In this document: positions 1-64,000 of the stretch, in pieces | Layout: every line of letters begins with the position of its first letter | Position numbering within the stretch: the first letter of the stretch is position 1 | Source of the DNA: an uncultured Clostridium sp. | Lineage (GTDB): Bacteria; Bacillota; Clostridia; TANB77; CAG-508 | Length of the DNA: 64,000 nt | Reading direction: 5' to 3' | Assembly (NCBI GenBank): GCA_905213875.1 | Contig: CAJMJN010000001.1 | Coordinates: 59,940 to 123,939, forward strand | Notes under the pieces: generated by a model | Told to the model about the DNA's origin: nothing | Database searches by the model: none | Seen by the model: only the letters and a program-made list of their open reading frames with translations | Translations under genes and position numbers: made by a program

Positions 1-3000
1 AGAAACAAATACAAAACATTAAAAGCAGAAGGAACCGCATATGTTAATTCAACAACAAATTCTAATTTTAAAGATGCAAGTTCACCAAAGGTTCAGACAA
101 TAATAGAAGAAGGAGAATATGTATTTGTAGGACCATATAAAATACAAAATACAGGAGCAGGAAGTATAAGCAAAGCAGTTGTAACAAAAGAAGATGGTGG
201 AACTTGTGAAGCAGATGGATGGGCAAGTTCAGCAAATCCAAATGGAGTAAACAAGATATCATCAATACCAAATGGTTCAACATTTTATTTAGCATTTAAA
301 AGTAATAAGCCAGATAGTGCAAAAGAAGTAAAAATATATAAAAAAATAAATAATATTTTAAGAGCTAGAATGGTATTTTTTGCATCAGATGGTGGACAAA
401 ATATGGCTTCATATGGTGGTAGATTAACAGGCTCAACAGAGGTAAGCATTAATTTGCCAAGGGTATATTTTACAAATATAAAAATAACAAAAAAAGATCA
501 AGATAGTGGAAAATTATTAAACAATGTTGGTTTTAAGGCTTATTGCAAAGACAGAGGTTGGGTTGTTGATGGAAGTCCAGCAACATATACTTCAGATGAA
601 AGTAAAGCAACAATTTATGTAACAAAACAAGGTGTAGCAACAATAAGAAATATAAATAAAACAGGAGATTATACAATATATGAAGTAGTAAATCCAAACT
701 TTGGATATAAAGAAGTTAGTGTATCAAGTCCAGAAGTAATGGGAAATATAAATATTTCTGCAGTAGGACAAGCAATAAATCAAACATATACAAACAAAAG
801 ATTATATGTAAAAATAAGTGGATATGTATGGGAAGATATAATATCTCAAAAAGCATCAATAAGAAATTATTTATGGAAAAATGATCAAAATGATCAAGAA
901 GACAAAAGAGTAAATAATATAACAGTAACATTGAAAAAATCAGATGGAACAATTATAGACACAAAAACAACAAAAAAAATAAATAATACAAGTGGACAAC
1001 AAGAATTAGGAGCATATCTTTTTGGTGATTACCAAAGAGACTCATCAGCTAAAAAAATACAAATAGAAGATTTAAATGGAGCATATATAGAATTTGAATA
1101 TAATGGAATGTGCTATAAATCTGTACCAGTAAAAGCAACAGTAGCAAATGGAAGCAAAGCAACAGATGATAATTTAAGAAATGACTTTAATAATAATTAT
1201 GCAACAATAGTAAAAAATGAATCTAGAAATGGTGAAAATAGAAAAGTATATAACTTAGATTATTCATATAGTGATCATGTAAGTACACTAAAATATGGTG
1301 GAAATTACATATATGGATATGATGGTCAAAAATATCCTGTAACAGGTGTAAGTAACCAATATATGCTAATAGCAAATACAAAAGATGCATCACCAGATAG
1401 ACTGTTAGGACAATCTATTACGTTAGCACAATTATATTCTAATAATGTAGAAGAAATTCCAAACATAAATCTTGGATTATATGAAAGAGAAATGCCAGAT
1501 TTAGCAATAATAGAAGACATAGAAAGTGCAAAAATACAATTAAATGGATATACACATACATATAAATATAATCAAAGATTTAATAATACAGCAGATGATG
1601 GATTTAATATGGCTGTAAAATTCGGAAATAAATGGGGTTCAGCGTCATATACAAGAGAAATGTATTCAGCAGATGTTTCATATAATCAACAAGATGGAAA
1701 TGCTGGAAAATTACAAATGTATATAACATATAAAATAGCAATTAGAAATGAATCAACAAACTTATATACACAGGCAAATCAATTAGTAAACTATTTTGAT
1801 AATAGATATGATATTGCAAGTATAATAACAGAAGATGGAGAAGACATAGCATATCAAGTAGATGAAAGCTATAATAATAATGGATATAAAAAGGTAGCAA
1901 TAGGTGCTAACCAAAAAATCGCACCACAAAAACAAAAAATAGTTTATATACAATATAAATTAAAAAATGATGCAATAAATGCAGTGTTAAATGAGGATAT
2001 AACTTTAAATTCTGTTACAGAAATAAGTTCATATTCAACATATTCAAATGAAGGATTTAGTAGTAGATATGCAGGAATAGATAAAGATTCTAATCCAGAA
2101 ACAACAGAACCAACTAATAGAGATTCATTTGAAGATGATACAGACTCAGCACCATCATTTATAGTAAAAGTACAAGAAGGTGACACTAGAGTAATAAAAG
2201 GAACTGTATGGGAAGATGCCGCAATACAAGAATTACTAGACAAAGAAGGAAAAGATAGACAAAGAAAAGGTGACGGTATATATAATACACAAAATGGTTC
2301 TAAAGATGGAACAGTAGAAAAAGTTAAAGTAGAATTACTAGAGACAAATGAAAATGGAGAAATAAAAACATCAGAAGATGGAAATGCAGTTGTTGCAACT
2401 TTATACAAAAGAGAAAAAGATGAACAAGGAAAACCAAAAACACAAGAAGCATCACAATATACAACAGGAGAAGGAGCATATGAATTTAGCGGTGTAATTC
2501 CAGGAAATTATTTAATACGTTACACATATGGAAACAATAGTGTAATACACAAATATGATGGAACAACAGAAAATATCAAGATAATCAACTATAAATCAAC
2601 TATTTATAGAGGTGGAAGCAAAAAATCAGCAAATGAAGTGGTAACAAACAAATATTGGTATAGAACAGAAACAGGAGATGCTACAAGACTATCAGATGCA
2701 AAAGATGACTTAGGAGTAAATACAGATGGAAGTAAATTTGATATAGTAGATACAAGAACAAAAGAAGAAACAATAACATATGGAACATCTACAGAACAAA
2801 ATTTACAAGACATTGAAGCAAATACTCAAAAATTTGAGATAAAATTAGATTATGATGTAAACTTAGACAATATTAGTGAATTTGGTGCAAACTTGAAATT
2901 TATATTTGATAATATAGATTTTGGTATAATTCAAAGACCTATACAAGATGTTAGAATAGGAAAAGAAATATCACATGTAAAAGTTACTTTAGCAAATGGA

Positions 3001-3726
3001 CAAGTAATAATCGATGGCGACCCAAGAACAGACGATTTACAACATGTAAAAGTATTACCAGATGGAAATATCCATGTAGAGATTGATACTGAATTAATGC
3101 AAGGTGCCACATTAGAAGTAGAATATGAAGTATCTGTAGACAATACAAGAGCTGAAATAGACTATAATGAAAAAGATTATTACATTTATGGAATAATAAC
3201 AAATCCGAATAATTGGAAAATGGCAACAGTAAGTAAACTATATGACTATTTATCAAATGACTTAGACTTTAAAGACAGTAACTTAAAAGAAAATGGAGGT
3301 TCATGGACAGTTGTAAATAGTAGAGACTTAAGCAAAGGTGGTAATTTATCAGAAAAAGCATTTGAAGCTGTACGTAAATACAATAGAATATTCCAAACAG
3401 AAGAATTTGCAAATATGGAACCAGGACAAATAAAAACTGTAAAAATGTCAACATCAAGATTATTATCAAATAACGAAAATGACTATTCATTTGATAATGA
3501 TGTAGAAACAAATGAGCTAAAAGAAAGAAAAATAAAAGACTCAATACCAGGAAATTATGTTCCATCAGAAAGTTCAACACATGAACAAGATGACAGCAAT
3601 AAAAACATTGTAATTACGGTGCCAACTGGTGAAAATAAAGATTACTTGCCATATATAATTCTAACAATAAGTGCATTAATAATAATTAGCTCAGGTGTAG
3701 TGTTAATAAAGAAAAAAGTTCTTTAA
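1..3726 (+). CDS. Cell-wall-anchored surface adhesin/pilin-like protein with Cna B-type repeats; 5' end lies outside the window. Frame 1 is open from nt 1, so the annotated Met at 370 is internal.
   Basis: No stop in frame from nt 1. Repeated G(Y/T)VWED and NYLIRYTYG motifs typical of Cna B/SdrD-B isopeptide domains. C-terminus has TVPTGE followed by a hydrophobic segment and a KKKVL tail, the architecture of a sortase substrate. Confidence 0.7.
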   Translation, partial: RNKYKTLKAEGTAYVNSTTNSNFKDASSPKVQTIIEEGEYVFVGPYKIQNTGAGSISKAVVTKEDGGTCEADGWASSANPNGVNKISSIPNGSTFYLAFKSNKPDSAKEVKIYKKINNILRARMVFFASDGGQNMASYGGRLTGSTEVSINLPRVYFTNIKITKKDQDSGKLLNNVGFKAYCKDRGWVVDGSPATYTSDESKATIYVTKQGVATIRNINKTGDYTIYEVVNPNFGYKEVSVSSPEVMGNINISAVGQAINQTYTNKRLYVKISGYVWEDIISQKASIRNYLWKNDQNDQEDKRVNNITVTLKKSDGTIIDTKTTKKINNTSGQQELGAYLFGDYQRDSSAKKIQIEDLNGAYIEFEYNGMCYKSVPVKATVANGSKATDDNLRNDFNNNYATIVKNESRNGENRKVYNLDYSYSDHVSTLKYGGNYIYGYDGQKYPVTGVSNQYMLIANTKDASPDRLLGQSITLAQLYSNNVEEIPNINLGLYEREMPDLAIIEDIESAKIQLNGYTHTYKYNQRFNNTADDGFNMAVKFGNKWGSASYTREMYSADVSYNQQDGNAGKLQMYITYKIAIRNESTNLYTQANQLVNYFDNRYDIASIITEDGEDIAYQVDESYNNNGYKKVAIGANQKIAPQKQKIVYIQYKLKNDAINAVLNEDITLNSVTEISSYSTYSNEGFSSRYAGIDKDSNPETTEPTNRDSFEDDTDSAPSFIVKVQEGDTRVIKGTVWEDAAIQELLDKEGKDRQRKGDGIYNTQNGSKDGTVEKVKVELLETNENGEIKTSEDGNAVVATLYKREKDEQGKPKTQEASQYTTGEGAYEFSGVIPGNYLIRYTYGNNSVIHKYDGTTENIKIINYKSTIYRGGSKKSANEVVTNKYWYRTETGDATRLSDAKDDLGVNTDGSKFDIVDTRTKEETITYGTSTEQNLQDIEANTQKFEIKLDYDVNLDNISEFGANLKFIFDNIDFGIIQRPIQDVRIGKEISHVKVTLANGQVIIDGDPRTDDLQHVKVLPDGNIHVEIDTELMQGATLEVEYEVSVDNTRAEIDYNEKDYYIYGIITNPNNWKMATVSKLYDYLSNDLDFKDSNLKENGGSWTVVNSRDLSKGGNLSEKAFEAVRKYNRIFQTEEFANMEPGQIKTVKMSTSRLLSNNENDYSFDNDVETNELKERKIKDSIPGNYVPSESSTHEQDDSNKNIVITVPTGENKDYLPYIILTISALIIISSGVVLIKKKVL

Positions 3727-3774
3727 TAAAATAGTAAAAAATATCAAAATTTGATAAAAAGTAAAGAATAAAAA

Positions 3775-3802
3775 AGAGGGATGATTAGCTAATCATTCCT
3801 CT
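3775..3802. terminator. 13-bp-stem hairpin between the convergent adhesin and tetR genes; likely bidirectional terminator that overlaps the tetR stop codon.
   Basis: AGAGGGATGATTA-GC-TAATCATTCCTCT with one G-U pair, flanked by A/T runs. Confidence 0.45.
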
Positions 3803-4372
3803 AATAGTCTTATACAAATAAGGCTTATATTCATCAATAGGTAAGGGTTCCTTGTATAAAATAGAATTAAAACAAGTAGAACCAACAAGTTCAATAATCA
3901 TAAACAATGTAACATCAGGATTTTCAATCTTGATGTTATTTTCTTTTATACCTTTAATAAATAAATCATAAACAGAATTTTCAGAATCCATACTTTTATC
4001 ATGCAAATTCAAAACAGTTTTATTAAAAACACCCCAAGACAAATTTTTAGAAATAAACTTTAAAAGCAAAGGATTTTTAGTTAATTCATCAATAACATAA
4101 TTAATAATATAAATAATACTATCAGAAAAATCTGAAATATAATTTTTTCTTAAAGATTTTAGTGCATCTGAAAATAATTTTTGAGATTTTTGTACAATTA
4201 AAATATCCCTAATTTCATATTTATCCTTAAAATAAAGGTAAAAAGTACCTTTTGCAACACTGGCATTATCAACTATTTCTTGTATAGAGGTATCTTTGGT
4301 ACCTTTTTCTGTAAATAATTTAAATGCTGTATTTAATAATCTATTTTGTTTTCCTTCTTTATCATTTTTCAT
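3785..4372 (-). CDS. TetR/AcrR family transcriptional regulator
   Basis: N-terminal TetR helix-turn-helix (LLNTAFKLFTEKGTKDTSIQEIVDNASVAKGTFYLYF). Divergent from the MMPL transporter gene. Confidence 0.85.
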   Translation of the reverse strand: MKNDKEGKQNRLLNTAFKLFTEKGTKDTSIQEIVDNASVAKGTFYLYFKDKYEIRDILIVQKSQKLFSDALKSLRKNYISDFSDSIIYIINYVIDELTKNPLLLKFISKNLSWGVFNKTVLNLHDKSMDSENSVYDLFIKGIKENNIKIENPDVTLFMIIELVGSTCFNSILYKEPLPIDEYKPYLYKTIRGMIS

Positions 4373-4453
4373 AATTAATCACATTCTTTCCTATATATAA
4401 TTAAAATTTAAATATTGTTCATAAAATTATCTATAGTTATTATGACATAAAAT

Positions 4454-4535
4454 TGACTAATGGTCAATAAAATTATAAAAAAGTATTGACCGTTGGTCAT
4501 AAAAGTGGTAATATATAGGAAGTGACCAACAGTCA
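4454..4535. promoter_or_regulatory. Three TGAC-N5-GTCA palindromes (4454-4466, 4487-4499, 4523-4535) that overlap a TTGACC-17-TAATAT promoter for the MMPL gene; candidate TetR operators.
   Basis: TGACTAATGGTCA, TGACCGTTGGTCA and TGACCAACAGTCA read directly. Spacing between sites is 33 and 36 bp. The -35 element lies inside site 2. Confidence 0.55.
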
Positions 4536-4561
4536 TAAAATCAAAAGAAAGGAAGACCAAA

Positions 4562-6631
4562 ATGTTAAAAATAGCAGAAAAAATATGTAAACACAAAAAG
4601 ATAATATTCATAATTGCAATGTTGTTATTAATTCCATCATTTATAGGAATGCAAGCAACAAGAGTTAATTATGATATATTAGCGTATTTACCAGATAATG
4701 TAGATACAGTTCAAGGTGAAAACATATTAACAAATGAATTTAATATGGGTTCATATTCAATTGTTATTACAGAAAACATGAGTACAAAAGATATACAAAA
4801 ATTAGAGGATAAGTTTAAAAAATTAGATAATGTAGAAAAAGTAGCAAGTGTAGCAGATGTATTAGGATCAAATACACCAGAAGAAATGCTACCAGATGAG
4901 ATAAAAAATATAGCATACAAAGATGGAGATACAGCAATTTTAGTAACATTTAAAGAAGGAATATCTTCAGACAAAACATTAGAATCAATAGAGCAATTGA
5001 GAAAAATTGCAGATAATCAATGTAAAATAAGTGGAATGTCAGCTTTAGTATTAGACACAAAAGACATTGCAAATTCAGAAATTATTGTATATGTGGTCAT
5101 TGCAGTTATTTTATGTATGATAGTTTTACAATTTGCATTAGATTCATATTTAGCACCAGTATTTTTATTAGCAAGTATAGGAATTGCAATTCTATACAAT
5201 ATGGGTTCAAATATATTTTTAGGAGAAATATCTTATATTACAAAAGCAATTAGTGCTGTTTTACAATTAGGTGTAACAATGGATTTTGCAATATTCTTGT
5301 ATCACAGTTATAAAGCAGAAAAAGAAAATTATAATAATAATGATGAAGCAATGGCACATGCAATATCAAAAACATTGATATCAGTAGTAGGAAGTTCATT
5401 AACTACAATAGCAGGATTTTTAGCACTTTGCAGTATGAACTTAACTTTAGGAAAAGACATAGGAATAGTAATGGCAAAAGGTGTATTTTTAGGAGTAGTA
5501 TCAGTTGTTACAGTATTACCAGCAATGTTATTAATATTTGATAAAGCAATAGAAAAAACAAAACATAAAGAAATATTACCAAGATTTGAAAAATTAAAGA
5601 ACTTTAATATAAAACACTATAAAGCAATAATAGTAACATTTTTAATAATATTACCAATAGCAATTTATGGATATTCAAATATCAGTGTATATTATGATTT
5701 AAACAAAACATTACCACAAACACTACCAAGTATAGAAGCAACAAATACACTAGAAGACAAATTCAATATGGTATCAACAGAACTTGCATTAGTAAGTAAA
5801 GACGTTCCAACTTACAAGGTAAATGAAATGTTAGACAAAATCCAGGATTTAGATGGAGTTGAATTTGCATTAGGATATTCTTCACTTGTTGATAATGGAA
5901 TACCAGAAGAAATAATACCAGATAGCATAAAAGATATACTTCAAAATGACAAATACCAATTAGTTGTAATTAGTTCAAAATATGAACTTGCAACAGATGA
6001 ATTAAATAATCAAGTTGATAAAATAAATTCAATAATTAAAGAATATGACAACAATGCCTTACTTGCAGGTGAAGGACCATTAATGAAAGACTTAGTAGAA
6101 ATTAGTGATCATGATTTTAATAGTGTAAATAGTGTATCAATAGCAGTTATATTTATAATAATGATATTTGTATTAAAATCAATTTCATTACCAGTAATTT
6201 TAATGATGGTAATTGAATTTGCAATATTCCTAAACATGGGAATATCAACATATACAAATACAACATTACCATTTATAGCATCAATAGTAATAGGAACAAT
6301 TCAATTAGGAGCAACAATAGATTATGCAATTTTGATAACAACAAAATATATCAATTATAGAAAAGAAGGAAAAGACAAAAAAGAAGCAGTGTCAGAAGCC
6401 TTAGGAACATCTATAAGCTCAATTATAGTTAGTGGATTATGTTTCTTTGGAGCAACATTTGGAGTTGGTGTCGTTTCTAAAATAGGAATGATTGGATCAC
6501 TATGTACACTTATGTCAAGAGGAGCAATTATAAGTATGTGTACAGTAATTATGGTATTACCAGCATTCTTATTATTATTTGATAAAATTGTATGTAAGTC
6601 TACAGTGGGAATGAGGCAAATAAAAAATTAA
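4562..6631 (+). CDS. MMPL family (RND-related) membrane transporter
   Basis: Two transmembrane bundles with large extracytoplasmic loops, and the MMPL motif GVTMDFAIFLYHSYK. 689 aa. Confidence 0.8.
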   Translation: MLKIAEKICKHKKIIFIIAMLLLIPSFIGMQATRVNYDILAYLPDNVDTVQGENILTNEFNMGSYSIVITENMSTKDIQKLEDKFKKLDNVEKVASVADVLGSNTPEEMLPDEIKNIAYKDGDTAILVTFKEGISSDKTLESIEQLRKIADNQCKISGMSALVLDTKDIANSEIIVYVVIAVILCMIVLQFALDSYLAPVFLLASIGIAILYNMGSNIFLGEISYITKAISAVLQLGVTMDFAIFLYHSYKAEKENYNNNDEAMAHAISKTLISVVGSSLTTIAGFLALCSMNLTLGKDIGIVMAKGVFLGVVSVVTVLPAMLLIFDKAIEKTKHKEILPRFEKLKNFNIKHYKAIIVTFLIILPIAIYGYSNISVYYDLNKTLPQTLPSIEATNTLEDKFNMVSTELALVSKDVPTYKVNEMLDKIQDLDGVEFALGYSSLVDNGIPEEIIPDSIKDILQNDKYQLVVISSKYELATDELNNQVDKINSIIKEYDNNALLAGEGPLMKDLVEISDHDFNSVNSVSIAVIFIIMIFVLKSISLPVILMMVIEFAIFLNMGISTYTNTTLPFIASIVIGTIQLGATIDYAILITTKYINYRKEGKDKKEAVSEALGTSISSIIVSGLCFFGATFGVGVVSKIGMIGSLCTLMSRGAIISMCTVIMVLPAFLLLFDKIVCKSTVGMRQIKN

Positions 6632-6662
6632 TTGTAATATTTTTTATAAAACACTAATTAAT

Positions 6663-6775
6663 TTAATATATATTTTTTACTTGTAACTCTTGGGCTTCGT
6701 ACAGACTGTAATTGTATAACAGTCTGTAACTTGTCGGTCCCCCCGAAATGTTACTTCATAAAAAATATATATTAA
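6663..6775. repeat. About 113-bp palindromic intergenic element. Terminal inverted repeats of about 23 bp (TTAATATATATTTTTTAC.TGTAAC / GTTAC.TCATAAAAAATATATATTAA) enclose a perfect internal inverted repeat, TACAGACTGT-N8-ACAGTCTGTA.
   Basis: Read directly. A truncated relative occurs at 24083-24137. Confidence 0.5.
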
Positions 6776-6798
6776 ATAAATAGAAATTGGGATAAAAT

Positions 6799-8814
6799 TT
6801 GGAAAGGAAGGATTCTAAAATGAAGAGTAATAAAGTAATTTCAAAAATAGTAGCAAGTACATTGTTATGCTCAATGGTAGGTTATACACTTCCTGTATTT
6901 GCATATACAAAAGATGAAACAGTATATTCAAAATTAGATAGTGAAGGGAAAAATTATAAAACAATAGTTAGTACACATATAGAAAATAGTGAATATGCTG
7001 ATACAATAAATGATATGTCAGATTTACTAAATATAAAAAATACAAGTGGTGATGAAACATATACACAAGATGGTAATAAATTTGTATGGAATGCAAATAA
7101 AAATGATATTTATTATCAAGGTGAATCAGAAAAAGAATTACCAATAGAGTGTGAAGTAAAATATGAATTAGATGGAAAAGAAGTTTCTGCAAATGAAATT
7201 GCAGGAAAAAGTGGAAAAGTAAAAATAACTTTACAATATAAAAATAAAGAAGAAAGAACAATTAATATTAATGGTAAAGATGAAAAAATGTATGTGCCAT
7301 TTGTAGTTGTTGCTGGAACTATTATAAAAAATGAAAATGCAAGAAATATAGAAATATCATCTGGTAAAGTAGTAGATGATGGAACAAAAACTGTAATAGT
7401 TGGTATGGCAATGCCAGGTTTACAAGAAAGTTTAGGAATTTCTAGTGATGAAATTGATATTCCAAATAATATAGAAATTACAATGGATGCAACAAATTTT
7501 GAAACAAGTAGTATAATGTCATATGTCACACCTAAAGTTATAGAAGAAGACGATTTAACAATATTTGACGATTTAGACGAAATGTATAATAAAGTAAATA
7601 CTTTACAAAGTTCTATGAATCAAATTCAAGATGGGGCAAACACATTAAAAGATGGAACAACAGAATTAGAAGCAGGTGCAAATACTTTAAAGAATGGTGT
7701 TAATACAGCATATAGTGGAGCTCAAACAATAACATCAGAAGTAGAAAAATCAACACAAAGTTTAAAAAATGATAATTCAGAAGCTTTAGATAATGCAACT
7801 TTAGAATCAATAAAAAAACAAGCTGCTGAAAGCAGTAAATTAACAGATGAACAAAAGGCACAAATAAAAGCTCAAGCTCAATCAGGCGCAACATTAACAC
7901 AAGAACAAAAAAATCAAATTTCTGCACAAGCTAAAGCAAAAGCAGTATTAACAGAAACACAAAAGACACAAATAACAGCAGTAGCAAAACAAGGAGCAGT
8001 ATTAACAGATGCGCAAAAAGCACAAATAAAAACACAAGCTAAAGAAAAAGCAGTATTAACAGATGCACAAAAAACACAAATAATAGCAAATGCACAATCA
8101 GCATATCCAACAACACTAACAGAAACAGAAAAAGCATTAATACTAACAACAGCTCAAAATACAGCAACACAAACAGCAGTGGCAACAGCACTAGAAACAG
8201 CCCAAAGCACAGCAACCAAAACAGCAGTAGCAACAGCATTAAATGTAGCGCAACAAATAGCAACACAGACAGCTGAAACAACAGCATTAGAAACAGCACA
8301 ACAAATAGCAACACAAACAGCAATAACAACAGCATTATCAACAGCTCAAAGTACAGCAACTACAACAGCAATGCAAACATCAACAACAGTTGCAAAACAA
8401 GTTGGAAATCAAGCTAAAAAAACATTTACAAATAAAGTAGTCTCACAAATGAGTACATTAGGAAATGGTTTAAATCAATTAACATCTGGCTTATCAGAAT
8501 TAAATAATGGAGCTACAACATTAGCAAATGGAACAACTCAAATTAATGATGGAGCAACAACTCTAGCAGATGGAATAAAAACATTTAATGAAGAAGGAAT
8601 CGAAAAAATCTGTAATTATATAAATGGAGATGCCAAAGATTTAACTACAAGAGTTGAGAAATTAACAGAATTATCTAAAGAATATAACAATTTTACAATG
8701 CTAGACGGAGAAAATTTAGGAGAAGTTAAATTTATTATGATTATTGATGCAGTAAAACAACAAACAGAAAATGAACAAAATAAAGAAGAAGCAATAGTAG
8801 AAGAAAATAAATAA
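6799..8814 (+). CDS. Secreted YhgE/Pip-like repeat protein with an N-terminal signal peptide and no C-terminal transmembrane domain. Carries Ala/Thr/Gln-rich tandem repeats.
   Basis: Signal peptide KIVASTLLCSMVGYTLPVFAYT. Pip-type TLKDGTTELEAGANTLKNG and LTSGLSELNNGATTLANG heptad segments. Six 18-aa LTDAQKAQIKTQAKEKAV-type repeats and four 15-aa TAVATALETAQSTAT-type repeats. Confidence 0.6.
   Translation: MERKDSKMKSNKVISKIVASTLLCSMVGYTLPVFAYTKDETVYSKLDSEGKNYKTIVSTHIENSEYADTINDMSDLLNIKNTSGDETYTQDGNKFVWNANKNDIYYQGESEKELPIECEVKYELDGKEVSANEIAGKSGKVKITLQYKNKEERTININGKDEKMYVPFVVVAGTIIKNENARNIEISSGKVVDDGTKTVIVGMAMPGLQESLGISSDEIDIPNNIEITMDATNFETSSIMSYVTPKVIEEDDLTIFDDLDEMYNKVNTLQSSMNQIQDGANTLKDGTTELEAGANTLKNGVNTAYSGAQTITSEVEKSTQSLKNDNSEALDNATLESIKKQAAESSKLTDEQKAQIKAQAQSGATLTQEQKNQISAQAKAKAVLTETQKTQITAVAKQGAVLTDAQKAQIKTQAKEKAVLTDAQKTQIIANAQSAYPTTLTETEKALILTTAQNTATQTAVATALETAQSTATKTAVATALNVAQQIATQTAETTALETAQQIATQTAITTALSTAQSTATTTAMQTSTTVAKQVGNQAKKTFTNKVVSQMSTLGNGLNQLTSGLSELNNGATTLANGTTQINDGATTLADGIKTFNEEGIEKICNYINGDAKDLTTRVEKLTELSKEYNNFTMLDGENLGEVKFIMIIDAVKQQTENEQNKEEAIVEENK
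7843..8380 (+). repeat. Intragenic tandem repeats inside the 6799-8814 gene: 54-bp units about six times, then 45-bp units about four times.
   Basis: Periodic LT(D/E)xQKxQI and TAxxTALxxAQ units in the translation. The DNA is visibly periodic. Confidence 0.6.
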
Positions 8815-8828
8815 AGATTTTTTAGAAA

Positions 8829-8858
8829 AGATGAACTTAAATGTTCATCTTTTTCTTT
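8829..8858 (+). terminator. Rho-independent terminator
   Basis: AGATGAAC-TTAAAT-GTTCATCT followed by TTTTT. Confidence 0.6.
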
Positions 8859-9070
8859 TAGAAAGAATGCTGTTTTTATATATCAATTTATATTGCTTTT
8901 TTCGGCAATATGTAATAAAATAAACAACGAATAATGTGATAATAAAAACGAAAATAAAAATATATATCATAAATTGTAAAAAAGTTTTTCTAGATAATAG
9001 ACTAGAAAAGACAAAAACCACAAAGGACAAGTATTAAAATTAGCTTATCAAATAATAAGAGGTGGTAAGG

Positions 9071-11509
9071 ATGTTTCAAAATATAAATGAAGATACAATA
9101 GAAATAAATAATAAAGCTGAAAAAGCAAAAAGAAATGTAAACATATTCTCAAATGTTTTAACAAAGGAAAATCTAGCAATATATGTGGTGGCATTTATGA
9201 TGTCACTAGTAGGCATTGGTGGAGATTTTTCAATATTTAGTATAAGTGTGTTAGGTGCTTGTTTTGCATCATCTGTTCCAGCATTAGGGGTAGTGGCAGT
9301 TTCACTTTTAGGAAACTTTATTAAATTTGGTGTTGGTGGAGGATTAGGTTATTTTTTAACAACACTAGTTTTAATAATAACATTATTTATATTTAAACCA
9401 CGTTATAATGAAGAAGAACGAAATGAGAAAATAAAAATAGGAAAAAACGTATTTATAGCAACATTACTAATTCAAATTGTAAAAATAGCAATGGCACAAT
9501 TTACATTATATGATGTACTTGCATCAATAACATTATCAATAATAGCATTAGTATTTTATAAAATATTTGTAAATTCTATTGTAGTAGTTCAAGAATTTTA
9601 CGAAAAAAGAGCATTTTCAATTGAAGAAGTTATAGGTGCTAGCTTAATGCTTGCAATAGCAGTTGGAGGAATTGGAGATTTTAGTGTAGCAGGATTTAGC
9701 ATTAGAAATATATTAAGTATATTAATCGTTATGGTACTTGGCTGGAAAAATGGAATGTTAATAGGAACAACATCAGGTGTTACAATAGGTGTAACATTAG
9801 GAGTAATAACAAATTCAGAGCCAATTATGATAGCTGCATATGCAATTTCAGGAATGATAGCAGGTATATTAAATAGATTTGGGAAAATAGGTGTAGTTGT
9901 AGGGTTTGCACTTGGAAATATATTGTTAGCATATGTTGCAAATGGATATACAGTAGAATTAATACATTTTAAAGAAATACTAATTGCATCAATAGGATTA
10001 CTTTTTGTTCCAAAAACATTACAAATTGATATAGAAGAATTTACAGGAAAATCAAAATTATTGCCTTCAATGTCAGATAGAGCATTGAACAAAAGCAAAG
10101 AAGTTGCAGAAAGTTTAAACAATGTATCAAATGCAATAAACGAAATGGCTACAACATATAGAGGACAAGACGATTTAGATGCAGTTGAAAAAGACAATAT
10201 TAGTTCAGACGAAAATAAAGAAATTTTTATAGGTGAATTATTAAATAATTTAGAACCTTATAAAGACAATATGCTATATGACGATATTGCTAAAGCAGAT
10301 GGAGAGATAGACAACGAGATTTTTGAATTATTATTAGAAAAGCAAGAAATAAGCAGAAAAGATTTATTACAAATATTTGCGAATTGTAATAGTTACATAG
10401 TAGGTGCAGAAGATAACAAAATAAGCAAACAATTAGAAGACAATATAATGCAAATTGTTAGAACTATAAATGTTTCATACAAAGTTGCAAAATCTAATTT
10501 TATCTGGAAGAAAAAAGAAGAACAAACTAAAAAGAACATTAGTAATCAATTAAAAAATGTATCTAATGCTATAAAAAGTATGGCAAAAGATATAGAAAAA
10601 GACATAAAAGCAGAAGAAAAATATCAAGCAGAAAGATTAGAAATAGTAGATTTATTAAGACAAAAAGAGATAGAAGTTCAAGATATAATGATAAAAAAAG
10701 ATAATAGATTTATAGTTGAAATATATCTAACTAGATTACTTGAAAATACTAAACTAGAACAAATTGCAGAAATATTAACAAACATTTTAAAAGAACCAAT
10801 TGTATTAAATGCTGAAGCAACAGTAGGCAAAAAAATAGTATATTTATCAGACGATAAATACATAATGGCAATTGGAATGGCACAAGAAACTAAAAACAAC
10901 AGTAAACAATCAGGTGATAGTATATTAAATATACGTTTAAAAGATGGAAAATATTTAGTTGCAATTAGTGATGGAATGGGAAGTGGAAAAGAAGCTAAAA
11001 ATAGTAGTAACCAAACATTACGACTATTAGAAAATTTGCTAGTATCAGGATTTGATAAAAAAGCATCTTTAGATTTAATAAATAATGCTTTAATGAATCA
11101 AAACAAAGAAACATTTGCAACTCTAGATATAGCAATTGTAGACTTATATGAAGGAAATGTCGAATTTATTAAAAGTGCAGCTTGTCCAACATATATAAAG
11201 AAAAATAAAAGAGTTCAAATGATAAAATCGAATTCATTGCCAACAGGAATATTAGAAGAAAGTAAATTAGAAACATTTGACAAAGATATAAATGATGGCG
11301 AAATTGTAGTGCTATGTTCAGATGGGATTCTAGATTCTAATGTAGAATATAAGAATAAGGAATTGTGGATAAAGTATTTGTTAGAAGATATAGAAACTAC
11401 CAATACGCAAAAGATTGCTAATTTAATTTTGGAAGAGTCTGTTGATAATAATTATGGTATTGCAAAAGATGATATGAGTGTAGTTGCATTTAAATTTAGA
11501 CAAAAGTAG
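9071..11509 (+). CDS. spoIIE: Stage II sporulation protein E (SpoIIE), a PP2C-type serine phosphatase
   Basis: About ten N-terminal transmembrane helices and a C-terminal PP2C domain (AISDGMGSGKEA ... VLCSDGILD). GAGGTGG ribosome-binding site before the ATG at 9071. Confidence 0.9.
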   Translation: MFQNINEDTIEINNKAEKAKRNVNIFSNVLTKENLAIYVVAFMMSLVGIGGDFSIFSISVLGACFASSVPALGVVAVSLLGNFIKFGVGGGLGYFLTTLVLIITLFIFKPRYNEEERNEKIKIGKNVFIATLLIQIVKIAMAQFTLYDVLASITLSIIALVFYKIFVNSIVVVQEFYEKRAFSIEEVIGASLMLAIAVGGIGDFSVAGFSIRNILSILIVMVLGWKNGMLIGTTSGVTIGVTLGVITNSEPIMIAAYAISGMIAGILNRFGKIGVVVGFALGNILLAYVANGYTVELIHFKEILIASIGLLFVPKTLQIDIEEFTGKSKLLPSMSDRALNKSKEVAESLNNVSNAINEMATTYRGQDDLDAVEKDNISSDENKEIFIGELLNNLEPYKDNMLYDDIAKADGEIDNEIFELLLEKQEISRKDLLQIFANCNSYIVGAEDNKISKQLEDNIMQIVRTINVSYKVAKSNFIWKKKEEQTKKNISNQLKNVSNAIKSMAKDIEKDIKAEEKYQAERLEIVDLLRQKEIEVQDIMIKKDNRFIVEIYLTRLLENTKLEQIAEILTNILKEPIVLNAEATVGKKIVYLSDDKYIMAIGMAQETKNNSKQSGDSILNIRLKDGKYLVAISDGMGSGKEAKNSSNQTLRLLENLLVSGFDKKASLDLINNALMNQNKETFATLDIAIVDLYEGNVEFIKSAACPTYIKKNKRVQMIKSNSLPTGILEESKLETFDKDINDGEIVVLCSDGILDSNVEYKNKELWIKYLLEDIETTNTQKIANLILEESVDNNYGIAKDDMSVVAFKFRQK

Positions 11510-11549
11510 TGTTTGTAATTATACATTTTAATTTAATACAAAAGAAGGC

Positions 11550-11722
11550 TTGAAATATAAGATTTTTATTACATTCCTCGGCTTATTACGAAATTTACGA
11601 AATTCTAACTTGTTTTTATGGAACCCTTCCATTAAAAATGAACTCTTTCCATAAAAGCTACGTAAGAATTTCTAAAATTTCTCTATGCACATTCGTCATT
11701 GCATTCAAATCTTATATTTCAA
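11550..11722 (+). repeat. MITE-like intergenic element, copy A. About 170 bp with 16-bp terminal inverted repeats TTGAAATATAAGATTT / AAATCTTATATTTCAA.
   Basis: Core TTACATTCCTCGGCTTATT...AACTCTTTCCATAAAAGCT.CGTAAGAATTTCTAAA...GCACATTCGTCATT is shared with the copies at 14669-14845 and 38741-38911. Confidence 0.6.
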
Positions 11723-11816
11723 GTCTTTCTTATAATATTAAATTATTAAAACAAATTGCTAAATCAAAAGAAATATGATATAGTAATTTAGAAATAAATT
11801 AGGAGGAATAATTGCA

Positions 11817-13334
11817 TTGAGTAGAGGAAGAAGATATGAAGAACCTAAATTAAATATGAAAAAAGTTTTTGCAGTTATAGTTGCAATAATAGTAATTATA
11901 ATGTGTATTGTAATGTTAAAAGGAATTTTAAGTAAAGATACTAAACAAGGAAAAATAGTTAGCAAAGATTATTTTGCATCATATCAAAATAACAAATGGG
12001 GAGTAATTGATTCAAATGGAGATAATGTAATAGACCCTAGTTATGCAGAAATGATAATTGTTCCTAATAGTAAAAATGATGTATTTTTATGTACATATGA
12101 TGTAGATTATGATAACAACACATATAAAACAAAGGCTTTAAATAGTGAAAATAAAGAAATTTTTACAGAATATGACCACGTTGAGGCAATATCAAATAAA
12201 GACACTGATAATAATTTATGGTATGAAAATGATGTTGTAAGAGTTGAAAAAAATGGTTTATATGGCTTAATAGATTTATCTGGAAAAGAATTATTGCAAT
12301 GTGAATATGCCAAAATAGAAGCACTAGAAGGTGTGCAAAACACATTTAAAATTACTAAAGATGGTAAAGTAGGAATTGCAGACAATAAAGGAAATGTCTT
12401 AATAACACCATCATATGCTGAAATTACAAGTTTAGATAAAGACAAAAGCCAAGGATTTATAGTAAAAAGCAGTGATGGAAAATACGGAATAGTAGATACA
12501 GCTAATAAACAAGTTTTAGAAACAAAATATGATACAGTAGAAAAAATCTATAGAAATGATTATTATGTTGTAACAGAAAATGGAAAACAAGAAGTTGTAA
12601 AAAAAGCTGGAGATAAAGTTTTAAGTGGAAATTATGACAAAATTGAAGCTATATTACAAAATCCTGAAAATGGAATTATATATAAGCAAAAAGAAAAATA
12701 CGGAATTATGAATTTATCAGGAGATGTAGTTATAAAACCAGAATATGAAAAGTTAAAAGAAGGAGCGTCTGGAAGTATTATAGCTAAAAAAGATTCAAAA
12801 TATGGAATAATAGACTTACAAGGTAATCAAAAAGTAGAATTTAAATATCAAAATCTTTCATATAATGAAAAAGCAGATTTATATATAGCTGAAGACGACC
12901 AATATGAAAATGAAATTTTAGATAGCAATTACCAAGTAAAACAAACTGGATATTTAATAGAATTAAATACAGATAAAGGATATATGGAATTAAATCAAAA
13001 TAATTCATATAAATATTACAACTTTAAATTTGAAGAACAAAATGCAGAAAACATATTTACATCAAATACATTATTTGCAAGCAAAAAAGATGGAAAATAT
13101 GGATTTGTAGATAAAAATGGAAAAACAGTTGTAGATTATATTTATGATGATGTAACAAGCCAAAATAGTTATGGATATGCTGGAATTAAAAAAGACGGAA
13201 AATGGGGAGCAATTGATAAAGACGGAAAAGTAGTAAAAGAACCAACATATAATTTAGATGATTATTTAAAAATAGACTTTATTGGTGGATGGTATCTAGG
13301 AAAAGACATAAATATGAATTATTATAGAAAATAA
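11817..13334 (+). CDS. WG-repeat (KWG motif) membrane-anchored protein
   Basis: Repeated KWGVID / KYGIVD / KYGFVD / KWGAID units. N-terminal signal anchor. TTG start with an AGGAGG ribosome-binding site. Confidence 0.7.
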   Translation: MSRGRRYEEPKLNMKKVFAVIVAIIVIIMCIVMLKGILSKDTKQGKIVSKDYFASYQNNKWGVIDSNGDNVIDPSYAEMIIVPNSKNDVFLCTYDVDYDNNTYKTKALNSENKEIFTEYDHVEAISNKDTDNNLWYENDVVRVEKNGLYGLIDLSGKELLQCEYAKIEALEGVQNTFKITKDGKVGIADNKGNVLITPSYAEITSLDKDKSQGFIVKSSDGKYGIVDTANKQVLETKYDTVEKIYRNDYYVVTENGKQEVVKKAGDKVLSGNYDKIEAILQNPENGIIYKQKEKYGIMNLSGDVVIKPEYEKLKEGASGSIIAKKDSKYGIIDLQGNQKVEFKYQNLSYNEKADLYIAEDDQYENEILDSNYQVKQTGYLIELNTDKGYMELNQNNSYKYYNFKFEEQNAENIFTSNTLFASKKDGKYGFVDKNGKTVVDYIYDDVTSQNSYGYAGIKKDGKWGAIDKDGKVVKEPTYNLDDYLKIDFIGGWYLGKDINMNYYRK

Positions 13335-13388
13335 GGTTATAGGTAATTCCTAAAAAACCTAAATATAGTAAATAAGGAACTAAAGAAA

Positions 13389-14627
13389 ATGGAACTAAAG
13401 ACGAACTATCAATATACATATTTTATACACCCTTTTGCAATAAAAGAGGGAAATTACCAAAAATATATATTAAAAATGTTAAAAGATAAAAATTGTAACT
13501 TAAAAACATTTCAAAAAGAAAAAGATTTGAGAACATATCAATACTTTTTGCCAGAAACAAGGAAATTTTTATTTTCAAGTTTTGGATTTGGAAAAGAAAA
13601 AATTAGAAAATTAGAAGAATTATCAATAGACACAAGAGCAGCATTACTTGCAAAATATCCTTGTAATATATTTGAATATTCAATACCAAAAGATATTCAA
13701 GGGAAAATAGATGATAAAAAAGGGATATTTTTTGCAATAACAAAAATTGATATTATATGTTTCAATACAGGAATATGTTTCTTATTAATGAAAACAAATA
13801 TAGAAGATGACTATAATTTCGCAAATGTCTTAAATTTCAATTATAAATTTAGAGATATAAACCAAGAAGGAAATAATTTAGATGCATATGACAACATACG
13901 TTTACAAACAAATAGTTTTGAAAGTGCAGAAACATTTAGAAATTTCTTAAGAAGAATAACAGGTTCAAGTGTAGAGAGTCTAAAACTTGACATAGATACA
14001 GAAAGATTTTTAACATATTCATATATATGTATAGACCAATCAGCATGGGGAATTTCACACGAATTTGATGAAGTGAAACATTATTTTGATAAATATATCA
14101 ACATATTACCAGCAGACGATATTAAGAATATTGAAAACAACAATAAGAAAATAATAACAATGTCAAAATGGAAATATGCAAAAATGTCACTAAACAAATT
14201 AGGCGTAATGCTATTTTCATCAAGTGAAGATATGAATAATTATACAATATTACCAAATGAATATGAAAACCAATATTTATACACATATATAATTAATTTG
14301 TATAAAAAAATATATCTAAAGAAAATAGCAGTAGAACTAAAAGACCCTAAAAAAGTGAAAAAAGCAAGGAAAAAATTTATTGAATTTACTAAAAAAATGT
14401 GGATACAAGAAATTACAGAAGACGAAATTGGAACAATGCTAAACCATAAAATACAAGAAACTTTAGAATTAGAAGAATTGTATAACGAAGTAAAAACAAA
14501 ATATGATGTGCTATACAAAGATTTGAATATAGAAAAGAATAAAAGAGTTACAATTTTAATTGGTTTGGTGTTAGTGATTTCATTAGTGTTTAATGTGCTA
14601 AATTTTGTGATACTTGCTAAGAAATAA
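13389..14627 (+). CDS. Hypothetical protein with a C-terminal transmembrane anchor
   Basis: Long open reading frame with Clostridium-like codon usage. The only hydrophobic segment is C-terminal (VTILIGLVLVISLVFNVLNFVIL). Confidence 0.5.
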   Translation: MELKTNYQYTYFIHPFAIKEGNYQKYILKMLKDKNCNLKTFQKEKDLRTYQYFLPETRKFLFSSFGFGKEKIRKLEELSIDTRAALLAKYPCNIFEYSIPKDIQGKIDDKKGIFFAITKIDIICFNTGICFLLMKTNIEDDYNFANVLNFNYKFRDINQEGNNLDAYDNIRLQTNSFESAETFRNFLRRITGSSVESLKLDIDTERFLTYSYICIDQSAWGISHEFDEVKHYFDKYINILPADDIKNIENNNKKIITMSKWKYAKMSLNKLGVMLFSSSEDMNNYTILPNEYENQYLYTYIINLYKKIYLKKIAVELKDPKKVKKARKKFIEFTKKMWIQEITEDEIGTMLNHKIQETLELEELYNEVKTKYDVLYKDLNIEKNKRVTILIGLVLVISLVFNVLNFVILAKK

Positions 14628-14668
14628 AATTTGAAATTGTTATAAGATAATGTTTTATTTAAGGAAAA

Positions 14669-14845
14669 ACTTTTAAATATGAACTTTTCATTGCGTTCCT
14701 CGGCTTATTTTGAAATTTAAGAAATTCTAACTTGTTTTATGGCACCATTCCATTAAAAATGAACTCTTTCCATAAAAGCTGCGTAAGAATTTCTAAAGTT
14801 TCTCCATTCGCATTCGTAACTTCATTCAAAGTTTATATTTAAAAG
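14669..14845 (+). repeat. MITE-like intergenic element, copy B, with 17-bp terminal inverted repeats carrying one mismatch
   Basis: CTTTTAAATATGAACTTT ... AAAGTTTATATTTAAAAG. The core matches copy A at about 85% identity. Confidence 0.6.
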
Positions 14846-14901
14846 CTTTTCCTAGAATATAAATTATTATTTTATAATTAATTAGAAAAGAGAAATGTAG
14901 T

Positions 14902-15279
14902 ATGAAAATTAAATGTGGAGTAGATATAATTGAAATTTCTAGGGTAAAAGAAAGTATAGAAAGTTTAGGAGAAAGATTTATAAATAGGGTTTTTACAGAA
15001 AAAGAAATAGAATATTGTGAAAGTAAAAATGCTCAAAAGTATCAACACTATGCAGCAAGATTTGCTGCTAAAGAAGCGACATTTAAGGCCTTGTCTTGGA
15101 AGTTGGAAGATAAATATGCAATATGTTGGAAAGATATAGAAGTAGTAGACAATGAACAAGGAAGACCATCTTTAAATATAATAGGAATGAACTTAGATGA
15201 CATAGAAAATATAGATATAAGTTTGTCACATTGCAAAGAATATGCTGTGGCAAATGTTACAGTTTTAACAAAAGCATAA
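14902..15279 (+). CDS. acpS: Holo-[acyl-carrier-protein] synthase
   Basis: 125 aa with MKIKCGVDIIEISRV and a 4'-phosphopantetheinyl transferase fold signature. Confidence 0.85.
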   Translation: MKIKCGVDIIEISRVKESIESLGERFINRVFTEKEIEYCESKNAQKYQHYAARFAAKEATFKALSWKLEDKYAICWKDIEVVDNEQGRPSLNIIGMNLDDIENIDISLSHCKEYAVANVTVLTKA

Positions 15280-15357
15280 AAAGTAAGATATAGTAATGAA
15301 AAATTTTTTCATTACTATATGTGTATTTGAACTAAAAGGAAAGGAATAGACTTTAAT

Positions 15358-16140
15358 ATGAAATTATTTGATTCACATGCTCATCTTGATGATGAAAAAT
15401 TTGACGAAGATAGAGATACAATAATAGAAGAAATACATAAAAGTGATGTAGAAAAGTTTGTGTCAGCAGGATATAGCCTAGAAGGAAGTAAGAAAGCAAT
15501 TGAACTATCCCAAAAGTATGATTTTATATATGCAACAGTAGGAATTTCGCCTAATGATATTCCACAAACTAAGGAAGAATTGTGGAAAATGTTAGAAGAA
15601 ATAGAGAATTTAGGTAAAACAAAAAAAGTGGTTGCAATAGGAGAAATTGGATTAGATTATTATTGGAATAAAGAAAATAAGGAGTTACAAAAAGAAGCGT
15701 TTATAGAACAAATAAAAATAGCCAATAAGCTAGATTTACCAATAGTAATACATACAAGAGAAGCTGTAATGGATACATTACAAATATTAAAAGAAAATAC
15801 AGTGAACAAAAAAGGAATTTTCCATTGTTGCCCTTTAAATAGAGAACTTGTAAAAGAAGCATTAAAATTAGATTTTTACATATCATTTTGTGGACCAGTA
15901 ACATTTAAAAATTCCAAAAATGCAGCTGAAATAATAGAAATGGTACCAAATGATAAAATGCTAATTGAAACAGATAGTCCATATTTATCTCCAGAACCAC
16001 TAAGAGGAAGAAGAAATGACCCAAGAAATGTAGAATATGTAGCACAAAAAATAGCAGATGTAAAAGGACTAGAAATAGAACAAATTGCTGATAGTACTTA
16101 TAAAAATGCATTAAAAATATTTAATATAAATGAAAACTAA
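15358..16140 (+). CDS. tatD: TatD family deoxyribonuclease/hydrolase
   Basis: MKLFDSHAHLDD and the conserved metal-binding His/Asp/Glu pattern. 260 aa. Confidence 0.85.
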   Translation: MKLFDSHAHLDDEKFDEDRDTIIEEIHKSDVEKFVSAGYSLEGSKKAIELSQKYDFIYATVGISPNDIPQTKEELWKMLEEIENLGKTKKVVAIGEIGLDYYWNKENKELQKEAFIEQIKIANKLDLPIVIHTREAVMDTLQILKENTVNKKGIFHCCPLNRELVKEALKLDFYISFCGPVTFKNSKNAAEIIEMVPNDKMLIETDSPYLSPEPLRGRRNDPRNVEYVAQKIADVKGLEIEQIADSTYKNALKIFNINEN

Positions 16141-16220
16141 TATTATTTTATTATTTATAATATTTGAGACAAAAGTAAAAGCCAAATAGAAATATAAATT
16201 TTCTATTTGGCTTTATATAA

Positions 16221-17162
16221 TTATTTTAAAGATAAAATTTCTTTTTCAGTTAAACCTGTTACAATGGAAATTTGTTTTATAGGAATATTTTGGAGAATCA
16301 TATTTTTGGCTATTTTTTTAATACCTATCTGTTCACCTCTTTTTATTCCACTTTCCATACCTTCATTCCAGCCTTGTTCTTTTGCATACCTCATTCCTGA
16401 ATTATAGTCTCTCATTGCTCTATCTCGGGCTTCATATAGATTCCATGCTTCTTTGTCTGCACTTAGTTCTTCTAATACTTTTTCTGCTTTTTCGATCTCT
16501 TTTACTCTTTTCTCTATATCTTTCATCTTTTCCTTCCTTCCAGCAATAAAATATAACCATTGCTCTAATTTCGTTTTGGGCTCTGGTGCTTTTTTTATGA
16601 ATTTAGGTAGTTCTATAAAATGCATTTCTAAATCTGTAGTTGCTATTTCATCTTCATCTGTATATCCCATATCTATGTATTCTTCTTTTTTAGTTTTCTC
16701 AAATTTCATATGTGCTATACTTCTATAACTATTTCTTTTGTAAAATTCAAATGCTAGTAAATTTATTCCTATAGATTTCTTTACTGCCTTATAGTCATCT
16801 CCTCGCCTCATCTCACTTGATAAATTTTTACTTATATAATATGTACTTCTATGATCTATATTCCATACGTTTTTTACTTGCATTTCTATATCACATATTA
16901 TATCTTCATCAACTCGTACTTTTATATCCATAACACCTGCTTTATTGTCAAATGAATCCACTGGTAATTCTGTATTTTGAACCTGTACTTCTTTTATATC
17001 TATGTCTAAAATAGCTTCTAATAATGACTTTAGAATATCTTCATTTCCAGGTCTTGAAAATACTGCTTTAAATATTACATCAGATGTTAATGGCAATAAT
17101 TTTTTCTTTTGATTAGTATCATTTCCCCCTAATGATATAATTTTATCGGTTTTATCTAACAA
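16221..17162 (-). CDS. Rpn/YhgA-like family (PD-(D/E)XK) recombination-promoting nuclease, sometimes annotated as a putative transposase
   Basis: N-terminal DVIFKAVF...MDIKVRVDEDIICDIEMQ motif block and a C-terminal helical repeat, typical of Rpn-family proteins. Confidence 0.65.
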   Translation of the reverse strand: MLDKTDKIISLGGNDTNQKKKLLPLTSDVIFKAVFSRPGNEDILKSLLEAILDIDIKEVQVQNTELPVDSFDNKAGVMDIKVRVDEDIICDIEMQVKNVWNIDHRSTYYISKNLSSEMRRGDDYKAVKKSIGINLLAFEFYKRNSYRSIAHMKFEKTKKEEYIDMGYTDEDEIATTDLEMHFIELPKFIKKAPEPKTKLEQWLYFIAGRKEKMKDIEKRVKEIEKAEKVLEELSADKEAWNLYEARDRAMRDYNSGMRYAKEQGWNEGMESGIKRGEQIGIKKIAKNMILQNIPIKQISIVTGLTEKEILSLK

Positions 17163-17701
17163 TTTATTTTACCTCCTTAATTATACCAGAAGTAGTTAAA
17201 TTAATCAACACTTATAAGTATATTTTTATATATTTATTTAAATACGATTATTTTTATTATAAAAAAGCTATCCTCCTTTCATTGATGAATTAGGTTCAGA
17301 ATAAAACATTTAATGATTTTAAAAATTTAGATTATAAAAGTTTCAAATAGAAATTATCGATCATAAAATATGAATTTAAAAATAGATATAAGTTCGAATT
17401 AAATACAAATGATTAAATAATAAAAGATATAATATATTTCATATTAAAACTAAGTAAGATTAAAATTAATAAAAAATTAAATTGATTAAATTTGTTATGA
17501 TAAAATATTTGAATAAAAATAATTGTATAAATGATATATCTATTAAAACATAAAATATCGAAATTTACAACAAAAAGTATTAAATATTTTAACTTTTCAT
17601 CGCAAATTTCGACATTTTATCTACCACTCGATTTGCTCAACTGGTATTGGATTTTCATTTATTTCTATTTTTTCCAATGTTACATATTTATTTCCTTTAT
17701 T

Positions 17702-18568
17702 TTACGCTTCTCTTCTCCAATAAAATAAATATTGTTGGGCTAAACCTGCTAAATTTCCAAACTTTTCTTTTGCAATTTTTTCAATCTGTTTTTTATTAAC
17801 TTTTGTTTCATCTTCATTTTTTATGTATAAATCATTCATAACTCTTCTTACCCATACATCAATCGGAAAAACTTCAAATCTTTTTAAATCTGAAAATAAT
17901 AATATACAATCTGCAACTTTAGGGCCAACACCTGATAATGTCAAAAGTTTTTCTCTTACTTCATGTGTATTATGGTTTGTTCTTAATTCTTCTAAATTGA
18001 CTTGATTTTCTAAAATCATTTTAGTAGTTTCATATAATCGTATATCTCTAAAACCTAAGCCCAATTCTCTATATTCTTGGACTGTTACATCTTTTAATTG
18101 TTCTGGTGTTGGAAATGTATAATAAGATTTTTCTTTGTATATAATCTCGTTTCCATATTTTTTAGATAATCTTTCTATTATCCCTTTTATCCTTGGAATA
18201 TTGTTATTTGCAGATATAATAAAAGATATAATTGTTTCCCATAAATCTTGATTTAAAATTCTTATTCCTTTACCATATTCAATACTAGTTTTCATATTTT
18301 GGTCTATTTTACTTAATGTTTCTTTTATTTTTTCATAATCTCTGTTTAAATCAAAATATTGTTTTACAATTTCCTCTATTTCTCCATCACACATTCCTTC
18401 AAATATGATGTCATTTCCTATTTTTGAAACATTTAAGACATTATTTTTAAATATTCCTGTGTAACTTTTGTCTTCTTGCTCATTCCATCTAAAGCATTGT
18501 CCACAATCAAATATATCTTTCAATTCAAATGAGTTTGCTTTTTTTAATATATATTTTTGTTCTTTCAT
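17702..18568 (-). CDS. ogg: 8-oxoguanine DNA glycosylase (Ogg, HhH-GPD superfamily)
   Basis: N-terminal CGQCFRW motif and a helix-hairpin-helix with GVGPKVADCILLFS. Confidence 0.7.
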   Translation of the reverse strand: MKEQKYILKKANSFELKDIFDCGQCFRWNEQEDKSYTGIFKNNVLNVSKIGNDIIFEGMCDGEIEEIVKQYFDLNRDYEKIKETLSKIDQNMKTSIEYGKGIRILNQDLWETIISFIISANNNIPRIKGIIERLSKKYGNEIIYKEKSYYTFPTPEQLKDVTVQEYRELGLGFRDIRLYETTKMILENQVNLEELRTNHNTHEVREKLLTLSGVGPKVADCILLFSDLKRFEVFPIDVWVRRVMNDLYIKNEDETKVNKKQIEKIAKEKFGNLAGLAQQYLFYWRREA

Positions 18569-18606
18569 ATTTTTTATCCTTTCGGATTCATTATAACATA
18601 TTTTTT

Positions 18607-19491
18607 TTAATTTTTGAACCCTTGTCCAACTACTTCTCTTGAATTTGTTATTACTATAAAACTTTTTGGATCTATTTCTTTAGCAATTATTTTTATTCTA
18701 GCAACATCTTTTCTATATACTGCACACATTAGTATCAATTTATTTTCATTTGTATACATACCTTTTCCATATAAACCTGTTGAACCTCTAGCTACTTTTT
18801 GGTCTATTTGTTTTGCAATTTCTTCACTTTTGTTAGAAACTATTATCATTAATTTTGTAAAATTAATTCCTTCGAAAAATATATCTATAATTTTTCCCAT
18901 TATATATATTGCTATTGCTGAATACAATCCTATTTCTATTTCTTTGAAAAAAATTACATTTAACGCAATTATAATAATATCTATAATTACAATAATATTT
19001 CCGCTTCTAACGGTTGGTTTATATTTTTTTGCTATATAACTTATCAAATCACTTCCTCCTGTTGATGATTCTGATTTTAATAATAAAGTTGTTCCTAGTC
19101 CTAATAAAATTCCTCCATATATACAAGCTAGAAACCTGTCATTTGTTAGTGGTTCGATTTTATCTAATAAATCTATAAATACTGACATTGCAACGGTTCC
19201 TAATGTTGATTTTAAGAAAAACATTTTCCCTACTTTATACATTGAAAATAAAAATAGCGGAATATTTATTGCAATTATTACAATTCCCATTGGTATATTT
19301 AACAAATAATAAAATATTGTTGCAACACCTGCTATTCCTCCAGAAGAAAGTTGATTAGGCAATAAAAACAACGATACTCCTGCTGCCATAATTAGTGCAC
19401 CTAGTATCGTTTCTAACATTTCTTTTAATATTTGTTTAAATTTATCGCTTTTACATTCTTTCATATAAAACTTGCATTCCCTTCTTCTCAT
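18607..19491 (-). CDS. YitT family membrane protein (DUF161 + DUF2179)
   Basis: Five or six transmembrane helices followed by a soluble C-terminal domain. Architecture and motifs match YitT/YpjC-like proteins. Confidence 0.7.
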   Translation of the reverse strand: MRRRECKFYMKECKSDKFKQILKEMLETILGALIMAAGVSLFLLPNQLSSGGIAGVATIFYYLLNIPMGIVIIAINIPLFLFSMYKVGKMFFLKSTLGTVAMSVFIDLLDKIEPLTNDRFLACIYGGILLGLGTTLLLKSESSTGGSDLISYIAKKYKPTVRSGNIIVIIDIIIIALNVIFFKEIEIGLYSAIAIYIMGKIIDIFFEGINFTKLMIIVSNKSEEIAKQIDQKVARGSTGLYGKGMYTNENKLILMCAVYRKDVARIKIIAKEIDPKSFIVITNSREVVGQGFKN

Positions 19492-19721
19492 AAAAAAATA
19501 TATAGAAATTTAAAATTTAATTTTTACATTTTTGCCTATATACTTTATTAATATTATTGGTAATTTTAGTAAAATTTATAACTATTTATTTGCTTTTTTA
19601 ATAGGTATAGCAACTTTTATATTTATTTGTTTTTAAGATTAATAATTCATACTTTTTTCTTCAAGTAATACATATTTTTTAACTTAATATGCTGCAAATG
19701 GAATAATTGTAGAAATTATTA

Positions 19722-19779
19722 AAATATCCTATAGGAGAATCTCAAACTTGCTTTGAGAGGTGCCTATAGGATATTTTTA
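19722..19779 (-). terminator. Nested hairpin, probably the terminator for the rnc / radical-SAM transcript
   Basis: 14-bp perfect inverted repeat AAATATCCTATAGG ... CCTATAGGATATTT around an inner CTCAAA..TTTGAG hairpin, then a T-run. Confidence 0.4.
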
Positions 19780-19880
19780 GAATTACTAGATTATGAAATG
19801 CCGCCAAATATTAAGTTAAAAAATATGTATTACTTGAAGAAGATAATTATAAATAGTATAACTTTAAAACATAATATCTA

Positions 19881-20924
19881 TTAATCTGTATAAGTTTCAG
19901 TTATTTCTATTTTTGACTTACCTTGTTTCATTTTAGGATCTTGTTTTAAAACAAGATTCACATCATATAACTCTTTAAGATTTTTGACATTTTCTTTTTT
20001 ATGTCCAATAACATTATTAGCATCTACTGGATTTACGGTTACTTCTACTTCTTTTACTTTTACATTTAATCTTTTAATTTTTTCAACAATTGCATCATAC
20101 CACATTGCAGATTCCACAAGTTGTCTAAATGCTGGATGATATGGTCCTGCAACTACTTCACTTTTTTCTGAGCCTGGTTCTGAAATTTCGTCTGTTGGTT
20201 GTAATCCAATTCGTATTATATCAATATTTTTATCATGAAATAATCTAACTATTTCTTTGCATACTTCAACTGCTTGTACCACTGTTAATGGTTTATATGT
20301 TCCTTTTTCTAGTTCTTTTTCTAATGGCGTATTTTTTATTACTAAAACTGGATAAATTCTAACCATTTTAGGTTTTAATTTTATTAGTTCTTTTGCTGTG
20401 TTTATTTCGTCTATTGTTGTACTTTCTGGTAATCCTACCATCATTTGTACACCTAGCCTAAATCCATTCCATCTTATTAGTTTTGCAGCTCTTTTTACAT
20501 CTTCAAAAGTATGTCCTCTATTAATTCTTTTTAAGATATAGTTATTTGAAGATTGAACACCTAATTCTATTGTTTTAACTTTGTATTTTTTTAATCTTTT
20601 TAAAATATTTTTGTCGATTGCATCAGGTCTTGTAGAAACTCTTATACTTGATACTTGTCCACTTTTTACAAATTCACTTGCTACTTGTAATAGTCCTTCT
20701 TGTCTTTCTTCCTCTATTGCTGTAAAACTTTCTCCAAAAAAGGCTATTTCTATTTGTGCATTTTCTTTGTCTATGCTTTTTAGGTAATTTTCTATTATTT
20801 CTTTTGCTTTTTCTTTTGTCATATTACTTTTTTGACCACTTATTGATTTTTGATTACAAAATATGCAATCATTTGGACAACCTAAATGTGGTACAAATAT
20901 TGGTATAATATACTGTTTTTTCAT
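19881..20924 (-). CDS. Radical SAM protein (ELP3-like, COG1243 type) cotranscribed with rnc
   Basis: CPNDCIFCNQ CxxxCxxC motif at the N-terminus. Conserved position downstream of rnc in Clostridia. Confidence 0.7.
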   Translation of the reverse strand: MKKQYIIPIFVPHLGCPNDCIFCNQKSISGQKSNMTKEKAKEIIENYLKSIDKENAQIEIAFFGESFTAIEEERQEGLLQVASEFVKSGQVSSIRVSTRPDAIDKNILKRLKKYKVKTIELGVQSSNNYILKRINRGHTFEDVKRAAKLIRWNGFRLGVQMMVGLPESTTIDEINTAKELIKLKPKMVRIYPVLVIKNTPLEKELEKGTYKPLTVVQAVEVCKEIVRLFHDKNIDIIRIGLQPTDEISEPGSEKSEVVAGPYHPAFRQLVESAMWYDAIVEKIKRLNVKVKEVEVTVNPVDANNVIGHKKENVKNLKELYDVNLVLKQDPKMKQGKSKIEITETYTD

Positions 20925-20940
20925 AGATTACCTCTTTCTT

Positions 20941-21621
20941 TTATAAATTTTCCAATGCTTTTTTAGCAGCTTGCATTTGTGCTTCTTTTTTGCTTTTACC
21001 TTCCCCCTTAGCCAAGAACTTTCCATCACATTCAACTTGAGCTTCAAAAGTTTTATCATGGTCTGGCCCTTTTTCATTTGTTATTGTATATTTAATATTA
21101 ACATCACCATTTACTTGAAGTTTTTCTTGTAATACGGTTTTATAATCTTTATCTCCTACGTGTTTTGTAGCTTCTTCAATTGGTTCTTTTAAATTCTCTA
21201 CTATAAATTTTTCTACTGGTTCTATTCCACCATCTTTGTACATTGCAGCAATTACTGCCTCTACACTATCAGCTAATATTGCTGTTCTTTGCCTTTCACC
21301 TGTTTTAATTTCAGATTTCCCTAAATACAAAAAATCACTAAAATTATGCAATTTTGCTACTTGGTACAAGCTTTTTTCACATACTACTGTTGCTCTAACT
21401 TTAGTCATTTCTCCTTCTTTTAGTTTTGGATAATTATTATATATGTATTTACTAGATAAAAATTCTAATATACTATCTCCTAAAAATTCTAGTTTCTCGT
21501 TACTTTCTACTCCATGTTCATATGCATAAGATGTGTGTGTTAATGCTTTTTTTAATAATGATATATTTTTGAATTTATATCCTATTTCTTTTTCTAATAT
21601 TTCTAAATTCATTATTTTCAC
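20941..21621 (-). CDS. rnc: Ribonuclease III
   Basis: RNase III signature ERLEFLGDSILE and a C-terminal dsRNA-binding domain. Confidence 0.9.
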   Translation of the reverse strand: MKIMNLEILEKEIGYKFKNISLLKKALTHTSYAYEHGVESNEKLEFLGDSILEFLSSKYIYNNYPKLKEGEMTKVRATVVCEKSLYQVAKLHNFSDFLYLGKSEIKTGERQRTAILADSVEAVIAAMYKDGGIEPVEKFIVENLKEPIEEATKHVGDKDYKTVLQEKLQVNGDVNIKYTITNEKGPDHDKTFEAQVECDGKFLAKGEGKSKKEAQMQAAKKALENL

Positions 21622-21752
21622 CTTCTTTCACATATTACTATTATATACCATTTTCTGGATTTTGCAAGTAAAAGATACTTTTTTAGCAACAATTTCTAGG
21701 AGTTTTTTGTTGAAATATGTAGACATTAAAAACTTGTTATTATATAATAGAT

Positions 21753-23213
21753 GTGTATAAATTTATAAGGAGAGAGTATAAAGCTATGTTAGATGATAAA
21801 AATTCTTATAATTATCAAGACAGAAACTTATCTGATGTCTTTAAAGAATTGCAAGAAATAAAAAATAATCCTCAAGCTCAACAAGCTTATTCAAAACAAG
21901 CTAGTAAAACAAAAAAAGTTCATTCTAGAACTACTAACATTAATAAGGTTAAGTCTAGTCCTAGTAATTTTATTTCTATGTTAAAATCTAAATCTGAGCA
22001 GAATAGTAGATCAGTTAAAACTAATGATTTAAAATTGTCTCAAATAATTACAGGTTGTGGAATTGTAATTGTCTCAATGGCTATACTTTTCCCAAAAGAT
22101 TTGTCATTTAAAGAAAGTTATGCAAAATCAGATACACAAGTTGCTGCTTCATATGAACTTAATAGACATAGATTAAACATGCAATCTATTATTTCTGAAA
22201 ATGCTGGCATGGATAGAGTTAAAGAACAAGTTGTTGAAGATAGAGATGTAGAATTTGAAACAACTTATAGTGATAATGCATCTTTACCTAAGGGTGAGGA
22301 AGTTGTTAAACAAGAAGGTATCTTAGGAAAAGATAAAGTTACAGCAGTCAAAACTTATGAAAATGGTGAATTTGTAGAAGAAACTATTCTTGCAAAAGAA
22401 AAATTATCAGATCCTACTGCAAAAATAATAGATCGTGGTACATCTGAATTTTTAGCAAAACATAAAGTACATATTGGTGATACAATGTATTTTGTTGAGA
22501 CAAGCAAATTAAAAGATAAAGCTGAAGACTCTGGTTCTGACTTAGCTGAAGTTAAAAAGAGTATAGATGTAAAATTGTTAGAATTACCTAGTGAAACTTG
22601 GGCAAAAGTTTCATTTGATGGAGTTGAAGGTTATATAAAAACTTCTAATCTAACATCTGCTTCAACTACACCTAATATTGTTGATAAAAATAGAGTTCAA
22701 AGAATTTTACTTAAAGTTAATATTGGAATGCAATTAAATAAAACAAGTGACTTAACATTAAGTGATTACAAAAAAATCTTTATAGGTTTATCTAATGATA
22801 AAAATAAGGTTTTTGAAAATAATTACAATGTATTTTACAATATGGAGAAAAAATACAATATTAATGGTATTTTCTTAGCATCAATGGCTATACATGAAAG
22901 TGCTTGGGGAACCTCTCAAATTTCTCAAGATAAAAAGAATTTATTTGGTTATGGTTCTTATGACTCAACGCCTTATGAATCTTCATTTGATTTTACAGAT
23001 TATTCTGAAGGTATAGAAACAGTTGCAAAATCTTTAGTTAAATACTATTTAAATCCATCTGGAACTAAAATTTATGATGGAGAGTTAGCTGCTGGTTGGT
23101 ATTATAATGGACCTACATTAGAGGGTGTAAATACTAGATATGCTAGTGATAGTGATTGGCACAATAAAGTATTTAATTATATGCAAATGTTATATAATAG
23201 ATTAGATTCTTAA
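21753..23213 (+). CDS. Cell-wall hydrolase with G5 and SH3-like domains and a C-terminal glucosaminidase (LytD/FlgJ-type) domain
   Basis: Glucosaminidase motif block GIFLASMAIHESAWGTSQ...NLFGYGSYDS. G5-like segment VVKQEGILGKDKVTAVKTYENGE. Confidence 0.65.
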   Translation: MYKFIRREYKAMLDDKNSYNYQDRNLSDVFKELQEIKNNPQAQQAYSKQASKTKKVHSRTTNINKVKSSPSNFISMLKSKSEQNSRSVKTNDLKLSQIITGCGIVIVSMAILFPKDLSFKESYAKSDTQVAASYELNRHRLNMQSIISENAGMDRVKEQVVEDRDVEFETTYSDNASLPKGEEVVKQEGILGKDKVTAVKTYENGEFVEETILAKEKLSDPTAKIIDRGTSEFLAKHKVHIGDTMYFVETSKLKDKAEDSGSDLAEVKKSIDVKLLELPSETWAKVSFDGVEGYIKTSNLTSASTTPNIVDKNRVQRILLKVNIGMQLNKTSDLTLSDYKKIFIGLSNDKNKVFENNYNVFYNMEKKYNINGIFLASMAIHESAWGTSQISQDKKNLFGYGSYDSTPYESSFDFTDYSEGIETVAKSLVKYYLNPSGTKIYDGELAAGWYYNGPTLEGVNTRYASDSDWHNKVFNYMQMLYNRLDS

Positions 23214-23235
23214 ATGTAAAGGAAATGATTAACAT

Positions 23236-24072
23236 ATGAAAAATTTTAATTTTAAGATAAAAAATGTAAAACTTGCATTTGCCATATTAATAATTATAGC
23301 TATAGTTTTGTTATTATTTTATTATATATTTATATTTTCTTCATTGGCTTCTAAGCATAATTTTACTAACCAAATGATAGAAATAGCTGATGAGAATGAA
23401 AAAGCTGTTTTTGGCATTCAAAAAATATTTTTTTACAGTAGTGCCAATGCAGTCGATAATTCAGATAATCAATCATTAAGCAATATGTCTATTTCACAAT
23501 TTTCTGATTTATCTATATATATTGATAATAGCTTATCTTCTAGTGATTTAACAGATGAAAATACTATAAAGGAGTTGTATATTGATAATATTTCAATATC
23601 AACAAATTCTCAAACTGGAACAAAAATCCTTAATTACAAAAATCCTTTAAATTCTGGTAAATATCAAGAAGTTGAGCAAGCCGAAAATAATAGAATTGAT
23701 TTTAACATTATAAATACAAATAAAGAAAATGAAAGTAATGATTATGATAAACCAACATTTTACTCAGACTGTTCAAATCCTATTTCTTTAGGATATTTAT
23801 ATAAAGATTTATTAACAAATTATTCTGTTTCAGATAATTCTAAAACTATTTCATTTAATGGAAAAGTTTTAAAAGAAGCAAATATTTCTTTAGAAGATAT
23901 TACACCAACATTAAATTTCACAATACATATTGTTAATAATTCTGGCGAGAAATTTGCTTATAACATGAATCTTACTGTTGATTTAAATGGTATTTATGAT
24001 GGTTATTCATATAAAGGAAAAACTACATCAGGTACAGAATATCAATTTTTTAAAGAAATTAATAATTTATAA
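23236..24072 (+). CDS. Hypothetical membrane-anchored protein with an N-terminal transmembrane helix
   Basis: ATG preceded by a ribosome-binding site. N-terminal transmembrane helix followed by an Asn/Ser-rich ectodomain. Confidence 0.4.
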   Translation: MKNFNFKIKNVKLAFAILIIIAIVLLLFYYIFIFSSLASKHNFTNQMIEIADENEKAVFGIQKIFFYSSANAVDNSDNQSLSNMSISQFSDLSIYIDNSLSSSDLTDENTIKELYIDNISISTNSQTGTKILNYKNPLNSGKYQEVEQAENNRIDFNIINTNKENESNDYDKPTFYSDCSNPISLGYLYKDLLTNYSVSDNSKTISFNGKVLKEANISLEDITPTLNFTIHIVNNSGEKFAYNMNLTVDLNGIYDGYSYKGKTTSGTEYQFFKEINNL

Positions 24073-24082
24073 ACTTTTAATT

Positions 24083-24137
24083 AGTTTAATACATTTTTTA
24101 TTCGTAACTCCCAGCTGCATAAAAAATATATTAAACT
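24083..24137. repeat. Short relative of the 6663-6775 palindromic element, lacking the inner stem
   Basis: TTTTTTATTCGTAACTCCCAGCTGCATAAAAAATATATTAAAC aligns to both arms of the longer copy at about 75% identity. Confidence 0.35.
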
Positions 24138-24208
24138 AGAAAAAATATCTAATAATTAATAAAAACCGGAAGAAATATAAAATATTTCCTCTGGTTTTAT
24201 TGTTTCTA

Positions 24209-26248
24209 TTAAGAATTGCTACTTTCGGTTTTGTTTTCCTTTTTTTGTTTGATATATTCAATACCTACTACAATTGCTACAAATACTATTAAAATTCCTA
24301 TTAGTACTCCTGCATTTTGCCATACCATTCCACTGTCTGTTTTAATTATTGCTTCTTTTATTAATCTAATACTATAATTCATTGGCATAAATGCATATAT
24401 GTTTTGGAAGAATTTTGGCACTGTTTCTATTGGGAATGTTCCTCCACTTGCCGCTAATTGTAATACCAATAATAAGATACATAAGAATTTTCCTACATCT
24501 GCAAGATTTTCTATCAAGAATAATATTATACTTGTAAATGTCATTGATATTAGCATACATGTTCCATAATATAAAGCCATATTAGTTACACTATAACCTA
24601 GTCCTAATTTTAATATAAATCCTAATACTACACCTTGTGCTGCCGCGATTACCATATACATTGCTGTACGTAAGTATGGATTTTTTGCATTTTTACTCAT
24701 TATTTTAAATCTGTTTTCTGGGTCATTATATAACATTACTAATGCTATTAATCCACCAACCCATAATGATATAGACATAAAGTATGGCGCAAATCCTAAT
24801 CCATATGATGTTATCTTACCATAGTCTGATTCTTCTACTTTTACAGGTTCTTTTACATATGTATCTAAACCATCTAATTTGCTTAGTTCTGATTTTGTAT
24901 CTGCAATTCCATTATTAATTTCATTTTCAAATGTTTTTGTTCCTTCTAATAATGTATTACTTCCTTCATATGCTTGGTTTGCTCCGCTATTTACTTGATT
25001 AATTCCATCTTTTACTTGTTTAGAACTTGTGCTTAATGTAGTTAATCCATCTTGTAATGAAGTGCTTCCTTCTTTAGCTGTTGCTAAACCTTGTTTTAAT
25101 TCTAGCATTCCTGTATTTAAGCTTTGTATTCCTGATGATAATTCACTTAATTTTGATGTTTGGCTAGATAAAGTTTTTATACTAGTATTTAATTTGCTAG
25201 CTCCTGCTTTTAATTCGCTACCTTTTGTTTCTAATGTTTGTAATCCTGATAAATCAACTGATGATGAACTCATACTTTTTAATGTTGCCATTGCTTGTTG
25301 AAAATTTGCATCATTCATTGCTTCTGGATGTTGTGCTAAATATGCTTGTAAACTTGTTCCTAATGTTGTGGCTTGTGTTTTTGTTGTAGCAACTGAACTT
25401 TTTACTTTTGAAACTGCTCCACTTACACCATCTACATATGCTGATACACTTGAATTTAATGTATTTGCTCCACTTGCAAGGGCTTCTACTCCGCTACCTA
25501 ATTTCGAAAAATCTTTTGTACTTTCAGCTAATTTGCTTGTTCCTGCATATAATGTATCTGCTCCACTTTGTAATTTTGCAAGTCCACTATTTAGGTCTGT
25601 ACTTCCTTTTGATGCACTATCGACACCTTTGTCAAATGTTTGATAACTTGTAGCTAATGTATTTGTTCCATCTTTTAGAGTTCCCAATCCACTATTTAAT
25701 TCTGATGTACCTGATGCTAATTGTGTTGCACCATCTGCTATTTCTTGCATTTTATCTGGTACACTTCTTAATTCATCAGCTAATGTAGTAACTACTTTTT
25801 GAACTACTTGACCTTTTACTTCTTTTTCCACTGAATTTACTACTTGATTTATCATTTGTGATGCTAAGTAGTTATTTTTTTGGTTTGGTGAATATGTTAT
25901 TGTTGCCATTTGCCTATCACTATTTGCTGCATTATTTAATGTTTTAGTAAAATCTTTTGGAATAGTAATTGTTGCATAATAATCTTGATTTACTAATCCT
26001 TTTTGAGCTTCATCTGAATTTTTTAATTCTTTTATTGTCATAACATCTTTATCTTCTAGAGTTTTTACTAATTCATTCCCAATGTTGTCATTTCCATCAC
26101 CTTCATCTAAATTGACAATCGCAATTTTCATGTCTTTTAAGTTACCATATGGATCCCAGAATGCTTTTAAATAGAAAAAGCTATACATTACTGGAATAAT
26201 TATTATAGCTATTATGATAACCCATTTCATAATTTTTTTCTTATCCAT
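24209..26248 (-). CDS. YhgE/Pip domain membrane protein (phage-infection-protein family)
   Basis: N-terminal transmembrane helix, a long heptad region (LASGTSELNSGLGTLKDGTNTL...) and a C-terminal six-helix membrane domain. 679 aa. Confidence 0.75.
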   Translation of the reverse strand: MDKKKIMKWVIIIAIIIIPVMYSFFYLKAFWDPYGNLKDMKIAIVNLDEGDGNDNIGNELVKTLEDKDVMTIKELKNSDEAQKGLVNQDYYATITIPKDFTKTLNNAANSDRQMATITYSPNQKNNYLASQMINQVVNSVEKEVKGQVVQKVVTTLADELRSVPDKMQEIADGATQLASGTSELNSGLGTLKDGTNTLATSYQTFDKGVDSASKGSTDLNSGLAKLQSGADTLYAGTSKLAESTKDFSKLGSGVEALASGANTLNSSVSAYVDGVSGAVSKVKSSVATTKTQATTLGTSLQAYLAQHPEAMNDANFQQAMATLKSMSSSSVDLSGLQTLETKGSELKAGASKLNTSIKTLSSQTSKLSELSSGIQSLNTGMLELKQGLATAKEGSTSLQDGLTTLSTSSKQVKDGINQVNSGANQAYEGSNTLLEGTKTFENEINNGIADTKSELSKLDGLDTYVKEPVKVEESDYGKITSYGLGFAPYFMSISLWVGGLIALVMLYNDPENRFKIMSKNAKNPYLRTAMYMVIAAAQGVVLGFILKLGLGYSVTNMALYYGTCMLISMTFTSIILFLIENLADVGKFLCILLLVLQLAASGGTFPIETVPKFFQNIYAFMPMNYSIRLIKEAIIKTDSGMVWQNAGVLIGILIVFVAIVVGIEYIKQKKENKTESSNS

Positions 26249-26497
26249 TTTTACACTCCTTCTTTCTTTTTATATTAAAACAAAATAAATAGGCTTTTTA
26301 TTAAAAACCTTTTCGTCATACTTCTCTCTATTTATTATTATAAATTGATTTTAGGATTTTGCAACTACACTTTAATCTCTTTTGTTAGTTTTTCTACATT
26401 TTAACTATATTGTATATACATTTGTATATTATCTTTACAAGTGTATAAAAACGAGTTATAATCTTTTTTGAAAAATAAATTAAAAGAGGTAGTATAG

Positions 26498-27061
26498 ATG
26501 AAAGATTTAAGAGTACAAAGAACATACATTTTATTAAAAGAGGCTTTTTTTAAATTACTAGCTAAAAAGCCTTTCGAAGAAATCAAAGTTAATGACATAT
26601 GTAATCTTGCTATGATACATAGAACAACTTTTTATCATCATTTTCAAGATAAATATGATTTACTAGAATTTTGCATTCAAGATGTTGAACAAGAATTAGT
26701 AACTAATATAACTAAAAAAAGTTATCAAAATATTCAAGAATTTTATTCTAATTTAGTAACTAGTTTATTAGAGTATATAGCTGATAAAAAAGATGTTTTT
26801 GTTAATATTTTAAAACATAATTCTAAAAGTTCTTTAACTGAAGTATTTTTAAATACTTGTGTTAATTACATATCTTCTAGGTTAAAAAAGGAATATCAAC
26901 AAGGGATTTATCCTATTGCAGATATAGATGTTATATCTCATTTTTATTCAGGGGCTGTTCTTTCAACCATTGTATGGTGGCTTGAGTCTAATAGTTCTAT
27001 GTCTGAAGCTGAACTTTGTGATATGATTATTAATTTAATTTTTAAAGTTCCTAAGAAATGA
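26498..27061 (+). CDS. TetR/AcrR family transcriptional regulator, divergent from the YhgE/Pip gene
   Basis: TetR helix-turn-helix EAFFKLLAKKPFEEIKVNDICNLAMIHRTTFYHHF. Confidence 0.8.
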   Translation: MKDLRVQRTYILLKEAFFKLLAKKPFEEIKVNDICNLAMIHRTTFYHHFQDKYDLLEFCIQDVEQELVTNITKKSYQNIQEFYSNLVTSLLEYIADKKDVFVNILKHNSKSSLTEVFLNTCVNYISSRLKKEYQQGIYPIADIDVISHFYSGAVLSTIVWWLESNSSMSEAELCDMIINLIFKVPKK

Positions 27062-27065
27062 AAAA

Positions 27066-27104
27066 AACGATAAAATGCTAATTTTTAACATTTTATCGTT
27101 TTTT
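27066..27104 (+). terminator. Rho-independent terminator of the tetR gene
   Basis: AAACGATAAAATG-N11-CATTTTATCGTTT followed by TTTTT. Confidence 0.55.
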
Positions 27105-27117
27105 ATTGGAGGCGACA
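27103..27117. repeat. 15-bp direct repeat TTATTGGAGGCGACA, distal copy; candidate attachment-site remnant
   Basis: Identical 15-mer at 30123-30137, where it covers the 3' end (CCA end plus 4 nt) of tRNA-Cys. Confidence 0.5.
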
Positions 27118-27244
27118 GTCAGGTTGAGTGTATCCTGTATTCCTCTTGTATTCTGTACTTTTGTGTTGAAAAAACCTTATTTTAACACATTTTTAACCCA
27201 ATAATTATTTTATATAACATATTGTAACACACTCTAAAAATTCA

Positions 27245-27274
27245 TTGACAAATAATTTAATTAGGGTGTATAAT
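27245..27274 (+). promoter_or_regulatory. Near-consensus sigma-A promoter, TTGACA-18-TATAAT
   Basis: TTGACA at 27245-27250 and TATAAT at 27269-27274. Confidence 0.5.
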
Positions 27275-27281
27275 ATAGATA

Positions 27282-27367
27282 GAAAATGAGAACACAAATA
27301 ATGTGTGTTACCTAAAAAGTTAAGTATACACCGCTAGCTCTGTGAAAGCGTATGTGGTGTATTTTTT
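27282..27367 (+). ncRNA. Candidate small RNA of about 85 nt driven by the consensus promoter. Two hairpins and an intrinsic terminator. Antisense to the 3' end of the convergent small-peptide transcript.
   Basis: AACACA-aataa-TGTGTT hairpin, then GTATACACC...GGTGTAT and a U-run. No open reading frame. Confidence 0.4.
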
Positions 27368-27473
27368 ATTGTTGCTTATTTGATAGTATTATGTATATAA
27401 CACTTAATAAGGCAACGTTTATAGTTATTGAAATCATAAATCCTATTATTAAGAACATTAAAAAATCTAACAT
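27366..27473 (-). CDS. 35-aa hydrophobic peptide MLDFLMFLIIGFMISITINVALLSVIYIILSNKQQ; candidate type I toxin
   Basis: Strong Shine-Dalgarno GGAGGTGGTG 5 nt before the ATG. One transmembrane helix and a polar tail. Convergent and overlapping with the small RNA. Absent from the ORF track because it is shorter than 60 aa. Confidence 0.4.
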   Translation of the reverse strand: MLDFLMFLIIGFMISITINVALLSVIYIILSNKQQ

Positions 27474-27841
27474 ATAAACACCACCTCCAATCTCTCAACT
27501 ATTGTTGAGGAATTAAAGGTAACACCCACATCTGCTTTTATCTCATTTCCTATGTAAATTATATTACAACATTTTTCTATAAAAAACAAGCGAACATTAC
27601 AAACTTTTGCAAATTATTAATGCCTATCATTGTATCATATAAAATGTAATATTCATTAAGTAGTCTTAATATACTTCCCAAAATTCTTAAATATAGTTCC
27701 AAAATCATTTTATTTAGAAATACAACAAATTATACATCTATATACTAAAATTGAAAATAAGTTCTTTAAAAGATTTAATAATAATTATATATATTATAGT
27801 TTTTACTGTATATTCATTAATATATATTTTGAGATTATATT

Positions 27842-29044
27842 TTAAAATGGCAAATCTGCAAAGTCGGTATTATATTTTTCTAATCTTCCTTGTAAATTTT
27901 GTTTTATTATTTCTCGTTGTTTATAGTTACAATTATTTAACCAATCAATACTTTGTAATATTAAAGAAGTTGGAATAGTATAAATGTCATAACATTCGCC
28001 ATCATATTGATTCCATCCAGTTGAGCTTTCGTTTACCTTTACCACTTTCCCAAAAAAGCATTCAGCAAAGTCCTTATTATTTAGTACTTTATCTTCTAGA
28101 CAATATTTTACTGAAATAGCTTCTAATTTTTGAATAATTACATTTATTTCATTGACGTTTGTACCATATTCAACGCTTTCAATTGTTTCATCTAATTTTT
28201 CAACAATTTCTTTATAAATATCCTTTTCATCTTGACTAAAAATAGCCTTATTCCTAAGTTCTTTTTCAGACATTTTGTTTTGTACTTCAGCAAATGAATT
28301 TATTCTATTTGAAACATTATATTCTATCATTTCATTAAGTACGGAGAAATATCTAAAGTTTTTTATATTATTTTCTTCAATTATTTGTTTAATTAATTGA
28401 CCTACAAAATAGATTTCAGTTTTATTATTATAAATTGGTTCATTATCATCTCTAGTATTCATTTCACTTGGTAGATTTGCAATCCAATTATTTTTATATA
28501 AAGTTAATGGGCTTACATTATTATCTGTAGAATATCTTTTTCCAAATCCAAAATCAATTATTTTCACAATACCATTTGAATTAATAAGAATATTATTGCT
28601 TCTTATATCACGATGGCACAGTTTATGTTGTTCCAAATAACAAAATCCACTTATTATTTGTTCAAAAATATTATTAAGTGTTTCCGTATTATTTCCTATA
28701 TATTCATTTAAACTTTTAGCATTTTCAACATATTCCATAATTATATAGCCTACTTGTTCATTTGGATATATATAATTATTATATATTCTTACAATATTCG
28801 GATGAACAATTTTATTTAAAATTTTTACTTCAGAAATAAATTTATCAAAATATCGTTTTTTTTCGTTAGTATCGGTTATAGTTATACTAGGTTCATACTT
28901 CTTACAGGCATATAATTCATCAATAATTTCATCTTTAATTAAAACTGTTCTTGAAAAAGAACCTGCCCCTAGATTTTGAATAAATTTATAGTCTTTAGCT
29001 CTTATAAACGGTATTATATCCCCAGATTTTAATTCTTTTTTCAT
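27842..29044 (-). CDS. Eukaryotic-like Ser/Thr protein kinase with an uncharacterized C-terminal domain of about 190 aa
   Basis: Glycine loop LGAGSFSRT, lysine in YACKKY, catalytic loop HRDIRSNNILI, and DFG. The C-terminal half has no recognisable motifs. Confidence 0.75.
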   Translation of the reverse strand: MKKELKSGDIIPFIRAKDYKFIQNLGAGSFSRTVLIKDEIIDELYACKKYEPSITITDTNEKKRYFDKFISEVKILNKIVHPNIVRIYNNYIYPNEQVGYIIMEYVENAKSLNEYIGNNTETLNNIFEQIISGFCYLEQHKLCHRDIRSNNILINSNGIVKIIDFGFGKRYSTDNNVSPLTLYKNNWIANLPSEMNTRDDNEPIYNNKTEIYFVGQLIKQIIEENNIKNFRYFSVLNEMIEYNVSNRINSFAEVQNKMSEKELRNKAIFSQDEKDIYKEIVEKLDETIESVEYGTNVNEINVIIQKLEAISVKYCLEDKVLNNKDFAECFFGKVVKVNESSTGWNQYDGECYDIYTIPTSLILQSIDWLNNCNYKQREIIKQNLQGRLEKYNTDFADLPF

Positions 29045-29256
29045 ATTTTTCCCCCTATTTTATTTATATATCATAGATATTTCTTTTTTTCAATATACTA
29101 CATATATAAGTCATGTATAATTTATGATATGATCACGGGAGTTTGACAGTTTTAAATTCAAAAAATCATTAAAAGCATTGAAATGTGTTACAAAATATGA
29201 TATATTATTTTGGTAGATAATAAAACTGACAATACGTAAAAAATAGGAGGAAAATT

Positions 29257-29779
29257 ATGGTTAAGTGTAAAACTAAAATTACTCAAAATGAATTAGATGC
29301 TTTAATAGAAATCCAATTATTAAGTAAAAAGAATAAAGAGAAAAGAAAGCTAGGTAGAATTGTATTTGTTGTATCAGCTATTCTGACGTTTTTGCTAGCG
29401 ACCAAAAGTTATTTTCATTATAATTTCGTAAGAGCAGTGATTTTTGGTGTTTTTTGTATATTCTCTGTATTTATGGCGACAGTTGGGGCAACATTAAAAC
29501 AAAAATTTATTTTAAAGAAAATGCAGAATAAAGCAGATGCAAAAATGAAATCGGGAGTAAGAGAATATGAATTCAGCGAAAAACGGAGTTACTATCGATT
29601 CTGAAACTGGACATACTAAAAGCAACTGGAATGCCTTTAAGTTATGGGGAATATATAAAAATTATATTTATGTGAGAAGAATTGATGATGGTATGATTCT
29701 TATAAATAAAAACGATTTATCAAATAGCGCGGCAGATGAATTAGAGGCTTTGCTGAATACAAATGTAAAAGAAGATTAA
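29257..29779 (+). pseudogene. YcxB-like protein (two transmembrane helices + bPH/PH-like domain) interrupted by a -1 frameshift at an A5 run, 29590-29594
   Basis: ORF 29257-29604 and ORF 29567-29779 overlap. Adding one A restores ...EYEFSEKNGVTIDSETGH..., which reads YcxB-like as one protein (KLWGIYKNYIYVRRIDDGMILINKNDL). Confidence 0.55.
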
Positions 29780-29883
29780 AAGAGGCCAATTATTGCTTAA
29801 AAATAAAATTTAATTGTACTAGAAATAGAATATTTATAGAATTAATATGAAGGATATTAAAAAAATAATTTGAATTTATGAGG

Positions 29884-29912
29884 TATTGAAATAATCAATA
29901 CCCCTTTTTTAT
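29884..29912 (+). terminator. Rho-independent terminator
   Basis: GGTATTGA-aataa-TCAATACC followed by CCTTTTTT. Confidence 0.6.
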
Positions 29913-30082
29913 ATTATAGGAAAGTGCTCATTTTGAACAAAAAACATAATAAGAAAAAAGGCATCAATAAAAGAAGCCTTCAAGAAAAAATAGACTCCTT
30001 TAAGGGGTAGTGACTGACAATTGTAAAAGTCAGTCGCAAAGGCCACTTCAGTGGTAGCCAGTAGAGAAGCCTTTTAGGCGTA

Positions 30083-30110
30083 AAGGAAAAACCACCAGCT
30101 AAGCTGGTGG
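30083..30110 (-). terminator. Terminator downstream of tRNA-Cys
   Basis: On the minus strand: CCACCAGC-TTA-GCTGGTGG followed by TTTTTCC. Confidence 0.6.
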
Positions 30111-30122
30111 AAATTTATTACA

Positions 30123-30137
30123 TTATTGGAGGCGACA
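30123..30137. repeat. 15-bp direct repeat TTATTGGAGGCGACA, proximal copy that overlaps the tRNA-Cys 3' end
   Basis: See 27103-27117. Confidence 0.5.
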
Positions 30138-30200
30138 CCCGGATTCGAACCGGGGATCGAGATTTTGCAGACCTGTGCCTTACCACTTGGCTATGTCGCC
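30127..30200 (-). tRNA. tRNA-Cys (anticodon GCA)
   Basis: Manual fold: acceptor stem GGCGACA/TGTCGCC, anticodon loop CUGCAAA, T-arm CCCGG-TTCGAAT-CCGGG, CCA encoded. One C-C mismatch at the base of the anticodon stem. Confidence 0.75.
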
Positions 30201-30233
30201 ATAATTTTATTTACTTATAGAGTATATATTTTT

Positions 30234-30308
30234 TGGAGCAGGTAACGAGAATCGGACTCGTGACTAAACCTTGGCAAGGTCTCGTTTTACCACTAAACTA
30301 TACCTGCA
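30234..30308 (-). tRNA. tRNA-Gly (anticodon GCC)
   Basis: Acceptor stem GCAGGTA/TACCTGC, anticodon loop UUGCCAA, T-arm ACGAG-TCCGATT-CTCGT, CCA encoded. Confidence 0.85.
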
Positions 30309-30505
30309 TATTTCAGATTTTAACCTTCGCCTTGCCAAGGTTATTTTTTCTGATAAATATTATTTTTTAATTCTTTTATATACTATGCACTAGCATTTAA
30401 AATAATACCAAAAATCCACCATATTGTCAAGTATTATGGTGGATTTTCTTGTAAATCCTAAGTAAAATTCCCTTTTATATTTATAAGTATTTTCAATTCT
30501 AATAT

Positions 30506-32566
30506 TTATTCTTTTTTACTACTTTTTGTTTTTCTTTTAGTTGTTTTCTTCTTTTTAGCTGATTCTTCTTTATTTTCTTCTGGTTTCCACTTTTCTCCTG
30601 GTTTTGGCTTATTCCAAGAAATAAAATCGCAAGTTTTAGGATTGTTTTCACAAATATAGTATTTTTTATTTCTTTTTGTTTTTCTTACTTGTACTTCCCC
30701 TCCACATTTTGGACAAGGTACGTTAATTGTTTCAACAATTGCTTTTGTGTTTTTACATTCTGGATATCCTGGACAAGCTAAGAATTTTCCAAACCTTCCA
30801 TATTTATAAACCATCATTCTTCCACATTTATCACATTTTACATCAGATACTTCGTCTTTAATTTCAACATGTTCCAAGTTTTTTTCTGCCTCATCCAACT
30901 CTCCTTTAAATGGTCCATAAAAATCTCTTATCATTTGTTTCCATTCTTCTTTTCCCTCTGCAATATTATCAAATTGGCTTTCTATATCTGCTGTAAATTC
31001 CACATTTACAATGTCTTTAAAATTTTCTACTAACAATTTATTTACTATTCTTCCTAATTCTGTTGGAACCAATTGTTTTTGTTGTTTTTCTATATATCTT
31101 CTTTCCAAAATAGTCGTAATTGTTGGTGAATATGTACTTGGTCTTCCTATTCCTTTTTCCTCTAAAGCTTTTACTAAGCTTGCTTCTGTATATCTTGCAG
31201 GTGGCTCTGTAAAACTTTGTTTTGGATTTATTTTTATTTTTTCTACTTCTTGACCTTCTTTTAATTCTGGTAACATTCCAGCCTCTTGTTCTTCTTGGTC
31301 TGTTCCTTCTACATATAATACCATAAATCCTTTAAATTTAATGCTTTGGCCATTTGCTTTAAATGTGTAACCATCAGCATCTATTGTAACTGCCATTGTG
31401 TTATATATTGCTGATGACATTTGGCTTGCCATAAATCTATTATATATTAATTTATATAATTTATATTGATCTTTTGTTAATGAATCTTTTATTTGTTCTG
31501 GCTCTAGGTCTGCATATGTTGGTCTTATTGCTTCATGAGCATCTTGTGAATCTTTTTTTGCTTTATAATATCTATTTTCATAATATTGCTCTCCATAAGT
31601 ATTTACTATATGCTCTTTTGCTGCCTGTCTTGCTACTTCTGAGATTCTTGTTGAGTCTGTTCTCATATATGTAATTAAACCAACTGAACCTTTTTCTGGT
31701 ATTTTTACACCTTCATATAATCCTTGAGCTACTGACATTGTTTTCTTTAATGTGAATCCTAATTTTCTAGAAGCTTCTTGTTGCATTGTACTTGTTGTAA
31801 ATGGTGGAGCTGCATTTCTCTTTTTCTCTCCTTTTTTTACTTCTTTTATAACATATTTTGCTTTTTCAATGTCTTCTAAAATTTTGTCAATTTCTTCTTT
31901 ACTGTGTATTTCTATTTTTTTGTTGTTTTTCCCATAAAATCTAGCTTCAAATTGTTTTTTGCTTTCTTTATCTTTTAAATCTGCATATATATTCCAATAT
32001 TCTTCTGGAACAAATTTTTCAATTTCTTCTTCTCTTTCAACTATTAGCTTTACTGCTACTGATTGAACACGTCCTGCAGATAATCCTCTTTTTACCTTTT
32101 TCCATAAAAGCGGACTTATTTGATATCCCACAATTCTGTCTAATACACGTCTTGCTTGTTGTGCATCTACTACATTTAAATCAATATTTCTTGGTTCTTT
32201 TATTGCTTTTTGCACAGCACCTTTAGTAATTTCGTTAAATGTTACTCTTACTATTTTATCATGTTCTTCTTTTAATATATAATCCAAATGCCATGCTATT
32301 GCTTCTCCCTCACGGTCAGGGTCAGTTGCAAGATAAATTTTCTTTGCATTTTTTGCATCTTTTTTTAGTGCTTTTATTAAATCTCCCTTTCCACGTATAT
32401 TTATATATTCTGGTTCAAAATCGTTTTCTAAATCTACACCTAATTTTGATTTAGGTAAATCTCTTATATGTCCCATTGAGGCAACTACTTTTGTACTTCC
32501 TCCTAAGAATTTTTTAATAGTGTTAGCTTTTGCTGGTGATTCCACTATTATTAACTTGTCTGCCAT
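30506..32566 (-). CDS. topA: DNA topoisomerase I
   Basis: MADKLIIVESPAKANTIKKFLG Toprim N-terminus, active-site Tyr region and C-terminal C4 zinc ribbons. Confidence 0.9.
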   Translation of the reverse strand: MADKLIIVESPAKANTIKKFLGGSTKVVASMGHIRDLPKSKLGVDLENDFEPEYINIRGKGDLIKALKKDAKNAKKIYLATDPDREGEAIAWHLDYILKEEHDKIVRVTFNEITKGAVQKAIKEPRNIDLNVVDAQQARRVLDRIVGYQISPLLWKKVKRGLSAGRVQSVAVKLIVEREEEIEKFVPEEYWNIYADLKDKESKKQFEARFYGKNNKKIEIHSKEEIDKILEDIEKAKYVIKEVKKGEKKRNAAPPFTTSTMQQEASRKLGFTLKKTMSVAQGLYEGVKIPEKGSVGLITYMRTDSTRISEVARQAAKEHIVNTYGEQYYENRYYKAKKDSQDAHEAIRPTYADLEPEQIKDSLTKDQYKLYKLIYNRFMASQMSSAIYNTMAVTIDADGYTFKANGQSIKFKGFMVLYVEGTDQEEQEAGMLPELKEGQEVEKIKINPKQSFTEPPARYTEASLVKALEEKGIGRPSTYSPTITTILERRYIEKQQKQLVPTELGRIVNKLLVENFKDIVNVEFTADIESQFDNIAEGKEEWKQMIRDFYGPFKGELDEAEKNLEHVEIKDEVSDVKCDKCGRMMVYKYGRFGKFLACPGYPECKNTKAIVETINVPCPKCGGEVQVRKTKRNKKYYICENNPKTCDFISWNKPKPGEKWKPEENKEESAKKKKTTKRKTKSSKKE

Positions 32567-32686
32567 ATACTCCTCCTTGTTTCTCCTTTTATTTACTATA
32601 TGTTATTCTAGCTTAATTTACTATATTTTGCAAGTTTTTGGCTTATTTTCCTCTATTTTATATTATTTCTTACATTCTAATTTAGA

Positions 32687-33070
32687 TTAAAAATATTTTT
32701 GATCTTGTAAAAGATCTTGCATTATATCTTGTACTCCAATTGGTGTTACTTCATTTCTTTTTAATACTTCCAAAATTTGATTGGTTTTTTCTTCATTATC
32801 TGATAAATGTTTAATTTCCTTATTCTCAGTTTTAATATCATCCTTTATATATTCAGTTTTTACTATTTTTATTCCATATTTAGCATTATCTTTATTTATA
32901 AATTCATCTTCATTTATAATTTTATAATATTCTAATTTTATTGGATTTACTATTCCAGCTTCTTCTAAATTTTCCTTTTTTATAAATGTTCCTCCAAAAA
33001 ATATATTCATATGTACCAACATCTCACTTTCGTTTTCTTTTGTAATTTTTCTTATTATAATACTACTCAT
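32687..33070 (-). CDS. Hypothetical protein
   Basis: Open reading frame with a plausible start. No recognisable motifs. Confidence 0.4.
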   Translation of the reverse strand: MSSIIIRKITKENESEMLVHMNIFFGGTFIKKENLEEAGIVNPIKLEYYKIINEDEFINKDNAKYGIKIVKTEYIKDDIKTENKEIKHLSDNEEKTNQILEVLKRNEVTPIGVQDIMQDLLQDQKYF

Positions 33071-33248
33071 TCACATTATTTTCAAGCTATTTTCGTCGCA
33101 ACATTCTACATATTTCGATGGATTTTTTAATTTTATAGTTTTATAATATATATTAATAATTAATTATTTTTTATTTTCCCTTATTTATATATATATAATG
33201 AAAATAGTAGTAATTTTAGTTACTACTATTTTTCTTATTAATTTTCTT

Positions 33249-34175
33249 TTATATTTCTTGGCTTTCTACTTGGTTTTTGCTTACTTCTTCCACATTATTA
33301 TTTTCTTTTAACGTTTTATATAGTTCCACTGATGTTGCTATTTTATATGGATTTACATATAGAATATCTAGTAATCCAAAAGTTACTGTTGATAATATTT
33401 CCCATAATATAAATGATAAATCTAATATAAATGTTTTCCATTTATTTCCCTTCATCATTTGTTTTGATCTTGCAAATGCTTCTTTTTTGTTCATATCAGG
33501 ATTTTCTGCTAATAAATAAGGTATCATTCTATATTCATATGTTTTTATTATTCCTCCTATAATTGTCAAATACCATAAAAAATTATAAAAATTTTTGAAG
33601 AACATTATTACTGCTACATTACTCCAGTTTTTTCTTTTAAAAATCTCCTTCATGACTCCCATTTTAGTATTTTCCTTTTCACTTGCAATTATAAAATATC
33701 TTCTTTCTGCAACTAATAATGGTTCTGCTAATAAAATTATATATAAAATTGCAATTATTGCAATAAGTACATATGCTATTCCTAATAAATTTTGATTCAT
33801 TATAAATAATTCAATTGCGTCCCAAATTTTGTATATATATTTTTGAGATTTTGTAAGACTATTTAAATTAGATGTAATTGTATTTACCATTTTTAATTGA
33901 TTTTCTGTTAAGTTTTTTGTTATTTCTTCAATTTTTTCTTGTTTTTCTTGAATTTCTGCTATATTATCTTTTGAAATTTCATTTTCTATTAAGTATTGAT
34001 TTTGAGTTATTACATAATCTGGTAAAACAGAATCCCCACTTTGCCAAATTCCTGTTATAGAATTACCATATTCTCCTGTTAATATTGTTATTACAAAACA
34101 TAATACTACTGCTGTCCAATAATTATTTTTGACTGTTTTTTTAGCTTTATCTTTTAAATTTTTTCTTTTCCACAT
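33249..34175 (-). CDS. Integral membrane protein, possibly DUF975-like
   Basis: Several transmembrane helices separated by a coiled/charged loop. Family assignment is tentative. Confidence 0.4.
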   Translation of the reverse strand: MWKRKNLKDKAKKTVKNNYWTAVVLCFVITILTGEYGNSITGIWQSGDSVLPDYVITQNQYLIENEISKDNIAEIQEKQEKIEEITKNLTENQLKMVNTITSNLNSLTKSQKYIYKIWDAIELFIMNQNLLGIAYVLIAIIAILYIILLAEPLLVAERRYFIIASEKENTKMGVMKEIFKRKNWSNVAVIMFFKNFYNFLWYLTIIGGIIKTYEYRMIPYLLAENPDMNKKEAFARSKQMMKGNKWKTFILDLSFILWEILSTVTFGLLDILYVNPYKIATSVELYKTLKENNNVEEVSKNQVESQEI

Positions 34176-34239
34176 TATTAATTCTCCTAATAATTTATTA
34201 TCATTTGATAATACAATTATTATAAACTATCAATATTAT

Positions 34240-34791
34240 TTAAGCAAGTAATTTCTTGTATTCTTTATAATTTGGCATGTTTTTTTCTACTAGATTCCAG
34301 AAATTCTTAGAATGGTTCATATATATTAAGTGACACATTTCGTGTAACACAACATACTCTACTGCTTTTTCATTTTTATTAGCTAATTTGCTATTTATTG
34401 AAATATTTTTATTGCTAGAGCAACTTCCCCAAGCATAATTTAATGGCTTTATTCTTACTTTTTCAGGTGTTACTTTTAATATTGTTGAATATTTTTTTAT
34501 ATATTTTTCTACCAATATCACTAAGTTTTCTATATCTTCTTTAGAGATATTTTCATTACTTTCTTTTTCTATATTTTCTTGGTTTTCTTTTAATTTTATA
34601 AATATCCATTTTTTCTTTTTTTCAATAAATTCTGTTATTTTTTCTTCTTTTAGTCTAAGTGGTGATTTTACCAATACTTTTCCATTTTTTATGTGTATAT
34701 ATAAATTTTTTATTTTATCTCTTTTTAAAATATATTGTATTTTTTCTCCATTGTAGTCTATTTCCTTTATACTTTCTTCTACTTGTCTCAT
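34240..34791 (-). CDS. YgjP-like zinc metallopeptidase (M48/DUF45, SprT-like)
   Basis: HEMCHLIYMNHSKNFW matches the HExxH...NHSxxFW motif of DUF45. Confidence 0.65.
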   Translation of the reverse strand: MRQVEESIKEIDYNGEKIQYILKRDKIKNLYIHIKNGKVLVKSPLRLKEEKITEFIEKKKKWIFIKLKENQENIEKESNENISKEDIENLVILVEKYIKKYSTILKVTPEKVRIKPLNYAWGSCSSNKNISINSKLANKNEKAVEYVVLHEMCHLIYMNHSKNFWNLVEKNMPNYKEYKKLLA

Positions 34792-34812
34792 TGCTTTATA
34801 TCCTTTATTTTT

Positions 34813-36081
34813 TTATTTAAACTTTATCTTTGTATTCATTTTGCCTGCTCTAGTTACTGTATTATAGCCATATTTGTTTTTTAAGTCATCTATTACTTTA
34901 TCTAAATTTTCTTGTTTTTTATTTTCATTTGTCGAGAATAATGACATTTGCATATTTTCTTTTTCAACTAAATTATCTACTCTTAATCCAATAAGTCTAA
35001 TTGCCATTGGTTTATGAAACATCTGAACTAATAGTTCTTTTGCTTTTGCATAAATTTCTTTTGTTGATGACGTAGGTGCAAGTAATTTTTGTTGATGTGA
35101 TTTGTCTTCAAAGTCTTTTGTTCTTAATTGCACACTTACTGTATTTGCTAGTAAATCATATTTTCTCAATCTATATGTGACTTGTTCTGCTAATGCTAAT
35201 AATATTTCTTCTAATTTTTCTATTTCTCTTGCATTTTCTGGTAATGTTATTGAATTTCCAATTCCCTTTGGTTTTTCTTTTTGATAATGTACTTCTGAGT
35301 TATCTATTCCATTTGCATATTCCCACATTTGAATCCCATGTTTTCCAAACTTTTTGCTTATCAATCTTTGGTCACATTTTGCCAATTCTCCTATTGTTTT
35401 TATTTGCATATTATACAATTTAGGGACTGTTTTTTTGCCCAACATAAATAATTCAGATACTGGTAATGTCCACATTTTTGTTTTTATTTCATTTTCAAAC
35501 AATGTGTGTACTCTATCTGGCTTTGTAAAGTCTGATGCCATTTTTGCTAAAAGTTTGTTATGTGCAACACCAACATTAACAGTAAAACCAAGCTCTTCTT
35601 TTACTCTTCTATTTATTTCTTTTCCTTTATTTAATAATGTATCTTTCATTAAATATTCTGTCATATCTAAAAAACATTCATCTATGCTAAATCTCTCGAT
35701 TTTGTCTGTATATTGTAATAATAAATTATATAATTCTTCTGAATATTTTTTATATATTTTAAAATCTGATTGAAATATTTGTATATTAGGACATTTTATT
35801 CTTGCTTGATATATTGTGTCTGCTGTTTTTATTCCACATTCTTTTGCTTTCATACTTTTAGCTAACACTATACCTGACCTTTTAGTTTCATCTCCACCTA
35901 TTATTGCAGGTATTTCTCTTATATCTACTTTGCTTCCATTTTTTAGCATTTCTACTGCTGTCCAACTTAAAAATGCATTATTAACATCTACGTGTAATAT
36001 TTGTCTTTCCATAATATCACCGCTTTCATTATAGAATGTTTGTTCGTTTTTGTCAACTTTTTTAACAAATTTGTTATACAT
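34813..36081 (-). CDS. dinB: DNA polymerase IV (Y-family)
   Basis: ILHVDVNNAFLSWTAV...IGGDETKRSGIVLAKS and a little-finger domain at the C-terminus. Confidence 0.8.
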   Translation of the reverse strand: MYNKFVKKVDKNEQTFYNESGDIMERQILHVDVNNAFLSWTAVEMLKNGSKVDIREIPAIIGGDETKRSGIVLAKSMKAKECGIKTADTIYQARIKCPNIQIFQSDFKIYKKYSEELYNLLLQYTDKIERFSIDECFLDMTEYLMKDTLLNKGKEINRRVKEELGFTVNVGVAHNKLLAKMASDFTKPDRVHTLFENEIKTKMWTLPVSELFMLGKKTVPKLYNMQIKTIGELAKCDQRLISKKFGKHGIQMWEYANGIDNSEVHYQKEKPKGIGNSITLPENAREIEKLEEILLALAEQVTYRLRKYDLLANTVSVQLRTKDFEDKSHQQKLLAPTSSTKEIYAKAKELLVQMFHKPMAIRLIGLRVDNLVEKENMQMSLFSTNENKKQENLDKVIDDLKNKYGYNTVTRAGKMNTKIKFK

Positions 36082-36165
36082 TTTTTAGTAGTTTCATTGT
36101 GCAATTTTAAGCAATTTTGTTGTGCAAATTTCAGTGCAATATAATAAAAACTCTGCTAGTTTTTT

Positions 36166-37038
36166 CTAAGCAGAGCCTTGTATTTTTCTTTTTTGAACTT
36201 TATATGTTATTTTTGCAACAAAATTTGATGGTGCTATTTTCGCTCCAAATCTTGCTAGTTTTACATCAATTCCAGGTACTATATAAAACTTACCTTTTTC
36301 TAATTTTCTAATTGCATATTTTGCAACCTGCATACTATTAGCCTCTCTTAAGCTAAATTTTACATTTGCAACTTTGTTAAAATTTGTTTCTACTGGTCCT
36401 GGACATAATATGCTTATTTGTACTTTTGATTTTTCCTTTTTTAATTCTTCTCTTATTGCCTCTGATATCCTAACAATATAATTTTTTGTAGCATAATATG
36501 TTGCCATTAATGGGCCTGGCATAAATCCTGCTATTGATGCTACATTTAATATTTTTCCGCTATTTTTCTTTTTCATTTCTTTTAAATATAATTTAGTTAA
36601 AATATGGTATGCAATTACATTTGTTTTTATCATTGAAATATCTTTGTTTAAATCTGTTTCACTAAATCTTCCACAATCTCCAAAGCCTGCATTATTAATT
36701 AGTATATCAATATCTTTTACTTTATTTGCTAATTCTATGCAATTTTGTTCTTCACTTAAATCCATTTGAATTATTTCAATTTTGTTGGTTGCTTTTTTGC
36801 TATTTTTATATGCTTTTTCTATTTTGTTGGTTGCTTTTTTGCTATTTTTATATGCTTTTTCTATTTTATTATTTTCAATTGTTGGTTCGTTTTGAACTGA
36901 TTTTTCCAACTCTTTTTTGGTTTGTTCTAATTTTTCTATGTCTCTTGCTACTAATACTAAATTATATCCTTTTTGATTTAGTATTTTTGCCATATCTTTT
37001 CCTATTCCAGAAGATGCTCCTGTTATTAAAGCTTTCAT
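36166..37038 (-). CDS. SDR family oxidoreductase with an inserted lysine-rich segment that contains an in-frame 42-bp tandem duplication
   Basis: TGASSGIGKD Rossmann motif and YxxxK. The insertion reads NKIEKAYKNSKKATNKIEKAYKNSKKATNKIE. Confidence 0.8.
   Translation of the reverse strand: MKALITGASSGIGKDMAKILNQKGYNLVLVARDIEKLEQTKKELEKSVQNEPTIENNKIEKAYKNSKKATNKIEKAYKNSKKATNKIEIIQMDLSEEQNCIELANKVKDIDILINNAGFGDCGRFSETDLNKDISMIKTNVIAYHILTKLYLKEMKKKNSGKILNVASIAGFMPGPLMATYYATKNYIVRISEAIREELKKEKSKVQISILCPGPVETNFNKVANVKFSLREANSMQVAKYAIRKLEKGKFYIVPGIDVKLARFGAKIAPSNFVAKITYKVQKRKIQGSA
36786..36869. repeat. Perfect 42-bp tandem duplication (two copies) inside the SDR gene
   Basis: GTTGGTTGCTTTTTTGCTATTTTTATATGCTTTTTCTATTTT occurs twice in direct succession. 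Confidence 0.8.
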
Positions 37039-37058
37039 AAAAAATTCTTTCCCTTCTT

Positions 37059-38117
37059 TTAACCAATAATTTTCCCTCCACCTAAAACAATGTCGCCTAT
37101 GTAAAATACTGCAGATTGACCTGGTGTAATTCTAGCCACTGGTTCTTCAAAAGTTACTTTTATTGTGTTCTTATCTTGCATTTCTATTGTTGCATTTTCT
37201 TCTTTGCTTGAATATCTAGTTTTTACTGATACTTTAATTGGTTCTTTTATTTCGTCTACTAATAATAAATTTATATCATTTACTAGCATTTCTGTTTTAT
37301 ATATATCAGCTTTTGTTCCAACAATTAGTTCATTTTTTGCTTTATTAAATCCTATTACAAAAAGTGGTTCTTTATAGCTTATTCCAAGTCCTTTTCTTTG
37401 ACCTATAGTGTAATGATATAAGCCATTATGTTTTCCTAATATTGTTCCATCTTTTGTAACAATATTTCCTTCTTTAGGTTTTAGAGTTGAATTTGTTTCT
37501 AGAAATTTTGCATAATCACCATCTGGAACAAAGCATATATCTTCACTGTCTGGCTTGTTTGCAACTTTTAAATTGTTTTCTCTTGCTATTTCTCTTATTT
37601 CATCTTTACTTTCAAAATTAGCAAGTGGAAAAACTACATGGCTTATTAAATCTTTAGGAATATTCCATAATACATAACTTTGGTCTTTTTTTCCTGCATT
37701 TGATTTTTTTAATACCCATCTTCTATATTCTTCACTATATTCTGTTTTTGCATAATGACCTGTTGCTATATATTCACATCCTAGTTCTTTTGCTTTTTCC
37801 CACATATATCCAAACTTCATATATTTATTACATTCAATACAAGGGTTTGGGGTTTTACAATTTGCATAACAATTTATAAAATCTTTTATAACATATTTTG
37901 CAAATTGTGGCTTACAATCATCTGTAAAGTGTGGCATTCCTATTGAATTACACACATTTTTTGCATCTATATATGTATTTATATTACAGCAACTACTTCC
38001 TGCAAATAGTTCTAATGTTATTCCTATTGGTTCATATCCTTGCTGTTTTAAAAGCAATGCAGATACTGAGCTGTCAACTCCTCCACTCATTCCTAATAAT
38101 ACTTTTTTATTTTCCAT
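37059..38117 (-). CDS. mnmA: tRNA 2-thiouridine(34) synthase MnmA
   Basis: PP-loop LLGMSGGVDSSV and conserved cysteines. 352 aa. Confidence 0.85.
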   Translation of the reverse strand: MENKKVLLGMSGGVDSSVSALLLKQQGYEPIGITLELFAGSSCCNINTYIDAKNVCNSIGMPHFTDDCKPQFAKYVIKDFINCYANCKTPNPCIECNKYMKFGYMWEKAKELGCEYIATGHYAKTEYSEEYRRWVLKKSNAGKKDQSYVLWNIPKDLISHVVFPLANFESKDEIREIARENNLKVANKPDSEDICFVPDGDYAKFLETNSTLKPKEGNIVTKDGTILGKHNGLYHYTIGQRKGLGISYKEPLFVIGFNKAKNELIVGTKADIYKTEMLVNDINLLLVDEIKEPIKVSVKTRYSSKEENATIEMQDKNTIKVTFEEPVARITPGQSAVFYIGDIVLGGGKIIG

Positions 38118-38258
38118 TTATTGGCCCTCTCTTAACTTCATATCTTTAGTTGGAAAAGAATTAAATTTTGGCAAGGAAAGTTTTATTTAAAAGGCAAAGG
38201 CGCATACATTTGTATGTAACTGCGTTTTAAATGAAATTTGACATAGCCAAAATTGTAA

Positions 38259-38705
38259 TTATTTTTCAACACTGTTACTCTTGTCTAAAATATCCTCCAT
38301 AGTATGCCAAGCAAGCAACGCACACTTCACCCTAGCTGGCATATTTGCAATATTTCTAAAAGCAATTGCATCTTCCAATTTTTCTAATTCTTTTTCATCT
38401 GTTATTTCCCTTTTTATCATTTCTATAAAAGTTTCTATTATCTCTTTCGCTTGTTCAATTGTTTTTCCTCTTAGAGTATCAATCATAATAGAAGTAGATG
38501 CTTGAGAAATAGCACAACCATGACCAGTAAATGCCATATCTTCTATTACATCTCCATCTAGTTTTAATTCTATTGATATTTCGTCTCCACAATTAGGATT
38601 ATGCCCTAATTCGCAATAATCTGCATCATCTAGCTTTTTCTTGTTATATGAATTCATACTATGTTCCATAATTAAATCATTATATACTTCTTCTAAATTA
38701 TCCAT
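38259..38705 (-). CDS. sufU: Fe-S cluster assembly scaffold SufU/IscU-like
   Basis: NPNCGDE...GHGCAISQAS...C pattern. Sits in the suf operon. Confidence 0.75.
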   Translation of the reverse strand: MDNLEEVYNDLIMEHSMNSYNKKKLDDADYCELGHNPNCGDEISIELKLDGDVIEDMAFTGHGCAISQASTSIMIDTLRGKTIEQAKEIIETFIEMIKREITDEKELEKLEDAIAFRNIANMPARVKCALLAWHTMEDILDKSNSVEK

Positions 38706-38740
38706 TTTGAATTCCTCTCTCTATTTATTTAGTATTAACT

Positions 38741-38911
38741 TACAGATATAATTTTATATGAAATGACGAATGTGCATGAAAAAGCTTTAAAAATTCTTAT
38801 GTAATTTTATGGAAAGAGTTCTTTTTTAATTGAAGGGTGCCATAAAATAAATTAGAATTTTTTAAGATTTGCAGTAATCCGAGGAATGTAATAAAAAATT
38901 TATATCTGTAC
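38741..38911 (-). repeat. MITE-like intergenic element, copy C, in minus orientation and inserted between sufS and sufU
   Basis: The reverse complement matches copies A and B (TTACATTCCTCGGATTA...AACTCTTTCCATAAAA...GCACATTCGTCATT). Terminal inverted repeats TACAGATATAATTTT / AAAATTTATATCTGTA. Confidence 0.6.
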
Positions 38912-38953
38912 GTTGCAACAACTGTGAAATGATTTTTTGCTCCGTCCCCAAAA

Positions 38954-40162
38954 TCATTTTATGAACTTTTTGAACATATCATAAGCCTTATCCAAACCAT
39001 GCACAAGTTTATCTATATCTTCTTTTGTATTATAAAAATACAAACTAGCTCTACAAGTTGAATCTATTCCTAAAGACCTCAATAATGGTTGTGCACAATG
39101 ATTTCCAGACCTTACATACACGTTTTCTGTATCTAATATTGAAGCTACATCATGTGGGTGCACACCTTTTATATTAAATGAAAATACTGAAGAATGATTT
39201 TCCTTGTTTGGTGTTAAATACAAGTCCAAATAATCTAATTTTGATAATTTTTCTCTTGCATATTCTGTTAGTTCTTTTTCCACTTCCGCAATTTTATCAT
39301 AACCAATTTCATTTATATAATCTATTGCTGCACCTAAACCTATTACACCTTCTACATTTTGTGTTCCTGCTTCAAATTTATTTGGTAATGGTGCAAATGT
39401 TGTTTTTTGTTCATACACGTATTCTATCATATCTCCACCCATTAAAAATGGCTTCATTTTTTGTAATAATTCTTTTTTTCCATATAATACGCCTATTCCT
39501 AAAGGTGCTAACATTTTATGTCCTGAAAATACTAAAAAGTCTGCATCTAAGTCTTGTACATCTATTTTCATATGTGGAATACTTTGTGATGCATCAACTA
39601 TTACTATTGCTCCTTTTTTATGTGCATATTTTATTATTTCTTTTACAGGATTTATAGTTCCTAAAACATTTGATATATGTGTAATTCCAACAATTTTGGT
39701 TTTGTCTGTAATTTTACTTTCAATTTCTTCTTTTGATATTTCAAAATTATCATTTATATACATATATTTTAATGTACTTCCTGTTTTGTTAGTTACATAT
39801 TGCCAAGGAACCAAATTAGAATGATGTTCCATTATTGAGATTACAACTTCATCTTCTTTTTCTAGGTTATCTAATCCATATGAATATGCTAATAAATTTA
39901 AGCTTTCAGTTGCATTTTTAGAAAATATTATTTCTTCTGGATAACGTGCATTTATAAATTTTGCTATTTTCCCTCTTGTACTTTCATATGCTTCTGTTGC
40001 CTCTATACTTAAGCTGTATGCACCTCTGTGTGGATTAGCATTTTCATGTTCATAAAAACTTTCAACTGCATCTAATACTTTTTGTGGTTTTTGTGTTGTT
40101 GCTCCACTGTCTAAATAAGCCATATCTCTATTTTTTAAAATTGGAAAATCTTCTTTTCTCAT
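38954..40162 (-). CDS. sufS: Cysteine desulfurase SufS (class V aminotransferase)
   Basis: PLP-lysine region VFSGHKMLAPLGIGVL and active-site cysteine region RSGNHCAQP. Confidence 0.8.
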   Translation of the reverse strand: MRKEDFPILKNRDMAYLDSGATTQKPQKVLDAVESFYEHENANPHRGAYSLSIEATEAYESTRGKIAKFINARYPEEIIFSKNATESLNLLAYSYGLDNLEKEDEVVISIMEHHSNLVPWQYVTNKTGSTLKYMYINDNFEISKEEIESKITDKTKIVGITHISNVLGTINPVKEIIKYAHKKGAIVIVDASQSIPHMKIDVQDLDADFLVFSGHKMLAPLGIGVLYGKKELLQKMKPFLMGGDMIEYVYEQKTTFAPLPNKFEAGTQNVEGVIGLGAAIDYINEIGYDKIAEVEKELTEYAREKLSKLDYLDLYLTPNKENHSSVFSFNIKGVHPHDVASILDTENVYVRSGNHCAQPLLRSLGIDSTCRASLYFYNTKEDIDKLVHGLDKAYDMFKKFIK

Positions 40163-41208
40163 TAATCTAATCTCCTATCTATTTCTTCTATAACTTCTTG
40201 CTTTAGTTTTTCGTCATTTACTTTTTCTATTAAATCATAAAATTTTGCTTTTACTATTAATTTTATAGCCTCATTTCTACTAAGACCTCTACTCATAATG
40301 TAAAATAATTCTTTTTCATCTGCTTTACCTGAAGATGTACTATGTTCTCCATCAACATCTTCTTCTGTACATAATAACATTGGTAAAGCAAGTGATTTAG
40401 CTTTATCTGATAATAACATACAAGCTTCGTTTTCGGTTCCTTTAGCTTTTTTTGAACCTTTTTTGAAATCAATTGTTCCTTTAAAATTTTTCTTACTTTC
40501 GTCTTTTAAGGCTCCTTGTAATTCCATATTCATTTTAGTTTTTGGCCCTCTTAATTCAGCTATATAATTAATATCTTTTACTTGGTCTTTAGCTCCTAAA
40601 TATACTGTATTTATTTCGTTTTCTGCTTTTTCTCCAATTAAATTTGAATAATAATTTGTAACACTATATTTTCCGCCAAAATCCATTACTGTATAATGCA
40701 CATTTGCACTATTTTTTATTTCATTTTCTACAGCTTCTAAATGGGTACTAGCTATATTTAAGAAATTTACAATTGTCACATTTACATTTGCATTATCATT
40801 TGCTATTACTTTTATTTTTCCATTATGATAACATTCTTTTTCTGTATTTGTTCTATATTCAATTATAATATTTGCATCTTCTTTTAAATTAAATTCTATA
40901 TTATTTATTAAATATTTATTTTGTTCGTCAAATGTATATATAATTTTAATATTTTCTTTTTTATCTGTTTTTATACTAATTTTACTATTTGTTAATTTTG
41001 TAATTTCCGCTTCTTGTTCTTCACCAATTCCATAAGTAAATGGTAGGTTTTCCACAGTTTCCTCACAATTTGTGGATTGTGTAGTAATTTGCACATTTTT
41101 AAATTCATTTATTTTTTCTGGAATTTCTGGAGCATTTATTGTAATATTATTTATTTTAAAATTTCTTGATGTTCGTATTGGTGTTTCATTTATTTTTATT
41201 GTATTCAT
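40162..41208 (-). CDS. sufD: Fe-S cluster assembly protein SufD
   Basis: SufB/SufD family C-terminal beta-helix. Position is between sufB and sufS. Confidence 0.75.
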   Translation of the reverse strand: MNTIKINETPIRTSRNFKINNITINAPEIPEKINEFKNVQITTQSTNCEETVENLPFTYGIGEEQEAEITKLTNSKISIKTDKKENIKIIYTFDEQNKYLINNIEFNLKEDANIIIEYRTNTEKECYHNGKIKVIANDNANVNVTIVNFLNIASTHLEAVENEIKNSANVHYTVMDFGGKYSVTNYYSNLIGEKAENEINTVYLGAKDQVKDINYIAELRGPKTKMNMELQGALKDESKKNFKGTIDFKKGSKKAKGTENEACMLLSDKAKSLALPMLLCTEEDVDGEHSTSSGKADEKELFYIMSRGLSRNEAIKLIVKAKFYDLIEKVNDEKLKQEVIEEIDRRLD

Positions 41209-42608
41209 TATCCTATGCTCCCTTCTAATTCTAGATTTATTAAGTTATTCATTTCTACTGCATATTCTACAGGTAATTCTTTTGATATTGGATATGCAAA
41301 TCCTCTTACTATCATTGCTTTTGCGTCTTCTTCTGATAATCCTCTTGACATTAAATAAAATATTTCTTTGTCACTTATTTTTCCTATTTTAGCCTCATGT
41401 GAAAATTCAACTTCGTCTGTTTTTATGTCATTTACTGGTATTGTATCTGACCTTGATATATCGTCTAACATTAACGATTCACAGCTTACACTACATTTTG
41501 AATTTTTTGCATTTTCATTTATACGTACTAAAGCTCTATATGTACAAGCTCCTCCATCTTTTGAAATTGATTTTGAATTTACAACTGATGATGTGTTTGG
41601 TGCATTATGAATTACTTTGAAACCTGTATCTAAGTTTTGATTTCCTCCTGCAAATGTTATTCCAGTGTATTCTGTTTTAGCTCCTTCTCCATTTAATATG
41701 CTCATTGGATATAACATTGATACTTTTGAACCAAATGAACCTGTAACCCAATCAACTTGACCATTTTTTCCTACTATAGCTTTTTTTGTATTTAAGTTCA
41801 TCATGTTTTTAGACCAGTTTTCTATTGTTGAATATCTTAAATATGCGTCATCTCCAACATATAGTTCAACACATCCTGCATGTAAGTTTACTTTATTATA
41901 TTTTGGTGCTGAACATCCTTCTATAAAGTGAAGTTTTGCTCCTTTTTCTACTATAATCATTGTATGTTCAAATTGACCAGATTCTGGTGAATTTAGTCTA
42001 AAATATGATTGTAATGGAATTCCTACATCTACCCCTTCTGGAACATATACAAATGAGCCTCCTGACCATACAGCTGCATGTAATGCAACAAATTTATGGT
42101 CTGTTATTGGAACACATTTCATAAAATGTTTTTTCACTATTTCTGGGTATTCTCTTACAGCTGTTTCCATATCTGTGTATATTACGCCTTTTTTCTTTAA
42201 GTCTTCTTTCATACTATGGTAAACAACTTCTGAATCATATTGTGCACCAACACCTGCTAAAGATTTCTTTTCAGCTTCTGGAATTCCTAGTTTGTCAAAT
42301 GTATCTTTTATTTCTTCTGGTACATCTTCCCAATTATGATTCAATTTTGTTTTTGGTCTTACATATGTTGCAATTTCCTCCATATTTAATTCTGATAAAT
42401 CTGGTCCCCAAGTTGGTAATTCTAATTTCTCATATGCTTCTAATGCTTTTAGTCTAATTTCTCTCATCCAATCTGGATCATTTTTTTGTTTTGATATTTC
42501 CTCTACTATTTCTCTATTTAATCCTTTTTCCATTTTGAAGTCATAGTCATCTTTGTTTTTTATATCATATATATTTCTGTTGACATCTTCTATTTGAGTT
42601 TTTGCCAT
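41208..42608 (-). CDS. sufB: Fe-S cluster assembly protein SufB
   Basis: 466-aa SufB with conserved motifs (FVYVPEGV, GAKTEYTGITFAGG). Confidence 0.85.
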   Translation of the reverse strand: MAKTQIEDVNRNIYDIKNKDDYDFKMEKGLNREIVEEISKQKNDPDWMREIRLKALEAYEKLELPTWGPDLSELNMEEIATYVRPKTKLNHNWEDVPEEIKDTFDKLGIPEAEKKSLAGVGAQYDSEVVYHSMKEDLKKKGVIYTDMETAVREYPEIVKKHFMKCVPITDHKFVALHAAVWSGGSFVYVPEGVDVGIPLQSYFRLNSPESGQFEHTMIIVEKGAKLHFIEGCSAPKYNKVNLHAGCVELYVGDDAYLRYSTIENWSKNMMNLNTKKAIVGKNGQVDWVTGSFGSKVSMLYPMSILNGEGAKTEYTGITFAGGNQNLDTGFKVIHNAPNTSSVVNSKSISKDGGACTYRALVRINENAKNSKCSVSCESLMLDDISRSDTIPVNDIKTDEVEFSHEAKIGKISDKEIFYLMSRGLSEEDAKAMIVRGFAYPISKELPVEYAVEMNNLINLELEGSIG

Positions 42609-42725
42609 TATATATAAACTCCTTGTTTAACATATTTAGGTTTTGTCTGGTTCCTATAAACCATTTACTAATTTTGCTATTGCCATAATTTTTTCTGTTA
42701 TTTTTTTACATTATTATATTTTTTA

Positions 42726-43481
42726 TTATCCTAATTTTTTATATTTTTCATATCCGTTTTCTTCGATTTCTTTTGCTAGGCTTGCATCACCTGTTTTAAC
42801 GATTTTTCCATTTACTAAAATGTGCACATAATCTACTTTTAAATTCTCTAAAATACGTGTATTATGTGTGATTATCATTACTGAATTTTCTTCGTTATGA
42901 TACATTTGTATTCCTTTTGATACAGTTCTTATTGCATCTACATCAAGCCCTGAGTCTGTTTCGTCTAATATTGCAAGTTTTGGCTTTAATACAAGCATTT
43001 GTAAAATCTCATTTTTCTTTTTTTCTCCACCAGAAAATCCTACATTTAAGTTTCTTTGTATCAAATGTGGGTTCATGTTTAATTCTTCTACATCTTTTTC
43101 TATTTCTTTTTTTAATTCAAAAACTTTTACTGGTTTTCCTGTTATTTTATTTTTTGCATATTTTAAGAAATTCATTGTTGAAATTCCTGGTATTTCTTCT
43201 GGTGATTGAAATGACATAAATACACCTTTTTGTGCAATTTCATGTGTTGGTGTTTTGGTTATATCTTCACCTTCAAATTCAACATTTCCCTCTATTTTTT
43301 TGTATTCTGGATTGTTTAATATAACATTTGCAAGTGTTGATTTTCCAGCTCCATTAGGTCCCATTATAACATGTGTTTCACCTTTTTTTATTTCTAAGTT
43401 TAGTCCTTTTAATATCTCTTTTTCTCCTGCATTTACATATAAATCATTTATTTTTAATAATGTTTCCATTTTAAAATTCAT
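42726..43481 (-). CDS. sufC: Fe-S cluster assembly ATPase SufC
   Basis: Walker A GPNGAGKST, ABC signature FSGGEKKK and Walker B ILDE. Confidence 0.85.
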   Translation of the reverse strand: MNFKMETLLKINDLYVNAGEKEILKGLNLEIKKGETHVIMGPNGAGKSTLANVILNNPEYKKIEGNVEFEGEDITKTPTHEIAQKGVFMSFQSPEEIPGISTMNFLKYAKNKITGKPVKVFELKKEIEKDVEELNMNPHLIQRNLNVGFSGGEKKKNEILQMLVLKPKLAILDETDSGLDVDAIRTVSKGIQMYHNEENSVMIITHNTRILENLKVDYVHILVNGKIVKTGDASLAKEIEENGYEKYKKLG

Positions 43482-43537
43482 TCCTTTCTTGCTTTTTATA
43501 AAGACCTCTATAATAATAAAATTTTATTTACTTTTAT

Positions 43538-43945
43538 CTATTGTTCTTTTTTTATAAAATCTGCTAAAGTAATACTATCTATATAATCATTAATTACTTT
43601 GTCTAGTCCTTCCCAGAAAAATAGTGTTTTACAGTCTCCTTTTTTATTACATTCGCCATCTTCTGATAAGCACATTATTGGTGCTAAATCTCCTTCTGAT
43701 GCTCGTAATATATCTCCTATTGTATATTGTTCTGGTTTTCTTGCTAATTTATATCCTCCATTATTTCCTCTGGCAGTTTTTAAATCTCCTGCTTTGTTTA
43801 ATAATGCTACTATTTGTTCTGCATATTTGATAGATATTCCTTGTCTTTTGGATATATCTTTTAAGGAAATAAAGTTTCCACCATTGTTTTCTGCAAGGTC
43901 TATCATTACTCTTAATGCATATCTTCCTTTTGTGGATATTTTCAT
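43538..43945 (-). CDS. Rrf2 family transcriptional regulator (IscR/CymR-like), upstream of the suf operon
   Basis: MKISTKGRYALRVMIDLA helix-turn-helix and three cysteines in the C-terminal half. Confidence 0.8.
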   Translation of the reverse strand: MKISTKGRYALRVMIDLAENNGGNFISLKDISKRQGISIKYAEQIVALLNKAGDLKTARGNNGGYKLARKPEQYTIGDILRASEGDLAPIMCLSEDGECNKKGDCKTLFFWEGLDKVINDYIDSITLADFIKKEQ

Positions 43946-44212
43946 AATAAATCCCCTTTCCTGTAATGAACACATTTTAGTTTAATAAGATTATTCTTTT
44001 CTAACTTTCTACACTAGTTCATTTTTAAAGCGTTTATATTATACTACTATTTTAGTAGGAATTCAATATATTTACATAAAAATATTAAATTACACATGCA
44101 TGTTTTTTAATGTCAATATTATTTTTCAATTTTTTTAATTAATAACATATATAAAAAATAAAAACTTGATAATTATAGCTAGTTTATAGCTTATATTATC
44201 AAGTCTTTATCT

Positions 44213-44884
44213 TTATATATGTTTTTTTACTTCATTATATATTTCTTGGTGTATGTCCTCAATTGTCCTTATTTCATTATTTTTTACACATTTTATTTCA
44301 TACCAATTATATTTTTTAGAAACGTCGCAAGCTGCTTCATATGCATCTTTTAAATGATTTATATCTCTTTCGTGTATATCTTTTTTCTCTTGGTGTGTGA
44401 ATTTATTTTCTCTATTCTTCATAAGTTCTATTGATTTTTCTACTGGCATATTCAAAAAAAATACTTCATTTGGTACTGGCAATCCATATAAGTTAAATTC
44501 AAAATCCCATAACCAATTTAAAAATTTTTCTCTTTCTTTTTCGTCTTTTATTTTTCCTGCTTGGTGAACCATATTAGCAGTTGTATATCTATCTGCTAGT
44601 ATTATTCCTCCATCTTCATAATATTTTTTATATCCTTTTTGGAATGTTGCATATCTATCTGCTGCATAAAATGTTGATGCAATATATGGGCTTATTTCTT
44701 TTGCATTTTCTCCAAATTCTCCAGATAAATACATTTTTACTAATGATGAACTTGGACTATCATAATTTGGAAAGCTTACTACTTTATAATCTATTCCATC
44801 CTTTGTTAAACTTTCTTGTAATTTTTGAAATTGTGTTTGTTTCCCACTTCCGTCTGTTCCATCTATAACAAATAATTTTCCCAT
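44213..44884 (-). CDS. Thymidylate kinase-like nucleoside/nucleotide kinase
   Basis: P-loop FVIDGTDGSGKQTQ. ATG at 44884 is preceded by AAAGGAGA. Confidence 0.65.
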   Translation of the reverse strand: MGKLFVIDGTDGSGKQTQFQKLQESLTKDGIDYKVVSFPNYDSPSSSLVKMYLSGEFGENAKEISPYIASTFYAADRYATFQKGYKKYYEDGGIILADRYTTANMVHQAGKIKDEKEREKFLNWLWDFEFNLYGLPVPNEVFFLNMPVEKSIELMKNRENKFTHQEKKDIHERDINHLKDAYEAACDVSKKYNWYEIKCVKNNEIRTIEDIHQEIYNEVKKHI

Positions 44885-44949
44885 CTCTATATTTCTCCTT
44901 TTCAAAGTACTATTTTTAGTAAACTATCAAGATATATGTACTTTGTTTC

Positions 44950-45090
44950 TTAGTTTCTTTCTTCTTTTTTTACTTCAGTTTCTTCATTAGTTTCTTCTGA
45001 ATTTTTTCTATTTTTTTCTAACATCTTATTTATTGAATTTAATATGTCATCTGCATTTTCGTCAAAATCATCTCTCATTAAATTTAGCAT
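44950..45090 (-). CDS. Small acidic protein of 46 aa (MLNLMRDDFDENADDILNSINKMLEKNRKNSEETNEETEVKKEERN)
   Basis: AGGAGGAAG ribosome-binding site 7 nt before the ATG. Shorter than the ORF-track cutoff. Confidence 0.35.
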   Translation of the reverse strand: MLNLMRDDFDENADDILNSINKMLEKNRKNSEETNEETEVKKEERN

Positions 45091-45337
45091 TTTACTTCCT
45101 CCTTATTTTAATATAAAACTTTTTTTCTCTAATAAATATATAACATTTTTATTTAATTATCAATATGATTTTTTGTAATTTTATATAAAAAATATTTATG
45201 CAAAATCTAAGAAACAAACTATTCTCTTTTTAGTAACTTTTATTAATATCTAGACTTTTTATGTTTTTTATTATAGACTTATGTGTATATAAATTTAGAA
45301 AGGGAGCAATATTTAATATTGCTTATGTGAATATATT

Positions 45338-46543
45338 ATGAAAGATTCTTTTAAAAATTGTGCAATGACACCTTTTAATTCTAAATGGGAAAATGTTATT
45401 TCTAGATTATCTCCTTTAGAAAAACGCTATGATGATATAAGAACTGAATTTGATCGTGACTATACTCGTATTATTCATTCAAATGCTTATAGAAGATTAA
45501 AGCATAAAACTCAAGTATTTTTTTCTCCTGAAAATGATCATATTTGTACAAGGATAGAACATGTTACTCATGTTGATTCTATTAGTTATACTATTGCAAG
45601 TTATTTAGGATTAAATACTGAATTAACAAAAGCAATTGCTGTTGCTCATGATTTAGGACATAGTCCTTTTGGACATGAAGGAGAAAAAATTCTTTCCAAA
45701 ATTTCTCAAAGAGATTTAAAAACTTCTTTTTGGCATGAGAAAAATGGGGTACACCTTGTTGATTCAATAGAACTTTTAGAAGGTCATGATGGATATAAGA
45801 AAAATTTAAATCTATGTTATGGAGTTCGTGATGGAATAATTTCTCATTGTGGTGAAATTGATGAAAACTCTTTAAAACCACGTGATAAATTTATAGATTT
45901 AAACGACTATATTCATCCTAATCAATATTCACCATATACTTGGGAAGGTTGTGTTGTAAAAATTGCAGATAAAATTTCTTATATTGGTAGAGATATAGAA
46001 GATGCAATATCTTTGGGGATTTTAGATAATCATTTAGATGAGCTTTATGATGTTTTAAATTATAATTCATCTGAAAGTCTAAATAATAGTACTATTATAA
46101 ACTATCTTGTTTGTGATTTGTGTAAGAATTCGTCTCCTGATAATGGCTTATGTTTTTCAGATGATGCATTTAATTTACTAAATAAAGTTAAAGATTTTAA
46201 TTATAAACATATATATTTTAGTAATAAAATTCGTAATTCTGTTCCATATTTCGAATTAGTTATTAATAAAATTTATGATATACTTTATGATTGTTTTGAC
46301 GAAAAATCTACTTTACAAAATTTATATAATTTAAAACACTCTTATCCTAAACTTATAACTAGTTTCTACAATTTTATAGAAAATTATTGTAGTTTTGCTG
46401 ATAGAAATAAATTAAAATTAAACAATACTATTGTTTTTGATATTTCTAAAAAAGACGATTTCTGTAAAGCTCTATTGTCTTATATTTCTGGTATGACTGA
46501 TAATTTTGCAATAGACATTTATAATGAAATAATTAGATTTTAG
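45338..46543 (+). CDS. dGTP triphosphohydrolase-like HD-domain protein
   Basis: FDRDYTRIIHSNAYRRLKHKTQVF and HD motif AHDLGHSPFGH. Confidence 0.75.
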   Translation: MKDSFKNCAMTPFNSKWENVISRLSPLEKRYDDIRTEFDRDYTRIIHSNAYRRLKHKTQVFFSPENDHICTRIEHVTHVDSISYTIASYLGLNTELTKAIAVAHDLGHSPFGHEGEKILSKISQRDLKTSFWHEKNGVHLVDSIELLEGHDGYKKNLNLCYGVRDGIISHCGEIDENSLKPRDKFIDLNDYIHPNQYSPYTWEGCVVKIADKISYIGRDIEDAISLGILDNHLDELYDVLNYNSSESLNNSTIINYLVCDLCKNSSPDNGLCFSDDAFNLLNKVKDFNYKHIYFSNKIRNSVPYFELVINKIYDILYDCFDEKSTLQNLYNLKHSYPKLITSFYNFIENYCSFADRNKLKLNNTIVFDISKKDDFCKALLSYISGMTDNFAIDIYNEIIRF

Positions 46544-46559
46544 TATTTATAAATTATAA

Positions 46560-46922
46560 TTACTGAAAAGCTTGTTTTATTTGTTTAATTTTATAATTAC
46601 TATTATTTATTAATATTTCTATAACATCATATCTACTTGGAATATCATATAATCCATACATATAATTATAATATGAAGCAACTGATTTAATATGTTTTTG
46701 TTTTATTTTTGAAACCGAATCTCTTGGTTCCCCATATTTTGAACCTGTTCTAGTTTTAACTTCTACAAAAACTATTTCTTCTGTTGTTTCATCATATACT
46801 ATTATATCTATCTCACCTTGTTTACATCTAAAATTTTTTTCTATTATTCTATATTTATTTTTTTGAAAATATTGTACCGCTATATTTTCTCCATCAACAC
46901 CTAATTCATGTTGTTTATACAT
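46560..46922 (-). CDS. yraN: YraN family protein (UPF0102, predicted endonuclease)
   Basis: ENIAVQYFQKNKYRIIEKNFRCKQGEIDIIVYD. 120 aa. Confidence 0.7.
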   Translation of the reverse strand: MYKQHELGVDGENIAVQYFQKNKYRIIEKNFRCKQGEIDIIVYDETTEEIVFVEVKTRTGSKYGEPRDSVSKIKQKHIKSVASYYNYMYGLYDIPSRYDVIEILINNSNYKIKQIKQAFQ

Positions 46923-47806
46923 ATATATCCTCCATTTCTTTTTTGTATATATTGATTTATTTCTAATATTAATAAGTTTTCATTTATTTTATTTATTGGC
47001 ATTTGTACTTTTTGACATATATCATTTATTGATACTATTTTCTCACTACCACTATTGTTCAAAATATTATAAATGCATTCTTGTTCTTTGTTTTCAAATT
47101 TTATTTTTGATTTAATTTTTTCATTTATCTTCGTTTCATATTCCTGTATTTCCTTATATTTTAGAAATTCAAATTCATCTATTATTTCTTTAGTTTTTGT
47201 TATTAATATAGCACCTTTTCTTATTAATCTATTTGTTCCTACTCCATGTTTGTCATTTATTTCATGTGGTATTACAAATACCTTTTTTCCCTGTTTTTGG
47301 GCAAGTGATGCTGTTACACTTGTTCCACTCCTGTGTCCTGCTTCAACTACTAATACTCCTATTGATAAGCCACTTACAATCCTATTTCGTTCCAAAAATC
47401 TTGAAGAACATGGTTCAATATTAGGTTTATATTCGCTTATTATTAATCCTTTATTTTCTAATATTTCTTTATATAAATTTGTATTTTCTTTTGGAAATAT
47501 ATTATTTAATCCACTTCCTAATACTGCTATTGTTTTTCCTTTAGCCCTTAACGTTCCTTTATGAGCTTCACTATCAATTCCTTTTGCCATACCACTTATA
47601 ATGATTATTCCTTGGTTTGATAATTCAATTGCAAATTTTTGTGCTAATTTTTTACCATTTTCTGAACAATTTCTTGAACCTATTATTGCAATACAATTTT
47701 TATTTAATAATTCTATATTTCCTTCTACATATAACTGTTTTGGTGGATTATCTATTTTTAATAAACTTTTTGGATATTTTTTATCATTAATTGTTATTTT
47801 TTGCAT
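46901..47806 (-). CDS. dprA: DNA processing protein DprA/Smf
   Basis: AIIGSRNCSENGKKLAQKFAIELSNQGIIIISGMAKGIDSEAH Rossmann-like DprA core. Confidence 0.85.
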   Translation of the reverse strand: MQKITINDKKYPKSLLKIDNPPKQLYVEGNIELLNKNCIAIIGSRNCSENGKKLAQKFAIELSNQGIIIISGMAKGIDSEAHKGTLRAKGKTIAVLGSGLNNIFPKENTNLYKEILENKGLIISEYKPNIEPCSSRFLERNRIVSGLSIGVLVVEAGHRSGTSVTASLAQKQGKKVFVIPHEINDKHGVGTNRLIRKGAILITKTKEIIDEFEFLKYKEIQEYETKINEKIKSKIKFENKEQECIYNILNNSGSEKIVSINDICQKVQMPINKINENLLILEINQYIQKRNGGYICINNMN

Positions 47807-47811
47807 TTATT

Positions 47812-49354
47812 TTAACTCCAATATTTTCTGTCTAAATTTCTATATTGTATTGCTTCTGCTATATGACTTATTTCTATTTTTTCTTTTTCTTCTAAATCAG
47901 CTATGGTTCTAGCTATTTTTAAAATTTTATTATATCCTCTTGCACTAAGTCCTAAATTTTTAAAAGCCTTTTCTAATAATTCTTTACTTTTATCATCTAT
48001 TTTACAATATTTTTCTATTAAACTAGGAGTTAGCTCTGCATTTGAATAAATTTTATATTTTTTGTATCTTTCTATTTGCCTGTTTCTTGCTTTATTCACT
48101 CTTCCCCTTATCTCATCTGATGTTTCTAATTTTACTTGGTTTTCTAATTGAGTGTATTCCACATTTTCTACTTCTATATGTAAATCAATTCTGTCTAAAA
48201 GTGGACCACTAATTTTGCTTATATATTTCTTTATTTGTTCCGGTTTACATGTACATTTTTTCACATTTGATCCATAATAGCCACATGGACATGGATTCAT
48301 ACTGGCTATAAAAATAAAATTACATGGATATGTTATTACTGAATTTGTTCTACTGATAGTGACTTGTTTATCTTCCAATGGTCCTCTTAATGTTTCTAAT
48401 ACATTTTTGTCAAATTCTGTTAATTCATCTAAAAATAGAACACCATAATGGGCTAAACTTATTTCTCCGTGGTTTTGGTATTCTTCCTCCTCCAATTAAG
48501 GATGCAATAGTTATGTTATGATGTGGACTTCTAAATGGCCTTTGCTGTATTAATGGATTTTCTTGATTTGCTAGTCCTGAAATACTATATATTTTTGTTG
48601 TTTCTAATGATTCTTCAAAGTTCATATCAGGAAGTATTGAAGGTAATCTTTTAGCTAACATTGTTTTTCCTACCCCAGGGCTTCCTATTAAACAGCAGTT
48701 ATGTCCTCCTGCTGCTACGATTTCCAAAGCTCTTTTTACACTTTCTTGTCCTTTAACTTCTGAAAAATCAACTTCATATTTATTTTCAGTTTTTACATCT
48801 ATTTTTCTTTTTTCTACTTCTTTTAATTTTTGGTTTCCATTTAAATATTCAATTAGTTCATTTAAATATTCTACTGGTAATATTTGTATTCCATCTATTA
48901 TAGATGCTTCTTTTATATTTTCTTTTGGAAGTATAATTCTTTTTATTCCTAGTCTTTTAGCTTCTATAACTATTGCTAAAATTCCATTTACTTTTTCGAT
49001 TTTTCCATTTAATGATAATTCCCCAATAAAAGCTGTTTCTTTTAAAAATTTATTTAAATCTTTATTTTTGATTTCCTTATTAGAAATTAAAACTCCAATT
49101 GCTATTGGTAAATCAAATTTTGATCCTTCTTTTCTTGTATTTGCAGGTGCTAAATTTATAATAATTTTTTTACTATTTAAATGTATTCCTGTATTTTTTA
49201 TTGCCGTTTTTACTCTTTCTTTTGATTCTTTTACACTCATATCTGGTAAACCAACAATTTCAAAATATGGTAATCCATCTGATATATCTACTTGAATAGA
49301 AACTAGATATCCGTCTAAACCATTTAGTGCTATGCTTTGTACTATTGATAACAT
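47812..49354 (-). pseudogene. comM: YifB/ComM family Mg-chelatase-like AAA+ ATPase split by a +1 frameshift (an extra C near 48470) into 309-aa and 227-aa reading frames
   Basis: The N-terminal ORF ends ...LIGGGRIPKP and the C-terminal ORF continues ...GEISLAHYGVLFLDE. Deleting one C from CCAAAACCACGGAGAA fuses them into a canonical YifB. Confidence 0.7.
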
Positions 49355-49368
49355 TTTTTCCTTTCTTA

Positions 49369-49534
49369 CATGTTTAGATTTCTGAGGCCACTATATGTTA
49401 TTATCTAAAATGGGGATTTAGAGAAATTATACGATTAAAATCGGGGGATAGTAATTTTAAGATCTTTGATTTAAACAATTACATGTTTACTTAATAATAG
49501 GGGTACATATAATGACCTCAGAAATCTAAACACA
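49369..49534. repeat. Inverted-repeat element: two arms of about 30 bp (27 of 30 complementary) separated by about 106 bp
   Basis: CATGTTTAGATTTCTGAGGCCACTATATGT ... ACATATAATGACCTCAGAAATCTAAACACAT. Confidence 0.4.
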
Positions 49535-49779
49535 TATATAATTTTTATTTTGGATTTTGTTTCGATTAAAATTCGAATGACTAAATAAATTTGATTTAAA
49601 TTTTGTTTATCATACTCTCGTTTTTTTATTTTGTCAATATCTTTTTAAAAAATATTTACAATTTTTTCAATTTTTTGTAATTTTTTAACTTTTTTTGCAT
49701 TATTCAGATTTTTCGACATTTTTTTCACTTTTTATTTGTTATACTTTTCCTATTAAATCAATAAAAAGGGGGGTTCTTT

Positions 49780-49914
49780 ATGGAGAAACTAATAGGAAAA
49801 GTTACAGTTTCTGTATTCAAAAATGAAGATGGCACTACTTCTTTTATTGTTTCATCAGATGAAGAAGTATTACCTGTTTCGTACGTTATTGAAGACATTT
49901 TAAAATTATATTAA
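49780..49914 (+). CDS. Small protein of 44 aa (MEKLIGKVTVSVFKNEDGTTSFIVSSDEEVLPVSYVIEDILKLY)
   Basis: AAAAGGGGGG ribosome-binding site before the ATG. Shorter than the ORF-track cutoff. Confidence 0.4.
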   Translation: MEKLIGKVTVSVFKNEDGTTSFIVSSDEEVLPVSYVIEDILKLY

Positions 49915-49982
49915 AACAAATTTAAAGTGAACTAAGATTATTAATTCTAACCGTTTTTGTTCACTTTATTTTTCTAATATTT

Positions 49983-50540
49983 TTATTCTAACCCATAATT
50001 TCCTGTTGTAAAATCTCTAAACAAATTCACTTCTGGTGAATAATATGTGAATAAAATAAAGCAAAATAATAAAAATACTAATATTATTATTGCCAATATT
50101 TTTGTTTTTTCATTACTCTCATTTTTTCTTGTCATTAGTTTATATGCAACACATTCTCCAATAATAATGCTTAAAATAAATATTAATATATCTATAAAAA
50201 ATATACCTGCACCTATAATTCCTGTATATGTAAAATATGCTACTATTATGAAGAAAATTGCTACAAATATCCCTATGGTTTTTGCCTCTAAATAATTGTT
50301 AACTCTATTTTTTACTATAAAATATTCTATAATTGCAAATATTCCCATTGGATAAAATACTAATTTTAGGTGTTCCCATATGCTTTCATTTACTGGAACA
50401 AATGCTGCTATTATTTTATTTTCTCCTGTCCATTGATATACAAAATGAAACAGAGTTCCACATATTATGCTAAATATTATTGCTACTATTTGTATTTGTA
50501 ATACTTTACTTTTCTTAACTTTTGTTAATATTGATTCCAT
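49983..50540 (-). CDS. Integral membrane protein with five or six transmembrane helices, downstream of the histidine kinase
   Basis: Hydrophobicity pattern. No AgrB-type His/Cys pair. Confidence 0.5.
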   Translation of the reverse strand: MESILTKVKKSKVLQIQIVAIIFSIICGTLFHFVYQWTGENKIIAAFVPVNESIWEHLKLVFYPMGIFAIIEYFIVKNRVNNYLEAKTIGIFVAIFFIIVAYFTYTGIIGAGIFFIDILIFILSIIIGECVAYKLMTRKNESNEKTKILAIIILVFLLFCFILFTYYSPEVNLFRDFTTGNYGLE

Positions 50541-50602
50541 ATAAAAAAGCCCTCCTTATATCTATTTATTAATTTTTATGTAGATATAACTTGGACTTAT
50601 TC

Positions 50603-52033
50603 TTATCTTTCAATATTTTCTATTATTAATTTATTTTCTTCATCTTTTTCTTTTAATTCTTTTCCCTTATAAGATATAATCTTGTATTCATTTTTATTGT
50701 TAAATTTAAATTTTAATACTTTTGTAAAATTACTTTTTGATGGCTTTCCAATTTCTTCTATTTCTAGACTACCTTTAGTTTTGCTTAATGTTTTAAAAGT
50801 ATTCATAAATCCCATACCTGTTCCGCCTTCACTCTTATGTGTTGTTATTGGAATTTTCCCTAAGTTTAATAGTGTATTAAATTCAAACTCAATACCACTA
50901 TCATAAAAATATACTCCATATATACCATCTATTTTTCCAATTTTTACCAATATACTTTTATTAATGTTTTCACAATGATTTATTGCTATAATTGCATCTT
51001 TTATGTGATCTGCAAGTAAAATTTCTAAATCTTCTTTAGGAATATAATTATTAATCATATGATATATATTACCATTTATTTGTAGTTGAAATTCAATATC
51101 ATTTTCTACACATTTCGCTTGCATGCAATCAAGCATATCATCTACTATTTCTATTCCAGTTTTCTCAAGTTCTATTTTTGTTTTCTTTCTTAAATCTTTT
51201 GTTATATTATCTATTTGAGCATTTATTGAGATTTCATCTGCAAATTCTGTATTTTTAGATAACTTTTCTAGCTTATGTTTTAATGAATCTTGTCTATGAG
51301 CTATTGAATGACTTATTTCACTAAAGCTTAAATTTTCAGCTTCTAGTTTTTTTACTTCTTCTGTCTTATCTGCTAGATCTTTTTGTGTTTTCTCTAATAC
51401 TTTTTCTAACATTTGTTGTTTATAATATAATTGTAATGATTTCCATATTGTTATAAACATTACTATTGCAAATATAATTAGCATTACTCCAAATTTAGAA
51501 GTTATACCTTCTTGATAATTTGAAATTATAACTATTAAGAATAATATTGCACTACTAGCATTTAATAATAATAAATTTATATATTCGTCATTTTTCCATT
51601 TCTTTAGGAATGTTATTCCATTACGAATTCTTTTAATTTTCCAAAATAGAAATAGTAGTATAGCCTGAACTAATGCAATTAATATGAATGCTAAATATCT
51701 ATTTTCTATATTTAGTAGTTTCATTGGAAAATATATAAATGTCGATGCAATATAGAATAAAATTTGATTTATTGAAATTGACACTGCAGATATTAGCATC
51801 GAGTACATTATTTTAAACTTATATATAATAGTATAAATTATGCTTATACAGATCAAAGTAAAGATAGTTGTATTTATTTCTCTGTTTAATAACATGCTCA
51901 TACAAATATAGAGAATTGCCGTTATTATATACATTATTGCCCACTTATAATTTATTTTTTCTTCTAAATTTAATACTTTTTTATTGCTATATGATGTAAA
52001 TAAACTCATCACTAACATTTTGATACACAACAT
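50603..52033 (-). CDS. GHKL-domain sensor histidine kinase of the AgrC/HPK10 type, with six or seven N-terminal transmembrane helices
   Basis: Transmembrane bundle, coiled linker, H-box-like FSEISHSIAHRQD, N-box LLADHIKDAIIAIN, G-boxes YFYDSGIEF and GGTGMGFMN. Probable start is the second Met, which has a GGAGG ribosome-binding site. Confidence 0.7.
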   Translation of the reverse strand: MLCIKMLVMSLFTSYSNKKVLNLEEKINYKWAIMYIITAILYICMSMLLNREINTTIFTLICISIIYTIIYKFKIMYSMLISAVSISINQILFYIASTFIYFPMKLLNIENRYLAFILIALVQAILLFLFWKIKRIRNGITFLKKWKNDEYINLLLLNASSAILFLIVIISNYQEGITSKFGVMLIIFAIVMFITIWKSLQLYYKQQMLEKVLEKTQKDLADKTEEVKKLEAENLSFSEISHSIAHRQDSLKHKLEKLSKNTEFADEISINAQIDNITKDLRKKTKIELEKTGIEIVDDMLDCMQAKCVENDIEFQLQINGNIYHMINNYIPKEDLEILLADHIKDAIIAINHCENINKSILVKIGKIDGIYGVYFYDSGIEFEFNTLLNLGKIPITTHKSEGGTGMGFMNTFKTLSKTKGSLEIEEIGKPSKSNFTKVLKFKFNNKNEYKIISYKGKELKEKDEENKLIIENIER

Positions 52034-52060
52034 TTCTTTTTCCTCCACGTTTTATTATAT

Positions 52061-52100
52061 AAAAAAAGAGAAAAGAATTCAATATTCTTTTCTCTTTTTT
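52061..52100. terminator. Bidirectional intrinsic terminator between the micro-ORF and the histidine kinase gene
   Basis: AGAGAAAAGAAT-tcaat-ATTCTTTTCTCT flanked by A7 and T5 runs. Confidence 0.5.
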
Positions 52101-52111
52101 AATTTTAAATT

Positions 52112-52159
52112 CTATTTAAACCAATAGCTAATCCATTTCCAGTAATCTTCCCAACTCAT
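52112..52159 (-). CDS. 15-codon Trp-rich micro-ORF MSWEDYWKWISYWFK; leader or signalling-peptide candidate
   Basis: Shine-Dalgarno AAGGTGGTGG 5 nt before the ATG. 4 of 15 codons are Trp. The terminator lies 17 nt downstream. Confidence 0.3.
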   Translation of the reverse strand: MSWEDYWKWISYWFK

Positions 52160-52307
52160 ATTTTCCACCACCTTTTTATTAGTTTTTTAATCTTTTGTCT
52201 GTCTCTTCTTGTCTAATAAAAAGATACCAATTATTTGCTTAAAATAACTGGTATTTGGTGATAGAGAAAACTGGTTGAAAATAAAAAAATCTAGTATTTT
52301 TTAAATA

Positions 52308-53096
52308 CTAGATTTCTTTTCTTATTTTCTCTGCATAATGATAAATTAATTCCATAGGTGTTGGTTCACCTGTTTTATAATTTACTACTGCTGTATAATT
52401 TTTCATCAATTCATCTAATGGCGTTTTAGCCCATGCATGTGATATTGCATTTTGAATTCCATTAGTAATTGTACTTTCTGTTCTTTGATGCTTTTTAGTC
52501 AAATATCTTATTACATTTATGTCGCTATCTTCATTTTGCACTAAAAACATAATTGCATCATGGATATATCTTCTGCCTTTCATTTTTGCTGTTATTCCTA
52601 TCAAGTCTAACTCTCTGTCTATACTTTTTGATATTTTATTTTCCAAATCTTGTTTTTCTAATTCATATGTTTCTGGTAGTTCTTCTATTTCTTCTTTCCT
52701 ATAAGTTAAGAGCGTATTAAATACATTTTCACTAGAATAGTTTGCTTGTTCTTTATACATTATTAAATCTACATTATCTCTATGAAGTATTTCATATGTT
52801 CTTTTTGACTTTACATGTGTAGTAACAATAATAACTGGTTCATAATTTGGACTAATCTTTCTCAGTTTTGAAACAATTCCCATTGAACTCACATTTCCAT
52901 TACTACTATTATTCAATTCTAAGTCTAATATAATTCCTTCTGGCCTTTTTTCTTTTGCATACTCTAAACCATCAATATCTGAATCTGTTATTTTTACTAT
53001 TTGTATATCATTTCTTCTTTTAGCACATTCTCTAAATTTATTGCATGCATTCACATCATCTTCTATTATTAATATTGTCATAGGCTTAAAATTCAT
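52308..53096 (-). CDS. Response regulator with a receiver domain and a Spo0A_C-type DNA-binding domain; divergent Spo0A paralogue
   Basis: Receiver domain with EDD and ILDLEL (phospho-Asp). The C-terminus aligns to Spo0A_C: LDLIGITAKMKGRRYIHDAI / TITNGIQNAISHAW / EPTPMELIYHYAEKIR against Spo0A [20 protein letters not shown] / RVERAIRHAIEVAW / KPTNSEFIAMVADKLR. Confidence 0.7.
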   Translation of the reverse strand: MNFKPMTILIIEDDVNACNKFRECAKRRNDIQIVKITDSDIDGLEYAKEKRPEGIILDLELNNSSNGNVSSMGIVSKLRKISPNYEPVIIVTTHVKSKRTYEILHRDNVDLIMYKEQANYSSENVFNTLLTYRKEEIEELPETYELEKQDLENKISKSIDRELDLIGITAKMKGRRYIHDAIMFLVQNEDSDINVIRYLTKKHQRTESTITNGIQNAISHAWAKTPLDELMKNYTAVVNYKTGEPTPMELIYHYAEKIRKEI

Positions 53097-53113
53097 AATT
53101 TCTCTCCCCTTTT

Positions 53114-53141
53114 TGACATAATATATCATAATTTATCATAA
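53114..53141. promoter_or_regulatory. Three direct 8-bp repeats at a 10-bp period (TGACATAA, TATCATAA, TATCATAA) immediately upstream of the response-regulator start. The minus strand reads TGTCAAA, one mismatch from a 0A box.
   Basis: Read directly. The repeats overlap the likely -10 region of the response-regulator promoter. Confidence 0.35.
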
Positions 53142-53217
53142 AATACCACATTTTACCATCAGATTATATCAAGTTATTTCCTTTTTCTTCCTGTAAAATG
53201 AACGAAAAGTATATGAG

Positions 53218-53574
53218 GTGACATTCGTAAAAATGAATACTAGTATTGAAATGGACGAAAAAGTCGAAAGAGGAAAACGTATTAAAGATATCAGGGAAAA
53301 CGAATTACACATGACAAAAATTCAACTTGGAAAAGAAATTGGTATTTCAGGACAATTTTTAGGATTAATAGAAAATGGTAGAGGAAATCTTGTTTATCCT
53401 TCTTTAAAAAAATTAATGAATATTAGTGGACATTCTGCTGATTACATTTTATTTGGATTAGATGACTCTATAATTAGTAATACTCAGAAAATTTTAGATA
53501 AATACCAAGATAAACAAATTATTGAAAGTATAAAATTAATTGAAAATATTTCAATTTTTATGAAAAATTTATAA
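53218..53574 (+). CDS. XRE family helix-turn-helix transcriptional regulator, divergent from the response regulator
   Basis: MTKIQLGKEIGISGQFLGLIENGRGN helix-turn-helix. Confidence 0.7.
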   Translation: MTFVKMNTSIEMDEKVERGKRIKDIRENELHMTKIQLGKEIGISGQFLGLIENGRGNLVYPSLKKLMNISGHSADYILFGLDDSIISNTQKILDKYQDKQIIESIKLIENISIFMKNL

Positions 53575-53689
53575 TTATATACACTTAAATTAGTTTTTAA
53601 TTTTCTAATTAATAATTCTTTTATTAATTAGTTAAACATATATTTGCAATCCAAGAAAGGTACAACATAAGTTGTACCTTTCTTGCTTT

Positions 53690-54772
53690 CTATTTTTCTG
53701 ATATTTCTGTAGGCATATTTTCATATAATGGAATTATAAAGTTTAAATTACTATCAACTGTATCTGATGCTTTATATATTTTTAGCATACTTTTTGCTTC
53801 TGACTGTGGTGCCATTAAATTTTGCATATATTGATTTTTGTATAATGAATTATCACCATTTACAACATCAAATTTTTGTAAATATAATGTGTTTTGTCCT
53901 TTATTTATATAATCTTCTTTTACATATTCAATTCCACCAACAATTGCTTTTTCTAACGAATCCCATCCCTGTTCATATGCATATTGGGCTGCATTGCTTA
54001 ATATTTCCGAACTTGAATTTCCTTTTGCACCTATATTAAATGGATTATAAACTATATTTTCTTCATTATATTGATATCCTTTGGACAATACAGTTCCTTT
54101 TTTTCCTTGTTCTTGAATCAATCGTGAAGCTACAAAATATGGATCTATATTAGCCTTTTCGCCAGCTTCTATCAATGCTTTTTGAACAGCTTCGTTATCT
54201 AAAAATGTATTTTTAGTTATTACTTTTAGCCCTTTTTCAGTTTGTGCATTTTTTACATATTTTAATTCTATAAATTGAAATATATTATCATCATTTAATA
54301 TGTTTCTAGGATCCATTTGACATTTTATTGCTTTATCAGATGCACATAGCCATGTTCCATTATCAAATTTTTTATCTTTATCAATCTCACATTTCCAATC
54401 TTCTGGATAATCATTTGAATCTGGTATTAAATTAGTTGGATATTTTACATTATCTTTATGCCCTTCATTTTCTATTACTTCTTCCCAATTCAATTTTGTA
54501 TAAAATAGTGTAAATTCCCAATTTGGATGTAATTCTTTTAAATTATCTATTAATTCTTTATAGCCTGGATATCTTACTTCATTTAAATTTTTTCCATCAT
54601 ATGCTACATATTTTTGTTCTTTGTTTTCTTTAAACAGCATATTTATTCCAGTAATTATTCCTATTAATATTAATATACCAGCAACTATTTTTATTGTTTT
54701 TTGTGGATTATCTTTTATTATTTTTATAATTTTTCTTATGCAATTATTTATTTTATCTTTATATCTTTTCAT
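53690..54772 (-). CDS. Membrane-anchored putative peptidoglycan hydrolase (glucosaminidase-like)
   Basis: N-terminal transmembrane helix. C-terminal region is weakly LytD/FlgJ-like (YNPFNIGAKG, QYAYEQGW). Confidence 0.45.
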   Translation of the reverse strand: MKRYKDKINNCIRKIIKIIKDNPQKTIKIVAGILILIGIITGINMLFKENKEQKYVAYDGKNLNEVRYPGYKELIDNLKELHPNWEFTLFYTKLNWEEVIENEGHKDNVKYPTNLIPDSNDYPEDWKCEIDKDKKFDNGTWLCASDKAIKCQMDPRNILNDDNIFQFIELKYVKNAQTEKGLKVITKNTFLDNEAVQKALIEAGEKANIDPYFVASRLIQEQGKKGTVLSKGYQYNEENIVYNPFNIGAKGNSSSEILSNAAQYAYEQGWDSLEKAIVGGIEYVKEDYINKGQNTLYLQKFDVVNGDNSLYKNQYMQNLMAPQSEAKSMLKIYKASDTVDSNLNFIIPLYENMPTEISEK

Positions 54773-55096
54773 GTTTTTAATTATAACATATTTTTTCTTA
54801 AAAATAACATTCTTTTTCTAAATTTATTTCTCCTATATGAACATTTTTTCTTTTACAGTCATTGTTCTTTTGTTGTTTCTATTATTTATATATCTTTTGT
54901 ATTGTGTTTCCATAAAATTTTTCAAAAATAATTTATCATTTCATCCAATGCTTTAACACTACTCGATATGTTACTAATGAAGATCTTATTTTTGCATATC
55001 TTGTATCCCAAGAATGGATGAAAATAGTATATCCTGAATTTTCGTAATTTTATTAAGTTAAAACACAGCAAGTGATAATTCACTTACTGTGTTTTT

Positions 55097-55408
55097 TTAT
55101 TTTGATAACATTTCCAATATTTCTTTTTTATCAACAACACCTACTGATCTAGAAACTTCTTTACCACCTTTTATAACAACCAATGTTGGTATTGACATTA
55201 CTTTATAGTCTAATGCTATATTAGGATTTTCATCTACATTGACTTTAGCTACTTTTATATCATCATTTTCTTGTGCTATCTCGTCAACAATTGGCGCTAA
55301 CATTTTACATGGTCCACACCAATCCGCATAAAAATCAACTAGTACTGACATTTCACTTTGTAGTACTTCTGTTTTAAAATTATCGTTTGTTATTTTTTCA
55401 ATTTTCAT
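55097..55408 (-). CDS. trxA: Thioredoxin
   Basis: WCGPC active site. 103 aa. Confidence 0.9.
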   Translation of the reverse strand: MKIEKITNDNFKTEVLQSEMSVLVDFYADWCGPCKMLAPIVDEIAQENDDIKVAKVNVDENPNIALDYKVMSIPTLVVIKGGKEVSRSVGVVDKKEILEMLSK

Positions 55409-55576
55409 TTATCTTACCTCCATATACATTTTTATTTTATTATTTGCTATTTTTTATATACTATATACATAATTTTAAATTTATGCAATATATTTTTTTA
55501 TATTGTAATATTTTTTAATATTTTTCATATAATATATAAATGAGTTATAGTTTTCATGGTAATTTTGAAAAAACTA

Positions 55577-55606
55577 TTGACAAAATTAATATCTAGGTTG
55601 TATAAT
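55577..55606 (+). promoter_or_regulatory. Consensus sigma-A promoter TTGACA-18-TATAAT that drives tRNA-fMet
   Basis: TTGACA at 55577-55582 and TATAAT at 55601-55606. The tRNA starts 17 nt downstream. Confidence 0.55.
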
Positions 55607-55622
55607 TAATTTGTTGAAACAT

Positions 55623-55698
<76 letters not shown>

Positions 55699-55699
55699 C

Positions 55700-55730
55700 A
55701 AAGTTTAAAAACAAACTTTTACTTTTGGGT
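55700..55730 (+). terminator. Terminator after the tRNA
   Basis: AAAGTTT-AAAAAC-AAACTTT followed by TACTTTT. Confidence 0.5.
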
Positions 55731-55865
55731 AGATGGTTTTGCAATATCTTGCAGTTTACCAGAAAAGTAATAAGTAGTGTAAAAATAAGTTAAATAATTA
55801 TTTATTTAGCTTATTTTTTTTTTGCGTAAAATATTATTAGAATAATATAATAGGAGGAATTAGAA

Positions 55866-56147
55866 ATGAAAGAGAAAATAGATAAAACAACAGCATTAAT
55901 AAGATTATTGGAACATAATGAAGCAATTAGCATAATAGGTAAGAATAATCAAAGGATTAATAGCTTAAAAGATTTAAAAGGAAATTTTAAAAATATTATT
56001 GATTTATCTTATTCAATAAACATACTTTTAGATAGTTCAAATATAGAAGGATTTGATTTCTTAATTATGACGGTTTCTGATATAACAAAAATAGAAGAAA
56101 CTTTGACTGATTTGTTAGAAAAGCTAAAGGTATCACAAAATTTATAA
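55866..56147 (+). CDS. Hypothetical protein (island)
   Basis: AGGAGGAAT ribosome-binding site. First gene after the tRNA. Confidence 0.5.
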   Translation: MKEKIDKTTALIRLLEHNEAISIIGKNNQRINSLKDLKGNFKNIIDLSYSINILLDSSNIEGFDFLIMTVSDITKIEETLTDLLEKLKVSQNL

Positions 56148-56165
56148 ACAAGAAGGTCAAGAAAA

Positions 56166-56372
56166 ATGTTAAGAGTAGTTGAATTAAAAGAAACAGTATT
56201 AGATAGCTCTGTATATGAAAATGCCTATAAAATAAAAGATTTGTCAGAACATATTATAGAAGAACTGCAATTACATCCTGAAATAAACAAAGATGATTAT
56301 AATTATTTAGAAATAGTATTAGAAAAGACCAAAACAAATTTACAAAAATCATATATGGTTATGAAACTATAA
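56166..56372 (+). CDS. Hypothetical small protein (island)
   Basis: Tightly spaced open reading frame on the same strand. Confidence 0.45.
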   Translation: MLRVVELKETVLDSSVYENAYKIKDLSEHIIEELQLHPEINKDDYNYLEIVLEKTKTNLQKSYMVMKL

Positions 56373-56499
56373 AAGTGCTAAAACACCTGGAATGACTGAA
56401 TTACCACCTTTACCAAATTCAAAAGATGTAGTAAAATTATTATAATATTAGAATATCTAATATATATAACATATATACAATGTTGTGGAGGTGGTAAAA

Positions 56500-56928
56500 A
56501 TGTGTTTAAAAACGAATTTGGTGTGTCAAAATAATAATTTAGAACAAGATGTAATACAACAAGCAAAAGAAATAATAAACTTATTGGAAAACGGTAGACA
56601 AAAGGAACAGCTACTAAAATATGAAGTTGTAAGGCAACAAGGCTATTACAATATGTTTGACCCACGAGCAAGAAAATTAACAGGGCTTTCTGAAAAAGAA
56701 TATATTAATATTCAAAACCATTATTCTGAATTAATGCAGAAATATCCTAATGTAAAAGAACAAGCTAGGAAAAACTTAGGTTATATGAAGTCAGCTGCTA
56801 TTGCAAAAGTAATCGCTCTAAATGGCTGTAAGAAATGTAAAAGAATAGTAAGTAACAAATTAGATGTAACACTAAAAGATTTATGTGAGAATTGTAGAAA
56901 AATAGTAAAACCTTACATTACTCAATAA
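56500..56928 (+). CDS. Hypothetical protein with a C-terminal CxxC-N14-CxxC zinc ribbon
   Basis: GGAGGTGG ribosome-binding site before the ATG at 56500. C-terminal motif GCKKCKRIV...CENCRKIV. Confidence 0.5.
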   Translation: MCLKTNLVCQNNNLEQDVIQQAKEIINLLENGRQKEQLLKYEVVRQQGYYNMFDPRARKLTGLSEKEYINIQNHYSELMQKYPNVKEQARKNLGYMKSAAIAKVIALNGCKKCKRIVSNKLDVTLKDLCENCRKIVKPYITQ

Positions 56929-56971
56929 ATTAAGTGGAACATCTAATTTTTTGTAGGTAAAGAGGTGTGAA

Positions 56972-57358
56972 ATGGAATTTATAAAATATAATAATAATCC
57001 CAAAAATAAAAAAACTGGCGACTGTGTAATTAGAGCAATAGCAACAGCAACAAATAGTAGTTGGGAATATGTATATATTAAATTAGCTGAACTAGGAATA
57101 AGAAAAGGGTTAATTATTAATGACCCTAATAATTGGCAGAAATATTTAGAAATATTAGGGTATGAAAAACAAAAAATGCCACGAAGATCCGACAGGACAA
57201 GATATACTTTAGAAGAATTTGCAACAGAGATAGCAGAAGAAAACAAAATATATCTTGTAAGGTTGGCTGGTCATCTTACAGTTATAAAAAATAAAAATTT
57301 AATTGATACATGGAATTGTAGTTATAAATCAGTTGGAAACTATTGGATAGTGGTGTAA
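56972..57358 (+). CDS. Predicted papain-fold (C39-like) cysteine peptidase-like protein
   Basis: N-terminal TGDCVIRAIATAT (Gly-Asp-Cys) and a later LAGHLTVI (Gly-His), consistent with a Cys-His dyad. Confidence 0.4.
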   Translation: MEFIKYNNNPKNKKTGDCVIRAIATATNSSWEYVYIKLAELGIRKGLIINDPNNWQKYLEILGYEKQKMPRRSDRTRYTLEEFATEIAEENKIYLVRLAGHLTVIKNKNLIDTWNCSYKSVGNYWIVV

Positions 57359-57388
57359 TACAAAGAAAGGAACTTTGGAATCTTGAAA

Positions 57389-57694
57389 ATGATAAAAATT
57401 TTAGTAGTAGAACCAAATAAAAAAATGTATGAAAAAACGATAAAAAATACAATAAATGAAATTTATGGGTTGGTATTTTATCCATACGAAGAAATAGAAA
57501 TACAAAAAGATGTATTTGTAATTTATAGTAAAGAAGCAACACTACTAAGGGATAAAATGTTCAAAGAGAATAGAAAAATCAATAATATTGATATTTTTGG
57601 AACTTTTGTAATAGTAGCAAAGAAAAACAACAAACTAATATCTTTAACAGATTATCAAGTACAAGAAATTAAAAATTTATTTTTAGAAAGGTAA
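57389..57694 (+). CDS. DUF3846 domain protein, common in ICE and prophage accessory regions
   Basis: MIKILVVEPNKKMYEKTI...GTFVIVAKK matches the DUF3846 pattern. Confidence 0.55.
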   Translation: MIKILVVEPNKKMYEKTIKNTINEIYGLVFYPYEEIEIQKDVFVIYSKEATLLRDKMFKENRKINNIDIFGTFVIVAKKNNKLISLTDYQVQEIKNLFLER

Positions 57695-57758
57695 TAAAAT
57701 ATGATAATTAGAAGTACATTGAAAACAAATCTATATACAGAAATCTTAGAAAGGTACT

Positions 57759-58112
57759 TTGATGATGGACGGACCTTTTGTTTTAACATATTATAATTCC
57801 AAAAAGGAATTTAAAGATTTTAAAAAATATGTTAAGGAATTGGAAAATTATAATCCACATTTTGATAACAGAAAAGAGATAAAAAGTAAAATCGGAAATG
57901 TAGTAAAACAAAATTTTAACAATTATATTAATAGCATAGAAACAAATAGTAAATGGCATACAAAATCGTTTAATATTAGAAGATTAAATACATATAAAAA
58001 TTTTATTTTGGAAAACATTGAAATAAAAATAGTAGATTTAATGGCAGATATTTCATTAAATAAAGAAGTGGTATTTTATATATCTCAAGCCAGACAATAT
58101 ATAACATTGTAA
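57759..58112 (+). CDS. Hypothetical protein (island)
   Basis: Open reading frame in a compact same-strand array. Confidence 0.4.
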   Translation: MMMDGPFVLTYYNSKKEFKDFKKYVKELENYNPHFDNRKEIKSKIGNVVKQNFNNYINSIETNSKWHTKSFNIRRLNTYKNFILENIEIKIVDLMADISLNKEVVFYISQARQYITL

Positions 58113-58126
58113 AGGTGGGATTGAAT

Positions 58127-58291
58127 ATGGAAGAAAAACAAAAATGTAAATATTGTAACAAAGAAATAAATGGATATGTAGAGACATCAAGATTAGACCC
58201 AAGAATAAAATTATGTAGTAATTGTTACTATATGGAAATGTTTGAAATGGCAATTACAAAAATAGTATCAGAAAGTGAGAAAAATAAGTGA
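58127..58291 (+). CDS. 54-aa zinc-ribbon protein (CKYCNK ... CSNCYY)
   Basis: AAAGGTGGGA ribosome-binding site. Stop codon overlaps the next start (GTGA). Shorter than the ORF-track cutoff. Confidence 0.45.
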   Translation: MEEKQKCKYCNKEINGYVETSRLDPRIKLCSNCYYMEMFEMAITKIVSESEKNK

Positions 58292-58776
58292 AAGATTTAA
58301 TTGAAATAATAAAAATGGTGGCACAACAATATAAAAATATTAAGCTTGATATAATAGAAAATAAACTAAAATTAAAATTTTATATAATGAATAACATATA
58401 TAAAACATTAGAAATAACACAAGAAAAGGGTAAATTAAAAGTGCTAATAGTAGAAGATAAAATTACAAAAATTATGAAGTTAGAGGAATTAAAAGAATTG
58501 ATTTTAATTTTATATAAACAAAGTAATGCTAGAGAATACAGCAAAGAAGAAATTAAACTAATAAAACAAAAATATGTGCCTGGTACTAAAATTGAGTTAA
58601 TAAAAATGTACGATTACATAAAACCAATTCCACCAATGACAAGAGGTATGGTTGATTTTGTAGATGACTTAGGGACAATTCATGTGATATGGGAAAATGG
58701 TAGTAATTTAGGTTTAGTAGTTGGAACAGATATATTTAAAACAATATGTCCATTATGCAACCAAGAAATAAAATAA
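58288..58776 (+). CDS. DUF4314-domain protein, a family found on conjugative elements and prophages
   Basis: The C-terminal segment YVPGTKIELIKMYDYIKPIPPMTRGMVDFVDDLGTIHVIWENGSNLGLVVGTD has the DUF4314 pattern. Confidence 0.5.
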   Translation: MKDLIEIIKMVAQQYKNIKLDIIENKLKLKFYIMNNIYKTLEITQEKGKLKVLIVEDKITKIMKLEELKELILILYKQSNAREYSKEEIKLIKQKYVPGTKIELIKMYDYIKPIPPMTRGMVDFVDDLGTIHVIWENGSNLGLVVGTDIFKTICPLCNQEIK

Positions 58777-58897
58777 TAATTAAAAACAATTTAAAATAGT
58801 TTTACTATTTATGATATAAAATTATACAGTAAATATATAAAAACGTGAATATGACAGTATTACGGTACAAATTGAAGTATAAAATTAGGAGGAGTAA

Positions 58898-59389
58898 ATG
58901 AATAAAAATGAAGAATTAAAAGAAAAAATCAAAAATATGGAAACAGAAGATTTAATGAAAGCTTTGGTAAATAAAATGGGTTATGAATTTTCAAACGAAA
59001 CTATTATTAGTGAAAAAGCTGATAACTATAATGAAGAAAAAGAAGATTTGTATACAGGTTATTTGCTAGGGTTTGATGAAGTATTTGAAACACATACACA
59101 AGAAAGATTAAAAGAAACACCATTACTTATGGACCTATTTCAAAATTTTATACAAGAATTATACAAGCCAAGTAAATTATATAACATTGCAATAGAAATA
59201 AAAAGTAGAATAAATGAAGAACTAAAAAATACATTAGATGTTGACCAAAGAAAGTTACTTGAACAATGGCAGTTTTGTGAAGATAGAATACTAGATGATA
59301 TGATAGAACAAGCATTTATATATGGTTATGCAATGTCAGCACAGCTAAGATATGAAGCAATAAAGAAATATCCATACAAAAAAGAGTAG
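58898..59389 (+). CDS. Hypothetical protein (island)
   Basis: AGGAGGAG ribosome-binding site. Acidic helical protein. Confidence 0.45.
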   Translation: MNKNEELKEKIKNMETEDLMKALVNKMGYEFSNETIISEKADNYNEEKEDLYTGYLLGFDEVFETHTQERLKETPLLMDLFQNFIQELYKPSKLYNIAIEIKSRINEELKNTLDVDQRKLLEQWQFCEDRILDDMIEQAFIYGYAMSAQLRYEAIKKYPYKKE

Positions 59390-59400
59390 TATTATGTGTG

Positions 59401-59769
59401 CTACTCTTTGGAACTAGAACTATTATTTACAAGAAATTGTAAATAACGGTCAAAACATTTTTGATCTTCATTTGATAATGAATTATATTTATTTAAAATA
59501 TCAGCATTTTTTACATTATTATTTTGAGCAAGATATTTAATTGGTGTAGTAATATCAGTTAATCCTAAAAGATAATCAGTAGAACAGTTAAAATACTGAG
59601 CAATTTTTATTATCATATTAGGTTGAGGGAAAGAACTGCCAACTTCGTAACGAGAAATAAGTTCTTGACTAACATTTAAGTCAATACTTAATTTTAATTG
59701 TGTTATATTTTTGGATTCTCTTAATTTCTTTAGATTTTCTAATTTATCTATAACTTTATTATCGTTCAT
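59401..59769 (-). CDS. XRE family helix-turn-helix regulator (repressor-like) of the island, divergent from the downstream module
   Basis: ITQLKLSIDLNVSQELISRYEVG helix-turn-helix. Confidence 0.65.
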   Translation of the reverse strand: MNDNKVIDKLENLKKLRESKNITQLKLSIDLNVSQELISRYEVGSSFPQPNMIIKIAQYFNCSTDYLLGLTDITTPIKYLAQNNNVKNADILNKYNSLSNEDQKCFDRYLQFLVNNSSSSKE

Positions 59770-59937
59770 AAAACCCCTCCATCAAACTATAAGTATTATA
59801 TTAGTTATTTTTGCCAACGACAGCAAAAACATTAATATTTTCTATGAGTAATACTTGTACAAAATATGAATTAGTGCTATACTGGAAATAAAGTATTATT
59901 TTGTCAAAAAAGACAAAAAAATGAAAGGAGTATAAAT

Positions 59938-61458
59938 ATGGGAAAGTTGGAAAAATTAGAACAACTACAAAAATTAAAAGAAAGTGGTAGCCTAACAGAG
60001 GAAGAATTTAAGCAAGAAAAAGAAAAGCTGTTAAGTGGAGAAAACAAGAAAAGTAAAAAAGTAATTATTATTATTTTGACAGTTGTACTATTAGTTTGCA
60101 TTGTAGGTGGAATATATTATTTTATATCAAATAAATCTGCTGAAACAAGTTCAAGTGGTAACTCAAAAAAAGATGAAAGTGGATTTGAGCAAGCAAGTAA
60201 AAATAAGCAAGCAAGTGAAACAAAAAATTTGAGTTTTAGCAGTATGAGTGCAGATGATGAAGGACTTAGCGACACTCAAAAAGATATAGTTAATTATTTT
60301 GATTACGATTATTTTTCATTTTATAGTAAAGATTTACAAAGGTATCCTCAAATATTTAATAATGCCAAAGTCCAAACAATAGGTGTTGTTGTAAAAGTAT
60401 TAGAGTCTTCAAATGATGAATTCAAAGTTGTAGTTGCCCAAGGTGGTGGAAAAACTATGAGTGGAAGAAGTGAAGATGACTCTCCAAGAATATACGATGA
60501 AGGATTAGGAAGTCAATCAATTGATGACATTGATACAAACATATTATTTGTTTTAAGTGGAAAACAATTAGAAGAAAGATTGTTAAAAGGTGATGTCATA
60601 CAAATGTATGGAAGATATGAAAATGTATCAAATTTCGAAATTGATGGCAAGACATATGAGTTACCACTTGTAAATTCAATTACAACATATAGATTATCTG
60701 ATAACGATGGTAAATTTAAAGAGCAAAAAGTAAAAAATATAGCAGAATATATTTTTTCTAAAGATATAAAATTTTCAAAAATTGGTTCGGGAGTAGAAGG
60801 AACATCTTATAATGTAGTTTTAGATAATCAATCTAATGGAAACTTTAAAGCCTTTATTATGGGTAATGAAGGTGGTCCTATACTTTATGATTCAGATTAC
60901 AATAATCTTAGTTACAATATTACAAAAAAATTATGGGTAGGAGCAGATTTTGAAAATTATTTCGTAACAACATATGATGAAGGAACTAAACATGCATACT
61001 TAGAAGCTTTTAATAAAGATTTGAAAAAAATTTGGCCTTTGGAATTTGATATAAAAGATAATAGTACCTATAGTCAAATGCCAATAGATTTTACAAAATC
61101 TAAAATAGCAATAGTAGTGGATAATGATTTATATATAATTAATGCAGAAACAGGAGAATTTTTAACCAAACCAATACTTGTAGGTAATAAAGTAAAAGTT
61201 AATATAGTAGATGATGGTATAATATTAATAGGAAACTCTAATAAAGATACAATTATGAAAGTATCATTTGACGGAGAAATTTTAGAAAGACAAGATGCAG
61301 ATTCTAGTTTATCTACTATTAATTCAGCATATACCCAAATGATTGATAATAAAATGGTAATATGCTTAGAAGGTGATTCATTAGTAAGAAAATTTATAAT
61401 TATTGATGAAAATGGTCATATAGAATCAAATTCAAAAGATTTGGAATATGGAGAATAA
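59938..61458 (+). CDS. SHOCT-domain membrane protein with a large ectodomain (about 430 aa)
   Basis: N-terminal SHOCT motif LEQLQKLKESGSLTEEEFKQEKEKLL, then a single transmembrane helix, then the ectodomain. Confidence 0.5.
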   Translation: MGKLEKLEQLQKLKESGSLTEEEFKQEKEKLLSGENKKSKKVIIIILTVVLLVCIVGGIYYFISNKSAETSSSGNSKKDESGFEQASKNKQASETKNLSFSSMSADDEGLSDTQKDIVNYFDYDYFSFYSKDLQRYPQIFNNAKVQTIGVVVKVLESSNDEFKVVVAQGGGKTMSGRSEDDSPRIYDEGLGSQSIDDIDTNILFVLSGKQLEERLLKGDVIQMYGRYENVSNFEIDGKTYELPLVNSITTYRLSDNDGKFKEQKVKNIAEYIFSKDIKFSKIGSGVEGTSYNVVLDNQSNGNFKAFIMGNEGGPILYDSDYNNLSYNITKKLWVGADFENYFVTTYDEGTKHAYLEAFNKDLKKIWPLEFDIKDNSTYSQMPIDFTKSKIAIVVDNDLYIINAETGEFLTKPILVGNKVKVNIVDDGIILIGNSNKDTIMKVSFDGEILERQDADSSLSTINSAYTQMIDNKMVICLEGDSLVRKFIIIDENGHIESNSKDLEYGE

Positions 61459-61660
61459 TTAGTAAATAGAAAAAAGTTCGCTTAAAATATTATAAAGCGA
61501 ACTTTTTGACTTGTGAAATTTAAAATATGGTTATAAAATTAAATTGCTACAATACTAAATATTTGTCTGCCATTATTACTAGCCCCTTATTAAATCTAGT
61601 AATACCTACAATACTAAAATGTATTGTAGCATTTATTATATATGAAAAAAAGGAATCAAA

Positions 61661-62479
61661 ATGAAAACAAATTTAGAAATGCTAGATAAGATAGTAAACT
61701 TAAATAACCCAAAGTTACTTATGATTTGTGGAAAAAACGATATTGAAAAAATATTTAATATAAATTTAGTATCAACAATTACTTTAGAGCAACAAAGTCC
61801 AACAGCTATATTCTATAATAAAAAAAATGAAAATTTAGAAGATACTACAAGCATACAGGATAAAATATTATCAAATTATTATCACATAGATATACAAGAA
61901 ATTAGTAATTATAGGTTAGCAGAAAGTTGTAACGTAAGAGAAAATTATAACTGGACACAAAACGAATATGTGTACTTAGATGGTGGAGATCTAAAACTAA
62001 AGATACCCAATAAAGAAAATCAAGATAAATTGAAATATAGATATGAAGAAATAGAAAAGTCAAATTTATATATTAATGCCATAGAAACAACTACATTAGA
62101 AGATTTAAAAACAAAATGCAGAAAGCTAAAACAAAAAAATGATGTAAAATTAATCATTATCAACGATTTAGAAATACTTAAGACTTACAATGTAATAGCT
62201 GTTAAAGAATTAAAACAGCTATCTATTGAACTTGGTATTGTAATAATAGTTAGTTCCCCTATCATATTAAATTTGGAAATACCATTAGAAAAACAGATAA
62301 GAGATACAGAAAAGATAGTAGAAAATAGCGATATAGTTATATATATGAATAAGCCAAATACCAAATTAGAAGAAATAATAAAAATAGTAATAGCAAAGAA
62401 CAATGGTGGAAAAACTGGAATTATTGAAGTCGCATATATTGATAAATACTGTAAGATTTGTAATTTGGCTAAGATATAA
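61661..62479 (+). CDS. DnaB-helicase C-terminal (RecA-fold) domain protein with a degenerate Walker A; lacks the DnaB N-terminal domain
   Basis: The C-terminal 120 aa align to the DnaB C-terminus (LIIINDLEIL...ELGIVIIVSSPIILNLE...DSDIVIYMNKP...IVIAKNNGGKTGIIEVAY). The Walker A position reads LLMICGKND. Confidence 0.5.
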   Translation: MKTNLEMLDKIVNLNNPKLLMICGKNDIEKIFNINLVSTITLEQQSPTAIFYNKKNENLEDTTSIQDKILSNYYHIDIQEISNYRLAESCNVRENYNWTQNEYVYLDGGDLKLKIPNKENQDKLKYRYEEIEKSNLYINAIETTTLEDLKTKCRKLKQKNDVKLIIINDLEILKTYNVIAVKELKQLSIELGIVIIVSSPIILNLEIPLEKQIRDTEKIVENSDIVIYMNKPNTKLEEIIKIVIAKNNGGKTGIIEVAYIDKYCKICNLAKI

Positions 62480-62499
62480 AATAAAAAAGGAGAAACTAA

Positions 62500-63366
62500 A
62501 TGAGTTGTTTTATAACGTGTAGAAGAATTGTCATAGGAAAAACAAAAAAGAAAGCACTAATAACAGTATGTAAAAATTGTAATGATTATGGAATACCACA
62601 TTTTAACTATATTTCAAAAAAATACGAAGTAACATTTAGCCTTTTATCTTCTGAATTCGTAGATACATTCGAAAATATAGAATTAGAAGATAGAACAGAT
62701 ACGGAAGAATTTTTGAATACAATAGTAGATATAACAGATGTGAAAAAAACAAATAGAACAATTAGAAAGTTAAATAAACAATTTTTTAGAAAACAAAAAA
62801 TAAGAAAAATAAAATATGCAAATATATATGAAACTCTAAATGAGGGCAATAAATATTTTGAAGTAGACATTGCAGATATTGAGCCAGATATGACATATTG
62901 GGAATTAATAGTAAAATTATGGAATAAAAATAACGAAGAAAAAACACCAACTAATTTACTAAAGCCATATTACAGAAATTTTATAGAATATATTGACACA
63001 GCAACTTTTGGACTTAAAAAACATTTAAACGGTGGAACGTGTTACACTAAACAAGACCAAGAAAGAACACCACATTTTATTTATAAAGTACCAACAGGAG
63101 AAGAATTTGCAATTTTATTTGAAAAGGCAGAATACTTACAACCAACACCAAGAAAACTAACACAAAAGGAATTAGATGTATTGGTAAAGTTTCTAAATAC
63201 AGAATATAAAATCCAAGAAGAAGTAGAAACTTATTGGCAGTCCGGTGTATGGTTATGGAATAACCAAAATTATGAGTATAACGAATATTCTCCAAAGTGG
63301 TTTCCAAAATATAAGAAAATAGCTGATAATGTGAAAATGCCTGATTATACCAAATTAAATAATTAA
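62500..63366 (+). CDS. Hypothetical protein with an N-terminal C4 zinc ribbon
   Basis: CFITCRR...CKNCNDY motif. AAGGAGAAA ribosome-binding site. Confidence 0.45.
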   Translation: MSCFITCRRIVIGKTKKKALITVCKNCNDYGIPHFNYISKKYEVTFSLLSSEFVDTFENIELEDRTDTEEFLNTIVDITDVKKTNRTIRKLNKQFFRKQKIRKIKYANIYETLNEGNKYFEVDIADIEPDMTYWELIVKLWNKNNEEKTPTNLLKPYYRNFIEYIDTATFGLKKHLNGGTCYTKQDQERTPHFIYKVPTGEEFAILFEKAEYLQPTPRKLTQKELDVLVKFLNTEYKIQEEVETYWQSGVWLWNNQNYEYNEYSPKWFPKYKKIADNVKMPDYTKLNN

Positions 63367-63457
63367 ATGAAAAATTACAGTAATGTAACTTTATTGTTTT
63401 AAAATAAAAACACGTTAAAATTGATTTTGGTACGTTGAAAAGTATTGAAAATCCATA

Positions 63458-64000
63458 TTAAGTATTGATTTTTATTTCATTTTTATATTTATAATATGTG
63501 TTACGTGAAATCCCTATTAATTTCAAACACTCTACATCAGACAAAACACCATTGAAGTCCTTAGAATATTTCTTGATTAAAGATTTAGATTCTAAGGATT
63601 TTTTTGTAGTTAATTTTGCCCCTTTAGGAGTTCCAATCCTTTTTCCAGCTAGTTTTGCAGTTTCTATTCCTTCACTGGTACGAATATGTAAATCTTCAAG
63701 TTCTTTTTGTGCTTGTTCAAAAACTTTACGAATTTGTTCTTTGGCTAAGGCTATTGTGTAATCATTTAATGCTTGAATAATAGCATTTATAAATTTATCA
63801 GTAGCTTGGTTTCCTGTTTGCACTTGAAGTTTTATTTGATTATCTAAAGCATTTTTAAAGACTTCCGTATTTATTTGTGGCTCTTTTAAAAATTCAATAC
63901 TAACATTATGCTTAAATAAATCTTCGTATAAATTACAACCACCCTCACTATTCCTGCTCATTCTACTAGCACTATCAAATACCAACTTATACTTTTTATT
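63458..64000 (-). CDS. Serine recombinase (resolvase/invertase family), partial; N-terminus lies beyond the window end
   Basis: The frame stays open to nt 64000. LVFDSASRMSRN resolvase catalytic-domain motif. C-terminal helix-turn-helix ISRNTYYKY. Confidence 0.7.
   Translation of the reverse strand, partial: NKKYKLVFDSASRMSRNSEGGCNLYEDLFKHNVSIEFLKEPQINTEVFKNALDNQIKLQVQTGNQATDKFINAIIQALNDYTIALAKEQIRKVFEQAQKELEDLHIRTSEGIETAKLAGKRIGTPKGAKLTTKKSLESKSLIKKYSKDFNGVLSDVECLKLIGISRNTYYKYKNEIKINT

What the first reader, a model, noticed from the sequence alone, without database searches (positions are those of the whole stretch)
11550..11722. About 170-bp MITE-like element in three copies (11550-11722, 14669-14845 and 38741-38911 in reverse), one inside the suf operon
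Three intergenic segments share an approximately 85%-identical core and each is bounded by 15-17-bp terminal inverted repeats. The core contains a conserved hairpin, ATGGAACCCTTCCAT. Every copy lies directly downstream of a gene and in the same orientation as that gene: after spoIIE, after the 13389 ORF, and between sufS and sufU. The third copy sits inside a polycistronic operon. The family is either a non-autonomous mobile element, a dispersed small-RNA or terminator family, or both. It is not explained by any annotated gene.
Basis: seen in the sequence. Interest (0 to 1): 0.6.

Follow-up and report, generated by a model that had tools for sequence, protein, structure and literature searches.

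The report
Foldback MITE family in gut Clostridia
The three repeats are old, fixed copies of a previously undescribed small mobile DNA element (a MITE) found in uncultured gut Clostridia; they matter mainly because the element's hairpin-forming middle part is kept unusually constant for reasons not yet known.

Summary
Three ~185-nt segments (11542-11731 +, 14663-14852 +, 38738-38913 -) are 84% alike and are the only copies in the window. I recovered 90 relatives in 30 species-level MAGs, all uncultured gut Clostridia; none matched Rfam, plasmids or phages.

Intact relatives are ~254 bp. They end in GTTACAGGTTAATGGTTT...AAACCATTAACCTGTAAC and carry 8-bp target-site duplications (four perfect, two 7/8). 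Presence/absence alleles exist, including two strains of the window species that lack the core between sufS and sufU. The core also lies in opposite orientations at three orthologous loci.

The whole element folds into a long hairpin with strong double-sided covariation. However, G-U is no commoner than A-C, one third of informative copies lie antisense to their genes, and antisense copies are as conserved as sense copies. I therefore read the pairing as a DNA-palindrome property, not proof of a functional RNA.

One puzzle remains. In orthologous resident copies the ~125-nt inner core is better conserved (96.4%) than the flanking, mostly coding DNA (93.0%).

No transposase partner, promoter, terminator or ORF was found. 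Verdict: a new member of a known kind, of modest interest.

The parts
11542..11731 (+). Copy A: P1 stem plus core, in the spoIIE (stop 11509) to WG-repeat gene (start 11817) spacer. The homology envelope to the 254-bp long form is 11517-11756; outer TIRs are no longer recognisable.
11542..11565 (+). Copy A, P1 5' arm.
11566..11706 (+). Copy A inner core: the asymmetric loop J1/2 (..CATTCCTCGGCTTATTAC), P2 (17 bp with an A.A mismatch), P3 (TTTTATGG/CCATAAAA), P4 hairpin 11630-11640, and loop J2/1 (..GCACATTCGTCAT..).
11707..11731 (+). Copy A, P1 3' arm.
14639..14878 (+). Copy B, full element (240 bp), lying between the 13389 ORF (stop 14627) and acpS (start 14902). P1 plus core is 14663-14852.
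14639..14656 (+). Copy B, left outer TIR remnant GTTATAAGATAATGTTTT. It matches 17/18 to the family variant GTTATAAGATAATGGTTT.
14861..14878 (+). Copy B, right outer TIR remnant. Its reverse complement ATTATAAAATAATAATTT matches 14/18 to the same variant. No target-site duplication survives (TTGAAATT versus TAATTAGA).
38738..38913 (-). Copy C: P1 plus core in the 248-nt sufS-sufU spacer. P1 arms are 38895-38913 and 38738-38755; the inner core is 38756-38894; the envelope is 38727-38927.
38712..38719 (-). sufU Shine-Dalgarno sequence GAGAGGAA. It lies 18 nt beyond the end of the hairpin, where the right outer TIR would have been, and is not sequestered by the element.

Best explanation
The three segments are resident copies of a non-autonomous DNA transposon family (a foldback-type MITE) of uncultured, very AT-rich gut Clostridia. 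They are fixed or nearly fixed in the species.

Shown:
- Intact members are about 254 bp long, end in 18-bp terminal inverted repeats (5'-GTTACAGGTTAATGGTTT ... AAACCATTAACCTGTAAC-3') and are flanked by 8-bp direct duplications of AT-rich target DNA.
- They usually sit a few tens of nucleotides after the 3' end of a gene.
- Inside the TIRs lies a ~185-nt module. It forms one long hairpin: P1 (20-30 bp, free in sequence); a large asymmetric internal loop with two conserved strands (CAUUCCUCGG.. and ..GCACAUUCGUCAU); P2 (17 bp with a conserved A.A mismatch); P3 (invariant UUUUAUGG/CCAUAAAA); a pyrimidine-rich 8x8 loop; and a small covarying P4.

Inferred:
- Copies were spread by a DDE-type transposase supplied in trans that makes 8-bp staggered cuts. 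That enzyme was not found.
- The perfect but sequence-variable pairing is kept mainly at the DNA level, through arm-to-arm template switching or gene conversion typical of quasi-palindromes. The same process would explain in-situ inversion of the core and occasional conversion of a loop into a perfect palindrome.
- The window copies have lost their outer TIRs (B partly keeps them) and can no longer move.
- They are passively co-transcribed. In the mRNA they would form a strong hairpin in the 3' UTR or intercistronic spacer, between sufS and sufU for copy C.
- Copy C is dispensable, because sister strains lack the core.
- The inner core evolves more slowly than neighbouring coding DNA, so something beyond mobility constrains it. 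What that is remains unknown.
For: - Family size and host range: 90 copies in 30 species-level MAGs, up to 11 per MAG, all Clostridia.
- TIRs: the outer TIR motif was found only flanking cores, and 10 full-length copies match a 255-position long-form model end to end.
- TSDs: flank matches of 8/8 in four copies, 7/8 in two and 6/8 in one, plus one 7-nt duplication read one base out of register. Mismatched flank pairs average 2.9/8, with 1 of 90 reaching 7 or more.
- Presence/absence: L102 is filled and L099 empty, with 96-97% identical flanks. At the suf site the spacer is 248 nt with the core in most strains but 109 nt without it in L150 and L152 (98-99% identical proteins), which keep the left P1 arm and a right-TIR-like GGAAAACATAAATTGTAAC. 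Relatives at 78-87% SufU identity mostly have spacers of under 100 nt (commonly 9-27 nt).
- Inversion: the core is inverted between orthologous loci in L118/L127 (flanks 98.7%), L047/L083, and L096 versus L056/L065.
- Structure: 92.4% of cells are paired against 79.1% when shuffled; 400 double-sided changes against 120; slid registers give 37-57%.
- DNA-level signature: G-U 39 against A-C 52, with almost no one-sided changes. In L074 the 3' loop has been replaced by the reverse complement of the 5' loop. The outermost arm bases are copy-specific yet complementary.
- Non-coding, unsignalled and unknown: no conserved ORF; no promoter or terminator consensus; no Rfam, plasmid, phage or literature match.
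- Fixation: A and B are identical or nearly so in 10 strains, and C likewise in 10.
Against: - No autonomous partner was found. There is no transposase bounded by these TIRs in ~0.75 Mb of loci or in viral contigs.
- TSDs are demonstrated only for the GTTAC-type subfamily. Other subfamilies have different outer arms and no clear direct duplication.
- The window copies themselves show no TSD.
- The one clean empty site (L099) does not reconstruct a perfect TSD.
- The L150/L152 suf allele is not a simple empty site.
- In orthologous resident copies the inner core is 96.4% identical against 93.0% for flanking, mostly coding DNA (p = 4e-7), while the arms are at 92.2%. A copy also sits upstream of rlmN in three distant MAGs, where only the core and the -10 box still align. 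A purely parasitic, decaying MITE does not predict this.
- The 39:20 orientation bias (p = 0.018) also hints at some strand-dependent effect.
Confidence: 0.68

Rival explanations
1. The core is primarily a functional structured RNA: a cis-acting mRNA element such as an RNase III or stability/termination module, or a 6S-like or regulatory sRNA with C/U-rich loops. The MITE is only its vehicle.
For: - Long hairpin with a very low folding energy (z = -9.1) and heavy double-sided covariation.
- Unpaired strands are the most conserved parts and are pyrimidine-rich, resembling anti-Shine-Dalgarno sequences.
- There is a 39:20 bias toward the sense orientation.
- The inner core is more conserved than coding flanks in resident copies.
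- All three window copies are sense, fixed or nearly fixed, and lie directly upstream of the next gene.
- The overall shape (closing stem, ~24x25-nt central bubble, inner stem) recalls 6S RNA.
Against: - G-U (39) is not enriched over A-C (52), and one-sided changes are almost absent.
- One third of informative copies are antisense and are equally conserved (median 132.0 against 134.8 bits, p = 0.57).
- The core flips in place between close relatives.
- There is no promoter or terminator consensus.
- No Rfam hit appears, 6S included, even at E <= 10.
- Neighbouring genes are unrelated in function.
- The core is absent from the suf spacer in L150 and L152.
Confidence: 0.12
2. The inner core is a domesticated DNA-level site, comparable to REP/BIME or IHF-binding Correia elements. 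A host protein (nucleoid, topoisomerase or recombination factor, or an HUH/RAYT-like enzyme acting on the extruded hairpin) would bind the conserved loop motifs, and this binding would be why the core is conserved.
For: - Conservation is independent of transcription orientation.
- Pairing is symmetric and Watson-Crick only.
- The inner core is constrained in resident copies while the arms drift.
- The motif ACATTC(C/G)TC occurs on both strands of the big internal loop.
- The same core occurs inside different outer arms in different MAG lineages.
- The upstream-of-rlmN position is retained across distant MAGs.
Against: - No candidate protein is known and no association with any gene was found.
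- Copy number per genome is modest.
- Conservation could instead come from conversion between copies.
- The core is lost without replacement in some strains.
Confidence: 0.14
3. The element is an invertible DNA switch (an inverton). The P1 arms would be recombination sites for an invertase, and the asymmetric core would carry an orientation-dependent signal that controls the neighbouring gene.
For: Inverted repeats of 20-30 bp flank a ~135-nt asymmetric segment. Opposite orientations are found at three orthologous loci.
Against: - There is no sigma-70-type promoter in the core on either strand.
- The arms differ in sequence from copy to copy, so they cannot be a common invertase site.
- All 10-16 strains of the window species have the same orientation at A, B and C.
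- Inversions are seen only between species-level lineages.
Confidence: 0.04

Closest known systems
bcr1 repeat of the Bacillus cereus group (Okstad 2004; Klevan 2007; reviewed in PMC3184786)
   Same: A Firmicute, ~155-bp, non-coding, dispersed repeat with the properties of a non-autonomous mobile element. It is flanked by short direct repeats, its distribution is not conserved between strains, and compensatory changes keep a folded structure.
   Different: bcr1 has 5-bp duplications and a cruciform of two independent stem-loops, and it is known to be transcribed. Here the duplications are 8 bp, the fold is a single long hairpin with a large asymmetric bubble, the hosts differ, and the core is found inside different outer arms. 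Sequence similarity to bcr1 was not tested.
Correia/NEMIS elements of Neisseria, ERIC/YPAL of Enterobacteria and RUP/BOX/SPRITE of pneumococcus (own knowledge; listed in PMC3184786)
   Same: These are 100-170-bp imperfect palindromes inserted in transcribed intergenic DNA, including inside operons. They fold as RNA hairpins and can alter mRNA processing or stability.
   Different: Correia elements duplicate TA and have conserved 26-bp TIRs. Here the TSD is 8 bp, and the most conserved part is the interior, not the ends. No RNase III, IHF or promoter role has been shown here.
REP/BIME and REPIN-RAYT systems
   Same: Dispersed hairpin-forming intergenic repeats. Their pairing is preserved, they lie after genes and inside operons, and some have been co-opted as protein-binding or mRNA-stabilising sites.
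   Different: REPINs are shorter and G+C-rich, make no target duplication and depend on a RAYT gene. Here there are TIRs and TSDs, the element is very A+T-rich, and no RAYT was looked for or seen.
Quasi-palindrome template-switch correction (Ripley model; own knowledge)
   Same: It explains complementary double changes without G-U intermediates, conversion of a loop into a perfect palindrome (L074), apparent outward growth of the arms, and inversion.
   Different: It is a mutational process, not an element family. Its operation here is inferred from sequence patterns only.

Membership tests
MITE (non-autonomous DNA transposon) | Short (<~600 bp) and non-coding | tested here: met
   Elements are 185-254 bp (up to ~390 bp in one subfamily). 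The median longest ORF is 21 aa, with no conserved reading frame.
MITE (non-autonomous DNA transposon) | Terminal inverted repeats | tested here: met
   GTTACAGGTTAATGGTTT / AAACCATTAACCTGTAAC bound 10 full-length copies. In the window only copy B keeps them.
MITE (non-autonomous DNA transposon) | Direct target-site duplication of fixed length | tested here: met
   An 8-bp duplication: 8/8 in four copies, 7/8 in two and 6/8 in one. Control flank pairs average 2.9/8, with 1 of 90 reaching 7 or more. It is not seen in the window copies or in the other subfamilies.
MITE (non-autonomous DNA transposon) | Many dispersed copies with insertion polymorphism | tested here: met
   90 copies in 30 MAGs. 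L102 is filled and L099 empty. The suf site exists with and without the core.
MITE (non-autonomous DNA transposon) | A related autonomous IS with the same termini | tested here: inconclusive
   None was found in the loci held or in viral contigs.
Any Rfam 15 RNA family (including 6S RNA, riboswitches, ribozymes, omega RNA/HEARO) | Score at or above the family's gathering threshold | tested here: not met
   The window yields only 3 tRNAs. Copy A at E <= 10 gives only spurious sub-threshold hits. Eighteen diverse loci yield only an unrelated T-box.
Cis-regulatory or structured RNA (generic) | Fixed orientation relative to the transcribed gene, and G-U-tolerant covariation | tested here: not met
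   Orientation is 39 sense to 20 antisense. G-U 39 against A-C 52. Antisense copies are equally conserved.
Inverton (invertible promoter switch) | Both orientations at one locus within a population, a promoter inside, and common recombinase sites | tested here: not met
   Opposite orientations occur only between species-level MAGs. No promoter consensus is present. The arms differ between copies. Read-level heterogeneity cannot be tested with these tools.
bcr1 (B. cereus group) | 5-bp flanking direct repeats (TTTAT by my recollection of the primary papers) and a two-stem cruciform fold | tested here: not met
   Here the duplication is 8 bp and of variable sequence, and the fold is a single hairpin. 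The bcr1 features are taken from PMC3184786.
REPIN/RAYT | No target duplication; a cognate RAYT gene in the genome | tested here: not met
   Target duplications are present. RAYT presence was not tested.

The most novel reading that the evidence does not exclude
The ~125-nt inner core may be a host-constrained functional module rather than junk. It comprises the two conserved loop strands CAUUCCUCGG.. and ..GCACAUUCGUCAU, the invariant P3 and the pyrimidine-rich loops. It could be a protein-binding hairpin in DNA, or an RNA with a 6S-like bubble architecture. On this reading it has been carried into dozens of intergenic sites by several different sets of transposon ends and then retained by selection. 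That would make it a Clostridial counterpart of REP/BIME elements, with a far more elaborate conserved structure.
Probability: 0.25. Interest if true: 0.65.

Novelty: new member of a known kind. Interest (0 to 1): 0.36.

Why it matters
- It adds a well-defined MITE family, with known termini, 8-bp duplications, a structural model and a 70-sequence alignment, for a clade of abundant but uncultured human-gut Clostridia. No such repeat has been catalogued for them. Annotators might otherwise mistake the strong covariation for a new riboswitch or sRNA.
- It gives a worked example of how palindrome dynamics can imitate RNA covariation: Watson-Crick-only compensation, in-place inversion, and conversion of a loop into stem.
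- It shows that the sufS-sufU junction of these organisms tolerates, and repeatedly receives, small inserted cassettes.
- If the excess conservation of the inner core reflects function, the family would be a tractable entry point to a new class of dispersed protein- or RNA-level signals in low-GC anaerobes.

Tried and rejected
1. GNRA tetraloops as proof of an RNA strand: on inspection the P4 loops are GCAAG pentaloops, ATA triloops, UCUC and others. Argument withdrawn.
2. Insertion into the apex of pre-existing host hairpins or terminators as the source of the variable P1 arms: the L099 empty site contains no P1 arm sequence, so the arms arrive with the insertion.
3. Promoter or terminator inside the element: consensus scans gave nothing consistent in A, B or C, and manual hexamer searches on both strands gave nothing.
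4. A small protein: a recurrent minus-strand ATG (MTNVH..) exists, but its length varies from 13 to 26 aa and it has no Shine-Dalgarno sequence; P4 indels break all frames.
5. Autonomous partner:
   - A TIR search with up to 3 mismatches in all loci gave two hits away from cores: L131, which lies inside an ORF and is a chance match, and a 3-mismatch hit in viral locus L015 that was not examined.
   - A viral-contig scan gave one chance hit in coding DNA.
   - All-against-all comparison of 470 ORFs found no multicopy gene.
6. Orthology of copy A with L114: rejected, because the shared flank is part of the element. In L108 a copy also follows spoIIE but has a perfect TSD and is an independent insertion.
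7. Orientation relative to replication: GC skew in the window simply tracks the gene strand, so it cannot be tested.
8. Plasmid, phage and literature searches by sequence: no hits.
9. The 17-mer scan of viral contigs gave 33 hits, of which only L039 is real, and it is a truncated 3' half.

Full report
**1. The observation**

They align with 84% mean column identity. A profile built from them finds only these three in the 64-kb window (E = 1e-40 to 1e-54).

Each segment lies in an intergenic spacer, co-oriented with both neighbours:
- Copy A lies between spoIIE and a WG-repeat gene.
- Copy B lies between an unannotated 412-aa ORF and acpS.
- Copy C lies on the minus strand between sufS and sufU.

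The window has 26% G+C. Each copy is bounded by a 15-18-bp inverted repeat and folds into one long hairpin far better than shuffled sequence. For copy A, z = -9.1 as RNA and -6.0 for the opposite strand as DNA; for copy C, z = -4.6. Rfam 15 has nothing at these places, either at gathering thresholds or at E <= 10.

**2. The family**

I scanned one genome per species with two invariant core motifs (TTCCTCGG, a 40-65-nt gap, GAACTCTTTCCAT). The scan returned 93 stretches. Profile searching confirmed 90 copies in 30 assemblies. All are MAGs labelled uncultured Clostridia, Clostridium or Eubacteriales, from human, rabbit and chicken guts, with up to 11 copies per MAG. That number is a lower bound, because the pattern had to match exactly. 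The ten hits in other phyla are false.

The window species corresponds to MAG CAKPKJ (sufS 100% identical), which has at least four further copies. There is no match in 72,556 plasmids or 50,697 phage records, and none in the literature by sequence. One IMG/VR contig carries a truncated 3' half.

**3. Anatomy**

An alignment of 70 non-redundant copies (A4) gives a consensus hairpin with these parts:
- P1, 20-30 bp. Its centre (AAATATAA/TTATATTT) is fairly constant, but its outer part differs from copy to copy.
- A large asymmetric internal loop. Both strands are highly conserved (..CATTACATTCCTCGGCTTATTAC and TCCATGCACATTCGTCATTTCATTC) and share the direct motif ACATTC(C/G)TC.
- P2, 17 bp with a conserved A.A mismatch.
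- P3, TTTTATGG/CCATAAAA, invariant.
- An 8x8 pyrimidine-rich loop (CACCCTTC / AACTCTTT).
- A 3-5-bp P4 that covaries (CAT/ATG, CAC/GTG, CGT/ACG, CAAG/CTTG, CGCG/CGCG).

Pairing is strongly supported. 92.4% of cells are paired against 79.1% in column shuffles. There are 400 double-sided changes against 120. Slid registers give 37-57%.

**4. It is a MITE, but the real ends are further out**

When the two flanks of each copy are compared as reverse complements, many copies show a second, outer pair of inverted repeats about 37 nt beyond P1: GTTACAGGTTAATGGTTT ... AAACCATTAACCTGTAAC. In the loci held, this motif occurs only around cores. A 255-position model of this long form matches 10 copies end to end and roughly eight more nearly so.

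Immediately outside these termini lie 8-bp direct repeats:
- AAATAGTA, GGTAAAAA, AAATAAAA and ATATAAAT are perfect.
- Two more match 7/8 and one matches 6/8.
- One shows a 7-nt repeat (GAAATAG) offset by one base.
- Two fail, and one of those has a recombinant flank.

Flank pairs taken from different copies average 2.9/8, and only 1 of 90 reaches 7. This is the signature of cut-and-paste or replicative insertion with 8-bp staggered cuts.

The window copies match the long-form model only over positions 33-223 (A), 29-221 (B) and 47-206 (C). Copy B still has recognisable termini at 14639-14656 and 14861-14878. A and C do not, and none keeps a duplication.

Other MAG lineages carry the same core inside different outer arms:
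- CAKPDR has arms of at least 105 nt beginning GTTACCAGTAGGGACACCC.
- CAKPRG has ATGATATATATTGTTTT plus an extra 45-nt G+C-rich block on one side.
- Still other arms occur in L133, L046 and L123/L067/L089.

For these subfamilies I could not define direct duplications.

**5. Presence/absence and age**

- L102 carries a copy at 3774-3942 that is missing from the 96-97% identical orthologous site in L099. The junction does not reconstruct a perfect duplication.
- Copies A and B are present, with 0-5 substitutions, in all 10 strains recovered through AcpS.
- Copy C is present in 10 of 10 strains recovered through SufU and in 4 of 6 near-identical (98-99% SufU) metagenome contigs.
- The other two contigs (L150, L152; 98-99% identical SufS and SufU) have a 109-nt spacer. 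It keeps the left P1 arm and a right-TIR-like GGAAAACATAAATTGTAAC but lacks the core. The two alleles cannot be derived from each other by one simple deletion.
- In relatives at 78-87% SufU identity the sufS-sufU gap is mostly under 100 nt (commonly 9-27 nt), or else holds unrelated cassettes.
- The insertion into the suf operon is therefore specific to this species lineage, and the core is dispensable there.
- In L108 (a distant relative with the same spoIIE...tatD synteny) a copy also follows spoIIE. It has a perfect duplication and is nearly identical to another copy in that genome, so it is an independent, recent insertion. The copy-B site in that genome is occupied by a plain AT-rich hairpin instead.

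**6. Position and orientation**

Across the family the element sits nearer the 3' end of the preceding gene (median roughly 40-60 nt from the core) than the start of the next gene (roughly 130 nt), whichever way it points. Between co-directional genes it is sense in 39 cases and antisense in 20 (binomial p = 0.018). Core conservation does not differ between the two classes (median 134.8 against 132.0 bits; p = 0.57).

**7. DNA-level dynamics**

Among non-Watson-Crick cells, G-U (39) is no commoner than A-C (52). One-sided changes are almost absent, while U-A to A-U flips are common. A functional RNA normally shows the opposite pattern.

The core lies in opposite orientation at three sets of orthologous loci:
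- L118 versus L127 (flanks 98.7% identical; the alignment shows identical flanks with the core reverse-complemented);
- L047 versus L083;
- L096 versus L056/L065.

Seven other orthologous sets keep their orientation. In L074 the 3' loop strand has been overwritten by the reverse complement of the 5' strand, giving a perfect palindrome. The outermost few bases of the arms are copy-specific yet complementary.

Together these patterns fit arm-to-arm template switching or conversion in a quasi-palindrome. This is an inference, based on the established Ripley/Lovett mechanism. It would generate 'compensatory' pairs without any selection on RNA.

**8. What does not fit a purely decaying parasite**

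In twelve orthologous pairs of resident copies:
- the inner core is 96.4% identical (1449/1503);
- the flanking 2 x 300 nt, mostly coding, are 93.0% identical (5582/6000; Fisher p = 4e-7);
- the P1 arms are 92.2% identical.

A copy also lies upstream of rlmN in three MAGs whose RlmN proteins share at least 60% identity (one copy inverted). There, only the core and the TGTGATATAA -10 box remain alignable in the spacer. Either the host selects for the core, or conversion between copies keeps pulling residents toward the family consensus, or these are repeated insertions at hot spots. I cannot separate these possibilities.

**9. Mechanism adopted, and its status**

Shown:
- membership of a dispersed family;
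- TIRs and 8-bp duplications in one subfamily;
- insertion polymorphism;
- in-place inversion;
- a hairpin supported by covariation;
- the absence of an ORF, a promoter or terminator consensus, and any Rfam match.

Inferred:
- mobilisation in trans by an unidentified DDE transposase;
- maintenance of the stems by palindrome correction;
- the window copies being immobile remnants that are co-transcribed with their neighbours;
- formation of a stable stem-loop in the spoIIE and 13389-ORF 3' UTRs and between sufS and sufU, where it might act like intercistronic REP hairpins on mRNA decay.

In copy C the sufU ribosome-binding site (38712-38719) lies outside the hairpin, so translation of sufU should not be blocked.

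Unknown: why the inner core is so constant.

**10. Comparison with known elements**

The closest analogue is bcr1 of the B. cereus group. It is ~155 bp, has 5-bp duplications, is transcribed and shows compensatory changes (PMC3184786). After that come the Correia, ERIC/YPAL and RUP/BOX elements and REP/REPIN.

The present family differs in four respects: the duplication length, its single-hairpin architecture with a large conserved bubble, an interior more conserved than the termini, and the same interior occurring inside several kinds of outer arms. It meets four of the five defining features of a MITE; the fifth, an autonomous partner, was sought and not found. It fails the tests for a cis-regulatory RNA, an inverton, any Rfam family, and REPIN.

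**11. Verdict**

The finding is real and the mobile-element reading is right in substance, though the features cited for it were misassigned. It is a new member of a known kind and of modest interest. One open lead remains: the constrained core. If it proves functional, the finding would be considerably more interesting.

Noticed in passing
L009:1222-1531 (same species as the window; corresponds to the sufD/sufS junction near window 40162): One strain carries a ~310-bp insertion between sufD and sufS, which overlap in the window and in nine other strains. The insertion holds a G+C-rich hairpin (GCTCCCAATC..GATTGGGAG) and a small hydrophobic ORF on the opposite strand. It looks like a small membrane-peptide or type-I-toxin-like cassette.
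   Followed up: partly
L163, L164, L200, L203, L206, L207, L210, L222 (gaps 424-451 nt); L168, L187, L215 (329-445 nt); L165, L173, L178 (528-622 nt): the sufS-sufU spacers of related species: In relatives at 79-86% SufU identity the sufS-sufU junction holds unrelated cassettes. The sequences I read carry small ORFs, some with their own promoter-like sequences. One example is MNILLIIIIAYISIILNITLLSILLLVISNKNK in L163, which is type-I-toxin-like and flanked by hairpins. L165 and L178 carry longer ORFs. The junction appears to be a recurrent landing site for small selfish cassettes.
   Followed up: partly
window 16221-17162 (-): A PD-(D/E)XK 'transposase' (PF12784, Rpn/YhgA-like, 313 aa) lies downstream of tatD. 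It is present in the window and in most strains, but is absent or replaced by a shorter ORF in L140, L142 and L143 (in L143 the region is ~1.3 kb shorter). It shows no similarity to the MITE termini.
   Followed up: partly
window 7839-8405, inside the ORF 6799-8814 (+): Two overlapping families of in-frame tandem repeats with periods of 54 and 48 nt and 60-74% identity. This indicates a repeat-containing protein.
   Followed up: no
window 36774-36857: A 42-nt unit is duplicated in tandem at 98% identity, within the region of the 290-aa ORF 36166-37038 (-).
   Followed up: no
L048, L098, L131 (MAG CAKPRG), between the outer arm and P1 on the 3' side of the element: This subfamily carries an extra ~45-nt G+C-rich block (reverse complement GAAATACCGCGTAGCGAYCAAACGAGC..GCGAGTGC) on one side only. 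Its nature is unknown.
   Followed up: no
L039:7727-7823 (-), IMG/VR contig 3300045988_180998: A predicted viral or prophage contig carries only the 3' half of the core, joined directly to an intrinsic-terminator-like hairpin (GAGCGGAAAAC..GTTTTCTGCTC followed by a T run).
   Followed up: no
L094, about 60-110 nt beyond the 3' end of its copy (roughly L094:4140-4190): A (GT)n microsatellite of about 13 units lies next to the element. This is unusual in a genome this A+T-rich.
   Followed up: no
L110:2102-2333 (-): A T-box leader (RF00230, 95 bits) lies about 50 nt from a copy of the element, on the opposite strand. It was the only Rfam hit in 18 loci.
   Followed up: no

What the first reader, a model, noticed from the sequence alone, without database searches (positions are those of the whole stretch)
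27103..30200. About 3-kb islet next to tRNA-Cys, flanked by a 15-bp direct repeat of the tRNA 3' end and carrying a kinase, a YcxB-like gene and a toxin-antitoxin-like pair
The 15-mer TTATTGGAGGCGACA occurs twice in the window. One copy (30123-30137) spans the 3' end of the minus-strand tRNA-Cys (last 11 nt plus 4). The other (27103-27117) sits directly after the terminator of the upstream tetR gene. Duplication of a tRNA 3' end as attL/attR is the classic footprint of a site-specific integrative element. The 3 kb between the copies contains only accessory-type genes: a convergent small-RNA/hydrophobic-peptide pair, a eukaryotic-like Ser/Thr kinase with an unknown C-terminal domain, a frameshifted YcxB-like gene and a structured noncoding stretch. 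There is no integrase. This could be an integrase-less satellite or decayed islet mobilised in trans, or a very compact defence islet.
Basis: partly seen in the sequence, partly recalled or inferred. Interest (0 to 1): 0.7.

Follow-up and report, generated by a model that had tools for sequence, protein, structure and literature searches.

The report
Decayed tRNA-Cys island without integrase
A 3-kb block of foreign DNA at the end of a tRNA-Cys gene in an uncultured gut Clostridium is the worn-down remnant of an integrating element that lost its integrase but kept a protein kinase and a small toxin-antitoxin pair; this is a real but fairly ordinary kind of genomic islet.

Summary
TTATTGGAGGCGACA occurs exactly twice, at 27103-27117 and 30123-30137, and the second copy covers the last 11 nt of tRNA-Cys plus 4 nt. 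Natural empty sites exist: one metagenomic strain equals another plus a 3,021-bp insertion with exactly this 15-bp duplication.

The left copy still abuts the native tRNA-Cys terminator hairpin. That is what integration into the tRNA 3' end predicts.

A sister element at the same site shares the left about 650 bp (core, arm, toxin-antitoxin module) and carries a tyrosine-integrase pseudogene next to the tRNA. Other strains of the same species carry the full-length integrase there, with repressor, excisionase and primase genes.

The window islet has no integrase. It holds:
- a type I toxin-antitoxin-like module
- a Hanks-type kinase with an unmatched C-terminal domain, whose relatives sit in defence islands
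- a frameshifted YcxB gene

It fits a cis-mobilizable-element-like remnant inside a hypervariable tetR/tRNA-Cys hotspot with at least 11 configurations. Identical islets occur on diverged flanks, so spread was recent; whether by integrase in trans or by homologous recombination is unresolved. It is a new member of a known kind, of moderate interest.

The parts
27062..27102 (.). Native bidirectional terminator hairpin of tRNA-Cys (also ends tetR), displaced about 3 kb from the tRNA by the insertion
   Evidence: Found by the terminator scan. The same stems abut the tRNA-Cys 3' end directly in the empty-site strain L009. A homologous hairpin abuts it in another species, L039.
27103..27117 (+). 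Distal att copy (attL-like): the original chromosomal tRNA-Cys 3' end (11 nt) plus 4 nt
   Evidence: L002 equals L009 plus a 3,021-bp insertion with duplication of exactly these 15 bp.
27118..27240 (+). Distal arm of the element, with one pair of putative arm-type integrase sites 11 bp apart: TTTTAACACA at 27180 and TTTTAACCCA at 27191
   Evidence: About 94-96% identical to the distal arm of the integrase-pseudogene element L043 and to L059. The motif TTTTAACCCA occurs four times (two pairs) beside the integrase gene in L043, L051 and L054, and only here in the window.
27245..27367 (+). Putative antitoxin sRNA gene: perfect TTGACA-18-TATAAT promoter at 27245-27274, transcript about 27281-27367, ending in a terminator hairpin shared with the toxin mRNA
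   Evidence: Conserved with its promoter in L002, L039, L003 and L064.
27366..27600 (-). Type I toxin gene: promoter and 5' UTR at about 27474-27600, SD GGAGGTGGTG, and a 35-aa hydrophobic peptide MLDFLMFLIIGFMISITINVALLSVIYIILSNKQQ at 27366-27473
   Evidence: The module is conserved in four cassette types and species, and the motif (I/V)NVALL is kept. It has no Pfam, NCBIfam or PADLOC match.
27842..29044 (-). Hanks-type Ser/Thr kinase of 400 aa (kinase domain about 1-260) with a conserved C-terminal domain of unknown fold (262-400)
29257..29779 (+). YcxB-like membrane protein gene disrupted by a +1 frameshift in the A5 run at 29579-29583 (ORFs 29257-29604 and 29567-29779)
   Evidence: PF14317, E 6e-7, on the second ORF. 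The same split is called in the loci of both islet alleles examined, and the 115-aa piece occurs on hundreds of contigs.
29976..30122 (+). Remnant of an IS200/IS605-type insertion sequence: the last about 11 codons of tnpA (..SLQEKIDSFKG*) and the structured right end, finishing in the hairpin CCACCAGCTAAGCTGGTGG. This hairpin now also serves as the terminator directly after tRNA-Cys on the - strand.
   Evidence: It aligns with the region 3' of intact IS200 tnpA genes in L036 (same species) and in C. perfringens pCPF4969, with 5 compensatory pairs. Fold z-scores are -5.4 and -4.5. The terminator scan also finds the hairpin.
30123..30137 (+). Proximal att copy (attR-like), which forms the functional 3' end of tRNA-Cys
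30127..30200 (-). tRNA-Cys(gca), the intact integration target
   Evidence: ARAGORN and Rfam at 61.6 bits.

Best explanation
The segment 27103-30122 is the non-autonomous, decayed remnant of a tRNA-Cys-specific integrative element. It resembles a cis-mobilizable element (CIME).

Proposed history:
1. An ancestral element carried a tyrosine integrase of the P0188 family. It recombined its attP with the last 12-15 bp of tRNA-Cys.
2. The element-borne copy regenerated the tRNA (30123-30137). The original 3' end, with its native terminator hairpin, was pushed about 3 kb away (27062-27117).
3. The integrase, regulatory and replication side next to the tRNA was later lost. An IS200 insertion followed by deletion probably contributed, since only IS200 right-end debris now abuts the core.

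What is left:
- the distal arm with one pair of arm-type sites
- a type I toxin-antitoxin module, which plausibly keeps the islet from being lost
- a Hanks-type kinase with a novel C-terminal sensor-like domain; the inferred role is abortive-infection-type phage defence, with the C-terminal domain sensing and the kinase phosphorylating host or phage proteins
- a dead YcxB gene

Shown: the insertion geometry, the empty site, homology to an integrase-bearing sister element, and loss of the integrase.

Inferred: the order of decay events, the role of the toxin-antitoxin module, and the defence role of the kinase.

The islet now spreads among strains as a passenger. The most likely route is homologous recombination of the conserved flanks.
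For: Insertion geometry:
- The 15-bp direct repeat is exact and non-random.
- L002 equals L009 plus 3,021 bp with exactly that duplication, and the 1,648 bp to the left are 100% identical.
- The native terminator hairpin sits beside the distal copy in the window. It sits directly beside the tRNA in the empty-site strains and in other species.

Link to an integrase-bearing element:
- L043 has tetR, hairpin, TTTTTGGAGGCGACA, then the same arm and toxin-antitoxin module (94% identity over window 26998-27752). After that come a 420-aa gene, an integrase pseudogene, an arm with four TTTTAACCCA copies, and tRNA-Cys.
- The full-length integrase P0188 is 78% identical to that pseudogene. It lies beside the same tRNA-Cys and topA in the same species, next to repressor, AlpA-like excisionase and primase genes.
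- The same element family sits at tRNA-Cys in other species.

Independent occurrence: a related kinase plus toxin-antitoxin islet lies at tRNA-Cys in a different species with different flanks. It is bounded by a repeat of about 52 bp made of the tRNA end plus the terminator.

Loss of autonomy: the islet and the whole window lack an integrase, and the proximal side is IS200 debris.

Cargo: kinase relatives sit after hsdRMS, beside ubiquitin-like defence genes.

Recent spread: the A-type islet shows 0 differences in 3,020 bp across four left-flank haplotypes that differ at 0, 22, 42 and 43-44 positions from the window in 2.86 kb.
Against: - No integrase-bearing element with exactly the window's cargo was found, so the parent is inferred from a sister element (L043), not observed.
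- The distal end of an intact element of the L051 type lay beyond the retrievable 10 kb. Its distal arm therefore could not be compared with the window's.
- The defence role of the kinase rests on neighbourhood and on generic kinase-domain hits. PADLOC PD-T4-6 and mad6 matches cover residues 16-176 only, and those models also hit housekeeping kinases (PMC11514479).
- Loci L011-L019 were retrieved by requiring an identical kinase protein, which biases that 1.2 kb towards identity. The other 1.8 kb, and the loci retrieved through topA (L029-L037), are equally identical.
Confidence: 0.75

Rival explanations
1. The islet is still an active hitch-hiker. Its two cores, together with the remaining arm sites, are recognised in trans by the P0188-type integrase and excisionase of a co-resident tRNA-Cys element. 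The islet therefore excises, circularises and re-integrates, or moves in tandem after accretion. This would explain its clonal spread.
For: - Presence/absence polymorphism falls exactly at the 15-bp core in two different left contexts, A and B/D.
- Islets are identical on diverged flanks. Conversely, a 1.2%-different islet allele sits on a flank nearly identical to the window's, with 2 differences in 2.86 kb.
- In L011 and L014 the nearest flank SNP is only 36 bp from the core, at 27067.
- The cognate integrase exists in the same species.
- Tandem accretion of an element of this general type with a kinase islet is seen at tRNA-Pro, L026 versus L025.
- There is precedent in CIMEs (PMC5704250) and in recombinase-less defence cassettes mobilised by SCCmec Ccr recombinases (PMC10055296).
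Against: - The tRNA-proximal side has none of the conserved arm motifs (four TTTTAACCCA, two TAACACGTTGTAAAAC). It consists of IS200 debris right up to the core.
- No circular junction was found, and no viral-contig copy.
- No contig was recovered in which the integrase element and the islet lie in tandem at tRNA-Cys.
- Homologous recombination in the conserved flanks explains the same population pattern.
Confidence: 0.2
2. The repeat is not an att footprint. Under this view the tetR/tRNA-Cys interval is simply a hypervariable spot where alternative cassettes are exchanged by homologous recombination, and the 15-mer arose by local duplication or by chance.
For: - At least 11 alternative contents occupy the interval: 426-aa, HAD, 455-aa, 411-aa, DGR-like, RhuM, 420-aa, toxin-antitoxin only, and others.
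- Apart from the kinase islet and its sister element L043, none of them has a second copy of the tRNA end.
Against: - The 15-mer is not expected by chance.
- The insertion is exact to the base.
- The same core-plus-arm junction occurs in L043 beside an integrase pseudogene, and in a third chromosomal context, L059.
- A related islet sits at tRNA-Cys in a species with unrelated flanks.
Confidence: 0.04
3. The block was brought in by the IS200/IS605-type element whose right end abuts the tRNA, through single-strand 'peel and paste' transposition or an IS-mediated rearrangement.
For: IS200 right-end debris lies flush with the proximal core. An intact IS200 sits beside the same tRNA-Cys in L036.
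Against: - This family makes no target duplications.
- The islet's other end has no left-end hairpin. It is instead the arm shared with an integrase element.
- No Y1 transposase is present in the window.
- The related islets L039 and L043 lack IS200 sequence.
Confidence: 0.02

Closest known systems
Cis-mobilizable elements (CIMEs) of streptococci: decayed ICE/IME remnants that keep attL and attR, such as those at fda or tRNA-Lys (review PMC5704250)
   Same: Flanked by attL and attR made from the 3' end of the target gene. Has no integration or transfer genes. Related to integrase-bearing elements that use the same site in the same species. Sits in a locus where elements accrete.
   Different: Much smaller, at 3 kb. 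The relatives look like small prophage- or satellite-like elements (integrase, repressor, AlpA-type excisionase, primase) rather than conjugative ones. The arm next to the target gene has been replaced by IS200 debris, so even cis-mobilisation is uncertain. Nothing has been tested experimentally.
Recombinase-less tandem SCC-type cassettes carrying anti-phage defences, mobilised by SCCmec Ccr recombinases (PMC10055296)
   Same: Small cassettes at a fixed chromosomal att site, bounded by short direct repeats. They lack their own recombinase and carry defence-type cargo, including Ser/Thr kinases. The hotspot holds many alternative cassettes.
   Different: The target is a tRNA gene rather than rlmH. 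The cognate recombinase is a tyrosine integrase, not a large serine recombinase. Mobilisation is not shown here.
Single-gene Ser/Thr-kinase phage defences (PD-T4-6 of E. coli; Stk2 of Staphylococcus epidermidis; MAD6 of MADS)
   Same: A Hanks-type kinase with intact catalytic residues, fused to a non-kinase C-terminal domain. It is sporadically distributed across phyla and sits in islands and next to restriction-modification systems.
   Different: Only the kinase core (residues 16-176) matches the PADLOC profiles. The 139-residue C-terminal domain has no match in Pfam or the PDB. No phenotype is known.
Convergent, 3'-overlapping type I toxin-antitoxin systems of Firmicutes (for example txpA/RatA and bsrG/SR4 of Bacillus prophage-like regions). 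This comparison rests on my own knowledge.
   Same: A small hydrophobic peptide with a polar tail. A convergent sRNA shares a bidirectional terminator with the toxin mRNA. The module is located on mobile or decaying elements.
   Different: No sequence similarity was detected to any library family. Both RNAs begin with the same roughly 13-nt sequence AUAGRAAAUGAGA, which is not a described feature. Expression and toxicity are untested.

Membership tests
CIME (cis-mobilizable element) | Bounded by attL and attR produced by site-specific integration into a target gene end | tested here: met
   15-bp exact repeat of the tRNA-Cys 3' end. The empty site differs by exactly the insert plus one repeat copy.
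CIME (cis-mobilizable element) | Lacks integration/excision and transfer genes | tested here: met
   The ORF list and Pfam/NCBIfam scans show none. tblastn of the cognate integrases against the window gives E of 0.3 or worse.
CIME (cis-mobilizable element) | Derived by decay from an integrase-encoding element of the same att specificity | tested here: met
   L043 shares the core, arm and toxin-antitoxin module (94%) and carries an integrase pseudogene. A full-length integrase lies at the same tRNA in the same species. The arm-type motif is shared. The direction of descent is inferred.
CIME (cis-mobilizable element) | Can be excised or transferred when a related element supplies the recombinase (accretion-mobilisation) | not testable with these tools
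   Only indirect population evidence is available. The proximal arm sites are missing.
tRNA-targeting tyrosine-integrase genomic island | Integrase gene adjacent to the tRNA-proximal att site | tested here: not met
   IS200 debris and YcxB fragments lie there instead. The integrase is present at that position in the relatives L043, L051 and L054.
Phage satellite (PICI-like) | Own integrase, master repressor, replication module and helper-interference/packaging genes | tested here: not met
   None are present in the islet. There is no match in phage records or viral contigs. The larger L051-type relatives do have integrase, repressor, excisionase and primase genes.
PD-T4-6 (PADLOC) single-gene kinase defence | Full-length similarity to a PD-T4-6 profile | tested here: not met
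   The best hit, PDLC04047, covers protein residues 16-167 and profile positions 9-157 of 327. That is the kinase core only.
PD-T4-6 (PADLOC) single-gene kinase defence | Confers phage resistance | not testable with these tools
   Context only: relatives lie downstream of hsdRMS and beside ubiquitin-like defence genes.
Hanks-type (eukaryotic-like) Ser/Thr protein kinase | Gly-rich loop, catalytic Lys, HRD, Asn and DFG motifs, and the kinase fold | tested here: met
   The residues are invariant. PF00069 E 4e-29. Foldseek matches PknB and Stk1 at E about 1e-12.
Type I toxin-antitoxin system | Small hydrophobic toxin ORF with SD, plus an antisense sRNA with its own promoter that overlaps the toxin mRNA | tested here: met
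   Promoters, SD, ORF and shared terminator are conserved in four different cassettes or species.
Type I toxin-antitoxin system | Toxicity of the peptide and neutralisation by the sRNA | not testable with these tools
   No library family matches.
IS200/IS605 insertion sequence (for 29976-30122) | Y1 (HUH) transposase gene | tested here: not met
   Only the last about 11 codons remain. tblastn of the L036 TnpA against the window finds nothing.
IS200/IS605 insertion sequence (for 29976-30122) | Conserved structured right end immediately 3' of tnpA | tested here: met
   A three-way alignment with L036 and pCPF4969 gives 27 predicted pairs, 5 of them with compensatory changes.
YcxB (PF14317) | Intact ORF with N-terminal TM helices and a C-terminal YcxB domain | tested here: not met
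   The domain is present at E 6e-7, but the gene is split by a frameshift in an A5 run.

The most novel reading that the evidence does not exclude
The tetR/tRNA-Cys junction of this gut Clostridium might work as an integron-like exchange point. In that reading, a tRNA-Cys-specific tyrosine integrase supplied by a small satellite-like element shuffles integrase-less cassettes in and out through a 12-15-bp core. The cassettes would be defence candidates stabilised by a shared type I toxin-antitoxin module. Expression of the integrase itself would depend on a conserved +1 frameshift. The 3-kb islet would then be an actively traded cassette rather than a fossil.
Probability: 0.15. Interest if true: 0.6.

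Novelty: new member of a known kind. Interest (0 to 1): 0.35.

Why it matters
- It is a clean natural example, with filled sites, empty sites and a sister element, of how an integrative element decays into a minimal islet. The islet keeps only its att cores, an addiction module and a candidate defence gene, and it still spreads clonally through a species of the human gut microbiome.
- It flags a widespread kinase family of about 370-400 aa. More than 1,000 proteins matched the kinase at E <= 1e-5 across phyla, and the best 120 are mostly full-length matches. The family has an uncharacterised C-terminal domain and defence-island neighbours, which makes it a testable single-gene defence candidate.
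- It also flags a conserved clostridial type I toxin-antitoxin module.
- None of this changes current concepts.

Tried and rejected
- **Rfam.** Gathering and permissive scans found nothing in the islet besides the tRNAs.
- **Phage and plasmid DNA searches with the 3-kb block.** Phage records gave only trivial matches. Plasmid records gave only the roughly 50-nt IS200-end match in C. perfringens plasmids, which turned out to be informative.
- **Viral-contig scans.** The att/arm junction, the hairpin and the integrase gave no hits.
- **Metagenome scan for the core-plus-arm junction.** It returned one chance hit (L058), one B-type locus (L060) and one new context (L059). No circular junction was found.
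- **Genome-contig scan with the kinase.** It returned only two loci, L039 and L040, and neither is the window's own species.
- **Other cassette proteins.** PADLOC and Pfam scans of the 426-, 420-, 455-, 411- and 431-aa proteins found nothing useful.
- **Ideas rejected.** I rejected IS200-mediated delivery, a chance repeat, and a phage satellite (see rivals). I also rejected the idea that the 29985-30122 structure is an islet-specific regulatory RNA.
- **Not reached.** The distal end of an intact integrase element lay beyond the 10-kb flank limit (L051, L054, L071).


Full report
**1. Observation**

The 15-mer TTATTGGAGGCGACA occurs at 27103-27117 and 30123-30137 and nowhere else in the window, even allowing two mismatches. 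None of 100 dinucleotide-preserving shuffles gave two copies. ARAGORN and Rfam place tRNA-Cys(gca) at 30127-30200 on the minus strand, followed by tRNA-Gly. The right copy is therefore the last 11 nt of the tRNA, CCA included, plus 4 nt.

The left copy follows a long hairpin at 27062-27104 that begins right after the tetR stop codon. Between the copies lie these features:
- a convergent pair of promoter/sRNA and a 35-aa hydrophobic ORF
- a 400-aa Pkinase protein
- a YcxB-like gene in two overlapping frames
- a G+C-rich structured stretch

There is no recombinase.

**2. Empty site and insertion geometry**

Exact-protein look-ups with TetR, the kinase and TopA retrieved dozens of human-gut metagenome contigs of the same species, an uncultured Clostridium sp.. 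The interval between the tetR stop and the tRNA-Cys 3' end is hypervariable.
- L009 has tetR, a 426-aa gene, a hairpin, and then tRNA-Cys with one copy of the 15-mer.
- L002, L005 and L008 are the same plus a 3,021-bp insertion, the islet. The 1,648 bp to the left are 100% identical, and exactly the 15-mer is duplicated.

The hairpin next to the window's left copy has the same stems as the hairpin that abuts tRNA-Cys in L009. A homologous hairpin abuts tRNA-Cys in other lineages and species. So the left copy plus hairpin is the original tRNA end with its native terminator, displaced by the insertion. The right copy came with the element. This is the canonical geometry of integration into a tRNA 3' end.

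**3. The parent family**

A sister lineage carries a related element at the same site. In L043 the order is:
- tetR
- hairpin
- TTTTTGGAGGCGACA
- the same arm (GTCAGGTTGAGTG...) and the same toxin-antitoxin module, 94% identical to window 26998-27752
- a 420-aa unknown gene
- a tyrosine-integrase gene
- an arm with two pairs of TTTTAACCCA and two copies of TAACACGTTGTAAAAC
- tRNA-Cys

L042 is the same with a 151-bp deletion that removes the distal core. That integrase is a pseudogene. The N-terminal 133 residues are missing, and it has a frameshift, an in-frame stop and a 41-residue internal deletion.

Its full-length relative P0188 (431 aa, 78% identity) lies beside the same tRNA-Cys and topA in other strains of the window's species (L051, L052). 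It is followed by an HTH_3 repressor, an HTH_17/AlpA-type excisionase, a DnaG/Toprim primase and unknown genes. Homologous elements occupy tRNA-Cys in other species (L054, L071).

The window's distal arm keeps one pair of the arm motif, at 27180 and 27191. TTTTTAACCCA occurs nowhere else in the 64 kb. The tRNA-proximal side of the window islet has none of these motifs. No integrase homologue exists anywhere in the window.

**4. What replaced the integrase side**

The 'structured noncoding stretch' aligns with the sequence immediately 3' of IS200-type tnpA genes. The comparison sequences are an intact copy beside the same tRNA-Cys in L036 and copies on Clostridium perfringens plasmids. The alignment includes the last codons of the transposase (..SLQEKIDSFKG* versus ..SIKEYKDPFNGS* and ..SLKEYTDPFKGSK*) and a series of hairpins with compensatory changes. 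It ends in CCACCAGCTAAGCTGGTGG-AAATTTATTAC, five bases from the core.

So this stretch is IS200 right-end debris. On the minus strand it now supplies the terminator directly after tRNA-Cys. An IS insertion beside the core, followed by deletion, is a simple route to losing the integrase and the proximal arm. That step is an inference.

The YcxB gene is broken by an extra A in an A5 run at 29579-29583. The break is present in both islet alleles.

**5. Cargo**

Full-length homologues of about 370-400 aa, ending in a conserved DDLPF, occur sporadically in Burkholderia, Psychrobacter, Bacteroides, Zixibacteria and many metagenomes. Close relatives have these contexts:
- Homologues at 75% identity sit as the last gene after hsdR-hsdM-hsdS, next to a resolvase and ubiquitin-like (Multi_ubiq/ThiF/BubE) genes.
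- Another sits in an islet right after tRNA-Pro.
- Another sits between spo0A and unrelated genes, together with the same toxin-antitoxin module.

PADLOC hits to PD-T4-6 and mad6 cover only the kinase core. Such models also hit housekeeping kinases (PMC11514479). I therefore treat 'defence kinase' as a reasonable inference from context, not as family membership.

*Toxin-antitoxin module.* The module is conserved, with both promoters, the SD, the peptide motif (I/V)NVALL and the shared terminator, in five places:
- the window
- the B-type allele
- the HAD cassette, in inverted orientation
- L039
- alone in L064

Its survival where everything else is gone (L064) fits an addiction role.

**6. Independent occurrences**

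In a wild-mouse Clostridia MAG (L039), the flanking genes are unrelated to the window's. A kinase (84% aa identity, apparently frameshifted) plus toxin-antitoxin islet of about 2 kb follows tRNA-Cys. It is bounded by a repeat of about 52 bp consisting of the last 7 nt of the tRNA plus the terminator hairpin. The two copies differ by compensatory stem changes. The sequence next to the distal core (ACACTCAACYTG) is shared with the window.

The core-plus-arm junction also occurs in a third chromosomal context, L059. These cases argue for site-specific targeting of tRNA-Cys rather than local rearrangement.

**7. Population pattern**

Among A-type loci, four left-flank haplotypes differ from the window at 0, 22, 42 and 43-44 positions in 2.86 kb. 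All carry an islet with 0 differences in 3,020 bp. This holds for loci retrieved through TopA rather than through the kinase.

The B-type islet differs at 37 positions. Yet in L002 and L008 it sits on a left flank that differs from the window at only 2 positions. By simple Poisson reasoning, zero differences is not compatible with co-divergence of islet and flank. Each islet allele has therefore spread recently across backgrounds.

The nearest flank differences lie at 27067, 26953 and 26890 on the left, and at 30369 or beyond on the right. This cannot separate integrase-mediated transfer from homologous recombination in the flanks.

**8. The hotspot**

At least 11 contents occupy the tetR/tRNA-Cys interval:
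- the kinase islet
- 426 aa with or without the islet
- HAD plus toxin-antitoxin
- 455 aa
- 411 aa plus 56 aa
- 455 aa plus DGR-like genes (bAvd, RVT_1, MutS_I)
- IS200 plus a flavoprotein and integrase fragments
- toxin-antitoxin plus 420 aa plus the integrase pseudogene
- RhuM plus 284 aa
- toxin-antitoxin only
- the full-length integrase element

Only the kinase islet and L043 retain a second core copy.

**9. Comparison with known systems and verdict**

[quoted passage not shown] The islet fits that description. It also parallels recombinase-less defence cassettes mobilised by SCCmec recombinases (PMC10055296). Two defining points remain untested: recognition by the cognate integrase, and actual mobilisation. 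The missing proximal arm argues against efficient excision.

I therefore file it as a new member of a known kind: a decayed tRNA-Cys integrative islet (confidence 0.75). The active hitch-hiker reading gets about 0.2.

The proposed interest of 0.7 is too high, because the mechanism class is established and the islet looks largely fossil. I score interest at 0.35. What value it has lies in the clean natural series of states, the uncharacterised kinase family, and the side observations listed separately.

Noticed in passing
L051 11215-11420; L054 11215-11420; L043 10457-10660 (not in the window): The tRNA-Cys integrase family (P0188, P0191, P0201, P0204 and others, about 430 aa) always stops at ..RCLEARNE.. 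The catalytic-tyrosine segment (GM[SK][IV]E[IT]IADIIGD..KTYAHI) lies in an overlapping 47-aa ORF in the +1 frame. The site GAG GCT CGG AAT GA is conserved between members only 67% identical, and contiguous versions also exist (P0194, P0195). This looks like a conserved, possibly programmed, +1 frameshift at Ala-GCU followed by the rare codon CGG, which could control integrase expression.
   Followed up: partly
window 27281-27300 (+) and 27530-27548 (-): The toxin mRNA and the convergent sRNA start with nearly the same sequence, AUAGRAAAUGAGA followed by a short hairpin and GUUACC/UGCCA. The same holds in L003, L039 and L064. They are identical rather than complementary 5' ends, and I have no explanation.
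   Followed up: partly
L032 12600-17900 and L038 (same hotspot in other strains): One alternative cassette between tRNA-Cys and tetR carries DGR-like genes: bAvd, a short RVT_1 ORF, and two MutS_I-domain ORFs, next to a 455-aa protein with an N-terminal methylation (pilin-like) motif.
   Followed up: no
L020-L024: Kinase homologues at 75% identity are the fourth gene of a type I restriction-modification operon (hsdR-hsdM-hsdS-kinase, with a 10-bp gap after hsdS). They lie beside a resolvase and a ubiquitin-like (Multi_ubiq/ThiF/BubE) gene set. This suggests a functional link between this kinase family and restriction-modification.
   Followed up: no
L039 9751-9806 and 11763-11815: In another species the kinase plus toxin-antitoxin islet at tRNA-Cys is bounded by a repeat of about 52 bp (tRNA end plus terminator hairpin). 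The two copies differ by compensatory changes in the stem, C-G to T-A. The kinase there seems frameshifted.
   Followed up: partly
L025 9625-9700 versus L026 9296-9319: A 74%-identical kinase lies in an islet directly after tRNA-Pro. In another contig the same islet is preceded by only the last 23 nt of tRNA-Pro and by a large element with resolvase, RadC, DUF8033 and S6-like genes. This is tandem accretion at a second tRNA.
   Followed up: partly
window 29904-29971: A segment of about 65 nt, TATTATAGGAAAGTGCTCATTTTGAAC...AAAAGGCAT, follows a terminator. It is about 81% conserved downstream of the 431-aa gene in the tRNA-Pro islets (L025-L027), just before those contigs end. Its nature is unknown; it could be a small promoter/leader or a repeat.
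   Followed up: no
L064 9898-10375: This is the minimal state of the hotspot. Only the toxin-antitoxin module remains between tetR and the tRNA-Cys terminator. That is consistent with the addiction module being the last part of a decaying islet to survive.
   Followed up: partly
window 27845-28261 (-), kinase residues 262-400: The C-terminal domain is predicted with high confidence (pLDDT 91, pTM 0.83). It has no detectable relative in Pfam or among solved structures. It ends in a nearly invariant DDLPF.
   Followed up: partly
window 29134-29235: The A and B islet alleles differ mostly in two clusters. One is the divergent kinase/YcxB promoter region, which includes a 9-bp indel at 29162-29170. 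The other is the sRNA body at 27313-27333. The kinase coding sequence itself differs at only 2 positions.
   Followed up: no

Follow-up and report, generated by a model that had tools for sequence, protein, structure and literature searches.

The mRNA of the bsrG toxin is closed by a long helix, P1, which links nucleotides 1-35 with nucleotides 232-262, and the antitoxin RNA SR4 binds the 3' half of P1, releases the 5' end of the message and lengthens the helix containing the Shine-Dalgarno sequence (SD) from 4 to 8 bp (PMC3834814). Here we describe a locus, found in a 64-kb stretch of DNA from an uncultured Clostridium sp. (hereafter the window), that resembles this pair in several respects. 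It would encode a small single-helix peptide (38 aa in bsrG), a convergent antisense RNA overlaps the 3' end of the predicted toxin mRNA, a long helix is predicted between the 5' end and the 3' region of this mRNA, the putative antitoxin is the complement of the 3' half of this helix as well as of the toxin terminator region, the SD falls in a double-stranded region, and the module is carried on an integrated element. The bsrG/SR4-type geometry claimed in a preliminary description of this DNA is borne out by the convergent 3' overlap, the predicted 5'-3' mRNA helix and the sequestered SD (cf. PMC3834814). The differences are that the small RNA measures about 90 nt, as against 183 nt for SR4, that the SD is predicted to be fully buried even without the small RNA, that the coding region contains a second anti-SD, and that a tRNA-Cys islet of 0.6-3 kb without an integrase takes the place of a large prophage as carrier. 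Judged by Pfam, NCBIfam, PADLOC, Rfam and PDB searches, peptide and RNA have no detectable homology to TxpA/BsrG and SR4/RatA, respectively.

The locus also shares with txpA/RatA of the Bacillus subtilis skin element and with the toxin/RCd pairs of Clostridioides difficile, for example CD0977.1-RCd11, a convergent, 3'-overlapping antisense RNA, a hydrophobic toxin of 30-60 aa, several paralogues per genome, and an association with integrated elements of a Firmicute host (PMC7699646, PMC6563280). There is, however, no sequence similarity to any of these, and, unlike the C. difficile pairs, the present module is hosted by uncultured low-GC gut Clostridia and adjoins tRNA or tmRNA genes instead of CRISPR arrays or prophages. 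Validated C. difficile type I toxins (CD0956.2/CD0977.1 group) combine a hydrophobic N-terminal part with a lysine-rich, positively charged C-terminal tail (PMC7699646), whereas the tails of the new family (NKE/NKQQ) are not lysine-rich, which counts against reading the peptide as a toxin. In the par system (fst/RNA II) of the Enterococcus faecalis plasmid pAD1, which has a hydrophobic toxin of 33 aa, the toxin and antitoxin genes likewise converge on a common central hairpin. Direct repeats nevertheless give the par RNAs complementary 5' ends, whereas the 5' leaders here are same-sense (AUAGGAAAUGAGA versus AUAGAAAAUGAGA; an inverted repeat in DNA) and therefore cannot pair with each other; in addition, the central hairpin here carries a U-tract on one strand only. 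In the proteobacterial hok/Sok and aapA1/IsoA1 systems the full-length toxin mRNA is kept in a locked state by long-distance interaction of its 5' and 3' ends, its SD is sequestered by alternative anti-SD elements, some of them inside the message, and the antitoxin overlaps the 5' region of the toxin mRNA. A 5'-3' lock and alternative anti-SDs are predicted for the present mRNA as well, but its overlap with the antisense RNA is at the 3' end.

We consider it likely that the locus represents a family of type I toxin-antitoxin modules that has not been described before; it lies on a small islet that lacks an integrase and adjoins the 3' end of a tRNA-Cys gene. We call the pair a candidate type I toxin-antitoxin, the anatomy of which is supported as far as sequence reaches, and we infer its transcription, toxicity, neutralisation, the RNases involved and any role in islet maintenance.

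A conserved gene for a small hydrophobic peptide

The elements of the peptide gene are:
27366..27473, minus strand: candidate toxin coding sequence, 35 aa (MLDFLMFLIIGFMISITINVALLSVIYIILSNKQQ)
27479..27488, minus strand: SD (GGAGGTGGTG), immediately 5' of the peptide ATG
27366-27368, minus strand: peptide stop codon, covered by the T-run of the antisense RNA

Both the 35-codon minus-strand ORF and the strong SD directly upstream of its ATG had been claimed previously, and both are present. The peptide is hydrophobic over residues 2-30, in size and hydrophobicity like a generic type I toxin, and consists of a single predicted transmembrane helix, with an invariant Asn19 at its middle, and a polar SNKQQ tail. 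Family members are 33, 34, 35 or 37 aa long, always in a single frame; a core common to the length classes, F[IL]LFLI..G/A..S.TINVALL..IYI...NKE, is followed through to tails (SNKQQ, TNKE or NSKIDKE) that contain 0-2 lysines and often end in an acidic residue. Among the matches listed, the peptide frame is open in 101 of 101 family members, with the remaining frames mostly closed, and the ORF length class, start, SD and stop are retained in 128 of 132 modules, the substitutions being conservative. Moreover, GAGGTGGTGTTTAT also precedes peptide homologues that were recovered without the DNA-pattern search. The family comparison gave pN/pS values of 0.38-0.56, and a ratio of about 0.5 indicates constraint that is no more than moderate. 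Judged by this pattern of conservation, the 35-codon ORF is a real, conserved coding gene. A 41-aa ORF on the plus strand (27352..27477), open in 84 of 101 members, starts within the terminator stem, has no SD and was judged a by-product, its openness arising from the codon composition of the sense strand.

The antisense RNA and its terminator

The opposite strand carries a small transcription unit:
27245..27274, plus strand: antisense RNA promoter, TTGACA (27245-27250), 18-nt spacer, TATAAT (27269-27274)
27281..27371, plus strand: candidate antitoxin small RNA, about 90 nt, starting at about 27281
5' end of the small RNA, plus strand: leader AGAAAAUGAGAA
27291-27309, plus strand: hairpin 1
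27307-27313, plus strand: linker motif GUUACCU
27326-27362, plus strand: terminator hairpin of the small RNA
27326..27362, both strands: shared hairpin, serving the antisense RNA as intrinsic terminator and forming a structured part of the toxin 3' UTR
27362-27371, plus strand: T-run TTTTTTATTG, directly after the terminator hairpin

The TTGACA-18-TATAAT promoter, already recognised in the preliminary description, is the sole 12/12 consensus match within the 3 kb scanned, and TTGAC[AT]-N17/18-TATAAT is retained in 116 of 119 distinct modules among the matches listed, even where the spacer sequence differs. The two hairpins and intrinsic terminator proposed for its transcript are likewise recovered (27291-27309 and 27326-27362). 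The antisense RNA has a fold z-score of -2.3, and in an alignment fitted to the covariance model, from which the pair counts were taken, compensatory changes occur at 20 of 21 base pairs. Paired cells amount to 94.6%, compared with 76.2% in shuffled controls, and the covariation score is 0.403 versus 0.121. When 100 small RNAs were aligned by sequence only (MAFFT) and analysed with RNAalifold, the terminator was recovered in part only. A covariance search for the small RNA in related genomes had been suggested together with the original claim; the model, seeded from one peptide class other than that of the window, also recovers the remaining classes and has a single significant match in the window, at 27278-27377 on the plus strand (39.4 bits, E 4e-6).

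The shared hairpin comprises 14 pairs with compensatory changes at every one of them. On the small-RNA strand, G.U combinations outnumber A.C (40 versus 5), and the U-tract is found in 94 of 94 sequences on this strand compared with 16 of 94 on the mRNA strand; by these asymmetries, the terminator is under selection on the small-RNA strand itself. Across the family members listed, small RNA and ORF always co-occur, with the terminator abutting the stop codon. The locus would thus possess, as read from the sequence, what defines a type I antitoxin, namely an antisense gene with its own promoter and terminator and with complementarity to the toxin mRNA. In the preliminary description the 3' part of this RNA was placed antisense to the stop codon and 3' UTR of the peptide mRNA. 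The T-run does cover the stop codon (27366-27368), but the antisense overlap probably involves the entire ~90-nt toxin 3' UTR and not just the beginning of that UTR. The linker GUUACCU/GUUGCCAC may conceivably act as an anti-SD in trans, but pairing in cis between the 5' UTR and the 3' UTR explains the motif equally well.

Predicted folding of the toxin mRNA

The predicted toxin transcript and its promoter comprise the following elements:
27584..27589, minus strand: -35 box TTGTTT, at a fixed position relative to the leader across the family
27587-27597, minus strand: conserved motif ATGTTCGCTTG, overlapping the -35 box
27561..27566, minus strand: -10 box TAATAT after a 17-nt spacer (TATAGT in most relatives)
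27540..27553, minus strand: mRNA 5' leader AUAGGAAAUGAGAU, 5' half of the long-range 5'-3' helix
27521..27535, minus strand: 5' UTR element GCAGAUGUGGGUGUU, the complement of 27354-27362, which is the 5' arm of the 3' UTR hairpin
27483..27520, minus strand: SD-sequestering 5' UTR hairpin, anti-SD arm 27504-27520, SD arm 27483-27499
27409..27422, minus strand: anti-SD inside the coding sequence, AUAAACGUUGCCUU, codons I-N-V-A-L, nucleotides nearly invariant
27279..27313, minus strand: distal toxin 3' UTR, with pseudo-SD, hairpin 2 and U-rich tail
27305-27313, minus strand: pseudo-SD AGGUAACAC
27291-27309, minus strand: toxin mRNA hairpin 2
27279-27291, minus strand: U-rich tail UCUCAUUUUCUAU, 3' half of the 5'-3' helix

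Transcription is predicted to start at about 27553, from a promoter that matches the consensus at 8 of 12 positions and is far weaker than the 12/12 antisense promoter. The motif ATGTTCGCTTG occurs in 77 of 121 distinct upstream regions among the matches listed, and once in the window. The range originally given for the pair, 27245-27560, does hold elements of the module but leaves this promoter (27561-27589) outside. At the other end of the message, hairpin 2 and the U-rich tail are the probable toxin mRNA terminator.

In the minimum-free-energy (MFE) fold, the leader (27540-27553) pairs with the tail (27279-27291). Across the family, RNAalifold and counts of the named pairs, made on an alignment by sequence only, give this helix 10 pairs, 7 of them changed on both sides, with 93% of cells paired, and cognate leader:tail duplexes are stronger than non-cognate ones (0 of 2000 permutations). 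The six core pairs contain 39 G.U and 2 A.C combinations, whereas all 13 pairs together contain 67 and 49, and the covariation could in part result from homogenisation of the inverted repeat at the DNA level. The element GCAGAUGUGGGUGUU is paired in the MFE fold, and its cognate duplex is more stable than non-cognate ones (-14.0 versus -11.8 kcal/mol; 0 of 2000 permutations); for the anti-SD:pseudo-SD duplex the corresponding values are -13.5 and -11.2 kcal/mol.

As for the SD itself, GGAGG has a probability of being unpaired of about 0 in the predicted toxin mRNA of the window. In the family, the unpaired probability of the 5-nt SD core is 0.085, compared with 0.268 when the flanks are shuffled, and it falls below 0.05 in 69% of the sequences versus 12.5% of the shuffled ones; only this core differs, as occlusion measured over 7 nt shows no clear difference (0.22 versus 0.27). 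RNAalifold pairs the SD with the internal anti-SD (11 pairs, 100% paired). This pairing is without covariation because both sides are invariant, an invariance that is partly fixed by the search pattern. The internal anti-SD is the partner of the SD in an alternative fold at -80.7 kcal/mol, and its main partner in the 37-aa class; part of the nucleotide invariance of the peptide gene is explained by this predicted RNA role. Taken as computed predictions, the folds agree with an intrinsic structural repression of toxin mRNA translation.

Proposed working of the pair

In the mechanism that we propose, the weak minus-strand promoter (27561-27589) would give rise to an mRNA of about 270 nt encoding the 35-aa single-helix membrane peptide. 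This message would be translationally silent, its 5' leader pairing with its 3' tail so that the molecule is closed, and its SD being buried either by the upstream anti-SD hairpin or by the invariant anti-SD within the coding region. The consensus plus-strand promoter (27245-27274) would drive the ~90-nt RNA, which would cover the toxin 3' UTR with full complementarity and end at the toxin stop codon by means of its own intrinsic terminator. By analogy with bsrG/SR4, the small RNA would pair with the 3' UTR, probably first through complementary hairpin loops; the pairing would release the 5' end of the message from its 3' UTR while the SD stays locked, and the long duplex between small RNA and mRNA would be a substrate of RNase III. 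Upon loss of the islet or of the antisense promoter, the less stable small RNA would decay first, and the stable toxin mRNA could then be processed or opened and translated, the peptide damaging the membrane.

If the candidate family holds, it would be a large addition, unrelated in sequence, to type I systems, and its hosts are gut Clostridia that are abundant though uncultured. With both RNAs available in more than 90 natural variants, it would provide a ready covariation map of toxin mRNA silencing, including 5'-3' closure and two alternative anti-SD elements, and the compact pair could be put to use in low-GC anaerobes for counter-selection or for control at the post-transcriptional level.

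Distribution of the family and alternative explanations

A genome scan with a degenerate DNA pattern, anchored on GAGGTGGTGTTTAT, matched at least 119 genome stretches, and among uncultured gut Clostridia the ~345-bp module recurs in at least 119 genomes at species level. The exact 35-aa peptide occurs in 344 blocks of an assembly index, and a search with this sequence padded with five X residues found variants at 72-100% identity; more distant ones exist as well. Conservation in more than 100 genomes extends over the whole module block but not into its flanks, which diverge. Paired copies lie at most 8 kb apart in 12 of 95 loci, and paralogues occur on separate contigs in seven metagenome-assembled genomes (MAGs). 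At related topoisomerase I (topA) loci the module is found in 1 of 80, the downstream DNA being covered for at most 4 kb and in many cases far less. On these presence/absence data a core, purely vertically inherited gene was rejected; the distribution is accessory, multi-copy and islet-borne. Searches of Pfam, NCBIfam and PADLOC at E up to 10 gave no match to the peptide except a weak and unrelated one to PF15179 Myc_target_1 (E 0.66, 10 bits versus a cut-off of 31). Rfam searches at gathering and permissive thresholds (E up to 10) returned tRNAs and chance matches only, and no PDB chain matches the peptide in a sequence search. By blastn, the module has no match among 50,697 phage records and only spurious AT-rich matches among plasmids; tblastn of the peptide against phages and plasmids gave no match either, for which the low-complexity filter is probably responsible.

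An accessory gene for a non-toxic small membrane protein, regulating for instance sporulation or a membrane complex, with its level set by a cis-antisense RNA, would account for a peptide that is conserved more strictly than is usual among type I toxins, with the TINVALL core and Asn19 invariant across classes, and for a tail without the lysine cluster seen in the C. difficile toxins. It would also fit the location of several copies beside sporulation genes (spo0A in L011, spoIIGA/sigE in L012, M23/M50 peptidase genes in L001-L004). We nevertheless regard this explanation as unlikely: the module is multi-copy, islet-borne and missing from a 99.4%-identical strain, some of the nucleotide invariance is owed to the predicted internal anti-SD, and a weak sense promoter and an antisense promoter that matches the consensus, together with closure of the mRNA and burial of the SD, make up a form of repression typical of toxic products.

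Two viral contigs (L132, L133) carry the module between two Amidase_2 endolysin genes, with a siphovirus tail gene adjoining it, and the single transmembrane helix with its conserved polar residue would also suit a lysis or exclusion factor of a phage or island (holin-like or superinfection-exclusion) under antisense control. However, these are the 2 matches in 2.9 million viral contigs, as against at least 119 in genomes and 0 in the phage records, and most chromosomal copies, including that of the window, have no lysin or phage genes nearby. To our knowledge, holins are also longer than 33-37 aa, and we hold a lysis or exclusion function to be very improbable. That there is no functional pair at all, the ORF being a by-product of structured intergenic DNA or the plus-strand RNA having nothing to do with the peptide and acting in trans or as an insulating terminator, would fit the lack of database annotation for either partner and the ease with which 26% GC DNA yields hydrophobic ORFs, but is hardly credible given the retention of the ORF with its signals, its constant company with the small RNA and the covariation of the mRNA UTRs with the small-RNA gene.

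The tRNA-Cys islet and its minimal form

The surroundings of the candidate toxin-antitoxin module are organised as follows:
27118..30123: islet of 3,006 bp, repeat-flanked, at the tRNA-Cys 3' end, with the module at its distal end
27842-29044, minus strand: Ser/Thr kinase-like gene, in the islet
29257-29779, plus strand: YcxB-like gene, in the islet
30127-30200, minus strand: tRNA-Cys gene
27104..27117, minus strand: distal direct repeat TGTCGCCTCCAATA, attR-like, closing the islet
30124..30137, minus strand: proximal direct repeat, attL-like, the last 11 nt of tRNA-Cys plus 3 nt

The 14-nt repeats are identical, and no comparable pair was found in 100 shuffles. The islet is missing from the 99.4%-identical strain, and at the empty site in L158 the tRNA-Cys gene is joined directly to position 27117, exactly at the distal repeat. 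The placement of the module in a tRNA-linked islet, as first claimed, accords with the direct repeats and with the empty site in a near-identical strain. The islet contains the YcxB-like gene, the kinase-like gene and the module, and no integrase or recombinase gene was found in it.

Streptococci contain CIMEs, cis-mobilisable, att-flanked elements without an integrase, at the 3' ends of tRNA genes or other genes. The islets described here are similarly short segments between tRNA 3'-end direct repeats, without a recombinase of their own and with tandem accretion in one case (L006), but their cargo can be a type I toxin-antitoxin module alone. This is so in L040, where a repeat-flanked unit of about 580 nt consists, in this order, of the tRNA-Cys 3'-end repeat, the toxin-antitoxin module, a conserved right arm of about 130 nt and the second repeat. 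It is conceivable, though not likely, that units of the L040 type are minimal selfish integrative elements, with a type I toxin-antitoxin module as sole cargo, held in place by the toxin and borrowing an integrase in trans. A tRNA-Cys-specific integrase would then mobilise them, units could accrete in tandem as in L006, and passengers such as the kinase and YcxB genes of the window could be gained. If true, the module would be what maintains a new class of miniature mobile elements across uncultured gut Clostridia. The att-flanked minimal unit would in any case offer a tractable example of a toxin-antitoxin module that stabilises, or is itself, a tiny mobile element.

Anatomy and conservation of the module

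The 35-aa peptide gene (candidate toxin) and its convergent small RNA (candidate antitoxin) lie in DNA of low GC content (26% in the window) and comprise the parts listed here. The preliminary description had placed the ORF, its Shine-Dalgarno (SD) sequence, the antisense promoter and the small-RNA hairpins accurately; the toxin promoter (27561-27589) was missing from it.

27366..27473, minus strand: peptide coding sequence, encoding MLDFLMFLIIGFMISITINVALLSVIYIILSNKQQ (35 aa)
27479-27488, minus strand: SD sequence GGAGGTGGTG, upstream of the peptide coding sequence
27584-27589 and 27561-27566, minus strand: toxin promoter, -35 TTGTTT and -10 TAATAT, predicted start ~27553
27587-27597, minus strand: conserved motif (A)TGTTCGCTTG, overlapping the toxin -35 box
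27245-27250 and 27269-27274, plus strand: small-RNA promoter, TTGACA and TATAAT with an 18-nt spacer, 12/12 match
from ~27281, plus strand: predicted small RNA, with hairpin 1 (27291-27309), the long hairpin (27326-27362) and then TTTTTTATTG

Within the 3 kb scanned, the small-RNA promoter alone scores 12/12, the small-RNA fold has a z-score of -2.3, and on that strand TTTTTTATTG covers the peptide stop codon. Motif (A)TGTTCGCTTG, found once in the window, recurs at this position in 77 of the 121 related upstream regions, in many of them with an A/T palindrome of the GTAAAATTTTAC type upstream of it; it could be an operator through which an unknown regulator acts on toxin transcription.

The assembly collection has the exact peptide in 344 blocks, mostly human-gut metagenomes. 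Ten contigs carrying it are near-identical between a point slightly upstream of the toxin -35 box and the antisense -35 box, with both flanks divergent. A similarity search with the peptide padded with five X residues recovered variants at 72-100% identity, and an exhaustive HMMER search recovered more distant ones. Among species-representative genomes, a degenerate DNA pattern (SD plus N-V-A-L codons) matched at least 119 stretches. A couple of the matches listed look like chance, for example one in an Opitutaceae MAG (L122); nearly all the others listed are MAGs that bear the label uncultured Clostridia or Clostridium and stem from the guts of humans, rabbits, mice and ruminants, and one complete 1.70-Mb chromosome is also among them. 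By length the peptides divide into four classes (33, 34, 35 and 37 aa), which share a core, and more divergent paralogues such as MVESALLLIIQLLFYGLVGVTIINVALVIIILVLLYRQ are also present.

No stop interrupts the peptide frame in any of the 101 distinct coding sequences, whose pooled pN/pS is 0.38-0.56, and four of the other five frames contain stops in nearly all of them. The ORF can be taken as part of a conserved module and not as a chance ORF. Searches of Pfam, NCBIfam, PADLOC and PDB sequences gave the peptide no match except a single weak Pfam hit that is unrelated, and the module RNA matches no Rfam family. The remaining frame, antisense to the toxin gene and open in 84/101 family members, corresponds in the window to a 41-codon ORF (27352-27477, plus strand) that starts within the terminator stem and lacks an SD; it is probably a by-product of sense codon composition.

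The antisense RNA as a gene under selection

A promoter of the form TTGAC[AT]-N17/18-TATAAT is found on the opposite strand downstream of the stop codon in 116 of 119 distinct modules, its boxes being kept even where the spacer sequence has wholly changed. The preliminary description had proposed a covariance search for the small RNA in relatives as a check, and a covariance model seeded from the 37-aa class alone recovered cognate RNAs, about 95 of them, across 95 loci. Its match at 27278-27377 (39.4 bits, E 4e-6) is the sole significant one in the 64 kb. In the small-RNA alignment, which was fitted to the covariance model and is thereby biased toward structure, 94.6% of cells are paired (76.2% when shuffled, at most 52% after sliding), both sides have changed in 20 of 21 pairs, and the covariation score reaches 0.403 vs 0.121.

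Two strand tests are independent of this fitted alignment. The long hairpin can be read from both strands, and it contains 40 G.U pairs on the small-RNA strand vs 5 A.C pairs, the form that a G.U of the mRNA strand would take here; the window's own hairpin has plus-strand G.U where the minus strand would show A.C. A U-rich tract follows the hairpin in 94/94 sequences on the small-RNA strand and in 16/94 on the mRNA strand. We consider the antisense RNA, as judged from these patterns, to be a real gene under selection. The covariance model also weakly matches the toxin mRNA 5' UTR (27507-27554, minus strand; 14.5 bits, E 1.1), because the two 5' regions are similar in the same sense, sharing a leader, a GU-rich element and a GUUACC motif.

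Predicted structure of the toxin mRNA

Since the shared hairpin is not an mRNA terminator, the mRNA should extend across the hairpin 1 complement and on into a tail, which is U-rich in 81 of 94 sequences. The toxin mRNA would end at ~27280, so that the small RNA would overlap the entire 3' UTR.

The leader AUAGGAAAUGAGAU (27540-27553) is complementary to the tail (27279-27291), and RNAalifold predicts this helix from a sequence-only alignment of 94 distinct modules. Counts over 10 named pairs show changes on both sides in 7, with 93% paired. The six core pairs give 39 G.U vs 2 A.C; over all 13 pairs the counts are 67 vs 49, inflated by one terminal pair that aligns poorly and by a class with a one-base bulge. 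In an alignment-free comparison, the leader forms a more stable duplex with its cognate tail than with non-cognate tails (-14.6 vs -12.3 kcal/mol; 0/2000 permutations). Cognate partners also give the more stable duplexes for a second 5' UTR element with the hairpin 5' arm and for the 5' UTR anti-SD with the 3' UTR pseudo-SD; a control pair showed no effect.

The full-length window mRNA is predicted to fold at -83.8 kcal/mol with its ends paired and the SD in a 16-bp hairpin, and in an alternative conformer (-80.7 kcal/mol) the SD pairs with the coding-region segment AUAAACGUUGCCUU. This segment is almost invariant in nucleotides across the family and is the SD partner in the consensus fold; both sides being invariant, and both partly fixed by the search pattern, covariation provides no evidence for the pairing. 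Over 94 mRNAs the SD core has a probability of being unpaired of 0.085, vs 0.268 with shuffled flanks; a cruder 7-nt measure of SD occlusion differed little from shuffled sequences. As modelled, the toxin mRNA forms a long molecule that is closed and silent.

Relation to known type I systems

In bsrG mRNA, nt 1-35 and nt 232-262 form helix P1, and a short helix contains the SD. SR4 has complementarity both to the 3' half of P1 and to the terminator region; once bound, it releases the bsrG 5' end, lengthens the SD helix (4 bp before, 8 bp after), blocks translation and promotes mRNA decay (PMC3834814). The module shares its parts, and their order, with bsrG/SR4, from which we infer the same logic: the small RNA would pair with the toxin 3' UTR, the 5' UTR would refold, and the duplex would be cleaved. 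The module has no detectable sequence homology to bsrG/SR4, its small RNA is shorter than SR4, and, unlike in bsrG, its SD is fully buried already without the small RNA and has a second anti-SD in the coding region. The module is not par-like, because its two 5' ends are same-sense copies and not complementary. Validated clostridial type I systems were confined to C. difficile in a 2019 review (PMC6563280); unlike the C. difficile toxins, the peptides described here have no lysine-rich tail.

The preliminary observation is confirmed, and the type I toxin-antitoxin reading first proposed for this locus gains support, at the sequence level, from the conserved ORF, the selected antisense RNA and the bsrG/SR4-like anatomy of the candidate pair. 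The peptide is very probably encoded by an antisense-controlled small membrane-peptide gene, and a true toxin-antitoxin pair is likely, with somewhat less assurance. We regard the module as a new family within a known kind of system.

Distribution and the islet at tRNA-Cys

Two copies of the module lie within 8 kb of each other in 12 of 95 loci, and seven MAGs have copies on separate contigs. The module was absent from the known phages and plasmids searched; among viral contigs it was present in two, both from one sample, with an endolysin gene on either side. Such an accessory, multi-copy distribution on integrated elements is more in keeping with a toxin-antitoxin module than with a housekeeping small protein. 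In these viral contigs (IMG/VR; L132 ~1950-2300, L133 ~8160-8500) a complete 33-aa-class module is flanked by Amidase_2/PG_binding_1 endolysin genes and adjoins a siphovirus DUF859 tail gene, the sole prophage context found. In a metagenome contig (L011), the module lies immediately downstream of spo0A, and 96 nt of the spo0A C-terminal coding region are duplicated beyond the module (2347-2442 and 3381-3476, 90.6% identity); this looks like an insertion at the spo0A 3' end that brought a replacement gene end.

The preliminary description had put the pair inside a tRNA-linked islet, correctly, and the limits of the islet can now be set. The 14-mer TGTCGCCTCCAATA (the tRNA-Cys 3' end plus three bases) has exactly two copies in the window, at 30124-30137 and 27104-27117, and no such pair arose in 100 shuffles. 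A metagenome contig (L158) whose topoisomerase is identical in protein sequence to the window's (over the 2.5 kb of topA and tRNA genes that align, nucleotide identity is 99.4%) represents the empty site, with tRNA-Cys joined directly to 27117 and on through the TetR gene. The repeats and the empty site place the islet at 27118-30123. Its genes are a YcxB-like and a Ser/Thr kinase-like one, the module occupies its far end, and it contains no integrase. The kinase-like gene (27842-29044, minus strand) encodes 400 aa (Pkinase, E 4e-29), and the YcxB-like gene (29257-29779, plus strand) is apparently split into two overlapping ORFs of 115 and 70 aa, which may reflect a frameshift.

Elsewhere, a repeat-flanked segment of ~580 nt consists of the module and a conserved right arm alone (L040), a minimal form from which the kinase-like and YcxB-like genes are both missing; another of ~970 nt contains the module (L025), and a third locus has two modules in tandem with a repeat between them (L006). 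A tRNA or tmRNA gene lies nearby, mostly within ~1 kb, in about 23 of 60 module-bearing loci scanned. The module was found in one of 80 related-topoisomerase loci, for which up to 4 kb of downstream DNA, and much less in many, was examined.

A hairpin with a 20-bp stem (27062-27104, both strands) lies between the TetR gene end and the distal repeat; as tRNA-Cys is directly followed by this hairpin in the empty-site strain, it probably represents the native bidirectional terminator for tRNA and TetR. In L040, both repeats are followed by diverged copies of it. On contig OCHJ01000491.1 (L135), which is 99.6% identical in the topoisomerase and tRNA genes, unrelated DNA follows tRNA-Cys from 6445 onwards, so this attachment site has been used by at least one other insert.
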